DNA from: Magallana gigas
Lineage: Eukaryota
DNA length: 64,000 nt
Direction: 5' to 3'
Assembly: GCF_963853765.1 (NCBI RefSeq)
Contig: NC_088861.1
Span: 11,284,001-11,348,000 of the forward strand
Each line of letters opens with the position of its first letter. Positions within the stretch are counted from its first letter, which is position 1. Below, one piece after another: positions 1 to 64,000 of the stretch. The notes under the pieces are model-generated. The model ran no database searches, was not told the origin of the DNA, and saw nothing but the letters and a program-made list of their open reading frames with translations. Position numbers and translations under genes: made by a program.

Positions 1-13196: not shown

Positions 13197-13530
13197 ATGG
13201 AACATTATCGATATTGGACTTGGGGAATCTTAAAAGAACTTGATCAAATGATAAATCGTCCGCTGCCTGTCTTATTCCACCAATATAATTCTTGATGAAG
13301 AAAGTCTTGCCACATCGCAACATATCAAGAAAAAGTGTCCAGGGTCGATATATTTTCCATTGTACGACTATGTAAATTAGTGGAGACTTGTTTGAATTGA
13401 TGATGACGATGAAGGTTGGGTGATAAAAGCAAGACGATTTTTCTGTCTGAGGAAAGCTGATTTCTTTAAAGACCCCTTAATGCTCTCGCATCATTTCATG
13501 ACTTTTTTAATGGGGTATAAAACAAATTAG
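13197..13530 (+). pseudogene. Decayed compact intronless ORF remnant, family unknown
   Basis: ATG 13197 opens MEHYRYWTWGILKELDQMINRPLPVLFHQY. After one frameshift, frame 13288-13530 reads ILDEESLATSQHIKKKCPGSIYFPLYDYVN*WRLV*IDDDDEGWVIKARRFFCLRKADFFKDPLMLSHHFMTFLMGYKTN*. Confidence 0.3.
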
Positions 13531-13729
13531 TTCGGATATGTTTTTTGATATACATCTGATTATTAAATTTTTTTAAAATTTAGTATCCAGAATAAGAATT
13601 AAGGGATATTTTGCTAGACTTTTTTTAAATAGTTATGCCGTCCCATCATCGACATCTTTTCGACAGCAGTCTATCACTTCCTCTCCAACATAGTGCTGTG
13701 GTTGAGGGGAGATTATACCCTTTCCCTTT

Positions 13730-13790
13730 CCCAGTAGAGCTCTGTTCAGTGTGTAGGTTACGGGTTCGAATCCCACTGAAGGGCATGGAT
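13730..13790 (+). mobile_element. tRNA-derived (SINE-head-like) fragment
   Basis: GTAGAGC...GGTTACGGGTTCGAATCCC resembles Pol III A and B boxes. No complete cloverleaf. Confidence 0.35.
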
Positions 13791-13933
13791 TTGGATGCTT
13801 TAGTGTACAGATGGAGAAACCCTTACAGTTTTATAAAAACCAGTGACATCTCTACACACAGTGGTGCTCTGCATCCTCAATGCATAACGTATAAAAAAGA
13901 ACATGTGGACCAACAACTAAAAAGAATACTGGA

Positions 13934-14085
13934 GGAGGACCAACATATAAAATAGAATACGTACAGGGGGGGGGGGCAACATATAAAATAATATATGTAC
14001 AGGGGGCAACATATAAAAATATAATACGTGAAAGGGGGCAATATAAAAGATATAATACGTGCATGGAGGGGGCACAACAAGCATA
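13934..14085. repeat. Minisatellite, about 5 diverged copies of a ~30-bp unit
   Basis: Recurring GGGGCAACATATAAAATAATATACGTACA-like unit. Confidence 0.8.
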
Positions 14086-15589
14086 TTTTTAATGCACAAA
14101 GTATTCTATGTTTCAGATTCATATTTATTTCATATTCTGAGTTGTTAAGTTCACGTGACTTCGGGTACATTTTTTGTGGCCAAATCAAATCAATGATTCT
14201 GACTGTTCGAAGATTAAACATAAATATACGTACAGTGTATCTGGTATACAAAGATTTCATTCTAAATTATTGACAAGCTGCATTTAAAGCGAATCTTTAA
14301 ATGTACATTCAATTAATTTTTTTAAAAAACAAGATGGTCGATTATTAGAACCATTTTAAGAAGGCATTGGACCTTCCGTAGGACGTAGCTATCATTTCTT
14401 GCGTCAAAACTCGTTGAAAATGAGCTGGATTCAAGTGAAATATGCACCGATTGCATATTCTTATCGAAATCGTGTTGATTTCTTTGAAATAGACAGGCAT
14501 ACTTCACATTGCTGTTTGACACAACTACTCAAAGTCCAAGCTCTTGTTAAAATGGTTATATAAAATAAGAGTAGTTTAGAACAACCACACTTAGTCAAGA
14601 ACAAAATTACAAGATTATCTTTCTTTTCTTCTAAAGATATAAAAAATGTTTTATGCTCATTTTGAAAATATTTTGATTCTCTCAACAAGGTTAACAAAGC
14701 TGAAACTGTTGTGAAAAAATTCCTCTTACTTTTATCATATTCCGTCAACTCTGTGGCCTGTGCTGAAACCAAATCTGTATATGATATGAAACTGACTGCA
14801 TTTTTCTGTATTGCATTACATAAGTATTACATAAGACAGCATGTCATTTATGAAATGATGAGCCATTCTGTATACACCGACTGTTTGGGCATGATTTACA
14901 TGCGCACTTTAACTAGTTTTGGGTTTTTTGGTTGCAAAAAGGTTTAAAGGTTATGTTGACTTCTTTAAAATCTATAGCTTTAGAACAGTGCATCTTTCAT
15001 CATTCAAAAGTGCATGCTATAGAACTTTAATAAATCTGATATGTATAAATGACTATATCAGTTTTATTCATTCAATCTTCTTGACCCAAGACACCAAGGT
15101 TTAAAATGTCGTCTACATGTCTTATAGGAATTTTAAGCCAAATATCATATTTTTAATTACATCCAAATATCATCATTAAAATTTAAAAGCATCAAAAATG
15201 CGCTTATACATGTACATTGTAGTAGTATAGCATGACTGACGCTATAGACCCGTATTGCAGTTAAAAATTCCAAAGAGTCACATATCGTGATTACATGTAC
15301 AATTATTTTGCTCTTTTAAAAAAAAATGTCAAAAAACTACAAAAAACATTTTTTTATTTAATTCTTCATACAACTCGCAAGTTTTCATAATAAATCAGTC
15401 TCATCGGTAAAATGAAGTGTAGCGACCGAACAGAAGAAATGAATGTCATGATGAGCAACTGAACACCCCCCCCCCTCCCCTTTCATCTATTGTTTAATCT
15501 GCATCACCTACCGTTTGTTACATGTACATGCATGCAGTTCACCATGCATGTTAAGTTGCGGGAATCTGTAGAGCGAAATTAGAGAGGAT

Positions 15590-15732
15590 CAAGACATTCC
15601 TCCTGGAAAATTCAAATTTCTTAAAGTTACATAGTAAATTTACAGCAAAATATGCATCGGACCCCTCCCCCCCCCCCTGTCAAACTTACCCCCCCCCCCC
15701 ACCAATGAAAAATTTTCTAGGTCCGCACATGA
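15590..15732 (+). mobile_element. Fragment of a common poly-C-tract MITE family. Related copies at ~22780-22922 (+) and ~16860-16995 (-).
   Basis: Shared AAATTTCTTAAA...AAATATGCxTCGGACCCC(C)n...AAAATTTTCTxGxTCCxCxCATG layout in the three copies. Confidence 0.55.
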
Positions 15733-17848
15733 AGTCATCCCTCACATTGTGTACATGTACATGTAGTTTCAAAGTTTGGTCTTTCCTTTATTTTTTTTCC
15801 CTGCATGGGTGAAGCTGTTCTGTCTTTTGATTTCCGGATGTATTTATTTCAACTGAACTATATTTGAAATATAAAAACAATACTTGAAACAATGTGGAAT
15901 TTTAAATCATAAAAAAGTGATATCTCGTCTCATAGATAAAATCTAGTTAGTATTCGTAAATGAAAAAAAAGTTTTTTTTAGTATATTTTCTTCTTACATT
16001 ATCGTCCAAAGTTTGAATTCGTGGAAATATACTGTAGTATGATTTCCCCAAGAATTCGTGGAAAATATAAACTTTGCATTTTACCAGAATATTAATTTTA
16101 AATATCAATTTAAGGCAGTTTTTTCCTATCAAATTTTCTAAATTTGTTTAGGGATGTTTGTCCTTAATCCGTCTCATTTTCAACTCGATCCCCGGTTATC
16201 GTGTGATATCAACTTTGAGTTGGACTTAGTTCATCCGATATTACCCCGGGGTAGCTGATGATGTGTCCCTGGTTACTTATTACAAATGTATGAATATTTT
16301 AGAACTTGAGCGGGATGTTCCGTTTCCTTTTTTGGTGTTTCAAAACTGAAACTTGTTTTCCAGGGTGTTTTACTCGAAAATCAGTACTCTGGACAGGGAT
16401 ATTTGATCCGAAAAGTGTAACTAGTATGAAGGGAATTTCAAAAAGTACATAGATTATTCTTAGAATTAATTTCATACCCCCCCCCCCTTCCATCCCAGGA
16501 CTCCCTCCTACATATATATATATATATATATAGGATTCTGAAACTGTAAACTCGAAACGTATAGCTATATGACTGAACAGTTATACGGCATAAAATAGTA
16601 ATACCATATTTTTCCTAGAACAACTTGAGATTATGCTCTTGTCTGATGTTACAAATTAGAGCTAAAAACCCATTTAAAATATGCGATGCATGTTATCTCA
16701 AACCGATTGACACAGTCACAAGTAATAATGCATGTACATTACATAGGCGTTGAAACAAGATCAGGTTTTATGCCATATGTTTATTGATATTTGATCCGTT
16801 CCTCGAAGACTCTAAGCCCCCCCCCCCTTCCCCCTCTATTTTCCGATGCCAAATCCGTCAATCCATTATTAGTCCAGACGGGGGGGGGGGGGGGGGGGGG
16901 GTTTCCAAAGAAATTGTTTTGGTAATTTTATATAATGTAATTTAAAGAAATTTGAATTTTGCAGGGGGGGGGGTCACCCGACCCCTCTCTAGATTAAAAA
17001 TGTACATTGAATACACTTTTTTAACATGACTGAAACGGGGGGGTCAGTGAATTTATTTACTGCAATACACAGAAACACACATAAGATTACCAATTTTAAT
17101 CATTTTTTTTCTTCGGGAACAAATAATTAGGAAATTCACCATCCAACAACCAAGCCCCTGTGCTCATTCCCGGTCGGGAATAATTCATGGTAAGACGCAT
17201 CTAAAAAAATATATATACTGTACAGTATAATAAAAAAAAATTTAAAATGAAAGATTTGATTTCACTACAAGTTAAAACTAAGAATTTGTCTCTCTATATG
17301 AACTTATAACACACAAGTAACATTGTTCAAAGAGAGATAACTTGATTTTCCGGAATAGTTTTTAACTTTGATACAATTTTGATTTTAGGACGCCAAAATG
17401 ATATCCGGTTAAATTTATTGGCAAACTGGGTTGATGTTTACATGATGTTGATTTAGCAAGCTTCAAAATTTCAGTAACTTTGTCTGCATAAACACGTACA
17501 GAATTAGAGATTCTTACTGACTGGTAATTTCTTATTTTTATTTGTTGTAAATAAGCTCAACGTTAGCATTTTGTTTAAAACTATCTGAAATTAACATTTT
17601 CAACTTTTAACCGCAAAAATGGAAAAAGTTTACATGTGAATTCAATATCTATTTCATTCTATAGAGATAACTTTCTTCTTTTATATAAAGCAGAGACATA
17701 AATAACATTATTTATGTCTGAGTCTCTGATTTAAAGGTATTTTTTTTTGGGGGGGGGGGAGGGAGGGGGGTATTTTTTTTCTCTTGAATACATAAATGTA
17801 TTGTATTCTACGTATCCCCTGTACATGTACTGATGTAATACATTTCAG

Positions 17849-17977
17849 GTATGGACGATTCAGTGTTTGAGGAGGAGGGGTTGATATACTACTTGTTACT
17901 GTTGCCAAGTACCCTCATTGTGTTGGTGACCTGTCTTATAATTAAATGGCTTGGTCTCAAATTCTTCCAGCATAACT
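17849..17977 (+). CDS. Putative internal exon encoding a 42-aa single-pass membrane micropeptide (ATG 17851)
   Basis: Acceptor CATTTCAG at 17841-17848 and donor T|GTAAGC at 17978. Peptide MDDSVFEEEGLIYYLLLLPSTLIVLVTCLIIKWLGLKFFQHN has an acidic N-terminus, a ~21-aa hydrophobic stretch and basic residues after it. A candidate upstream non-coding exon ends at donor CATG|GTAAGA (17189/17190). Confidence 0.45.
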
Positions 17978-18027
17978 GTAAGCATAATTTATTTAATGCT
18001 TTGGAGGAATCAAGTGAAGTCGTACTC

Positions 18028-18410
18028 AAACTGACTCGTACCTAAACAGACCCATAATCCATTTGTTCGGTGGTAGACAATGATACTTGGATTATAAATA
18101 TAAAAGATAAGCTGTTTAGGTTAGGTTTTGATATAATAACAATAATTAAGAAATTATGAGATAAATGAATGTAGATTTTTGATAATATTATTAATAAGTC
18201 ATCTCCTATAAGTTTGGCAAAGATCGAGGTTCTTATATCAACATTTGATAGAAAATTTCTGCTAACATTGTACATGCAATCTTAGCTATATTGACAAATC
18301 TATAAAATCTTCTCCCTCTCTGAACTTCTGAAGGCATGCATAATATTATAATTCAAGTTTTTTTTACTCAGATTATTTGATTACAAGTCTGTTTGGGTAC
18401 GAGTCGGTTT
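18028..18410. mobile_element. MITE with 24-bp terminal inverted repeats
   Basis: AAACTGACTCGTACCTAAACAGAC (18028-18051) versus GTCTGTTTGGGTACGAGTCGGTTT (18387-18410), 2 mismatches. Confidence 0.7.
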
Positions 18411-18827
18411 CTTTACAAGTTGACTGTAATTCCTCTGAAGATGTCAATATTAATTTATTTACCATTCTAGCTTGTAGTCCGGATATGGAACACCAGAATT
18501 TGTACAAAACATTAAAGTTTGAAAATGATATACATATACATGTATATTGAATAAAGGCAATTTGAAATGCAATATAGATTTGTTTCCCTTTTTTGTTGCT
18601 TATCTACCCGGTGCTATTTATAATGAATAAGTATTTAATGAATACCTGAAATTCTGACTGAAGTAAAAGATTATGTGCCCATGGTCTCTTTTATCATCAA
18701 TTTTCTATTCTGAGTTGAACAATAGACAGGAAAGGTAAAATTCAAGAGAGTTCATGAATCAGGGTTTCTGCTCAAAATCAATTGATGTACATTTTTTTGT
18801 TTTCTCAATATTATTCTTCAATTACAA

Positions 18828-20234
18828 GTGTATTTAAAAAAATTACTTTTACAGAAACTTGTGATTCCAATACCATTTTTAAAGATGCTGGAAAAAGTCA
18901 CACAGACAGCTCACAAAATATTGAGGACAACATATTCCAGGTTTTACACCAGTGGTAGACCATCTCTGAGTGACCGATGGCAGACAGATAAAAACATCAT
19001 TATGAATACTTTTGCTCGCAGAAAGGTGATATCAGATAGGTACGGGGTTACGAATAAATCAGACGATTGTCCGATCACTCATGTGTCTATGAACCCGCCT
19101 CGTAAATTCCATGTACCGAGAGTGGACAATGAGATATTTCTTCAGAAATACACCAGAGGTATTATCGATCATCAGTATATGACGCTATTGGAACTTCCTA
19201 CAGTCTATTCTCCTCTGAGGGTTGATGTGGATGTTGAGAAAATGGATTCATCTGTTGATGTTGTCACAGAGAAGTTGATAGAGCAAATAATGAGTCTTTA
19301 CGCTGAAGAGAGTCTAAAATATTTGGCTGATCCAACGTCACTTAAAACTCAGGGGCTACTGACTGCTTATGTTATGCAGAGAAAGAAGAATTACATGGTG
19401 GACAGTGAGACTAAAGAAGGTCTGCATGCAATTTTTCATGATGTGGTGTTCCCATCCAATCTACACAATTCGCTGTTCCATATACCCATAGCCGAAGTTG
19501 TAGAAAACATGACACCAGGGGAAGGAAAGTTCAAAATCTTGGTCGACCAAATTGGGAAGAATCCATGGTTTATGCTGGGATCCCAAAAGCATTGTGATCT
19601 CTATCCATATACTGTGGAATATGTTTGGAAGTATGGAGAAAAACTGATGCCATTCACGCTGAATATGAATTCAGAGAGTGAAGTGTTTCATTGGGTATCA
19701 AAGTTTTCTATTCGGCATAAGGAACCTAGTGAATATTGTGTTGAGGCATCAGGTGATCTGAAAAATGAAATTCTGTCTATTGAAGAAAGTGGAGAGGAAG
19801 AACTAAGTGTCCTTAATGCATCTAAATCCAAGGCTTCCAGTCATTTTCAGCCTTATGTCAAAAGTTATTATGGCAAATCAAGGAGACAACAAAAATTTTG
19901 TGATATAACCGTGAATAAGCTGATAATAGATTTGGGAAATCTGTTAGATCTATATGATGTTGAAATTTCAGATACTTATAAATCATGGTCCTCAATTGGG
20001 TTTGCATTGAAAATTTTGTGTGAAAGTTGTGATGAATGTGAAAATGAATTCAAAGAGTTGTGGTTTTCTTTTTCTGAAAAATCAGCTAAATTCAATCCAT
20101 CAGAATGTGAGAAGACCTGGAATTCGTTGGACTCATCCAAAGGGGATGTTCTGTTTGCCAAAAGAATACTACTGAAATATGCAAATGAGTGTGACATCAG
20201 TGCTAAATATAAAACTTTTCTAACTCATCTTTAA
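18828..20234 (+). CDS. Intronless archaeo-eukaryotic primase (AEP) of the large-DNA-virus D5/C962R N-terminal type plus a PriCT-2 domain, with no SF3 helicase. Likely start ATG 18885 or 19002.
   Basis: N-terminal THVSM...KF motif (~19077); motif I SPLRVDVD (DxD at 19224-19232); motif II KEGLH (19413-19427); motif III DQIGKNPWFMLGSQK (~19545). The C-terminus carries the PriCT-2 signature DTYKSWSSIGFAL...WFSFSEKSAKFNPSECEKTWNSL. The frame is open for 468 codons. Confidence 0.85.
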   Translation: MYLKKLLLQKLVIPIPFLKMLEKVTQTAHKILRTTYSRFYTSGRPSLSDRWQTDKNIIMNTFARRKVISDRYGVTNKSDDCPITHVSMNPPRKFHVPRVDNEIFLQKYTRGIIDHQYMTLLELPTVYSPLRVDVDVEKMDSSVDVVTEKLIEQIMSLYAEESLKYLADPTSLKTQGLLTAYVMQRKKNYMVDSETKEGLHAIFHDVVFPSNLHNSLFHIPIAEVVENMTPGEGKFKILVDQIGKNPWFMLGSQKHCDLYPYTVEYVWKYGEKLMPFTLNMNSESEVFHWVSKFSIRHKEPSEYCVEASGDLKNEILSIEESGEEELSVLNASKSKASSHFQPYVKSYYGKSRRQQKFCDITVNKLIIDLGNLLDLYDVEISDTYKSWSSIGFALKILCESCDECENEFKELWFSFSEKSAKFNPSECEKTWNSLDSSKGDVLFAKRILLKYANECDISAKYKTFLTHL

Positions 20235-20240
20235 TTTACT

Positions 20241-20406
20241 TAATTTTGGTATTCTAAGTGTGTCAGTGACATAAACATTTTCCTTTGTAATATTTTTTTG
20301 TCAATAAATATGACCTTGATAAAAACTTTAATTTTCTTAATTTTGGTATTCTAAATGTCAGTGACATGAACATTTTCCTTTGTAATATTTTTCAATCAAT
20401 AAATAA
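20241..20406 (+). repeat. Direct duplication (~70 bp) just after the primase stop, each copy followed by AATAAA
   Basis: TAATTTTGGTATTCTAA.TGTCAGTGACAT.AACATTTTCCTTTGTAATATTTTT...CAATAAATA at 20241-20310 and 20338-20406. Confidence 0.85.
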
Positions 20407-20784
20407 ATCAATCAATTAATAAATAAATTGAATCTATCAATAACCTTGATGCTACATTGTATTTTATTTTAATTAAAAACAATGATACAAAATGTTTAAT
20501 ATGAATTTATAAAAGTGGAAAAGTATAATTTCAGAGGAAAAAAATGAATGATGTGAACTTTTAATGTGACCCAACAGTAAACTCTTGTCAAATAATGAAC
20601 CGAACCGGAAATCAGTAGTGCTGAGCATAAAATGAACCAGCGTCTAGCATTTAGACATGGCTAGATTTGATATCAGCTTTGCGTTTAATGATGGGGACAT
20701 TTGACGCCGAGTTTCAAGCGCTAAGATGACATCGCTTACCTTAGAAAATATGTAAACAAATAACTTCCTCCCCACAGGTAAGGT

Positions 20785-23700
20785 ATGTATCGGAGATATA
20801 GGACAGCAGAAAGTCAACACAAGCGTGTAAGTTGTTATACTTAAGTAAGATATCTATGTGTAATCGATAGCATGCAGAACATGTCAAGATGTCATTTCCA
20901 TCTTACATGATAGTTAAAGCATCGAATTCTTAAATACGGTCGACACTCTCTTTTACATCGGTGTTCATTTGTATGATTTGAAAAATTATCTTTCTAAAAA
21001 TTTGTTGATGCTAATACGAATAAACAAAGATTTATGGTTAAAAGATATTTTTGATGCACATAGGCACGTAGAATCGGTGCATGCAGGCACGTAGTATCGG
21101 GGGGGGGGGGGGGGGGGGGGGGGCTGCCCCCTTTTTCTCGCAGCAAACATTTTGCTTAAATTGACAATGTTAAAAGTGAATTGAAATGGAATTGCCCCCC
21201 CCCCTTCCTATTTTGTGAGCATGTATGCAACACTGAAGTGAAAGGAAGGAAATTAACAGTAAAATTGGAAATTGAAGTTATAAGTACAATTCAATTTAAT
21301 TCCTTATTGACCAATTAGGGGCCATCAAGGGGCAGCATGAAGATTATACAATAAACATTCATTCACACACAGATTAGGATTTTTGTTTTGTTTTATTTTT
21401 TGTTTTGTTTTGCTTGTCAAGAGTTTTTGGATGAGTCTGCCCACACCCCCCTCCCCATCTCCACCTGACACTCAAATACAATGCTACGTATGTGCCTGGC
21501 ATGTACAATGCTATTATATTTTATGTATAATGTAATTATATTACAAATCTCGTTATTGGTATTTACAGGAAAAAGAGAAAGCTGAGGCAATAGTAAATGC
21601 TTGTTGGGAGCATGTAGAAAAACAGTGTCAAAACATCAAGCCTCACCCTGTAGATTCTGACAAGTCTTCTGAAAATAACGGAGCATGGAGAATAGTGAGA
21701 GTGTTTGTATCATCAACATTTACAGATTTCTTCTGTGAAAGAGAAATTTTAGTAAAAAAGGTAGGCAAACATCTTTAAAATCATTTTTCAAACATTCAAA
21801 ATTTTTCTAAAATCAAATTTTAGGAGATTAATCAATTTTTTAAAATCAAATATTTAAACAAGAGGTACTTCAGGTTTTCAAACTCTTTTCAGATTTTGCT
21901 GTCGTTACAGTTTTTACTTTTTATTAAAAATTATTTTTAAGAGGATTTTTTTTAAAGATAATGATGAAAAAAACCCCAGTAAGATATACTGGGTATTTAC
22001 AAACTCTTTGAAAAATAAGTGTTTAATGTCTCTAAATCATGAATAGGTGTTTCCCGAATTGAGAGAATGGTGTGAGGAGAGGAAAATTCACCTCATCGAC
22101 TGTGACCTGAGGTGGGGTGTTCCAAAGGACACCAACTCGGAGGAGACCATTCGGTGCTGCATGGAGGAACTGGACAGATGCCACACAGAGACCAATGGCT
22201 GTCCATTTTTCATCAATTTATTGGGAGAAAGGTAACAATTTAGATTTATATACAAAGTTTCAAACCACCATGCAATTAGCTAAATGCATATTTTGGGTCT
22301 ATGCAATTTATAGAAGTGATAATTTTTATAATTATATTCGTAGCTGTGGACCATCATTCAATCTTCTCTCCTCTCTTTCTTTCTCTCTTCTATATGGTAT
22401 ACACAGCAACTAAAATATTGTCCAGAAAAATTGGATCAGACTCAAAGGTATGGCATTGAAAAGTTGTTAATTATCTTGAATTTGATTCTGTGGTGGAACA
22501 TGTAACTTGTGTTGGTGAAAATTTAACTACCGGCTAATCATACTTTAGGGTCTTCATATTCATATAAAAAATTTATGCATAATGTCTGCAAAACATATTA
22601 CATGGAGGAAATTTAGCATTGTTACTGGGCTTATAATTAATTCCTTTTTCTTGCAGTTACGGGTTGTAGCTAACCATCAGTAACTTTTTACAATGCATAT
22701 GACTCCATGACACAATCAAATAGTAGTTGTGCAAGTTTCATTTCAATTCAGTATACTAATTTTCTTTAGATTTACATGCATGTAATAAATTTACCAAAAA
22801 TATGCCTCAGACACCCCCTTTGGAAAACTTAAATAACCAAATAATCGTCGGACCCCCTCCCCCCCATCTCCCCCTCCACCCCCCCCCCCCCCCCAAAAAA
22901 AAAATTCTGGATCCACGCATGATGTGGGGATTGAATTTTCATTGATTTTATGTATTCCTTCTATTAACATGCACATTTGCATTCCTACTTTTGGTACACA
23001 TATTGTTATTAGCTTTCTTAGATACATGAATGTCATATTCCTTTCTGTGATGTAACACATGATTATTACATATACAAAGCATTATCTTTTTTGAAAGCCC
23101 ACTAACATTTTTTTATACTAAATTATGATTTCAAATTATATGAGCTCCAAATTAACCTAGCTAAGATATGGGTGAAGGGTGCATTCAATCATTTGTAATC
23201 AATTCGATTTACTAGGAAAATTGAAATAAAATAAAATCATTTGAAAAAAAAAAATTTGATGACTGTCTTGTTTCAGACATTTCCTTCAATATTGCCAAAA
23301 AAAGTGAACTATTTATAAGTCAGTTAGATGTCAAGATTATTAATTATCATGCGATCTTCCATCTACGATTTATAGGGCCGTGGAAGCTACACATGTATAT
23401 ATAAATTTAATCTGCAACACCACTCTGTACATTAAATACTTTTGAAACAGACTGACATGATATTCAAGTCACTGTACTTTATCTGATATGTACATGCATG
23501 TATAATTATGGAAAGTTACACCGAATTCAAATTATCAATAAACTTTATTACAAAATCTTCCAAAATTATCTATCAATTATGATCAAATTATGATTTGATT
23601 TCTACAGATATGGATGGATTCCAGAGGATCAAGATCTAGGGAGTGATTTAAAGGATGAGTATTCCTGGGTGTTGAACTCATCAATCACATTTATGGAAAT

Positions 23701-26700
23701 CCTTCATGGTGCTTACAGGTAAAAGTATCTTGCAAAAATATATATTCACCCAGCATTTTTGAATGGAAGTTCTTACGAATGATATAAAAAAAAAGTAATA
23801 TCATTCCTTAGAACTTTTGATATATACAGTCCCAAATGCTCTCTCTCTCTCTCTCTCTCTCTTATAAGGCATAAAACTTGTTAAATTAATTAGTCAAGAT
23901 GAAGTTATATCTTGCTTTTGAAACGACTGTAATGATAAACAGGCAAAAATCACCATGACATCAGTGTTCAGTGAATGAGCATTTGTAATTGGTAGAAGGC
24001 TCCTGGCTTGGAATAGGAAAAATTGAAATTGACATATTAGTAATTAAGATACATGTTCGTTAAATTTTATTAATAGCAGTTTTTAGAATATGTTAACTTT
24101 AAAATCAACTTAATAGATATGTATGCATCTGTTTGAACTATTGTATGTTAAGTGACATTTTCTTATAGATTTGGTAATCCAAATGCACTGTTTCTTCTGA
24201 GGAACTCTGAAGCTATTAAAGAAATCCCAGAAGATTTTCAAGACAGATTTGTAGATAAAGAAGTTCTAAAAATGTGCCATTTGAAGGTAGGTACATGTCT
24301 TTAAATAAGGAATAAGGAATCATTCTTTGAGTATTATGAGGTGATAATTTCGGTCGGGGTGTGATCAAATCAAATAAAGTCCGAAGGGCTTTATGATAGA
24401 TTTGATCACACCCCGACTGAAATTATCATCTCATAATATATATTCAAAGAATGATTCCTTATTACTTATATTTATATAATTTTAAGCCATCGTACGATTA
24501 CATATTTAAATATTAATAAGCAAACCCCGCTGGAGCCTCGATTTGGCGTCATTTGTATTATGGGTTATATAGTACAAAATCGATTCGTAGTGTTATCACA
24601 GGCAAAGACAGTGGAAAATGTAAATATATAAATATCATGAACAACACCAGAGAAAATTTCTTTTTAAGATATTTTAATAAAACCTTTAATTAAATACAAT
24701 TGCAACATGCTTTAAATTTATGTAGCTTTTTGTCTTTTCTTAGGAGTTGAAGAAAAAGATAAAATTGAAATTTCCAAACCAGCTGTTTGAATATGATTGT
24801 AAATACAGTGGTCTATCTGAAAAAGCTGGAAGGAAAAGGGTAGGATATTATGATAAAGGCCTCATATATTCTTAAAAATATAAAGAAAAAGCTTAGGATT
24901 TTCAAAATTCGCCGCTGAAATGTTTAATAAGGCACAGCATGAATATAATTAATATTACATCGTGAGATTAATAAATTTTCCATTGTAGGTCATCCTGGAA
25001 GGTCTGGACACCTTTGCTGAGAAAGTATTGACATTTTTTAAAGCAAGAATATCAGAGTTTTATCCAGAGGAAAAAGGAAAAGATACAGAAGTGGACATAG
25101 GTACTGTATATTGAATTAAGCCATGAAGGAAGAAGAACAAACCAGAAATTGTGACAGTCATGAATAATGGTTGTATTTTTATAGATTGCGAAGCCTTAAG
25201 TTTATAAAAGAAATAGGAAAATTCATAATTCATATCTAAAATAAGATATTTTGACAAAATAATTACTACTAAGATTTTTTTTAGATCTTTTGAAGAAATT
25301 GTATGATTTCTATATTCATAATTTAATGTTTTCTTTTTACTGATATTAATAGAATACATTTGACTTTTATTGTTTCAGTACTAAGTTGAAGCATATTAAT
25401 GTGTTGTTTTCAGAAAGCCTAGAACAGAGGAATTTTCTGGAAAGGAAAACCTATCTTGTTATTGGACAGGAGGAATTAATAAATATGTTCTTGGCATACG
25501 CTAAAGGAATAGATCCTGTTGACTTGAAAATAGAGGGTAAGTAATATCAAGTATATAAATGAAATAGTTTTGTTCTTTTTTGGCTTCAAATAACATGCTA
25601 TTGATCATTCTACCTTTTATAATTCTGTGTTTTATATAGTAACTATAATATGAATGCAATAAATTACATAGTTGATTTTTCTTCGAATTATATTTTCATG
25701 TACATTCTCTTTATAGGAGAAAAGTCTGCATTTGTTCGTAAGTATTAGTGCAGTGCAATAAAATCACCCTTTCTTTTTATGTAATAAAAATACAAAAACC
25801 ACTTTTATTAGATAGTATTTACTAGTAATCTAAAGGTAAGAACCTATTGTAGTACACATATTAATAATTTTCATACACGTGCTTCAGCCCCAATTAGGTA
25901 CTACGTACTTGCTAAAATTTTAAGGTTTTTTAACATGGACGTTTTTTCCTGGGGAAAAAAAATCAATGAAGGTTAACTGCCTCTGAAAGAAAGTAAAAAT
26001 ATGAATTTCAAAATGAACACAGTATTCTTGTTGCATTGAATGTGTTCAAATTAAATATTAATATCACAGGGGATCCAGAATTCTGGCAAAATGATGAGGA
26101 CGATAACCTATTGTTGTGCCTGACGGGAGCTGCAGGCCAGGGGAAAACCTCAGTAATGGCAAAGTTTGTGAAGAAGGCTTTACAGGTATTCATTAACTAT
26201 TATAATATAATAAATATAAATATATATATATATAAATATCACCGTTTCCAGTTTACAAAGTGTCTAAATGCATGCATACAGTTTATAAGGAAGTGTGTAC
26301 ACTGCTGTATAAAAAAAAACCGTGTAAAAGTTTTTTTCCCAGTTGTTTATATAAATATAATAGTATATATAAAAGGCACAGCTTCATATGAATTCATAAT
26401 AGTTAAAAATTACAAATTTCATTTAAAAAAGGGGTAAAAATATAGATTAGTTCTCAAAACATTGAACACTGGTAAAAAATAAGTGTTTGTGATCATGTTT
26501 GAAAAATAAGCTGTAACTGAAATAAATTTAACGTTGATTTTAAAAATGAATGAGTGCATAAGTTAAACGTTTTCTTTTTGTTTGTTCATTGTGGTCGGTA
26601 ATAATGGTTTGTGGCTGGTGGCCTTTAATGTTATATAATCCTCCCTCTCCTTCTTTCCCCACCCTCTCCTTTTAAGAGAGTTTGTCAGAGTAGAGTTGAA

Positions 26701-29700
26701 CTAACAGAAACAAACTGACAACGATGACTGCAGCGTGTCCGATGATTTCTGAAATGAATAAAACTCTCTTCCATTTCCCCGGTTTGTCTTCACAACATGG
26801 CCGCATCCTTACAAATAAGACTGTAATAAGCAATACAGCCTTGCATATAGCAAACCAGGCTTTCGCGTATTGTATGAAGGTGAAAGGATCCTTGGCTTTT
26901 AATGCAACGATCAAAGCCATCAGTGTTTGTGGCAGGTCCTCTATCCAAGTCCCAACCGCTGACAGAATTATAAGAATTTCGGCAGCCTTTTCATGCAAGA
27001 GAGTGCCTTCTCTGTTAACGAGAAATTTCGCAATGCTTGCTAAGAATATTAACACCAAAATTAAGATGCCGACGATCGCAAACACTAAAATTGCCTTTTT
27101 CAAATTATCTGCCTTGTTGATGCCTTCTTGAGTTGTATCGAGAATTACGATATAGAAGGCCCAGTCCAGTATTAAGTCTACCAGCAACAAAAAGCAACCG
27201 CCGATGACACCACAACGCGTGAGGCTGCAGAGTTTTGTACACATTTTGATTGGTCTCTTCCTGGCTAAAAAACGTAGCATAAAGAGTACTTATAAAGCAC
27301 TTAGTATATTTGATTAAAAAAAATAATAAAAGAAGAAGAATATCAAATGTACTAAGGATTCATTAAAGTTTGGAGTTGTTATATATTAGCTCCATTGAGT
27401 CCAAAAAATAACACCCTCATGAACCATTAAAGGGTTGATAGTCCCCCAATGTTTGTCCCCATGAATTTTAATGATTCCACAGTACTAGATTGCAAATTAG
27501 CACCAAATTAATTATTATACATTTAATTCATAACTAATTTTTAAATATCAAATGGGAAGATATGCTTTTATTTTTTTTTTTATTAATTTTTTATTATTTG
27601 TCAAGTGCACGCTTGATATTTTTGTAGCATCAATAAAAATTGTAAGATTTTTTTTGCCCCTGTATGTCATTATAAGTCATTAAAGTTAAAATACATTGAG
27701 GGAAACTAGAGTCGGGATGACAATTCTACAATGTAACTACTTTGTCGATTACATTTCAATATTTTCAATTAAAGTTGGTTTTTCCTGGCACTCGATAGTT
27801 TATCTCATGTCTCACAAACATAAAGTTTATCCTTCCGCAATTGTTTAAACTACATAAGGATTTTTTGGAATATTGTGCTCGTTTAGTTTCCTCATTAGCA
27901 TTGATTTAAGCATGTATTGATTTAAGGCGAGTAGCAGTGATTCTACAAGTGATGGCACTTTGCCATGGTAACTTCAACTAGAAAATTTGTAAATTTGATA
28001 TTGTGGAAACAAGCTTAAAGTAGTTTTTATACAAACAGTGGATAAATACATGAGTGTATGATCCCTCTCCGATAACAATAGTTCATTGATAACAATTAAT
28101 GAAAAAAAATCCAAACATGAGTAGTTTGTAAATGTTAAGTTACTTGTTACATCACTATCGAAACTGATACTTCACTAGCTACTGCGAATCAAAGCATTTG
28201 TATATTTTTTGGCTCAGCATTGCAGTTCATAATGCAGTGTTCACTAAAACACATTTAAAAACGTATCAGTTATGACATGCTTCAAAACTTGTTTATTTTG
28301 TTCACGATAGTTATGCTTTTGAACAAGAGTTATTGATTAATTATTTAATTATACCGTATATCTTTTTTATGGATGCAAACATTTACATGCACCTTTGGTT
28401 CCAAAATGAAAATTTGCTTTATAGATGATTTTGCTAAACTATCATCCCACAGAAAAATTCCAGTTGAACAGTTTTAAAATTAAGATTTACAAAATAAATG
28501 TTTGTTATCTTTCAGTTAAATTTTACAACACGGAACCGAAATATAAATGACAGTCACTTGAGTTACTTTAGTAACCATGAAACATATATTACACGTACTT
28601 GCATTATCTATGTTAGTCATAATCATGCTATGTTGAATAATAAAAACTATCTCTATCTTACCTTTCAAGAAGTGGGATTTACGAAATATTGTTATGATTA
28701 ACGATATGGTATACCCACTTTTAGGGATGTTATAAATGAATTTGCACGAAGAATAATGAAGGAATAGGAAACCACAATGAGACTTATATTAGAGTATATA
28801 CGGCATTTCCTTATTTCCCTTTTGGTCTGAGTAGTCATTGACGATATGTGAGTTTTAATTATGTATTAAGTCGTTAGTGACAGTATATGCAGGGATGACA
28901 ATAAGTACCTCAACAAACCTGCTTCCGATATTAGAGACTACGTCAATTAATGGGAACAAAAAAGAATGGCTAATAAATGATAATTTGTGCCAATTTTGTC
29001 TTTCAGTTTTTTAGTCTTTTCGTTTTAGCAACTAGAAGTGGTATATAATTTTTTTCCTGAAATTATTGTGGCGCAAGTGTACCAATAGGTGCGACATTCG
29101 TATTCTATGGACATATTTCTATTTTTGTTAGTAAAAAGGAATTAAACTAACCCACTCTCTTATGATAGAGACTGAATTTTATGTTTTTAACAAGTTAAGT
29201 TGCGGGGTTTTACAAGTTTTTGTTCATTGCATTGACTTTCCTCATTCATTTGGAATTTACCTGAGTTTCGCTTCACGCGAATTTCACGTTAAATTCACCT
29301 GATTTTTCACGCGAAGCTTTCTTTGTCTAAAGGAGGGATTGAATGTCTTTTACCATTTTGTTGGAATCTCGGAGACGAGTCAGCAAACAGACAATTTGCT
29401 TCGTCGGATGACAGAATTTATCAAAGGTGAAAAAATAGGTCAGTACTATTTTTTCCTACATTATTTACTGTAAAAACAATAGTTTTAGGATTCTTTCATT
29501 TTTTTCTTTTTCTTTATTGCAAGTTTTTATTATTTATATAAAAAAGATGTGCCAAAGGAGACGTTCGACCTAAAAAACTTTTACATGAAGATTATGAGAG
29601 AGGAATTTGAAAAACTGCGACAGAACAAAAATCAAATGCTGCTTGTTTTAGATGGAATGGACGAGGTACGATTATAATATATATCTAGGTGACATGTATG

Positions 29701-32624
29701 GTACTTTTAAGACGGATAATCATGATATATATTCATTGATTTTATTTTTTGCTACTGCATATTGACATCTTTAAACTCAAAAATGTTACTTACAAATTAT
29801 TCATACAACTAATATTGACCACATGATATCTCACTAAAAAACCCAGAATTGTTGAGTATGTTAGCTGCAAGAATCTGAAAGACAGAAACTGCTTAGTCAC
29901 ATTTATGTATTTGGAATACTGTATTCAGGGGTAATATTCGCCCTTGTTTTATTTTAACCCTATTCGTCCTTGATTTTATCGGACGAATTTAAGATTGGGT
30001 GAATTCGGATCTCCAATGTCTCATTTTATTTCGCTTTAAACACAACTGTGCCTGGGCAAATTCAAGACGGGGCAAAACTGCATGTTTGCAAGTGTAGAAG
30101 GGCGAAAATTACACGGGACGAAAATGAACCTGTATACAGTGTCTTTAACCATTACTCCTGCTTGTTTTTGAAGTTAAGCAATCGGGATTCATATGAGCAA
30201 TTGAAATGGTTACCGCCTCGTTTACCTGGTAGTGTTCGAGCTGTGGTGGCTACATCTAGTGCGCATCTTCCAACTCTTCACCGGGCAAAGGAGCATGCCT
30301 GCTTCTTCCTGGAGATTCCCTCGTTAAAATTGTCTGTCGCCAAAGAAATACTATCTCAATACCTTATGCTTTATAATAAAGTAAGAATAATATTCTTGCC
30401 TTAAAATTCAAAATTAAAAAAACTATCGTTTTATAAGGCTAACAGTAACTGTTTGTTCGTGCATTCATGACATGCCAAATATTATTTGGCGACGAAAACA
30501 AAGTGTGAAACAAAACTCTTTCTAAAAGCTAACGTAATAACGAGGCTTGTCAATTTTTTTTAAAAAAAAACTCTTTTATCCGGGTTACACATATCTGAGC
30601 AATAGTACATTTTTAATTTGAATTTTTACCTTAGAAACTCGACAAGGCCCAAATGGAGCTCATTTTATCCAAACCCAACTCATTGAATCCACTGTGGCTC
30701 ACGCTTTTAGCAGAACAACTTCGAACTTTCGGGGATTTTAGAACTCTAGATCAACACATCAAAACACTCTCTGATTCTGTAAATGGCTTGTTGGAGTTTA
30801 TTGTGAAGGATCTTGTTCTTAACGATGACACTGGGCAAATGGAAAAGGTGAAACATACTTGTTTTTTTTAACAACACCTCATTTTACATATTGCTAATAA
30901 GATTAATTTTATGATATATTTTTACTGACGGGTTTCAGGCCCTTTGTATCTTGGTTCTAACAAATGGATTACCTGAAATAGAGATGCAGCAGATTTTGGG
31001 CGATATCAATGAGCAAGAGCCTCTTCCTGACCTGTATTGGTCTAAAATTCGGAGGGCTCTCAAACCTTTCATCTACTTTGCTGGAGCTATTCGAGACATC
31101 AGATTCATACATGGAGCCTTTTATGAGGTGATTTAATGTCAAAATGATTTCAACGTGTTTCGAGGGTTTGGACTTTTGACTTATTTTGACCCACTATTTT
31201 TAAAGTTAAGGTGGTATATCTCATTTGAGTGTGTTTTATGCATTCCTTCTGAACAAATTTTAGTTTTTAGCAAACTACATTTATACAAATTATACCATTT
31301 GCTAAGTGTAATTAAAAAACCCACCTCCCCAGACATCTTTGAAAAAGTACTGATTGTATTGGTTTCTTTTATATAGAATGCCGAGATGCTATATCTTAAA
31401 GAGAAAAAGACTCAGATCATGTACCATACCATTATTGTCGATTATCTAATGAACTGGTGTAAAAATGAAACACTTAAACGAACGAGGGTGCCTTACCATT
31501 GCCAAAGAGCTGGATTACCTGACAAGTACGAATCTTAGAATCAATACATATATAAGACTTGGATGTGGAATTGATTTAATATTTGTATTGGAAAAAATAG
31601 AATTATGGTGTAAACTAGACAGAATTTGTACTGATCAGAGGTTATTTTGAGTATCCTTTGTTATAATACAGGTTGGTTGATTTCATGAGACATTCTGAAA
31701 GTGCTTCAGCTCTACCTGATTTTATGAGAAGCCAATTCTTAAAGGTTAGTGTGGTAATTTGTATGCAATTTCATTCAATGTACTGCATGTGCTGGCCAAA
31801 AATGAATAAATTTGATTTGCAATTTTAATTTAGAGTACATATTAAATAAATCATCCAGTATGCCAAGTCAATGTTAGCAATTATTATTACAAAAAATGAA
31901 AACCCACATATTTCAGAGATTGCTTTTTGATTTTTTGTTGTAAGTTTGATATTATGCTTAATATAGTACATGCATTTTCATCTAATATTTGCGTTGATAC
32001 TCGATGAATTTCACCTAGTATGTACCCTCTGTTGACGTTTGTAAAAATCGGTGTATGAATTAAAAACATGTTCCAAGTAAAACTTGTACCCATAGCAATC
32101 TCTCATGACGTTTGATGTAGTAATGTTGTATATTCAAATCTGTGCATGCTGTTTCTCTGTTGGTCCAATTTTAGAAAGCATATCAAATTTTGTAACCAAT
32201 CTCAACATTTGAAACATATGAATCGATATGTTTAATATTAGCTTTCTAATTATTATAGTTTGCCCGCTGTATACAAATAGCAGATCCAGTTTTGCAAGTC
32301 ACTATGCCAGTCATTTTGTGCAGGGGATGCTCCTGTTCATATAGGGGTTTCACAACCAAACATTTCCCGCTTAATAAAGACGCCTGTGTTATTTGTGGTA
32401 CTCATGTCGTCAAAGGACGTTTTTCAGGCGACGCCTATCTTTGCATTAGACACTCTTTTGGTCAAAGTAAGCTCATGGGAAAATGTTGTTTGTGTGAAAT
32501 ACCCGTACGGAAAGACGAAAACGGGAAAGTGGCTGACTTCATGGGCTCCCAGGGAAAGTTGTGCAACTTTTGCTCGTTTGGAGTAGATTCCAAACGTTGT
32601 TCTTACGTAGGCAAAAGAATTTGA
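20785..32624 (+). CDS. 834-aa DUF4062-NACHT (TEP1/NWD1-like STAND NTPase) with a C-terminal PHF5/Rds3-like zinc domain. Exons: 20785-20826, 21569-21760, 22047-22231, 23608-23718, 24169-24286, 24744-24839, 24989-25100, 25414-25536, 26070-26185, 29333-29426, 29547-29665, 30174-30380, 30635-30847, 30939-31127, 31377-31525, 31672-31744, 32259-32624.
   Basis: All 16 introns are GT-AG with consistent phases; total 2505 nt. DUF4062 motif RVFVSSTFTDFFCERE...DLRWG...LLGERYGW; Walker A GAAGQGKT; YHFVG; Walker B LLVLDGMDE; WLP..LP; NPLWL..LAEQLRTFG. Last-exon ligand pattern is C, CxxC, CxxC, CxxH, CxxC, CxxC, C. The first coding exon is the least certain. Confidence 0.88.
21084..21498. mobile_element. 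MITE of the CAGGCACGTAGCATC-terminus family with poly-G/C tracts. Relatives near 42478-42715, ending at ~59768, and 63586-63637.
   Basis: Left end CAGGCACGTAGTATC(G)n; right end ATGCTACGTATGTGCCTG (imperfect inverse). The same termini recur elsewhere in the window. Confidence 0.65.
23839..23862. repeat. (CT)n microsatellite
   Basis: About 12 CT units in an intron. Confidence 0.9.
24311..24628. mobile_element. Non-autonomous foldback element whose first ~150 bp form a long hairpin
   Basis: AATAAGGAATCATTCTTTGAGTATTATGAGGTGATAATTTCGGTCGGGGTGTGATCAAATC ... GATTTGATCACACCCCGACTGAAATTATCATCTCATAATATATATTCAAAGAATGATTCCTTATT (24311-24463). The right boundary is approximate. Confidence 0.75.
26672..27280 (-). 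CDS. 202-aa multi-pass membrane protein with XK-related-like motifs; intronless CDS nested antisense in intron 9 of the NACHT gene
   Basis: About 5 hydrophobic segments; TM1 motif VDLILDWAFY and mid-protein WIEDLPQ recall the D..xDW and E..PQ motifs of XK/XKR-family proteins. A strong polypyrimidine tract plus AG lies just 5' of the ATG on the minus strand (~27300-27345), so the 5' UTR is probably spliced. Confidence 0.8.
   Translation of the reverse strand: MLRFLARKRPIKMCTKLCSLTRCGVIGGCFLLLVDLILDWAFYIVILDTTQEGINKADNLKKAILVFAIVGILILVLIFLASIAKFLVNREGTLLHEKAAEILIILSAVGTWIEDLPQTLMALIVALKAKDPFTFIQYAKAWFAICKAVLLITVLFVRMRPCCEDKPGKWKRVLFISEIIGHAAVIVVSLFLLVQLYSDKLS
29918..30140. mobile_element. Short MITE in intron 11 of the NACHT gene
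   Basis: TIRs ACTGTATTCAGG and CCTGTATACAGT (1 mismatch). It explains the spurious N-terminal extension of ORF 30048-30404. Confidence 0.7.
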
Positions 32625-35600
32625 CGAATCATTATATTTTAAAACTATATATTTAGTTTTCTATTTAATCGAATTGCAAAATACAGTTACTTGTATTGAT
32701 TCCTCTAATGAAATCATAGCATACATTACAATATTTGATGAAATATTACACTGGATATCCTGACTGTATTATGTACCAAAAATTGTTTTACAAGATAATT
32801 ATTGTTGATACTAGCAATATATACAAAATAATAACAATTTTAACAAAATAATATGATAATATAATATAATCTATATTTTATTTTAAAATCCTGTTATTGC
32901 TCTTGACGATTTTTTTAACTATCAAACTGCCTACTATTTGTTAGTTTGATAGCATGATTCAAGCCCTTTATTTAGAAATGAAGCATTAAAGTTTAAATAG
33001 TATCAATGCATATTTTGTTTACCAAATACAACCGAGTAAAGAACATTTTGTTTTTTCTAAGGTCTTTGTTATGCAATACAGTATTAGAAACATGGAAAGA
33101 ACCAGACTTATGAAATGTAGTTACATCATCGAAGTCATCCTACTCAAAAAGATGATTTATAAGCTCATATTGTACATGTATTCAGAATTTCGGGAATTAA
33201 CACCAAGGTATAAGGTAAATAAAAAGAAAATTTAAACGTTTATTTAGACTAACGGCACCGTTTATTAACACTAGCTTCATCCGTCATTTACTGCTGCTGT
33301 TGGCCAAGGACGTTATCTTATTTCTTTTCACTTTGACATGTGCAATAGATATATTACAATTTTAAATTATTTATAGTATGACTTATACTTTTTACAACTG
33401 CATTGTTGTTTTTAAAGCCTTTTTTTATCGTGCAAGTGTCTTTTTTCATTTTCTTTGACATTTAATTTACGATATTTCAACATTTACTTTTTATATATCG
33501 AAAATTTAATCTCTATAAGATAGATTTGGAAACATTCTGGAAACAAAATTGTATATTAAACAAAAAATCATGTTAATATTGATAAACTTTTATTTTTTAT
33601 TATTATTAGTTATCTAAATAAATGAATATATCAGTGATAAACAGTGTTGTTTTATTTATTTGCCCGTGCCTTTTCCTGGGGTTGGAGGGCGAATCGGATA
33701 CGGAGACATGGATAGATCGCGATATGCAAATACCATTAACATATTGGATGTGAAAACCCTTCACTGCAACAAATATACATCTTGTGGCTCAAGGATAGCT
33801 AATAACATACCAAAGGGAGATGTAATAATTATACTTATTAGATCTAAGTTAATAAAGAATGAATTTACAAAAAGTAAATATTGAATTTTACATGTATCTG
33901 TGTAAAGTAAAAATTTCTAAAATCGTATAAAAATTTTGACTTAAATGTTAACTTTAAAGACAGTCATTGGCTTTGTGAAATGTGAAAATTGGGTTGTCAA
34001 GTGTGTAAACAATTCAAAACATGCAGTTGTGTTCTCTGACGGCTAATCCGTAATCCAATATGAGAATCTATGTTTCGATAATGTGGTAACATTTGATTGG
34101 TTGGTCACTCCCATGACTTCCGAGTAGCATCAAACCCCGCTAGCCTTACCTACACGTTTGTGCAATAACATGTATTTTCCTGCGTTTTAAATGAGAGCTT
34201 GAAATATGAGAAAATAATACTTCTTAAGCCAAAAGTAAATTTTGAATAGAATATGCATTCTTTAGGATTTTTTAAATTTTAAATACTAGTATGTCCCTCT
34301 GGAGTGCATTTCAGACAGGCAGTTAACCTACATAAATCCCACGGCAAAAATGCACTATGACCATATTAATATCTCTTCACTTCCTCTTTTCTTCGTTTTG
34401 TTCTTTTTTTTCCACCAAAAATGTATGTCTGCACACAATTTGCATACCTTAGGTACAAAGCTCAAGTAAATGTCTTCTTCTCTAATATGTCAAAATTGAA
34501 GTTCTATAGAGTGTTACAACTTTTATTTTCATGTACTTTATATTTACTAAGTAATAAAATACCGAACATTTACTTATTATGCACTTTCGTTATATGAAAA
34601 AATAGCTTTATTTTGTTATTCAACCAGTGTAATGTCATGTCTTTTAAAAGAAAGATGATAAAAGTTATAGGAACTTTAAATTTGTAAGAATTAAAAATCA
34701 AATGGTTTTAGTCTTTTACTCATTTGAACGTAACTTGTATTGAAGTAAATGAAAAATTTTAAAATGCTAATATCATTGAACTAATCTAAATTCAGAAAGC
34801 CACATCTTTGACCATGAAAATGTAATTTTTTCTCATAAGAGATGCAGATTTTAGACTGCTTTCTCAAATGCAGATCTGCTGAAAATCTGCATCACAATAC
34901 ATAGGTCAGAAATCCTTATGAATAAAGTTACATGTATGAAGATGTCAAATATTTAACTCATAATGACCACATTAACGTATTGTGAAATTTATTTTCGTTT
35001 TACTAATCAGACCATGAAGACAATTGATCCTTATTAATGTATGAAAGTAATGTGGCTTAAGTTGTCTATAGATTCGACAAAATAGTAAGTATATATCGTG
35101 TTTTTATGCAAATAACACATTGATTTGGCGACAAAGATTGCATATTTAATGAATGTATACATTTTTTCGATAAAAGGTACTTTTAGTAAACCTCACTATT
35201 CTGATTTCCTATTTATTTCTTAAAGCTATAGAGTTTCTACATTCTTATACACGTCAGAACTGTGTTAATGCATTAAATGAAAGGTAATATTAAAAGGTAA
35301 AGGTAATATTAATTAACATCCATATATTAACTTGCTGAAAGTGAGAATAAATATGAAGTAAGTTAGCATAGGATACGGGGCCATTGATGATTAAGGTGCA
35401 TCTGCGACAAACCTAAACGTTTCATTGTTTAACAAAAGCAATAATTGTTCTTTTTTTCATGCAATGTTTAGATATTCCTTTAATTTAAAATATGTTTTAG
35501 AACATGACTGTTTATAAATCTGGCTAGGTCATACTGCCAGTTTATGTCATATAATATAAAATGCAACGGTAGTTAATTTATTTTTAGCAAATGTTTAAGC

Positions 35601-38600
35601 CCACTGAAATAAATCTTATCAATGATAGCAATAAGTATATTCTTTGATTGAAAATATTTTTAAAACAATAGAATTTTACATATCAATAGCATGTTGAATA
35701 TCAGTGGTTCTATAAAGTTTTATTTTTCAGATTTTTGAGATATCGTAAGAAATTCACCACAATTCTCGAAAGAATCTTTTTTATTGATTAACGGTATTTG
35801 TCGTATCTTTGTAATATTCCCTCTTTCTTTTTACATTTTGGACTATCTTCCATTTGCAGTATAAAGTATAAAACTTTTATCTGTTGTGGAGTTCAAATAA
35901 ATATTTCATGAGAATTCACGTGGGATTTTTTTTGTATCTAGATTTTATTGTACTGAGTAAGAAAAATTAAATTTAAACAACTTTTCACTCTCTTAAAACT
36001 CTTTTAAAAAATGATTAAAATCAGAAGTGTGAAATATTATGACATTACAATAAATTACTTTCCACTTGAACTCATAAACTAGTTAATTAGTAATTAAAAG
36101 ATTAACTAATGATTTCTATGATGATAAATTATTGACATATCTTGGTCCTTCACTAGGTTTGTATTGAAATTTTTTATTGAATACTCATTTTCTTATTTGT
36201 ATTCTGTAAAAGTACTAGTCCTGTCGAATGTGATGCCTTGTAACGTTAACTTTAATGTTATAATCATAAACTTCTGGCTAGATTACAAGTACATTATGAA
36301 AACTTCAGAAAGTGCCTAAACTTGATTGGCAGATTAAGTTTTATTTACTTTTATTTTTTATGGTGTTATTAATATAACATTTTTGATGTTATTTTTGTTT
36401 TGGTCGGAAACATATGTACTGTTCACGTCTGTTTGTTTTTATCAAGTGATTGTGCGAACATTTGATGGATGTCAAAAACCTTAACAAATTACAGCCTGCT
36501 TTATGCTTATGATATACAACGAATCCAAACATAGCAATTACACATGTGTTAATCATATCAATACATTGCTACTCATCTTTGCATTGATACAATATTGTTG
36601 GTATTGTTTTTCTGACTTTCGTTTGTACGTGTAGTTGTGTTTTAAACATTAAAAAAATAATGATAGTTTGTGTACAAAGAGCTCGTAAAAAACTTTTACT
36701 AAGGTTATCTTGTAGAAGAGGTTTTTACATCATGCACTCATAATTGGGAAATGATTATGTACGAGAACCCTGGCAAATCATGCTGGTCAGAAGCCGTCTT
36801 ATTCTGCAGTATGGAAATGACTACCTTTCTATCAAAAAAGCTATACTTAGTGTTTGGGTATGAGATTGATATTTTGTTGTCGAGCGAAATACCCGAATTT
36901 TCTGTAGATATAAAGTTCATAGCTTTTTCTTTATTTCAATCCATTTTTCATTTTTGATCGATAAAACGAAAATCAAGGCTTACTTGAATTCTCCGCTGTT
37001 TGAATTTGATATCGCTTTCTCTTTTATAACATTCTAGATTTAGATATTGTGAATATGCATGCACTTGAAAAGGAAAACAACTTTACTAAATCATGCTTGT
37101 CAAAAAGGCAATTAAACACTAAGATTTTGGAAACATGTTTCTATAAAAGATATGGTATAATGTTTGTGAAATTAAGTAAAGAGTACATTTCGACAAAATG
37201 TGTATTTGGAGATAGGACAGTTCAGTTTATTAAACTTTGTTCCCGGCATCATCATCATTATTATCATTGAAAAAGTTACAAAATACCATATGCCTACTCA
37301 AATTGTAGTTTATTTGGATATTTCTTATATTTCCATTAAGTTCGGATTAAATATCGATCAAAATTTTAGATTTGGAGTTAATATGCAAAATATAGGTGTT
37401 TCTTCGTTGAGCAATACTCTTTGATGATTATTTTGAAGCAAATAAATAAATCTAACATGTGGCCCTCAATGATAATTTGAGAATCTATATGATTTTATTC
37501 CGACCCGTAATTTTTCACATAAAATCTGCTTCATTCGATTTAAGCCATGAGATATTACATAATTACTTGATAGATCCATGTCATGTGGGATTTATTGACT
37601 TTAATAATGTGACGTAGATTTTGTATAATTGATAAAGTCTTTGGGTGCAGAATAGTGTCATTTGGTTCTTGTACTATTATTTCAAGCATCGAACTCAGTA
37701 ATCGTTTTCGTTGAACATTTTGTTGCTTGAGTATAATCCCTATAAAGGTTACACACTTAGTTCAGTACAAAACTGTTGGTGAAGGTGAGACTCAGTTCAG
37801 AATTTGAATATGGCTTCTATATAGTGCAGTAACTCTTCCACAAAATAATAGCAGTTCATTGAGACTTAATGGTTTTAATGCCTTTTTGTGACCAAATCAA
37901 AGACGTTCCTATATATATACAAAATATATACTTTGGGGAAATTCGGCTGTTTGATACATGTCGTAAATTATTTTATACCTCAGTACAATTTGATATTATG
38001 TTTAGTAATCAGTAAAGAAAAGTGTTAAACTGCCAAATGGCAGAGAATAATTGGTGTTTTTGTACATGTATTTCAAAGGAAATCATTAAAACCATTGAAT
38101 AAATATAAACTTCTTCCATATGTGACGTGTAATATTCCTCTATACTTAAGATGAAAAAATTATATCGTCTGTTTTCAAAATGGTTTTCCTAAAAATATCG
38201 AATTGGGGATTTTTTTTTTTATATATTGGCTGATTTGTATCTATAATATAAAATAGATTATAACAATTTTATCAATCTCGAAACTGTTACTTTAAAACAT
38301 CTTCAGTTATATTAAACATTGGCTATGTTGATATCTGTCAATAGAGCGGGAAGTTGTGTGTAACGGGAAAATGCGCGATGGAAAATATGCGAAGTTTGCA
38401 GTTGCTGATGGTAGTAATAAGCTAATATATAACGTGTATAAAATAAAGTTAATCAAGAACAATCGATATACATTCTTATCATTCTACAATAATGAATAGA
38501 AAACTTTAAAATATTTACTTTAACACTCTATTAATTAGTATCTTAAATTTGGGTAAAATAAGTCTTTTCGCAATTAATATATGAGGATAAATAAAGTTTG

Positions 38601-38831
38601 AAATTTTTTAGCTTAAATCTTGATCATGCTCCTTTAAAAGATCGCACGCAAAAAAAAATGATTAATAGAATATCAGGTAAAAATAGTATTTTGGATTCAA
38701 TCTTGATGTCGCATTTGTAATATCTAAATACTTTGAAACATTATAAATAAAAAAAAATTCTTAGTCGAATTTCCGTCCATAATTAATACATCAAACATTG
38801 TTTTAAGTTTATAATAACAAGGTTAGTAAGT

Positions 38832-39592
38832 CTAGTAGATACAGTCATCAGCTTTGCAAATCGTACACTTGGGTTCGTTACATGTATAGACCTTCCATCC
38901 AGTGAACACCCAAAGCATGCAGTCGAAACCTGTGACATCAAGAGTCGGCTCATGCGTGGACCACTTTGAGTAGCCTTGTTCTGGTAGGACAGGAACATCT
39001 GATTTGCTGGTAACCCACGTGACCTTTGAGCTGTTTTTCAATCCGCCTAACCAATAAATAGAGCCGGTGCAGGATCCTGTATCTTTTAAGACAAAAAAGA
39101 AATTATTTGTCATAATAATGTTTATTTTACAGTGGTTATCATTATACTATATTTTCTTTTAATAGCCTCACGTTTAGTTTCAACTATCTTGGGTTTAAGA
39201 AGGCTCGATGGTCATGGCTATTTCCAGAGCATTTTAATCTCCCTAAGAAGAAGAGTTCTGTACAAAGATAATAATAGGAAAATGATAAAATTGTAAAGCT
39301 AAACTATTGGATTTTTTTTTATTAAATGTTATTTTATGGCCAAAATTATCATGTCAAAGTTGAAGACAGATCTGGTGGTTAATTTGTTGACCATACACTC
39401 TTCTTAATGGAGTTAATTTTACTTCCAAATGAAGGAGATATTGGTATAAATGTTTACTATATCGGAAATATAAAAATGATGATTATAAAACAAATAACTT
39501 TTCCCAGAAGGAAAACTGTTTATTTGCCTGTTAACTTTAGCTTGTTATCAGTTGGGTTTTATTTAAAAATCATTGTTCGAATGGTCAATATC

Positions 39593-39649
<57 letters not shown>

Positions 39650-41845
39650 CGAATATATTTGTCTCCACGAAGTTCGCTTCCTCTTCGCTGTGAATCTCAA
39701 GTAAGTACCCACTGTTTCGAATGCATTCTGCCTATGATATAAAAAATATATTATTTTAGAAGTATACAGCTCATGGATAATTCTTTGGGGTTTTACTTTT
39801 TACTTTTAAAGGAATAATTAAGGGTATTATGAGTTTCAACTCACAGAGTGTAGCGGATATCTTATATCTTAAATGCCTTGAACGTATATTGATATATTAA
39901 CAGTATAATTGTTGTATGTATAAAATTTCAGCTTGCTGCAATCTAACTTTTCTGGTGGAGAGACAAGGTTCAAAGGTGCAACTATAATAGACAACTGATA
40001 ATTTGTCACAAGCATAGCTTTACCTTGGCTTCTATCCATCCCATTGTTCCCGATAGAAGTTTGTAATGACATGCCATTGGACTGAAAGCTAATTAAAAAA
40101 AATTAAACAGCAACATATGGATAAACAACGTATACTTTATACAAGAGTTAAATTGCATATGACACTTTCTTAATTGCATGATGCAAATCCCTTTCTAGTA
40201 TTTTAAATTCTAGTACCCAGTGATTTATCACCGTTAACTCTTCCCTCATTGCTCATTGTAGCCCCCCCCCATCCCAGTGGTATCGGATTTACTCCCCCCC
40301 CCCCCCCTTGTTGAATGTTAAATACCAGGAAGTGTAACATAATCGAACTATGTCATCTTGTAATGGTATATATAACACTATATCTTTCTAACATTGTTCA
40401 AATAACAATAGCTCTATTGTAAAATACCCCCTATATAGCCACTTTTACAACTGATATGGATGAAATTAGAGTACCAAATCTGATTCGTGTGTGGAAAGAC
40501 TATACCTGTCATATACAATGCTGTGATGGTCACCGCATGCAGACAATCTATGAATGCCAAGTAACACTTTTAATTTTCTTCCGCCAAATTTAGACATTAA
40601 TTGTGTGGGGGGAAAACTGCTGCATGGTATTGTGGATCATGCGATTGGTCGTCTTATATTAATGGAAATGTTACGGTATTACGTACAGTATACTAATTAG
40701 TACTATTTTAAAGTATTATTTTTTGTATATGATGAGTTAAAAATATGTCACAAATTTATAGAAGACAAATATTCCGCGATGTACTATTACTATATACATT
40801 CATGTATGAGCACTGTAAGGTACATTTTCTCCTAAAGAGAAATTCCAAAATTTATTTTCTTGCCAGTTTACCCAGACTGGGGTAAAATTTAGTTTAAAAG
40901 ATTTTTAAAAAAGGTAGTATGATATGTATTCATTGAGCAAAAGCAATTAAAAACATTTTGAGTGACTGATTCACGGATTCTGTTGGTCAATACTAAGTCT
41001 TAATGTACACTGTATGCATACATGTATGATTTGTCGACTACTTAGTGAAGTTTGTCGCTAAATATGATACATTATTTATATATTTAATTATCGGTGGTTT
41101 TTTTACGGAAATTCAGAACATAAGTAATAAGATATAGAGACACTTAACAAGGCTTAACTGTATTGGAAAATGCATTATGTTTTCTCCTCCTTCTTCCTGG
41201 TCAATGGCATAATTAATAAATCCGAAGTGATTCTAACAGTGTTACAGGAAGGTTTAATATAAGCTGAATTAATCTGTAGTAAGTTTTAAGATTGAATCTA
41301 TATGAGCCAGTTTTGACTACCCTGTCAAGTTATTATGCTTTAATTGATGCACTTTTCGTTTGTGTTTTAATTTTAAATTGCAAACAATGTTGTGGGTCCA
41401 TTATTCTTTCTTCTTAAACATAAATGGAGTAAATGCACGATTCCATTCTTAAGATTATCTAAAAAATCGGTTATCGTGATATTCAACGTCATATGTTAAG
41501 CACATTCATATTATTTATCAGTTTTAATTAAGATATAATCATACCCTCTGGAACGGAGTCAGTGCAGTAATGTCTCCACCCGTTTTCCTGGATGAGGCTT
41601 CCATCACTCACCTGTAGACAGGTAAGATACATATAACATGCTTGGGATACAGTGTTGTACGATATCCCGGGAAGATTCTGTTGGCTCGCGAGTGCTGAAC
41701 ACTGCAATAAGGACACCGCTACTTGGGTGTTGGAATCGGGTGGTGTTTTGATTTTGCCGTCCAGTCTTTCGCTCAAAAAATACAAATTTCCTGCTGCCAC
41801 GGCCGAATATTGTAGAATAATTACAATTAAAATACTAGTAGACAT
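38832..41845 (-). CDS. Secreted 232-aa protein: signal peptide + PAN/apple-like domain + C-type lectin domain. Exons 41845-41545, 40088-40024, 39731-39650, 39082-38832.
   Basis: Signal peptide MSTSILIVIILQYSAVAAG; PAN-like SLLQCSALAS...GISYN..SQACY; CTLD CHYKLLSGTMGWIEAKAECIRNSGYLLEIHSEEEANFV...YWLGG...W...YSKWSTHEP...DC...W....C..PKCTICK. Splice phases 1,0,1 give 699 nt in frame. An upstream ATG at 41890 is also possible. Confidence 0.85.
39595..39645. repeat. (CT)n microsatellite abutting a lectin-gene splice donor
   Basis: About 25 CT units directly next to the minus-strand donor at 39649-39648. Confidence 0.97.
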
Positions 41846-42963
41846 CGCCAGGAGTTCTGGTAACTCTCCCTTCATTTTCGTATTATTCATTCAAGCACTT
41901 GTTAATTTGGTAAATCACTGGGCTTGATCGATGCACACTCGATCGGAAAGATTAAATTGTGTGCTCATTTCCCACTTAACTGCAAACTCGAAAGCTGCTT
42001 TAAAAAATATTTCTCCGTCTTGAAATAAGGTAGATGTAGATGCTAACGCTATACTAGTACATGCAATGCATTTTACCTGTTTGCTCCATGGTTTTTTAAA
42101 AGGGGAACTGAGTATAAACTTTTCTCGAGCTCCTAAACTATGAAAATCAATGAAGCAAACCCTCAGATCAGATATACATGTTTATCAGTGCACGTTAGTG
42201 TGAAATCGTGGAGTGCACAGATTAAAAAAAAAACTATTATAAAAAAAAATTCTAAAGTACATGTTTAATGAGATATATGACAATTTTATGGGTATGTGAT
42301 TTTTTCTTAATTACTCAACTTAGTCTTTATGAGTTGTTTGAATTGAGCCTTGACTTGATCAAAGAATTTTAAAAGAATTCTATCTAATATTATATCTATG
42401 TACATGCAATGAATCCCAAATTAACTTTGTCACATGCACTTCAAGAACTTGACTGGCCCTTGGGCCACGTCATATATCAGGCACGTGGCATCGGGGGGGA
42501 GGGGGGCCACTTTTTTCACAGCCAATTTTTTTTTATAATTTGCAGATAAAAAATAATTTAAGATAGAGTCCCCCTACTTTTCGGGAGCATGTAAAATATT
42601 TAATCGAAAGGATGGAAATTAAAAGGGAAATTGATGTTGGTACGCTCTGCTCTGCCCCCCCCCCCACCCCCGGGTCAAGATTTTTTTTTTGGATGAATCC
42701 CCCCCCCCCCCTTCTATAACGTTATAGAATTCAACTATTTCTGGGGAAACTTTGCAACTTAGATAAAATGAGATATAAAAAAGTTTATGGATGACAAATG
42801 TCTGGGTATTTTATTTTGTGTTATTTTTTCTTTTAACGATAATTCGATCTTGTGTACAACAAAATGATCCAAATATTTTCTCGGAATTTTTTCAACTGAA
42901 CATCGGTAGGTTCTGTATTTATCTTTTCAAGCGTCTGGTTAACCCCGAACAAGTAAAAATTTT

Positions 42964-43013
42964 GCCGCCAAATTAGCTACATTGTATAGTAAACACAACA
43001 GTTCCAGGTATGT
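42964..43013 (+). promoter_or_regulatory. Candidate CHAF1B promoter / non-coding first exon
   Basis: E2F-like GCCGCCAAA (42964-42972) is followed by a strong donor CAG|GTATGT at 43008. The first coding exon (47101) begins with an acceptor, so an upstream UTR exon is required. The location is inferred only. Confidence 0.3.
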
Positions 43014-44286
43014 AGATAATCTAATTCACAAAAAAATCGACACTATGCCTCTGTTACCTCAAAATTGTTTTCAGTTTAAATCTTACGAAGGAAAAGTTAT
43101 TGTTGGCTATTGGTTAATATTGCTATAGGTGTCGCACTGCTTACAAATTAATCAGCTGATTGCTCTATTCCGAAGACAATGTAAAAAATTAGATATTTTT
43201 GTTAATCAACAAATGCTCACACTTTTTGAGATCATTGCTCATCACGGCACATATAACTTACTTTATACTCTTTTATCAATGTTAAACATGGGTGGGTGTT
43301 TGATTAGTGTACTGATAAGTGATATTTCTCTTAATCATTTGCCCTGAAGATGAAACAACAAAGATCTATTCCTCAATGATGCGGTTAAAGCTGCTTGGTC
43401 CGATTTTTTTGTAATTACAGTATCAAAATTTTTTCCATACAAATCATTCATCTTAGAAAGTTATGGACTTTCTCCTATTTACACCAGCAGAATCAGTCTC
43501 CTTTCAAAGTTAGAAATATTCAAAGTAAATAAAAATAATTTCTCTTTGGGCAAACGAAAAAACAAACCAAAATGCATCACGGGAATGTTTAGAAAAGGAA
43601 ACCGCTTGGTTTCGTCCCCCGAATGATTGGGGTTATTCAACCCGCATGCTATGCATCGATTGTAAAGAAAGCAGACTTTGGAAATATTAGCGAACAAAAC
43701 ATACACATGTTTATTTGTAATTGTCTGATCATTTCGACCTTTATTTAAAGTGATGTCAAAGTCGTAATACAACCATACCCGTCTCGTCGTCAGGGGTGAA
43801 ATTTAACATGAGGCGAAATAACGCGGTACCTTTTAATGTCGTTTGTTTTGTTAGCAAATTTTGTACGTATTTTTCTTCATTGAAATTTGACATAATTGAC
43901 GGGTAAAACTACTGCAATGTCTATTATTATACATATACTAAGCATAGCCATCGTTTAAAAGCGTGCATAAAATTTGATATAAAATCGGACCAAGCAGCTT
44001 TAACTGAAACCTCTGATTTTTTCAGGTCCACCATATTTTTTTCCGCATAAGAAATGATTCGTGCATTTAAATATTGATGTGATAATTTGATAATACCCTA
44101 TCACAGGCTTAATTATGTTCCATAAATTTAATGATTTTCTAATTGTACAATCAATCAGTCTTTCCCAAAGACTTATCTTGTAGGCGCAAAGCACTGGCAA
44201 ACACTACAAATCTAATAATACTGTCTGGGAGAAAGAAAATTTAAGCCACTGCTTGTTTTTACCTACTTAATCAGGGACATAAATAG

Positions 44287-44637
44287 TGTGACGGTCAGAC
44301 CGGTTCGAATACCGGCGCCAGATAGCTCAGTTGGTAGAGCACCTGACTAGAGATTCAGGGGGCCCGGGTTCGAAACCCGGTCTGGTCTGTCATTATTTCT
44401 CCCATCCCGTTACATTTGGTGCCGTGACCAACCCATGGAACTGACAGGTTAATTCCTGCTAGGGGAAGAGCTTGGGGTGATCTTTGAGGGCGAAGATCAT
44501 TTAAAGGGGGAGGAATGACGATCAGACCGGTTCGAATACCGGCGCCAGATAGCTCGGTAGAGCACCTGTCTAGAGATTCAGGGGGCCCAGGTTCGAAACC
44601 TGGTCTGGTCCGTCATTATTTCTCCCATCCCGTTACA
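44287..44637 (+). mobile_element. Complete TRIM (miniature non-autonomous LTR retrotransposon) with tRNA-derived LTRs
   Basis: LTR1 44287-44414 (TG...CA); PBS TGGTGCCGTGAC 44417-44428 (complementary to the tRNA-His 3' end); PPT AAAGGGGGAGGA 44503-44514; LTR2 44516-44637; 4-bp TSD ATAG at 44283-44286 and 44638-44641. Each LTR holds GCCAGATAGCTCAG..GGTAGAGC...GGTTCGAAACC.GGTCTGG. Confidence 0.92.
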
Positions 44638-45638
44638 ATAGTATTTAAATGGGATAGGCAACTCTCGCAAGCCTCACCAAAAATCATGTGGTACCTGATT
44701 TCGTAGGTCAATTTTAACTTCATATAACTATGATGTTACCAGATATAAAGATGATAAACCCTTAAAAATTATGCTAGAATTTTATTTTTACTTTAAACCC
44801 CTGATCTGATCATAGCTACGATGGAGTTCTTAAAACCACAGGACCCATTTTTGCCCCATATCTGAGATAAGTTAAAATCTATATTTATTTTCTTTATATC
44901 TAAATTAGATTTCAACAAATGATGATTGAAAGTTTATGAAAAACCTACCCGTTTTGACAAGAGAAATAACAAATCTAATAAAAAACAACATATATTACTG
45001 GGATTTAGTTTTAAAAACTTGTCAAGGCTCGAGTGAAACCGTTAACTTAGTTTTCGAAATAAACATGGCAAATGTAGAAGTTGCGGCTGTTGCCTATTGC
45101 ATTAGTATGTACATGTATAAGTCCCTGACCGAATTTTCTGTTGTCAGAATCATACCCACAATTCCATATTAATTGCATATGGCTTCCAATATCTTGAATA
45201 TGGCTAAAAGTACAAAATAATATGCAAGTCTGAAAAATAGACACTTACTTCATGCTAAAGCTCTGCTTGCATGCCCAAAGGTTTTAGCATACTTTTATTA
45301 GTGATAATTTACATGACTTCTGAAGGTATAAACAAATTAAACAATGAAAAACAATTGTCATTTTTTTTTTTTTTAAAGAAAGTGAGTTTTTTATGAAAAA
45401 AAATAACTTTGGCTATGATTTTTGTCTTTTTATTTTAATATATTGATTTAAATGTTTACTTGCCTTATTGAACAAGTGCTCTAATAGTTTCACTTGCTAA
45501 GAGGTAGATGGTTTTCAAACAGAAACATGCAGTTGATTAGAGATCCACAAAAAGTTAAAAAGCTAGAAAAAAGAAATAGTTAGGGTCAGCAAGGTATAGA
45601 GATTATGAAATAAGACCTATCCACAATAAACCTGTGAT

Positions 45639-46093
45639 TAGGGCTGGGACGATTCTGTACTTTGCCGATTCGGTACATATCACGATACATGAGATGCGAT
45701 ACGATACATATCACAATACATTGCAACTCAATGAAAACATGAATAAGGGTTAAAAATTTATTCAATCTGTCGATGTATTACCGCATGTCCAAAGTTATTT
45801 GGATACATTTAAAATGAGCGTTGCACAATTTACAAATTACTTAAGTCTCATATATACACTACTTTCTCATAAACATTGTCCACACTCCAGATTTAGCTTC
45901 CGAACAGTTTTGACAACTTTACGAGGTTTTCCGCCATCTTTGTACTTTCATATTAGGCGCGCAGACTAAAAATAGCCGATATATGAAGCTCGGATAATTT
46001 TTGAAAATTAAAAAAAGTTCGCTTAGGTATCGTTGTATTAATGGTATCGTCAAAATAAATACTGTGGTGCATCGGTGGATCGTCCCATCCCTA
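45639..46093. mobile_element. hAT-superfamily MITE
   Basis: TIRs TAGGGCTGGGACGAT and ATCGTCCCATCCCTA. Perfect 8-bp TSD CCTGTGAT at 45631-45638 and 46094-46101. Confidence 0.92.
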
Positions 46094-47105
46094 CCTGTGA
46101 TGTGTCATTTTATGATATTTCTCTTTTGATCCCAATAAAATTTTCTGGCCAATTTATGCCAGGCTTTTAATGAAGGCTTTTTAGTGATTTACCTGTATGC
46201 ACAATAATTAATGCATCAGAAATTTTTTTCTACCTCAAAGCCTGTATTCTTGTTTAAAAGGGAATCCTTGAACTCACATGTATCAAAATTTATAGATTTA
46301 TCTATATAAATTCGTTAGATCCAAGTCCATGGCTTCCGATTTTATTTTTCCCCTAGAAACTTTTATCATATGAAGGGTCCCATTTTTCAGTGATTGGACT
46401 TGCTTTTCTTAATGTTATTTTTGCTTTGGTTGTAATTTCCCACCAGCTCTCTTTTTAATTGGTCCACTTTTGAAAAAAAAAATTCAACTGGTCCATTGAA
46501 TAGAATCATAAAATCCCCTGATGAAAAAGTCTGATTGAGTATTGTTCAAAGTTTCTGTTTTTTTAAATAATAAAAAAAATATTTTTTTATAAAAGAAAAG
46601 CAAAGATAAATCATTTCTCTTGATAGAATTCATAGAAAGGTGATTAAATGCCAGATTATCTATTGATAAACTTGAACAATATAGCAAATCATCAGTAATT
46701 CTCTTGCATATTATTCTCTTCATGAGTAAGCAATTCCTGTGGGTTGATAGCTTAATATCTTGCTTTGACAGTGTGATGGAAACTTCCCATGCTTGAGTTA
46801 ACAGGCAATTCTTAGTTTAGTCCAAAAATATTGTTTTTTGTGTGAAAAAAAGTTTTCTTTGTTTGAAGGAGATCAATGCTGACAGAAAACATTTCAGTAT
46901 ATAGAAATTAAAATACATGTTTTGAAAGGGAAACAATAGACTAAAATCAATATTAGTTTTTTGTGAATTTTGTCAAATGGTGAAAAATTGTGACTGACTG
47001 AATGCTAGAAAACAAATCATTGAAAATTTTGAAGAAAAAAAAATTAGTTAACTCCCACATTCATGAAAACAAGCTCAACAACTTTTTCTCTTGTTGACAG
47101 GAAAA

Positions 47106-49310
47106 ATGAAGGTAACGACTCCAGAGATATCCTGGCACGAGCGAGACCCAGTGTACAGTGCAGATTTCCAACCTGGAACACACAGCATACAGAGAATTGT
47201 CACCGCTGGAGTCGACAAATACGCTAGAGTATGAAATATTCAGCATGAAGTCCTCTCCCTTGTTTCAGCTCCAATATACATATACACAAGTTAAAATAAG
47301 GGAAATCCTCAATGTGGGTCAGACACCCCTGCCCCCCTTGTCTTGGTTTTTTAGCTCACCTGAACCGAAGGTTCAAGTGAGCTTTTCTGATCACCCGTTG
47401 TCCGTCGTCCGTCCGTCCGTCTGTCTGTCTGTCCGTCCGTCTGTAAACTTTTCACATTTTCAACTTCTTCTCCAAAACCACTCATCCAATTTTAACGAAA
47501 TTTGGCAGAAAGCATTATTATATTAAGGAGATTATAAATTGTAAAAATCAAATGGCAGTCCCTTTTTAAACGAGAAATAATCGTGAAACTTTGAAAAAAG
47601 GGGGGGTATCTTTTAAAATCTTCTTCTCAAGAACTGCTGCACCAATATTACCAATATTTATATGACAACTGCTATATATAAGGCAGATTCTAAATTGTAA
47701 AAATGGTGACCCTCAGTCTAATACTGGGAGCCTTAGAAGGGTTCAAACTATGTGTAGTAAGCGTGTTCTGATCGTGTGTTCATTTATATAAGATCGGGCT
47801 CGTTATTCGGAATTACGAAACGGAAGCTCTTTGTGTTTGTACTAACTAACCGCCATTTTGCAGAAGAAGATTTCAGACGTTAATTTTGATAAAAGAAAAG
47901 TTTGTGTTTCGCCGGTTTAACTTTAAAGGTAACGTTTTTAACAAAGAATGATATAAAGAATGTTTTATGAAATAGTGGTAAATCGTAGTTCCGAATTCAG
48001 CTCTACAGTAGACTATCAGCATAATCACCATGCCATTTGTTTTTACACCGCGTTTTCAAGATTTTTTTTTTATTATACTTAAAGCTATTTAATTTGTCAT
48101 CGATTATTGGAATAATTGTTGCGTAATTTAATTGTAAAGTTTACCGATCGAATCAAACAAGTGCAACCACGACCTTGGTAAATATGAATGGTATTGATAT
48201 CGGAGAACAATGTTACTACGATTTGTTTTTGCAATGAAAGATTAGAATCGGGGTTAGATGTTCTACAGACGTTTATATCATGTTGATGCTACATTTTGAC
48301 AAGCATAAAATGAAATAAAAGAAATTGCTTTTGTTTTTCAATGTTTTGTTTATAATAATTAGTTTGCATGACTGTATTGCATTTGGAGTGAACATAATTT
48401 TCATTTTAAGCTGTGATAGCAGTCTAACAATTTTTACGATGAATTGGCAGGCCAATCAACATCAAAATTGTTAGACTGATTTTTATGGACCCTTATTTTT
48501 AAAATATGAACTATAAAGAACAATATTTATTCAATTTTATTGTTATATTACTGGCTGCGACCAGTTCTCACCGAGTACCATTTCTCATTTTATCAACACA
48601 TAAAATTATATACGGAAACTGACGTCACAATGTACTGGCGAGAAATAGTACTCGGCGAGAACTGGTCGCACTCCTGTAAGGTTCTCGGACACTGCTTAGG
48701 AAAAAAAAAAATATGTGTGTTTTCTATTTCATCAGATTTTAAAATAGGGTAGGTAGGTTGGTTTTTTTTTTTTAATGAGCTTTTCAGTTTTCCCCTTTCC
48801 TAGCATATGATTTTCTATACATTAATAAAATGTATTTTACAGGTGGAGCAATTGTGAATAGTGACAACTGTTACAGAATTAAAGCTTTCTTAAATATAAG
48901 ATTAATTTGGAATGTATAAGAAGATTTTATTTTCATGTAAATAGAAAATATAAATATGACAGCCACTATAGATTAACTGAGTATAAAGCTCATTACCACA
49001 AATATATTATATAGTATTATTAGTTCTTTTTTCCTGGTCAACTGAGATAACAGTAGACTAGGTGTTGAATTCATAAACAGAGGAAATTCTGGTTGATCAG
49101 ACGAGAGCCTTAGAATTAAATATTTTCAATAATTTTTTGAAAAAAATGAATACATCATTAATGGTTTAAGACTAATTTTTAAAATTTCATTTGCAACTGA
49201 AATGCAGCATTTTAAAATCATATTTATAATGTGAATGATTGTTAGGCATATTCAAAGACTTGTATCTGCAGTCTCCACAACCAGAAATATAAAAAAAAAC
49301 TTTGCCTCTG

Positions 49311-49347
<37 letters not shown>

Positions 49348-49435
49348 ATTCTGATCACATTTTGTCTGTCGTCCGTCTGTCCGTCTGTCCGTCTGTCCGT
49401 AAACTTTTCACATTTTCAACATCTTCTCAAGAACT

Positions 49436-49467
<32 letters not shown>

Positions 49468-52400
49468 TCATCCTTAGGCAAGGGGGATTCAAAGTTGTGA
49501 AAATTAAGGGCCACACTCATTTTCAAGGGGAGATAATTAGAAATTAATGAATTTTTTTTAGAAATTTTCAAAAATCTTCTTCTCAAGAACCAGAAAACCA
49601 GGAAAGCTGAAACTTGTGTTGAAGCATCCTCAGGTAGTGTAGATTCAAAGTTGTGAAATTCATGACCCCCGGGGGTAGGGTGGGGCCACAATGGGGGGTC
49701 GAAGTTTTACATAGGAATATATAGAGTAAATCTTTAAAATTCTTCTTCTCAGAAACTAATGAGCCAGGAAAGCTGAAACTTGTGTGGAAGCATCCTCAGG
49801 TAGTGTAGATTCAAAGTTGTGAAAATCATGATCCCCGGGGGTAGGGTGGGGCCACAATGGGGGTCGAAGTTTTACATAGGAATATATAGAGTAAATCTTT
49901 AAAATTCTTCTTCTCAGAAACTTATCAGCTAGGAAAGCTGAAACTTGTGTGGAAGCATCCTCAGGTAGTGTAGATTCAAAGTTGTGAAAATCATGACCCC
50001 CAGCGGTAGGGTGGGGCCACAATGGGGGGGTTGAAATTTTACATAGGAATATATAGAGTAAATCTTTGAAAATCTTCTTCTCAGAAACTAATCAGCCAGG
50101 GAAGCTGAAACTCGTGTGGAAGCATCCTAAGGCAGTGTAAATTCAAAGTTGTGAAAATCATGATCCCTGGGGGTAGGGTGGGGCACAATGGGGGGGTCGA
50201 AGTTTTACATAGGAATATATAGCGTAAATCTTTAAAAATCTTCTTCTCAGAAACTAATCAGCCAGGAAAGCTGAAACTTGTGTGGAAGTATCCTCAGGTA
50301 CTGTAGATTCAAAGTTGTGAAAATCATGACCCCCGGGGGTAGGGTGGGGCCACAATGGGGTGGTCGAAGTTTTACATAGGAATATATAGAGTAAATCTTT
50401 AAAAATCTTCTTCTCAGAACCTAATGAGCCAGGAAAGCTGAAACTTATGTGGAAGCATCCTCAGGTAATGCAGATTCAAAGTTGTGAAAATCATGATCCC
50501 TGGGGGTAGGGTGGGGCCACAATGGGGGGGTCGAAGTTTTACATAGGAATATATAGAGTAAATCTTTAAAAATCTTCTTCTCAGAACCTAATGAGCCAGG
50601 AAAGCTGAAACTTATGTGGAAGCATCCTCAGGTAATGCAGATTCAAAGTTGTGAAAATCATGATCCCTGGGGGTAGGGTGGGGCACAATGGGGGGTCGAA
50701 GTTTTACATAGGAATATATAGAGTAAATCTTTAAAAATCTTCTTCTCAGAACCTAATGAGCCAGGAAAGCTGAAACTTATGTGGAAGCATCCTCAGGTAA
50801 TGCAGATTCAAAGTTGTGAAAATCATGATCCCTGGGGGTAGGGTGGGGCACAATGGGGGGTCAAAGTTTTATATAGGAATATATAGAGTAAATCTTTAAA
50901 AATCTTTTTCTCAGAACCTAATGAGCCAGGAAAGCTGAAACTTGTGTGGAAGTATCCTCAGGTAGTGTAGATTCAAAGTTGTGAAAACATGATCCCTGGG
51001 GGTAGGGTGAGCCCACATTGGGGGTGGGGGAGTGTTAAAGTTTTACATAGGGATATATAGAGTAAATCTTTTAAAATCTTCTTCTCAGAAACTAATCAGC
51101 CAGATGATTCTTTATAATTGTTAAGACTTTGGCTCCAGGACAATTCTTTGGCCTCACAAGAAGGTTCAGAGTTTGATGTAGCTTAATATCCCATATATAA
51201 ACAATTGTAAGGGATCTTTTTGAGGACTGCAATACTCAACATGTGATATGACTATAAAATCATCCTGTTAGAAAAGGGACTAATGAATATAAGCATAAGA
51301 ATATCCAGGGGGAAAAATGGATTTTATTTATACAGGATCTACATATATTATTGTACATTGTCCAGATTGTTTGTATTATAACTCCATTAAGCTGATTTTA
51401 TCATACCTATTGTTCCTCAGGAGAGCGATGTGGCCCATGGGCCTCTTGTATTTCTAATTTTAATGTTGTCAATTTCATTAGTCTTTTTACGAAATCTATT
51501 TTTTAGTGACTTTTGTTCAGTTATTTCTTTAAGAACATGTAAATTCAATTTGCCTTACAGTTTTTCCAAAACAAAAATTATTAATCAACTTCTTTGATTT
51601 TGATAAAAAAATGAATTAGTAATAATGATTTACTTTTTTTTCTTATGCTATACCAGCCATTTTAAATGCATATAGGGCCATTGGAAAAAGTTGTTTATGT
51701 TATACATGCAATAAATATGATCAGATTATGAAAAACTTTGAGCTCATAAATATCCAAATCTATATTTGGTATATAATTACCTTTTGTTGTCATAACAAAT
51801 TTTAAGAAGCCATAGTATAAAATTTATTTGTTCCTTCGTAGATTTGGAAAGTGAGCGTAGAACCAGACGGAAAATGTTGTGTGGAGTTTCTCTCCAACTT
51901 GAAACGACACTCCAAGTCTGTCAATGTCTGCAGATTTTCTCCTGATGGTTTGTTTTGATAGATATCATTTTCTCTGGCTAAAGATAAGATATTTTCTTTA
52001 AGATTTTAAATGAATCCAAAATGTATTCGAGTGTTTAGAAAATTAATTAGTAAGAAATAATGTGACATAAAAGTTAACTCACAGCTATTAGAAAGGATCT
52101 TTATGTCCTGTGTTTTGATTCTTTTTATTTCTTGCTTTATCTCTTTTTTGTAGGAGAATATTTAGCAACAGCAGGAGATGGTAATGTATAAATATCACTC
52201 TTACTGAAATAAAGAAGTAATAATTAATTAAACACGATCTTTAAATAATACCCATACTTATTGTAAGAATATTTTTTCAAGTTCTTATCTCAAAAATTCA
52301 AGAATCAGAATCTTGCTTTGTTATATCTCAGCAAATGAGGAAATGCTGAAAGATCAACTCGTCATTTCCTTAAAAATTTTATTCTTATAGTATTGTTACC

Positions 52401-55400
52401 TCTTGATATTGAATATTTTCATAATGTTAAAATAGATTTGAATTTAAATGTGAATGTATTTTTAGATGAAGTAGTCATTATATGGAAATTAAGCGACGCC
52501 TCTGTAAATCCAGGAAATCTCTTTCAAGATGAAGATGAGGATAATAAAGAAAACTGGGTGGCTTGCAAAATTTTCAGGCAAGACTCAAAGCAATAAAATA
52601 ATAGTAGCAACCAGCTCCTATCGGATTTCCAACCCGGTTTTGAAATGCTTACATTTTCAAAAGTGTCATAATGGTCAATGAGTTTACTGGTTCCATAAAG
52701 ATACTGTGATTGAAATCATCAAAGCAGTTTTCAAGTTCATAAATATTTGTATGTTAGTATCAAAGATTAACAATTCTTAATTCAAGAACAGAATGAAAAT
52801 TCAGATCTTGACCTTTGAGCTCCTGAACAATGAGAACATTTATTTTCGGTTGTAAAAGTGCATTCAGGAAAGATAATCATTGCTAATCTAAATTTCAGTT
52901 TCTGAGTTAGGTAAATGATTGGGTTATCTCTCTTTCACTCATTGCAGAGGCCACTTAGCTGAGATATACGACTTGTGTTGGTCTTCAGATGGCAAGAAAT
53001 TGGTGTCAGGCTCCATGGACAACACTGCCATTGTGTGGGATGTTGTCAAAGGTAGCGATTATTAGGCCCAAACAGAATTGATTGTTTGTTTTCTGGTCAG
53101 AAATTTGATATTAATAATGCAACAGGGATGTATTCCTTTTTTATTGCAAGATTTTTAAAGAGGAATTTATAAATCTTTATATACCTATTTGATATGACAA
53201 TAAAATTAATCCTTGCGGCAGCATTTGACCAGATATAGCCATGCTTAAGCCAAAAAAAAAAAAAAAAAATTGATTTATCTGTAAAAAAAAAAAATTCCAT
53301 GTAACATGTACATCTTCAATTCACTCACAGGTTTGCTCAGCAACAATTGCATTTTTTGGGGTATAAAATTAAAATAAAAAAAATAAAGAGATTTGATATA
53401 AAAAATATTTATTGATATGACATTTTCTCCTATATGGGCAATTTATCTGCTACTTCATATTTATTTCACCTTTTAAATATTAAAAAGAATTGCTTAAGGA
53501 ATATAAATTCATCTTTAATAAGACATGGTTTATTAGTTTGAAAATTTTTTGTACCGTATTTATGCTTTACATCAAAAGTTTTATAAAAAAAATATTGTCA
53601 ATTTTTTTTTCTAGAACAAAGGGTTGCTCTGTTCAATGAACATAAAAGTTTTGTACAGGGAGTGGCCATGGACCCCCAGAATGAATATGTTGCCACCATG
53701 AGCACTGACAGGTAAGAGATTAGGATACCTAACCTTCTAGCCTGGTCCTGATAGCCTTTCATACATGCAGGTGTGAATCAAATTTTGCAAATGAAACACC
53801 CCCCCCCCCATATTTTTTCACATCTAAATTCACTCAAATCGCAGAGAGTGTTGTAGGCAGTCTTACTTCCATTTTTAGATCTTGACACAAAATTGCAGAT
53901 TTGATTATCATTTTTAATGTTGAAAAGGAACTGTTTTAATCTCACTGTCAATTAAAATGACATGATTTTGTCTTTAAGCAAAATATTCTTACAACTTCAT
54001 GAGCGTAAAGTTAACAAAAACATTGTGGAATGAATTTATTTTTATTTTTTGTTGTTGTCTTTTACAGGTCATGTAGAATATTCAATGTCTCCAGTAAAAA
54101 CTGTATATACAATGTTTCCAAGATGTCTCTTCCTGTTCCTAAAAACACAGAGGGCACTCCCGAAACGAAGCCAAAGTCTTTCCGCATGTTTCATGACGAC
54201 ACAATGAGGTCGTTTTTCAGACGTTTGTGTTTCTCGCCGGACGGTGAGATTTTAATAGTACCAGCGGGCTGTATGGAGCTAGGAGAGAATAAAATCATCA
54301 ACTCCACTTATCTCATGTCTAGGCATTGTCTAAACAAGTAAGTCTCTATATTCTGTTTTTGATGGAATAAGTAAGTGTCCAAGTGGTGCAGTGGACAATG
54401 CACTCACTTCTCACCACTGGGACCCGAGTTCGATCCCCATGATCAGCAGTGGTTGTATGTGAAAGGGTATGGTGGTTGCCCGCTTGAACACATGGGTTTT
54501 CTCTGGCACTCTGGCTTCCTCCCGCATCAATTACCAGCTTGCACAAACATCCGTTCCAACAAAAGATATAAATTGTAGAACTTGTTTATCAATCGCTGTA
54601 AAATGATAAAGCTCAGTTCAGTTGATGGAATAAGAGATGATTTTTTTTAGAATATTTTCTTTGTATGAGTTGAACCTCTGAAGATGGATAGCAAATTTGA
54701 AAGTTGGAGTTTGTTGAGCAAGTTGGTAGTTACATATTTTCACAAGAAATGTCCAGCGTATTCAATAATGCTAAGCAGAAAATAGTAAAAAAAGCTTGCT
54801 GAACAATTTTAAAGTCATGTTCATATTAATGTATTCAACAATTTAAAGCAAGAAAGAGAGACTTGAAAAATTTTTCTGTGTACATAGGCAGAATGACTTT
54901 ATGGAGTCACTTACAATTGTTTGGTAGATTGAGACATTGAACAAATGTTTACCTGAGGTTTAGGATCAATTATTTTTTTAATTACAGACCAGCAGCCTAC
55001 CTGCCAAGTCCTCAAAAAATAACTGTGTGTGTGAGATGTTGTCCGTGTTATTTCAAACTCAGGAGTAGCACTGAGGACTCGCCAGGTATATTTCTATTGC
55101 AGCAAATATAGTGAAATAATAATCAGAAACAGCTGGGTATGTCAATCTGTAACTGCTGCATCAAAATAGTTTGTGTCATTGTGAACCTACTTACATACTT
55201 TCTGTTCAGTTTTATTTTCATATCAATTAGTCAAAACTTCATATACGGTAATTTCTGTATGTAAAACATTTTCAACAAATTGTTTTTGTTATTGTTAGAT
55301 TATGACTAGACTCTAGGTCTGTCTCTTTTCAACAATTTAGTATGACAGTGGCGTTTTCATGTGAATGTGTATCAATAGTCTTGATTCAATTTAAGATCAC

Positions 55401-57608
55401 TCAAATAACAACAAGAAGGAATGGGAAAAGTGCAGGTCATTATTTGCGTAAGTTTTTGTTATGAAACTGTACAAATGAACAATATTTATTACCTGGAAGA
55501 GTTCTTAATTTAGTGGCAATCATATTTTAGTACCTTTAGTGATATTTCTTATCCACTCTGAAATACATTCTAACATGATTAAACAATTAAAACACATGCA
55601 AGCCATCTCCAAATGGGCCAATTCATAATAACACTAAGACAACAAAAAATATTGTGGTAAATTTTAAATGTGCTAATGTTTGTTTACAGTTTGTATTTTA
55701 CATGTATTTTTATGGGAGCCATTTTGAAATGATCTTGAAATAATATGACATAAGTTCTGTCCCTTGTTTTCAGACTGCCCTACAGAATGGTGTTTGCTGT
55801 GGGTACAGAAGATGCAGTATTGCTGTATGACACACAGCAACAATCTCCGTTTGCCTACATCAGTAATATACACTACCACCAACTCAGTGACCTTGCATGG
55901 TAAGGGAATAAAAGAGTTGGCAAGTTGTTGATCACATCAATTTATACTCTCATCTTGGTGATGTAGCACGATAAATACTTAATTCAAAGGAAAGACTTAG
56001 CATGGACAGTTTTAAGTCATCTTATGATCCATATGTAATGACTTTGTTTAATAAGTTCTCAACCCCCCTATTTAGCATGTTAGTCTTTTAACTCGGTGAC
56101 TTACAGTTTGCATAGATTGGTAAGTTCAAAACATGCACTAACTTACTTATGTAAGTTCTTCAAAGGTTCATGTAATATATACCCTATTAAGTTCTTTAAT
56201 TCAGTATATGCATGACATTGTCAAAATCGATTGCATTTCATTGCTAAAATAACCAGTAATTAAGTAAATCCATATCTGAGTAATCCTGGTGCTTTATCCA
56301 CTTATCTACCCACTATGGTGTCATTGATAAATAAACAAATGTACCAATATAAATTATTTTGATCTCAACAATTTAACTTTCTTTTATTAAAAGTATATGC
56401 CACTGTGTGTTGAGGATTGCTGAATAACATATGTTTCAATATAAAACTATATATTGAAAGTACCATGAATTGTATTTTAAATTACTATGATTTTTATTTG
56501 AAGGAGTCCAGATGGGAGAACTCTGTTGATCAGCTCCACTGATGGATATTGTACTTTCATAAGGTTCGGGGAGGACGAACTCGGGGAGCTCTACACAGAG
56601 GTGAAAGTAGCAGATAACTCAGAAGTCAAAGAAGAGAAAATGACAGCAGAAAAATCCAGCCCTACTGCTTCTTCAGTAAGCTCAAAGGTGGGATATTTCT
56701 TATCATTCTCAACAAACTTTGAAGTCTGTCTGATAGTTTATATTTTTTTGAATTTTCAAAAAGTTTGATAGCAGATGATTGAATTAGTTGAATAAAAAGT
56801 ATAAATTAATGTCCAAGTAAACTAATGATGATTTAACCTGCAAATTTATATAATGTTTATTGTGATGTAGGCTCCATGCTATTTCCTCATGGTGAATAGT
56901 CAACAAAACTATAATTCACCAGCAACATTTTATTCTTGGGACTTTTGTGGTGTTATTTAGATAGCTACTACAAAGTGGAAGTATGATAACCTGAAATTGT
57001 TTACTAACTTACTCTGCATGACTGACTGATACATTTTTCTTCAGTTTAATAAATTGCTTATTTATTGTTTACTGATTCTCCAAACATTCAAAAGTGTATT
57101 GTCCCCCTTGAAAGGCACATTGGGGGACAGTAAACTGCTGTTGGCCTGAAAGACAGCAATAAGGTAAATAGAACAAGCTCAGGTCCTACTTCTTCAAGAA
57201 AAAAGAATTGTGCTCACGGATCGTTCAAAGAACTTTCATGTTTTCATGCTAATTTTTCTGTTTCAGTCTGAGGAACCAGTTATTATCATGGACACGGACA
57301 CAAGTAGCGGGGACCTTAACCTGATCCTGGAGACCACCAATGATGCTACCTCTCCTGTCATTACTGAACACAACCAAAAAGACTCTGAAAATAGTGCCAA
57401 AACGGACTCTATTAATGCGAAAGGTGCTAAGACTCCATCTGGCATGGAGACCACCCCTTCAGGGAATAGGAAGTCAGAGGCAAGGCAGGGAAACTCTTCC
57501 ACACCCACGGGGGTGAAAACTGTCCCTGAGGCCGGGTCCAAAGGCACCCCCTCAGGCCAGCCCAGGAGGATTCAGTTTATAACGCTGTCCAATGGGAAAG
57601 CATCTTGA
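47106..57608 (+). CDS. CHAF1B: Chromatin assembly factor 1 subunit B (p60, WD40). Exons 47106-47228, 51842-51947, 52154-52180, 52466-52577, 52948-53051, 53615-53711, 54068-54337, 54988-55085, 55396-55447, 55774-55899, 56504-56687 (alternative donor after 56675), 57267-57608.
   Basis: [22 protein letters not shown]; [30 protein letters not shown]; [13 protein letters not shown]; [20 protein letters not shown]; [22 protein letters not shown]; [15 protein letters not shown]-terminal PRRIQFITL is an ASF1-binding B-domain-like motif. Phases are consistent. Confidence 0.95.
47347..47748 (+). mobile_element. Truncated Helentron-associated non-autonomous element (HINE) in CHAF1B intron 1
   Basis: TTTTTAGCTCACCTGAACCGAAGGTTCAAGTGAGCT head (short inverted repeat) followed by a GTCC/GTCT microsatellite; same layout as the full copy at 49312. 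Confidence 0.8.
48556..48670. repeat. 31-bp inverted repeat around a ~53-bp spacer, probably part of an unclassified element
   Basis: TGCGACCAGTTCTCACCGAGTACCATTTCTC versus GAGAAATAGTACTCGGCGAGAACTGGTCGCA. Confidence 0.75.
49312..51449 (+). mobile_element. Full HINE (Helentron-type) carrying about 9.2 tandem Cg170-type ~166-bp satellite monomers
   Basis: Head TTTTTAGCTCACCTGAGCTGAAAGCTCAAGTGAGCT, then a GTCC/GTCT microsatellite. Monomers begin AAATCTTCTTCTCAG at about 49572, 49736, 49901, 50069, 50235, 50402, 50569, 50735, 50899, with a partial one at 51072. The 3' end is CTCAGGAGAGCGATGTGGCCCATGGGCCTCTTGT (palindrome). Confidence 0.92.
54377..54632 (+). mobile_element. tRNA-derived SINE with a Meta-like central domain, in CHAF1B intron 7
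   Basis: Head GTGGTGCAGTGG...GACCCGAGTTCGATCCCC (A/B boxes). Core GGGTTTTCTCTGGCACTCTGGCTTCCTCCCGCA resembles the conserved GGGTTTCCTCCGGGTACTCCGGTTTCCTCCCAC domain. The 3' tail is ...ATAAAGCTCAGTTCAGTT. Confidence 0.75.
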
Positions 57609-58257
57609 AGGATGGTTTTTATTATGAAGGAAGGGATTTGTCTTTTCAATACTGCCATACGATTGGATAGAATCATACTAGTACATGTAATGATATTTTG
57701 TTAGTGAAAGAAGTTAATGGGATGATGTAGTGTTCTTAGTGTAATTTGGGAATTATATTCTCTTTATTTATGCTAAAACAAAACATTTACTGTCAAAATG
57801 AAATGAACTACGAAGTGTGATTTATTTCTGTCGTCTTCATGTATGTTATTAAAATTTCTGCCAAGTTCACAAATGTTTGTGAATGAAATTCAAGGCAGCT
57901 TACAGTAAATGATAAGTTAAATGAAAGTTTCTATCTTGAGTATTCTCCCTTGGCATGGTTTTTGTCTTGTATGTACATGTACATTGAACAACTTAATTCA
58001 TATTTATTAAGTAGATTTGAAAGAAAATTCATTTTACTTTATATCAGTTGCAATGTTAAATCCTCTGAAATCAATCACTTTTAAAACTATGAGTAATGAC
58101 AGTAATGACATGTTGTCATTTGAGCAAATAAATGCTGAAAGTACTTGAATGTGATACTTTTTGATTAATGAAACGGTACATATGAGCCGCTAGAAGACAC
58201 ATTCAGATATAACTTTCTGTATTTTATTTATTCATTGTATCAATCATGTACCCGTAC

Positions 58258-59231
58258 ATTTTTAGGTCACTTGAGTAACTTGGGTGACCCATGCCATTAG
58301 TCTTCATCCGTAGTCTTGTGTTGTGTAACGTTTGTCATCTGTTGACAAATTTACATTTTGTTACATCTTCTCAAAAACCACAACTTGGCAGTAAGCATCC
58401 TTAGGTAAAGGGGATTCAAGTTTGTTAGAATGAAGCGACACACCCTCTTTCAATGGGAGATGATTAAGAACTATTTAAAGTTTGTTGGTCTTTAAAAGAT
58501 CTTCTTAAAAACCAACCGGCCAGAAAATCTATAACTTGTATGGAAGCATCCTCAGGTGGTTTTAATTGTGAACAGTCTGTTAAAATTTTCTTTTTAGAAA
58601 CTAATCAATCAGGAAAGCTTATACTTGTGTGCAAGCAACATCGGGTTGTGTAGATTCAAGTTTGTTTAAATCATGATCCCCGGGGGTAGGATGGGGTCAC
58701 AACAAGGGGGGAGGGGGGGGAGGCAAATTTTAGTGTGGATTCAAATTCATTAAAGTCAAATTTTAGAGGAGTAGGGTAGGGCTACATGGGGGGTCTACGA
58801 GTAGTTGTACAAATGAAAACATTTTAATTATTCACAAAAATGGAAATGTTATCATGTATGGTTTTTCTTTTATGCAAGCATTTTGACATATTGCTGATTC
58901 TTTAAAATTGTTAAGACTTAAGCCACTGGACGATTCTTGGGCCTCACAAGGGGTTCAGAGTGTGATGTATGTTTATATCCCGTTTATAAACAATTGTTTA
59001 GGATCTTTTTGAGAACTGCAATGCTCAACATGTGATATGATTATAAAATCATCTGGGACTGGATCATAAACTCAAGAATATTTGAGGGGGGATGGACTTT
59101 TATTTATACAGGATCTACATGTACATGTATATATACCACATTGTCCACATATTTTTATTATGACTCCATTAAGCTGATTTTATCATGCTTAGTGTTGCTG
59201 AGGTGGGCGATATGGCCCATGGGCCTCTTGT
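58258..59231 (+). mobile_element. Older diverged HINE with degenerate satellite monomers
   Basis: Head TTTTTAGGTCACTTGAGTAACTTGGGTGACC, diverged GGAAGCATCCTCAGGT / GATCCCCGGGGGTAGG monomer pieces, and the same 3' end GGCGATATGGCCCATGGGCCTCTTGT. Confidence 0.8.
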
Positions 59232-59298
59232 ATGGCGAAAGTCAATGTAAGCTTGACTATAAATCATGTTATCAGTTTACACTTTTCACCGCAATAGT

Positions 59299-59507
59299 NN
59301 NNNNNNNNNNNNNNNNNNNNNNNNNNNNNNNNNNNNNNNNNNNNNNNNNNNNNNNNNNNNNNNNNNNNNNNNNNNNNNNNNNNNNNNNNNNNNNNNNNNN
59401 NNNNNNNNNNNNNNNNNNNNNNNNNNNNNNNNNNNNNNNNNNNNNNNNNNNNNNNNNNNNNNNNNNNNNNNNNNNNNNNNNNNNNNNNNNNNNNNNNNNN
59501 NNNNNNN
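59299..59507. other. Assembly gap (N run)
   Basis: 209 N characters. Confidence 1.
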
Positions 59508-59904
59508 AATTGCTATTGTCAAATTTTGGAGACAAGATGAGATAAAAAAAAACAACAAAGAAAACAAGATCCTACACTACAACGAACAAAGAAATTATAA
59601 AAAAAACAAAGGCTTTATTTTAAACTGTTTTGAATCACCGTTTAAAAAAAATGAATTGAAAGGATTACGGTTTTCATGAATTTAAAGATTTTTTTTTTTT
59701 TGCTTGTCAAATTTTTTTTAGATGAGTTTGGCCACCACCCCACTTTCAAAAACGATGCTACGTACCTGGCCAATTATTAAGCTCAATAAAAATCATGTGC
59801 CGGTTTCATTCATAAGTCGATCGATGTTGGGACATGTCCTACATAAAATCTGATCGCCTTTTCTGCCGCAATCACGTGCACGTGATTTACAGGCTTTGCT
59901 GACA

Positions 59905-60480
59905 TAAGGTATGTCTTTTCCTCTATTTTTTTCCCCCAACGTTTTCTCAAAAACGCTTCAGCCGACTTTAATGAAACTTTCAGATCTTATTTATGACAAA
60001 ATTTGTAAGAAAATGACACGAGATTTTTTTTGGTTGTCACTTCCGGTACCGAGATATTAAGGATTTTAAGTTTTTGCTTGTTCACAACTTTTCTCAAATA
60101 GTATTTTAGAAAGGATTTTCAAATTTTCAGAGATTGTAGAGAGTGAACGGCCGCAGTGCCCTTCGCATATCCGATCGTCTGCCGTCACTTCCGGTCGTCA
60201 CCGGAAGGATATGAAAACCCTAAATTTTTTGAACTTGAAATTTTTGTTATTATTCGATAGAGACGCTTTCAAAACCCCCGAATATAAAATTTGTTTTAAA
60301 ATCGATCCACGCATTTTCGAGAATTTTGGCTCGAGAGTCTGTGCATCGTCGGTAACCGTGGTTTGCGACGATGGAGTCTGCGTAGCTCAGTCGTTAGAGT
60401 GTTGGACTTGTGCCCAGGCGACCCGGGTTGAGTCGCCGAGTGCGAAATATTTTTTCTTCCTTACATTTGTAATTGTGTTA
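59905..60480 (+). mobile_element. Repeat-like element with internal GTCACTTCCGG repeats and a tRNA-like patch at 60382-60440
   Basis: GTCACTTCCGGT recurs at ~60036 and ~60184. GTAGCTCAGTCGTTAGAGTGTTGGACTTGTG...GACCCGGGTTGAGTC resembles tRNA boxes. Boundaries are approximate. Confidence 0.45.
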
Positions 60481-61722
60481 GGTAGATGATTTTATATTTG
60501 AAATGATAGATTTTATTTATTTCCATTTTAATTTTATCAAAGTTTACAATAATAGCGAGTTTTAAAGTATAATTTAAGTGTATGTCTATTGAAATTCTAA
60601 TAGCGGGTTAAATGGAATTTGATGACGTGTTTTAAGAAACGATAGAAAAGAACAACTATCCCTCTCACCCCTGCGAATGTTATTGTCATTCAAATTTTAG
60701 ATCACGTGGTTTTATTTGACCCTTTCAGTTTCGCAGTAAAAATCGTACCTCGTGTATATAGTCTATTTCACAGTATCTAGGTTCTTGTAGTCAAATAAAA
60801 AATCTCGAGATACATAGATTTTAAACTTTATCTTCATTAATTGGGGAATAAAATGTGTTCTATATAGAAATAAATGAGACTACACAAAAATTAGTTTTTG
60901 TCTGCTGCAACAGCAACAACAACATGCATAAAAGAGATCTCTCCTGAGGATTAATTTTCGATCCGCGCCTGACCTAGTAATTACATCAATAGTGAAACAG
61001 ACTATACCATTTTATGCAGATTGTTCCTTGAAAATGGCTTGATATACTAAGTTTTGCAGATTTAAGCACACCTAGTGTTGACTTGCAAATATGAGTGTGA
61101 TTTTGAAATCTGTATTGATAATGTTGTCAAGAAATAAATTACATTGGTAAAAACGAAGGCAATCTAGCACTACAATAAACACTACTAAAGAAATTATAAA
61201 AAGAACAACAACTACATTTTAAACAGTTGTGCTTCACAGTGTTAAAAAAGATATTAGCAATGTGGCTGATCACTCTGGAGCAATCTATACACCGAAAATA
61301 TCAGTAGACTCACTTTTATCAGTTGATCACATAGATATGTAACGTTAAATGTCTGTGTTAATAAATTACTTTTTTATGCATCGGGATCAGTCAACAAACA
61401 GACGCGAAGATGTGGTGGGTGCTATGTATATAATTTACGATCAATAAAAAACAACTGCATGTGTGCAAATCATTTCTGCAGCAGATTGTACATATCACGT
61501 GTTTTGATTTGAGATATGTCTTTATGGAATATGAGTGTTATATTGAAATTTTGGAATTCTTTTTGATAATGTTGTCTATCTATCCTTAGCAGACGAGAGG
61601 TTGATTGAGTTTTTATAGAAAGATTTGTTAATTGTGTATTTGAATGACCTTCTAGGAAATGCATTTTTCATGATAGATAATATGTTTTACGGTGCGACCG
61701 CTGGGGCGGCGAGCGTAGCAGA

Positions 61723-61854
61723 NNNNNNNNNNNNNNNNNNNNNNNNNNNNNNNNNNNNNNNNNNNNNNNNNNNNNNNNNNNNNNNNNNNNNNNNNNNNNN
61801 NNNNNNNNNNNNNNNNNNNNNNNNNNNNNNNNNNNNNNNNNNNNNNNNNNNNNN
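61723..61854. other. Assembly gap (N run)
   Basis: 132 N characters. Confidence 1.
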
Positions 61855-62519
61855 TAAGAAATGAGGGTGGTTAACAAATGAATACAAGAACGTAAAAAAA
61901 GATAATTTTAAAAAAAAATCAGACTCTCTCCATAGAGGATCTGATTTTTTAAAAATGTTTGTTTTAAGTAATTGTGTTCAATGAATATAAATAAGGTTAT
62001 AAAATATATCATAAGTGGATAACTTGATCAAAAAAAAGTCAGAAGATGAAAGGGGAGGGGGGTGTGTGTCGTTGGTTCATGTTCTCAAGCATCTGGCCTT
62101 TTGACTACGCTAAAAGAAAACGCAGAAAATATGTAAAATTATATTGGTTTTCTAATTTGAATCTCTGTTTTGAGAATTGTAACCACCCCATTCTTACAAG
62201 CATAGATTTTATTTCAATTTTATGTAATGTGATCGAAGTAAATTTTGATAAAAGGATCCTATTTAAAGATATTATATTTCCCCCCTTTCATCAACACCTT
62301 GGGCTATTACAAGCACCTTCTGATGAATGGAACAGAGCAATTAAGTCTTCGTTTTAAAATGCCTAGGTGTCTATGGTCCATGTTCTTTGAACTCGCAGAG
62401 CATGAAGTTGTTTTTAAATCTCTTAAATTGCATAGGATCAGCTGATTTCACTAGAAGAAAACAACAAGGAGATTAATTACACTGACGTAAGTATAAGGTC
62501 AATTGCCACCATTTTGCTA

Positions 62520-62935
62520 CCATTGAAGCATCCTAAAGGATTATAAATTATGAAAAAATATGATCTTACCACTCGCAAGGCTTCGATCGTGAGCAGCCTC
62601 AAACAAATATGCAACAAGAGCCAAATATTCAAAAGTCTTCTCTATTCCCACAATTTTTTTAAAAAAAAAACCAACTAGATGTATGGTTATGATGCCCATT
62701 AAGCCTTCTACCAAAATTGGGAAATTCATTATCAGTGGGTCGGGGTTTCAGGCCCTAGATTGCAGGCAAATAAGACTATATAGACGAAATCTTCTATTTC
62801 TGCAGCAGGAACAGATAAACTGAATCTATTGTTATGATGTACTTGAAGCCCTCTACCAAATATTTGAAAATATTGACCAGGGTCAAGGACCAGGCCCCTG
62901 GGTAGAGCCGATATTACCGCAGTGAAATTATTTAA
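62520..62935 (+). repeat. Diverged tandem units of a second satellite-bearing element family
   Basis: GAAGCCxTCTACCAAA.TT..GAAA.T...GGGTC.GG...CAGGCCC unit at ~62700-62760 and ~62845-62905, with a weaker copy at ~62524. Confidence 0.5.
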
Positions 62936-64000
62936 AATAGTATAGTATTTTCTTCCTTATTTTTACAGACGTACATGTAGGCTATTAACTGTTATAATGT
63001 ACATAATTTCGTGTTTGTCTTAAATTGTGAAACTTACTGCCCATTTGACAGGGGTTGAGGATTTTGTTTTGTTTTTGTTTGTTTGTTGTTGTTGTTTTGT
63101 TTTTTTTTTGGGGGGGGGGGGGGCAAATATGACTGTATAATGAATATGTATTTCGACCGTTTTTTAAATTCCCTTTACTGCTACACAATTTTTGGCAAGC
63201 ACTCGCTCTACTAAACACGCTTCTGGATCGTGTGGATTTCGGTCCTGTTTGTTGAAACATAATAGGGTTATTATTAAAAAAAAAACAGAGGAAAAAGTAC
63301 TCGATGGGTGACACAATGAAATGATAAAAGAGGGGGTAAAAGGATGTATATATATCGTTCAATAAAATCAACAACACTAGACATTTTAAAGTGTCGGATC
63401 TAGTATAATTATATATACTAAACCAGTATTCTGAATATATAAAGCACTGAAAATTACTAACCACACTAACAATTGATATTGTCAGATTTAGGACTCATAT
63501 GCATGTCTTTGTTAATTAATACCTTTTATGCATTGGGACTCGTGACAACAAACAGACGCAAAGCTATCAATATGTGATACCCATGTAGGCACGTAGCATC
63601 AGGGGTCCAATGGGAGGGGGCCTATGCTACGAACCTGGTCAATTATTTACGCTAAATAAAAATCCTGTGCCGATTTCATTCAGTGTAAAAGAACAACAGA
63701 TTACGAATAACGGGACTGCAGTCTGACTTCGATGGATCAAGGGTTTTGAGAGATCAAGAGAGTAGATTTATTTGGTAATATTGGGGGGTGGAGGATATGG
63801 ACCGGGGACTCACTTCCAGCAAAATAATGCATAATTCAGACAGGTACATTGACAATCAGTCATCCCTGTGTTTATGGGTGTGTAACTATTACATAACACT
63901 TCCTGACCATGGCAGCACCCGTGCTCTCTCTCATTTCAAATAACTAATATTTTACATGTTTTATGTGAACTGCTAAAGTAGTACATGTAGCCGTAACGGC

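Follow-up and report, generated by a model that had tools for sequence, protein, structure and literature searches.

A single-copy giant-virus-type primase gene of oysters, spliced behind PIG-Y in Magallana, with a putative mitochondrial presequence

We analyzed a window of 64,000 nucleotides from Magallana gigas (contig NC_088861.1, positions 11,284,001 to 11,348,000; all coordinates below refer to this whole stretch), which contains a viral-type primase gene on the plus strand. A first-pass annotation had described this gene as an uninterrupted, intronless 468-codon frame beginning at 18828. The frame ending at 20234 is indeed open, being stop-free from 18786 (482 codons stop to stop), and all of the motifs quoted for it (THVSM, VDVD, and KEGLH among them) lie within it. 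The start at 18828, on the other hand, falls within an intron: 18828 to 18854 is intron sequence with the acceptor at 18854/18855, and the first ATG of the frame is at 18885, which gives a protein of 449 amino acids (P0001). Likewise, the coding part of the primase is intronless, whereas the transcript is spliced. The features of the locus are as follows.

17445 to 17523, plus strand: likely upstream non-coding exon, with a GT donor after 17523 and a 3-codon upstream frame
17849 to 17977, plus strand: PIG-Y exon, with acceptor and donor contexts; RNA contigs X16 and X17 span 17848 to 17977 and end at both splice sites
17851 to 17976, plus strand: PIG-Y coding frame, 42 amino acids with one membrane helix (Pfam PF15159); the intron divides its stop codon (17977 plus 18855 to 18856)
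17978 to 18854, plus strand: GT..AG intron of 877 nt from the PIG-Y exon to the primase exon (RNA joint 17977->18855)
18855 to 18884, plus strand: rest of the PIG-Y stop codon and a 28-nt spacer up to the primase ATG
18885 to 20234, plus strand: primase-polymerase coding frame, 449 amino acids (P0001)
18885 to 18968, plus strand: predicted mitochondrial presequence, residues 1 to 28 (5 to 6 K/R, 0 to 2 D/E, amphipathic helix)
19077 to 19628, plus strand: AEP catalytic domain, residues 65 to 248 (D114, D116, H181, and D221; Y242 nearby)
19938 to 20231, plus strand: PriCT-2 domain (Pfam, residues 352 to 417; fold match, residues 339 to 449)
20229 to 20425, plus strand: likely 3' end, with a tandem duplication of roughly 96 bp and AATAAA at 20303, 20402, and 20418

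The tandem duplication (20229 to 20405) starts at the primase stop codon and doubles the AATAAA region. At the other end of the locus, 79 unplaced bases in record 25 of RNA contig X17 account exactly for the depth of 2.42 in the bin from 17404 to 17567, and the M. gigas model P0012 has an exon end identical to that of the inferred upstream exon (17523).

The PIG-Y frame matched PF15159 above the cut-off (E value, 5.5e-8) over profile positions 39 to 69, as a short one-helix form that has the family's conserved C-terminal end, and its exon was the only match to this family detected in the genome. The nearest Atlas cluster is a PIG-Y of 46 amino acids (score, 0.93); a homologue search with the 42-residue frame yielded none (0 of 1 candidate). 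Three of the five differences listed in the frame are synonymous and two are conservative (p = 0.06 for the synonymous excess). Since the primase frame shows such an excess too, this may be an indirect sign that both frames are translated.

The joint 17977->18855 was observed in three of the six RNA runs examined, i.e., in X16 and X17, which come from two studies, and again in X15 with six letters different. It was absent from the DNA-like run X1 and from run X19, and the poly(A) runs X22 and X23, of which about 1% was read, had less than 1x depth on the primase frame and no joint. One RNA contig of 724 nt extends from the whole PIG-Y exon to 19443 (primase codons 1 to 186); a contig across two genes does not imply a single full-length molecule or translation of both frames. 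Up to the donor, the PIG-Y frame contains no stop codon, and therefore spliced PIG-Y reads into the primase exon. Its stop is created across the splice junction, and a further 28 nt separate this stop from the primase ATG, which is in another frame. The PIG-Y ATG context is strong, and one 9-codon frame lies between PIG-Y and the primase. The PIG-Y/primase mRNA is likely bicistronic. A PIG-Y-primase fusion protein is ruled out in this genome by stops in the PIG-Y exon in the primase frame. The public M. gigas model P0012 (522 amino acids) does fuse the PIG-Y exon, in another frame, to the primase; in this window that frame carries stops, and such a reading would mask both PIG-Y and the presequence. 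Annotation may thus hide oyster PIG-Y, as the named locus records call only an uncharacterized long protein.

A message shared by PIG-Y with a second protein has a human counterpart, in which PYURF, a mitochondrial protein, lies upstream of PIGY. At the present locus, by contrast, the 42-residue PIG-Y is the upstream frame and its partner is a virus-derived primase. The bicistronic transcript of human PIGY and PYURF is described in the available text of PMC13303939.

On P0001, Pfam detected AEP_C962R at residues 65 to 248 (E value, 6e-39) and PriCT_2 at residues 352 to 417 (E value, 5e-12), and no further family was matched. A structure model built from 87 sequences reached a mean pLDDT of 85; an earlier model from 8 sequences (pLDDT, 43) was set aside. 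Compared with 48,161 solved chains of the PDB, the model matched the AEP domain of African swine fever virus (ASFV) C962R best (8iqb; Z score, 18.6; rmsd, 3.7; 225 aligned residues), with lower scores for human PrimPol (Z score, 12.2) and mpox E5 (Z score, 11.7). Residues 339 to 449 matched the PriCT-2 region of C962R (8wvz, residues 292 to 397) with a Z score of 5.8, which is weak alone, an rmsd of 3.7, 101 aligned residues, and 25% identity; the accessible text of PMC10516667 places PriCT2 of C962R at residues 285 to 386. Searches of solved structures by sequence found no AEP match with P0001 or the alignment A1, and matched C962R with the wide alignment A2. The Pfam matches and the fold together bear out the earlier assignment to a giant-virus D5/C962R-type AEP with PriCT-2.

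The catalytic residues D114, D116, H181, and D221 are invariant in all 126 aligned proteins, in agreement with the first-pass description of an intact catalytic site. By motif and spacing, they correspond to D97, D99, H157, and D200 of C962R, to which metal and nucleotide binding is ascribed in the part of PMC10516667 available. Y242 lies 21 residues after D221, at the same spacing as Y221 of C962R from D200. The window allele has His at codon 185 (19437 to 19439), four residues past the catalytic His, a position at which the remaining 59 of the 60 full-length oyster members, and at least 90% of the wide alignment, have Pro. H185 is not an assembly error, because run X1 carries the same allele.

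Nucleocytoviricota D5-like primase-helicases, such as ASFV C962R with the order AEP_C962R-PriCT-2-D5_N-SF3, thus share domain order, catalytic residues, and the best fold match with the oyster protein. The latter differs from them in having no D5_N, SF3 helicase, or tail, in carrying 30 to 40 extra N-terminal residues, and in being encoded by a nuclear host gene under apparent purifying selection with about 25% identity to its nearest relatives. The oyster primase stops after PriCT-2, about where D5_N starts in the viral proteins, and it does so in all full-length oyster members. No helicase family was detected by Pfam in P0001, and the helicase is cleanly absent, as had been proposed. Genome-wide, over 564 Mb, D5_N had no match, and a 943-amino-acid viral-type primase-helicase used as query (P0069) matched the primase locus only; these searches score the best candidates only, so that absence is not absolute. 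A word search for longer, helicase-fused relatives, a weak test, found none among 3,708 candidates.

P0001 had one matching place in the 564-Mb genome, and the primase locus was also the sole genome match of PriCT_2. A second AEP_C962R match, on C4, lies inside a LINE-like reverse-transcriptase element with stops and was rejected as a chance match. The gene is not a multicopy transposon-borne primase, being single copy in these searches. Its neighbors are PIG-Y and a DUF4062/NACHT gene. Neither flanking viral genes nor terminal inverted repeats had been noticed previously, and none were found here: no viral family was matched by any of nine other frames scanned, and the 25 longest of 64 inverted pairs between 15000 and 24000 have low-complexity or dispersed-repeat arms only. 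Within this scope, the locus shows none of the marks of an endogenous giant-virus or Polinton-type element, for which viral neighbors, terminal repeats, or multiple copies would be expected. The multi-exon neighbor runs from 21569 to beyond 30400 and contains DUF4062 and NACHT-like pieces whose Pfam matches are weak (below cut-offs); an intronless 205-codon membrane-protein frame lies within it on the opposite strand (26672 to 27289). Elsewhere in the window, matches to PHF5 (32259 to 32624, weak), a C-type lectin (38832 to 39146), and a CAF1B/HIR1 propeller (54015 to 54341) mark ordinary host gene exons, and an exon at 1314 to 2555, previously labelled AHR, had no Pfam match.

Among 2,939 candidates, we found seven clusters at 60 to 97% identity; the oyster orthologues overall have 443 to 470 amino acids and are 59 to 97% identical. 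The named members come from Magallana gigas, M. angulata, Crassostrea virginica, Saccostrea echinata, S. cucullata, and Ostrea edulis, and all of them are annotated as uncharacterized. In S. echinata, P0007 and P0055 occupy two loci on different scaffolds, representing a duplicate or an uncollapsed haplotype. At least 440 amino acids are present in 60 of 62 members, six motifs are retained in all 60, and the length and end of the frame are nearly constant across four oyster genera. The earlier proposal that the host maintains the gene is supported by orthologues in these genera, by its presence in RNA, and by splicing to a host exon; neither loss or pseudogenization of the orthologues nor lack of expression was found.

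Searching 1.84 billion representatives with a profile, we obtained 717 matches. Of the best 150, which were examined, the oyster cluster scored 942 bits, three were short fragments, and the remaining 146 did not exceed 103 bits; no close orthologue from other bivalves was among them. The short fragments (P0063, P0064, and P0066), which are the three best matches outside the oyster cluster and were considered as distant orthologues, were rejected as C-to-T converted, bisulfite-like readings of the oyster gene. In P0063, 88 of 94 residues match the C-to-T converted frame and 68 match the native frame, and CpG was kept at six of seven informative codons with one undecided. Over nine bisulfite-like proteins, CpG was kept at 12 codons, lost at 5, and undecided at 6; four of the five losses are at codon 196, where one listed allele is without CpG. 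The ratio of observed to expected CpG is 0.43 in the primase frame versus 0.68 in the window. We read this as long-standing gene-body methylation of the primase gene, which alone does not separate an active gene from a silenced insert. Bisulfite-converted assemblies can therefore appear as false divergent homologues in a protein library, and they also reveal CpG methylation of a gene.

These self-copies aside, the nearest relatives beyond oysters are viral-type primase-helicases at about 25% identity, and 117 of the 146 relatives among the best 150 matches have at least 800 amino acids. Pfam scans of 32 of the 146 detected AEP_C962R in all 32, and D5_N in 17 of 17 long proteins and 1 of 15 short ones. 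We checked six short relatives. Three of them belong to clusters that also contain a full-length protein and are probably truncated calls; another two are singletons; and the sixth (P0089, 427 amino acids) has a same-length mate, on 14-kb contigs. Furthermore, the Atlas contains viral clusters of 436 to 444 amino acids with AEP and PriCT-2 alone. Helicase-less AEP plus PriCT-2 proteins thus seem to occur among viral-type sequences, and therefore the loss of the helicase may predate the capture. The earlier description of a stand-alone primase stands insofar as no helicase is present; the gene nevertheless rides on the PIG-Y transcript, and its helicase-less form also seems to exist among viral-type sequences. 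Pattern scans for orthologue DNA confirmed none of 61 stretches in viral contigs and none of 134 in metagenome contigs.

We built a midpoint-rooted tree over 316 columns from nine oyster proteins together with the first 90 relatives. The oyster proteins fell into one clade (support, 1.0), which is divided by genus and has a stem length of 1.64, and this clade had no supported sister (sister support, 0.22). Among the read differences listed for the primase frame, 18 are synonymous and 17 non-synonymous (pN/pS, 0.25; p = 6e-5), based on at least 35 differences that mix alleles and perhaps sister species. Selection on the primase looks purifying.

The oyster proteins have 30 to 40 extra N-terminal residues in front of the region that aligns with viral N-termini. 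The first AEP motif is at residue 65 in all nine oyster proteins. Its pattern was found in 129 of the 146 listed relatives, where the median position is 26; 10 of these 129 also have it at residue 60 or beyond. In oysters, residues 1 to 28 contain 5 to 6 K/R, 0 to 2 D/E, and 4 to 8 S/T, with a hydrophobic moment of 0.62 to 0.82 and an R-x-Y/C-S/T-type cleavage motif near residues 19 to 22. These marks match those of a cleaved mitochondrial presequence. In the model, a helix at residues 2 to 18 is followed by a low-confidence stretch at 14 to 25. Across genera, residues 1 to 28 are 36 to 43% identical, compared with 68 to 76% for AEP and 61 to 65% for PriCT-2; their length and charge are retained despite this fast change, and the linker (residues 286 to 351) is as variable as the N-terminus. 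A presequence rule of our own, written after seeing the oyster sequences, accepted all nine oyster proteins and 58 of the 60 full-length members but none of the 146 listed relatives; without its cleavage-motif clause, it accepts 20 of the 146. Judging from these sequence features, the oyster-specific N-terminus is likely a mitochondrial presequence, and the primase is probably located in mitochondria.

Two kinds of known enzyme bear on what such a protein might do. The mitochondrial PRI1 and PRI2 of Trypanosoma brucei are described, in the accessible text of PMC4538821 and PMC10719067, as NCLDV-clade AEPs with PriCT-2 that are related to viral primases and prime mitochondrial DNA. They resemble the oyster protein in being nuclear-encoded, in combining an AEP (RRM) domain with PriCT-2, and in belonging to the NCLDV-herpesvirus clade. 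They differ in coming from a protist with a kinetoplast network and in that their location and essentiality have been experimentally shown. No kinetoplastid protein name occurred among 20 top or sister matches checked, from which we infer a separate capture in oysters. PRI1 and PRI2 may serve as the best working model for the oyster primase, the likeness being presumably convergent.

PrimPol (CCDC111) shares the AEP clade and fold (Z score, 12.2), is partly mitochondrial, and acts in repriming and lesion bypass. It carries a UL52-type zinc finger in place of PriCT-2; PF03121, the family of that finger, was not matched on P0001, in which the C-terminal domain is PriCT-2. Together with the better fold match to the AEP of C962R (Z score, 18.6), this agrees with the earlier statement that the oyster protein differs from PrimPol. 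A separate, intron-containing PrimPol gene is present at about 29.69 Mb (G000:C7, about 29,687,400 to 29,692,600, minus strand; L011 and L016), with two exons that match human PrimPol structures (E values, 2e-9 and 1e-4) and two that carry halves of the UL52 zinc finger. A nuclear PRIM1-like gene is present as well. Judged by its domains, the oyster protein is neither a full D5-type primase-helicase nor PrimPol; it would resemble PRI1 and PRI2 in its working, without implying common descent.

Our main reading, to which we give a probability of roughly 0.5, is that a single-copy giant-virus-type primase is made from the PIG-Y message, imported into mitochondria, and primes or re-primes mitochondrial DNA synthesis there. 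A viral D5-type gene would have been inserted behind the ancestral PIG-Y before the oyster genera split and would have taken over the PIG-Y promoter and last exon. Ribosomes might arrive at its ATG through leaky scanning or by re-initiating once they have translated the 42-codon PIG-Y frame, which would keep the protein at a low but constant level. The cleaved presequence would comprise residues 1 to about 22. In the mitochondrial matrix, the AEP domain would act with two metal ions at D114, D116, and D221, PriCT-2 would hold the template and the first nucleotide, and unwinding would be left to the host's mitochondrial helicase. This helicase would be Twinkle. The oyster primase would add to PrimPol; replacement of PrimPol is ruled out by its presence in the genome. 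For mitochondrial priming as such, we see the chances as evenly balanced. Slightly less probable is the more far-reaching possibility that oysters rebuilt the priming of their mitochondrial DNA with a captured D5-type gene, which lost its helicase, acquired a mitochondrial presequence, and is now expressed from the essential message of PIG-Y as its second frame.

The nearest rival is that the imported enzyme only extends primers, as a gap-filling or lesion-bypass repair polymerase, because C962R has been shown to extend primers. The part of PMC10516667 available describes dNTP primer extension rather than synthesis from scratch, with dNTPs preferred and base-excision or other repair proposed, and it reports weaker activity for AEP alone than for the complete protein and a preference of the authors for repair. 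Besides, PrimPol in the oyster genome could supply priming, and T. brucei PPL2 is an AEP without primase activity. PriCT-2, on the other hand, is retained in oysters (61 to 65% identity across genera) though the C962R-type ring and helicase are gone, and the trypanosome enzymes with AEP and PriCT-2 possess primase activity. We regard a pure repair polymerase as rather unlikely.

We hold it similarly improbable that the protein works in repair or repriming in the nucleus or cytosol and that its basic N-terminal helix serves in DNA binding or arose by chance at the insertion site. Between 4 and 17 of about 390 windows elsewhere in the protein are likewise basic and acid-poor, and in C962R and PrimPol the N-terminal helices adopt an ordered state when a partner or DNA is bound. 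Against this, the extension precedes the virus-aligned part and, while changing fast, has kept its length, charge, and arginine cleavage-type motif in four genera; residues 14 to 25 have low confidence in an otherwise good model, and nuclear PRIM1-like and PrimPol genes already exist in the genome.

Far less probable is an antiviral decoy, i.e., a helicase-less protein that would disable the replication rings of such viruses as have large DNA genomes, as the first-pass annotation had suggested. Oysters do encounter such viruses, and the protein is a catalytic half without helicase whose PriCT2 counterpart belongs to the C962R ring in the accessible text. No support was found for the suggestion. 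The N-terminus is presequence-like and points to mitochondria, and the ring-building and unwinding domains are lacking (D5_N, the other ring domain, is absent). Moreover, the protein shares only about 25% identity with viral-type relatives, its catalytic core is strongly conserved and not fast-changing, and it is encoded by a single-copy gene in a housekeeping-type PIG-Y message.

A further alternative is that the locus, as a neutral relic of a virus or transposon or as a chimera of the assembly, is transcribed passively with the 3' untranslated region of PIG-Y. This would fit the viral-type intronless coding part, the shallow RNA coverage of two poly(A) runs, and the silencing of giant-virus insertions by CpG methylation in an animal relative (described in the available part of PMC11244446), but it is already largely refuted by an open frame of near-equal length and end in four genera at 59 to 97% identity, by the pN/pS of 0.25 among listed differences, by the single copy, by RNA joining a host exon, and by the presence of the window sequence or parts of it in 20 sequencing runs from 8 studies.

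The literature titles and opening lines of abstracts that were searched contained no description of this oyster gene, and five of its database identifiers occurred in no main text searched, with subscription papers and supplements outside the scope of the search. In the available text of PMC4419789, animal mitochondrial DNA priming is attributed to mitochondrial RNA polymerase and/or PrimPol. If mitochondrial priming by the captured enzyme holds true, it would be the first mitochondrial primase of giant-virus origin, other than PrimPol, to be encoded in an animal nucleus and the second independent use of a PIG-Y message to carry a mitochondrial protein. Insertion behind a tiny housekeeping frame would be a simple route of domestication that supplies a foreign gene in one step with a promoter, with splicing, and with expression at a low, steady level. 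The survey PMC4419789 (2015) failed to find a complete pol gamma accessory subunit gene in C. gigas and attributed this to coverage; this gap would be relevant if oyster mitochondrial replication is unusual. The primase can be tested in farmed species with cell and larval tools. Octocoral mtMutS, a giant-virus gene recruited for the upkeep of animal mitochondrial DNA according to the accessible text of PMC8438181, offers a repair parallel for late viral uptake, although it is a mismatch-repair protein encoded in the mitochondrion itself, whereas the product of the nuclear oyster gene would need import. A third, virus-derived primase in one bivalve family would show core machinery absorbing viral parts late in animal evolution.

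What the first reader, a model, noticed from the sequence alone, without database searches (positions are those of the whole stretch)
20785..32624. NLR-like STAND protein whose sensor end is a complete PHF5/Rds3-type three-zinc domain
Seen: 17 phase-consistent exons give DUF4062 - NACHT (GAAGQGKT, LLVLDGMDE) - helical region - terminal exon FARC...LCRGC...ACVIC...YLCIRH...KCCLC...LCNFC...KRC. Established: PHF5A/Rds3 (U2 snRNP SF3b, branch-point pocket) has the 12-ligand pattern C, five CxxC, C, folding as a three-zinc knot. TEP1/NWD1-type DUF4062-NACHT proteins normally end in WD40 or TPR repeats. Here the same pattern, with one Cys-to-His change and PHF5-like context (CVIC, DAYxC, CxxCxFG), replaces the repeat sensor. 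Inference: an innate-immune receptor with an integrated spliceosome-derived module acting as a decoy for pathogen effectors that target SF3b, or as an RNA/nucleic-acid sensor. I know of no functional description of this architecture.
Basis: partly seen in the sequence, partly recalled or inferred. Interest (0 to 1): 0.85.

Follow-up and report, generated by a model that had tools for sequence, protein, structure and literature searches.

The report
Ancient STAND protein with PHF5-like zinc knot
This expressed oyster gene encodes an NLR-like switch protein (TIR-like NADase domain, NACHT ATPase) that ends in a three-zinc domain predicted to fold like the splicing factor PHF5A, and it is a single-copy gene conserved from corals to lamprey, so not an oyster-specific immune invention.

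Summary
The gene at 20785-32624 (+) is real, spliced and expressed. My model is identical to RefSeq XP_034334981.2 (Magallana gigas, misnamed "telomerase protein component 1"; 845 aa).

RNA contigs from four runs confirm the 31744>32259 splice. They run through the stop into an unspliced 3'UTR.

The last exon encodes 121 aa with 12 zinc ligands (C, CxxC, CxxC, CxxH, CxxC, CxxC, C). All 12 are invariant in 51 orthologues. Its AlphaFold model (pLDDT 88.7) matches only PHF5A/Rds3 across five structure libraries (Z 5.7-6.7). Sequence similarity to PHF5 is weak and below Pfam's cut-off.

- The gene is single-copy in this genome.
- The gene tree follows the species tree from cnidarians through molluscs, echinoderms and amphioxus to lamprey.
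- The knot shares about 20% identity with the near-invariant PHF5A and lacks its C-terminal tail.
- A recently integrated SF3b decoy is therefore unlikely.

Most likely this is an ancient STAND switch. A basic zinc knot, possibly RNA-binding, would act as sensor, and a very conserved DUF4062 TIR-like (NADase-type) domain as effector. I found no published description.

The parts
20785..20826 (+). coding exon 1 (aa 1-14, start ATG)
   Evidence: GT donor; identical to the N-terminus of XP_034334981.2
21569..24286 (+). exons 2-5 (21569-21760, 22047-22231, 23608-23718, 24169-24286): DUF4062 TIR-like domain, aa ~53-200, with VFVSSTF (aa 59) and S-I-T-F-M-E (E170)
   Evidence: Pfam DUF4062. Identity is 49-78% across phyla, and S, T and E170 are invariant. 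The fold search gives weak NDT/TIR hits.
24744..25737 (+). exons 6-9 (24744-24839, 24989-25100, 25414-25536, micro-exon 25717-25737): linker between TIR-like domain and NACHT
   Evidence: Colinear tblastn with orthologues. The micro-exon is required to match RefSeq exactly.
26070..29665 (+). exons 10-12 (26070-26185, 29333-29438, 29547-29665): NACHT P-loop GAAGQGKT and Walker B LLVLDGMDE, interrupted by a 3.1-kb intron
   Evidence: Pfam NPHP3_N/NACHT. The junctions are seen in RNA contigs, and the loose end at 29331 reads the end of exon 10.
30174..31744 (+). exons 13-17 (30174-30380, 30635-30847, 30939-31127, 31377-31525, 31672-31744): helical (APAF-1-like) region, aa 448-724
   Evidence: All junctions are seen in RNA contigs. 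The region is conserved in orthologues.
32259..32624 (+). terminal coding exon: PHF5/Rds3-like three-zinc domain (aa 725-845) plus stop codon
   Evidence: 12 invariant ligands. AF2 pLDDT is 88.7. PHF5A/Rds3 are the only structural matches. Single copy in the genome.
32625..33550 (+). 3'UTR, unspliced
   Evidence: RNA contigs run contiguously from 32257 to about 33552

Best explanation
The gene encodes an ancient, single-copy metazoan STAND NTPase of the TEP1/NWD/NPHP3 clade. It is not telomerase protein TEP1 itself. The usual C-terminal WD40/TPR sensor is replaced by one compact, strongly basic three-zinc domain with the PHF5A/Rds3 fold. This domain is most likely a very old, diverged paralogue of the spliceosomal PHF5 knot, captured as a single exon.

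Shown here:
- the gene model and its expression;
- the domain order and the invariant ligands;
- a unique PHF5-like predicted fold;
- deep vertical conservation and a single copy in this genome.

Inferred mechanism: the zinc knot is the ligand-binding and autoinhibitory end. Binding of a conserved ligand relieves inhibition of the NACHT module. That ligand is most plausibly an RNA or other nucleic-acid feature, less likely a conserved protein. The NACHT module then oligomerises and brings the N-terminal DUF4062 TIR-like domains together. By analogy with TEP1 and bacterial Swarozyc, these domains would hydrolyse NAD+ through the invariant Glu170. Whether the output serves immunity, cell death or a housekeeping checkpoint is not known.
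For: Gene model and expression:
- The 18-exon model is identical to XP_034334981.2.
- Splice junctions and the 3'UTR are seen in RNA contigs.

Zinc knot:
- 12 ligands are invariant in 51 sequences.
- The AF2 model has pLDDT 88.7 and pTM 0.82.
- Foldseek PDB: the top 16 hits are all PHF5A/Rds3, with probability up to 0.99.
- Swiss-Prot AFDB: the top 8 are all PHF5A/Rds3/ini1.
- VIA-align against 48,161 PDB representatives: only two chains reach Z>=2, both Rds3/PHF5A (Z 6.1 and 5.8; 83 aa at 3.1 A). The second look gives Z 5.7-6.7 for 14 entries.
- ESM Atlas: the PHF5 cluster scores TM 0.50/0.57, the next cluster 0.32.
- Pfam PHF5 is the most frequent weak hit (10 of 51 members).
- The family HMM scores oyster PHF5A above 1990 of 2000 shuffles that keep the Cys positions fixed.
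- Net charge is +3 to +15 in all members.

Conservation and copy number:
- Orthologues carrying the knot occur in Cnidaria, Mollusca, Brachiopoda, Nemertea, Rotifera, Echinodermata, amphioxus and lamprey.
- The gene tree mirrors the species tree with about one copy per species.
- The domain is single-copy in this genome.

Effector domain:
- The TIR-like domain is the most conserved part, with an invariant S-x-T-x-x-E.
- DUF4062 was shown to be a TIR-like NADase in TEP1 and in bacteria (bioRxiv 10.64898/2026.05.01.722283).
Against: - Sequence similarity to PHF5 is weak. It scores 15.5 bits against a cut-off of 26.7. The profile does not hit PHF5A chains in PDB or the genome's own PHF5A.
- Local alignments come in several registers because both families contain an internal repeat.
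- The fold is a prediction from a network trained on PHF5A/Rds3 structures. I could not inspect the coordinates, so zinc-site connectivity and the knot are unverified.
- No ligand, NADase activity or oligomerisation has been shown.
- In the cited preprint, human NWD1, NWD2 and NPHP3 showed no NADase activity in vitro, so a DUF4062 domain does not guarantee catalysis.
- The N-terminal fold search gave only weak NDT/TIR matches mixed with generic Rossmann-like folds.
- Deep single-copy conservation fits a housekeeping role at least as well as pathogen sensing.
Confidence: 0.55

Rival explanations
1. The zinc knot is an integrated decoy that mimics host PHF5A/SF3b, so that pathogen effectors aimed at the spliceosome trip an immune receptor.
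For: The fold is PHF5-like. The domain sits where STAND/NLR sensors sit. Plant NLRs are known to carry integrated decoys (general knowledge; NLR-ID survey PMC10934728 listed).
Against: - The knot is only 18-25% identical to PHF5A in structural alignments. PHF5A's core exon is almost invariant from oyster to mammals, so the knot does not copy the surface an effector would target.
- PHF5A's C-terminal tail is absent: 0-8 residues follow the last Cys.
- The segment aligned to the PHF5A stretch around Tyr36/Arg38 is not conserved in the family.
- The fusion predates bilaterians and is single-copy and vertically inherited.
- Divergence of the knot is similar to that of the NACHT and linker regions, with no hypervariability.
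Confidence: 0.05
2. The knot is not a danger sensor. It is a constitutive docking module that tethers this NACHT/TIR-like enzyme to an RNP or a HEAT-repeat scaffold, much as TEP1 is tethered in the vault. The protein would then have a conserved non-immune cellular role.
For: - The gene is a single-copy orthologue with a species-tree topology.
- The effector domain is extremely conserved.
- Relatives NWD1 and NPHP3 have non-immune roles, and TEP1 is a vault RNP component.
- PHF5A itself is a structural bridge inside an RNP (PDB titles).
Against: There is no direct evidence for any partner. Apart from the ligands, the knot surface is poorly conserved across phyla (mean column identity 32%), which is unusual for a fixed docking interface.
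Confidence: 0.22
3. The C-terminal domain is an independent, convergent multi-zinc module (tandem zinc ribbons). The PHF5-like model would then be an AlphaFold bias triggered by the 12-ligand pattern.
For: - No PHF5 hit is above the Pfam cut-off.
- hmmsearch against PDB gives only C2H2 and Rpb9 noise.
- The inter-ligand spacings differ from PHF5A: 17/18/16/11/22/9 here (read directly from the sequence) against 12/4/13/9/11/10 in PHF5A.
Against: - The number and order of ligands are the same as in PHF5A.
- Both share the unit K-C-x-x-C ... [LI]-C-x-x-[CH]-x-[FY]-G, repeated twice in each family (direct reading).
- The Cys-fixed shuffle control gives about 0.005.
- PHF5 is the only fold found by two different aligners in five libraries, with nothing else at Z>=2.
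Confidence: 0.15

Closest known systems
PHF5A / Rds3 / Ini1 (Pfam PF03660), SF3b subunit of U2 snRNP
   Same: Both have twelve zinc ligands in the order C, five C-x-x-C/H, C. The predicted three-zinc fold aligns over PHF5A residues 8-92 (Z 5.7-6.7, 79-84 residues, 2.7-3.5 A). Both contain an internal repeat of a C-[VI]-[VI]-C ... C-x-x-C-x-[FY]-G unit, and both are basic.
   Different: - Identity is about 20%, and the score is below Pfam's cut-off.
- The seventh ligand is an invariant His.
- The loops are longer.
- There is no C-terminal tail.
- The knot is encoded by one exon, whereas the oyster PHF5A knot is split over at least three exons.
- It is fused to a STAND NTPase instead of being a free 110-aa spliceosomal subunit.
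- The genuine PHF5A gene lies elsewhere (G000 contig C7).
TEP1 / NWD1 / NWD2 / NPHP3: DUF4062 (TIR-like) - NACHT - helical STAND proteins
   Same: The N-terminal DUF4062, the NACHT with Walker A and B motifs, and the helical region come in the same order. The closest non-family hits are DUF4062-NACHT-TPR/WD40 proteins.
   Different: There is no TROVE/vWA (TEP1) and no WD40 or TPR array. The sensor position holds a 121-aa zinc knot. The RefSeq name 'telomerase protein component 1' reflects only DUF4062-NACHT similarity.
Bacterial Swarozyc and other DUF4062 defence proteins (bioRxiv 10.64898/2026.05.01.722283)
   Same: Both have a DUF4062 TIR-like domain with a conserved candidate catalytic Glu, coupled to an accessory sensing domain.
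   Different: This is a eukaryotic, intron-rich gene. It has a NACHT module between effector and sensor, and a different sensor. No activity data exist.
Plant NLRs with integrated decoy domains (NLR-ID)
   Same: In both, a non-repeat domain is fused to an NLR-like switch at a sensor position.
   Different: NLR-IDs are lineage-specific, often paired or expanded, and resemble the host target closely. This fusion is pre-bilaterian and single-copy, and resembles PHF5A only in fold.

Membership tests
PHF5/Rds3 (PF03660) | Twelve zinc ligands in the order C, CxxC x5, C | tested here: met
   C4, C21/C24, C43/C46, C62/H65, C76/C79, C102/C105 and C114 are invariant in 51 sequences. One ligand is His.
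PHF5/Rds3 (PF03660) | Score above Pfam's gathering cut-off (26.7 bits) | tested here: not met
   The window domain scores 15.5 bits, E 0.021. 10 of 51 members hit, best E 8.7e-4, and none is over the cut-off.
PHF5/Rds3 (PF03660) | PHF5A/Rds3 three-zinc fold | tested here: met
   Tested on a predicted model only. PHF5A/Rds3 are the sole matches: Z 5.7-6.7, Foldseek probability up to 0.99, Atlas TM 0.50/0.57.
PHF5/Rds3 (PF03660) | Zinc-site connectivity and knotted topology | not testable with these tools
PHF5/Rds3 (PF03660) | Free ~110-aa SF3b subunit with a C-terminal basic tail, near-invariant across eukaryotes | tested here: not met
   The domain is fused to a STAND protein. Only 0-8 residues follow the last Cys. 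Identity to PHF5A is about 20%. The true PHF5A is at G000:C7.
PHF5/Rds3 (PF03660) | Binds SF3B1/SF3B3 and the branch-site adenosine | not tested
   No usable SF3B1 chain was available for co-folding. This needs a pull-down or a co-fold.
NACHT STAND NTPase (TEP1/NWD/NPHP3 clade) | Walker A GxxGxGK[ST] and Walker B hhhhD[GA]hDE | tested here: met
   GAAGQGKT is at aa 353 and LLVLDGMDE at aa 439. The G-K and D positions are conserved in the family.
NACHT STAND NTPase (TEP1/NWD/NPHP3 clade) | Pfam NACHT / NPHP3_N above cut-off | tested here: met
   Orthologues score 25.8-50.5 bits. PF24883, PF05729 and PF13271 are precomputed for the C. gigas protein.
NACHT STAND NTPase (TEP1/NWD/NPHP3 clade) | C-terminal repeat sensor (WD40, TPR or LRR) | tested here: not met
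   There are no repeat domains. Transcripts end after the zinc-knot exon.
TEP1 proper (the RefSeq name) | TROVE and vWA domains and a WD40 array | tested here: not met
   Pfam finds only DUF4062 and NACHT-type domains in orthologues.
DUF4062 TIR-like NADases | DUF4062 domain above cut-off | tested here: met
   Orthologues score 32.9-41.1 bits against a cut-off of 24.7. The window exon piece scores 19.9 bits.
DUF4062 TIR-like NADases | Conserved catalytic Glu (TEP1 E1008, KpSwz E97) | tested here: inconclusive
   An invariant Glu (E170, in S-I-T-F-M-E) lies about 115 residues into the domain, at a distance comparable with TEP1. It was not aligned directly to TEP1.
DUF4062 TIR-like NADases | NAD(P)+ hydrolysis | not testable with these tools
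   A biochemical assay is needed.
NLR with integrated decoy | The integrated domain closely mimics a host effector target, and the fusion is lineage-specific or diversifying | tested here: not met
   Identity to PHF5A is about 20%. The gene is single-copy. The tree is species-tree-like from Cnidaria to lamprey. The knot shows no excess divergence.

The most novel reading that the evidence does not exclude
The knot is a true PHF5 paralogue that still recognises what PHF5A recognises: a bulged branch-site-like adenosine or single-stranded intron RNA, or an SF3B1-like HEAT surface. The protein would then be an ancient metazoan guard of RNA or splicing integrity (aberrant or foreign RNA, or a hijacked U2 snRNP) that answers by NACHT oligomerisation and TIR-like NAD+ depletion. 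This pathway would have been lost in jawed vertebrates, insects and nematodes.
Probability: 0.12. Interest if true: 0.85.

Novelty: new variant of a known kind. Interest (0 to 1): 0.62.

Why it matters
DUF4062-NACHT proteins have only just been linked to TIR-like NADase chemistry (TEP1 in vaults, bacterial Swarozyc). What their sensor ends detect is unknown.

This branch has a small, single-domain sensor in place of a large repeat array. It is conserved one-to-one from corals and Hydra to amphioxus and lamprey, and its fold is otherwise known only from the branch-site pocket of the spliceosome. That makes it a compact system for asking how a STAND/TIR-like switch is triggered. It also extends the PHF5 fold, so far seen as a one-job spliceosomal module, to a second and very old context.

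The finding also corrects a misleading annotation ('telomerase protein component 1') that has been propagated across dozens of invertebrate genomes.

Tried and rejected
- phmmer of the domain against PDB sequences gave only a chance hit to a coronavirus protease. The family profile against PDB gave only C2H2/Rpb9 noise above E 0.1. Neither shows relatedness at the sequence level.
- The search for homologous proteins with the oyster PHF5A exon returned only exon fragments and mis-spliced models, with no full-length diverse PHF5 set. A proper profile-profile comparison with PF03660 could therefore not be made. I used hhalign against one assembled oyster PHF5A (P 0.0025) and a Cys-fixed shuffle control instead.
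- My first 17-exon model (838 aa) was superseded by the 18-exon model.
- The fold search of the N-terminal domain was only weakly informative.
- Co-folding with SF3B1 was not attempted. No admissible SF3B1 chain was available, and the report does not claim binding.
- RING, B-box and MYND readings of the Cys pattern were considered and rejected. The spacing lacks the compact C-x-H-x2-C core, and no such fold appeared above noise.
- The search of earlier findings returned nothing for this place.
- Literature searches by gene name and accession returned nothing.
Full report
**Gene and transcripts.** On the + strand an 18-exon coding model runs from ATG 20785 to the stop at 32622-32624. All borders are AG/GT. 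Translated, it gives 845 aa with no difference to XP_034334981.2, 'telomerase protein component 1 isoform X1' of Magallana (Crassostrea) gigas. This micro-exon is also reflected in orthologues.

Contigs of four RNA-type runs (two certainly RNA) carry the junctions 29438>29547, 29665>30174, 30380>30635, 30847>30939, 31127>31377, 31525>31672 and 31744>32259. A loose end at 29331 reads the end of the P-loop exon, which confirms 26185>29333. From 32257 the contigs continue unspliced past the stop to about 33550. So the transcript does splice 31744 to 32259, and it ends there instead of continuing into a repeat domain.

**Architecture.** The exon pieces give sub-threshold DUF4062 and NACHT/NPHP3_N hits. 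Full-length orthologues give both above cut-off, with nothing for the last ~115 residues. Walker A (GAAGQGKT, aa 353) and Walker B (LLVLDGMDE, aa 439) are present.

**The terminal domain.** The 121-aa terminal exon carries C4, C21xxC24, C43xxC46, C62xxH65, C76xxC79, C102xxC105 and C114.
- An exhaustive phmmer over 1.84 billion representatives found 18 relatives. All but one (P0014, a 382-aa repetitive protein matched only over residues 30-69, probably spurious) are terminal-exon fragments or 669-924-aa STAND proteins with the domain at the very end.
- In an alignment of 51 orthologous domains, exactly these 12 positions are invariant, including the His. Little else is conserved (R3, N39, G47, A59, L101, G108; mean column identity 32%).
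- Several fragment ORFs begin with translated polypyrimidine or intron sequence right before the R-C start. This suggests the domain is a single exon in other species as well.

**Is it PHF5-like?** At the sequence level the signal is weak.
- Pfam PHF5 is the only hit for the window domain (E 0.021, 15.5 bits against a cut-off of 26.7). It is the most frequent weak hit across the family: 7 of 15 and 10 of 51 members, best E 4e-4 to 9e-4.
- The family profile does not retrieve PHF5A from PDB sequences or from the oyster genome.
- hhalign of the family against the oyster's own PHF5A, assembled from its exons, gives P 0.0025. Ligands C43..C114 fall in register with PHF5A C30..C85.
- The family HMM scores PHF5A higher than 1990 of 2000 shuffles that keep every Cys in place. 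So non-Cys residues contribute.
- The several registers seen are explained by a unit present twice in both families: K-C-x-x-C ... [LI]-C-x-x-[CH]-x-[FY]-G.

At the structure level the signal is clean.
- The AlphaFold2 model, built from 15 sequences without templates, has pLDDT 88.7 and pTM 0.82.
- Foldseek against PDB: ranks 1-16 are all PHF5A or Rds3 (E 0.013-0.87, probability up to 0.99, TM by target 0.52-0.66). Probabilities then collapse to 0.06 or less.
- Swiss-Prot models: ranks 1-8 are PHF5A/Rds3/Ini1, aligned over query residues 2-117 and target residues 9-88.
- VIA-align against 48,161 PDB representatives: only two chains reach Z>=2, yeast Rds3 and human PHF5A (Z 6.1 and 5.8; 83 residues, 3.1 A). 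The second look gives Z 5.7-6.7 for 14 PHF5A/Rds3 entries.
- AFDB clusters: the family's own members come first, then PHF5 clusters.
- ESM Atlas: the PHF5 cluster scores TM 0.50/0.57, the next row 0.32.

Two caveats apply. The network was trained on PHF5A/Rds3 structures. I also could not inspect coordinates, so zinc connectivity and the knot are unverified.

**What it is not.**
- The oyster's genuine PHF5A lies on another contig and is split by introns inside the knot. Its core exon is nearly identical from oyster to mammals.
- The STAND knot shares only 18-25% identity with PHF5A, much of it the ligands.
- It ends 0-8 residues after the last Cys, so it lacks PHF5A's C-terminal tail.
- It is variable in the stretch aligned to PHF5A residues around Tyr36/Arg38. 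The importance of those residues for the branch-site pocket is from my own knowledge.

**Distribution.** A full-length search found the same ~800-1080-aa architecture in many bivalves, gastropods and a chiton. It also found it in Lingula, Lineus, a rotifer, sea stars, sea urchins, amphioxus, lamprey, and the cnidarians Pocillopora, Hydra and Rhopilema. These proteins are usually named 'telomerase protein component 1-like' or 'TPR repeat-containing protein DDB_G0287407-like'.

A maximum-likelihood tree of 49 proteins recovers molluscs (with bivalve and gastropod subclades), echinoderms and cnidarians as clades. It shows one sequence per named species, except for an amphioxus duplication. In this genome the domain profile hits only this exon (E 2e-27).

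No jawed vertebrate, arthropod or nematode appeared among the 120 best hits (E down to about 1e-49). This suggests loss, but it is not a proof.

**Rates.** The TIR-like domain is by far the most conserved part: 80-90% identity between confamilial or related genera, and 56-64% between phyla. It has 31 invariant positions, including S-x-T-x-x-E (E170). The zinc knot evolves about as fast as the linker and NACHT regions (52-89%; 24-30% between phyla) and is not hypervariable. The knot is basic in all 51 members, with net charge +3 to +15 and a mean of +9.4.

**Mechanism.** A 2026 preprint (10.64898/2026.05.01.722283) shows that DUF4062 is a TIR-like NADase in a bacterial anti-phage system and in human TEP1 (catalytic E1008). 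It proposes that the repeat sensors control NACHT-driven activation. NWD1, NWD2 and NPHP3 were inactive in vitro. My model of the N-terminal domain (pLDDT 85.4) has an alternating strand-helix (alpha/beta) secondary structure. Its best, weak matches are nucleoside 2-deoxyribosyltransferase, MilB and TIR domains. This is consistent but not decisive.

I therefore read the protein as a STAND switch. The basic zinc knot takes the place of the repeat sensor, and the TIR-like domain is the output. The steps ligand binding, then oligomerisation, then NAD+ hydrolysis are inferred, not shown. An RNA or nucleic-acid ligand is favoured by the charge and by the only known job of the fold. A fixed docking role in an RNP is the main rival. 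The SF3b-decoy idea is disfavoured for the reasons above.

**Novelty.** No paper in the library connects DUF4062/NACHT proteins with a PHF5-like domain or discusses this gene. Pfam and RefSeq leave the domain unannotated. It is a new variant (a new sensor module) of a known kind of protein, found in an old and widely conserved but unstudied orthologous group.

Noticed in passing
window 18828-20234 (+): A 468-aa open frame about 550 bp upstream of the gene's ATG encodes an archaeo-eukaryotic primase of the C962R type (AEP_C962R E 6e-39, PriCT_2 E 5.5e-12). This kind of gene is typical of large DNA viruses and of virus-like mobile elements. It is probably an inserted element or its remnant.
   Followed up: partly
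window 26672-27280 (-), inside the 3.1-kb intron 26186-29332: An intronless 202-aa ORF predicts several membrane helices. By language-model features it is nearest to a mollusc cluster auto-named 'XK-related protein family' (score 0.94). RNA contigs at 28592-29050, and a loose end at 28662 that reads sequence near 27250, suggest a separate spliced transcript nested antisense in the intron.
   Followed up: partly
window 29970-30166: Very high summed contig depth (44-129, against about 5-20 on the exons) and many different loose ends at 30083-30117. This is a dispersed repeat or transposon fragment in the intron just before exon 13, not part of the mRNA.
   Followed up: no
window 31745 onward (intron after exon 17); protein P0151: A database protein (733 aa) reads from exon 17 straight into the intron (…SQFLKVSVVICMQF), where P0151 ends. 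This intron-retention form would lack the zinc knot. RefSeq isoform X2 (737 aa) instead has a different N-terminus that removes the first half of the TIR-like domain. Neither was checked against reads.
   Followed up: no
window 32622-32650; protein P0001: A 96%-identical ORF from a public assembly carries W in place of the stop and runs on for 59 more residues. Contigs of the laid runs show a G>T and a 1-base deletion at 32626. So there is allelic or sister-species variation right at the stop codon.
   Followed up: no
whole gene; XP_034334981.1 vs .2: The two RefSeq versions of the C. gigas protein differ at 25 of 845 residues, and none of the differences lies in the 121-aa zinc knot (about 3.6 expected). 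The gene is quite polymorphic, but the knot is not, within the species.
   Followed up: partly
L001 (G000:C7:31498105-31501284): This is the oyster's genuine PHF5A gene. The knot is split over at least three coding exons (L001 355-381, 1513-1677, 2087-2173). None of these introns falls in the STAND zinc knot, which is encoded by one exon.
   Followed up: partly
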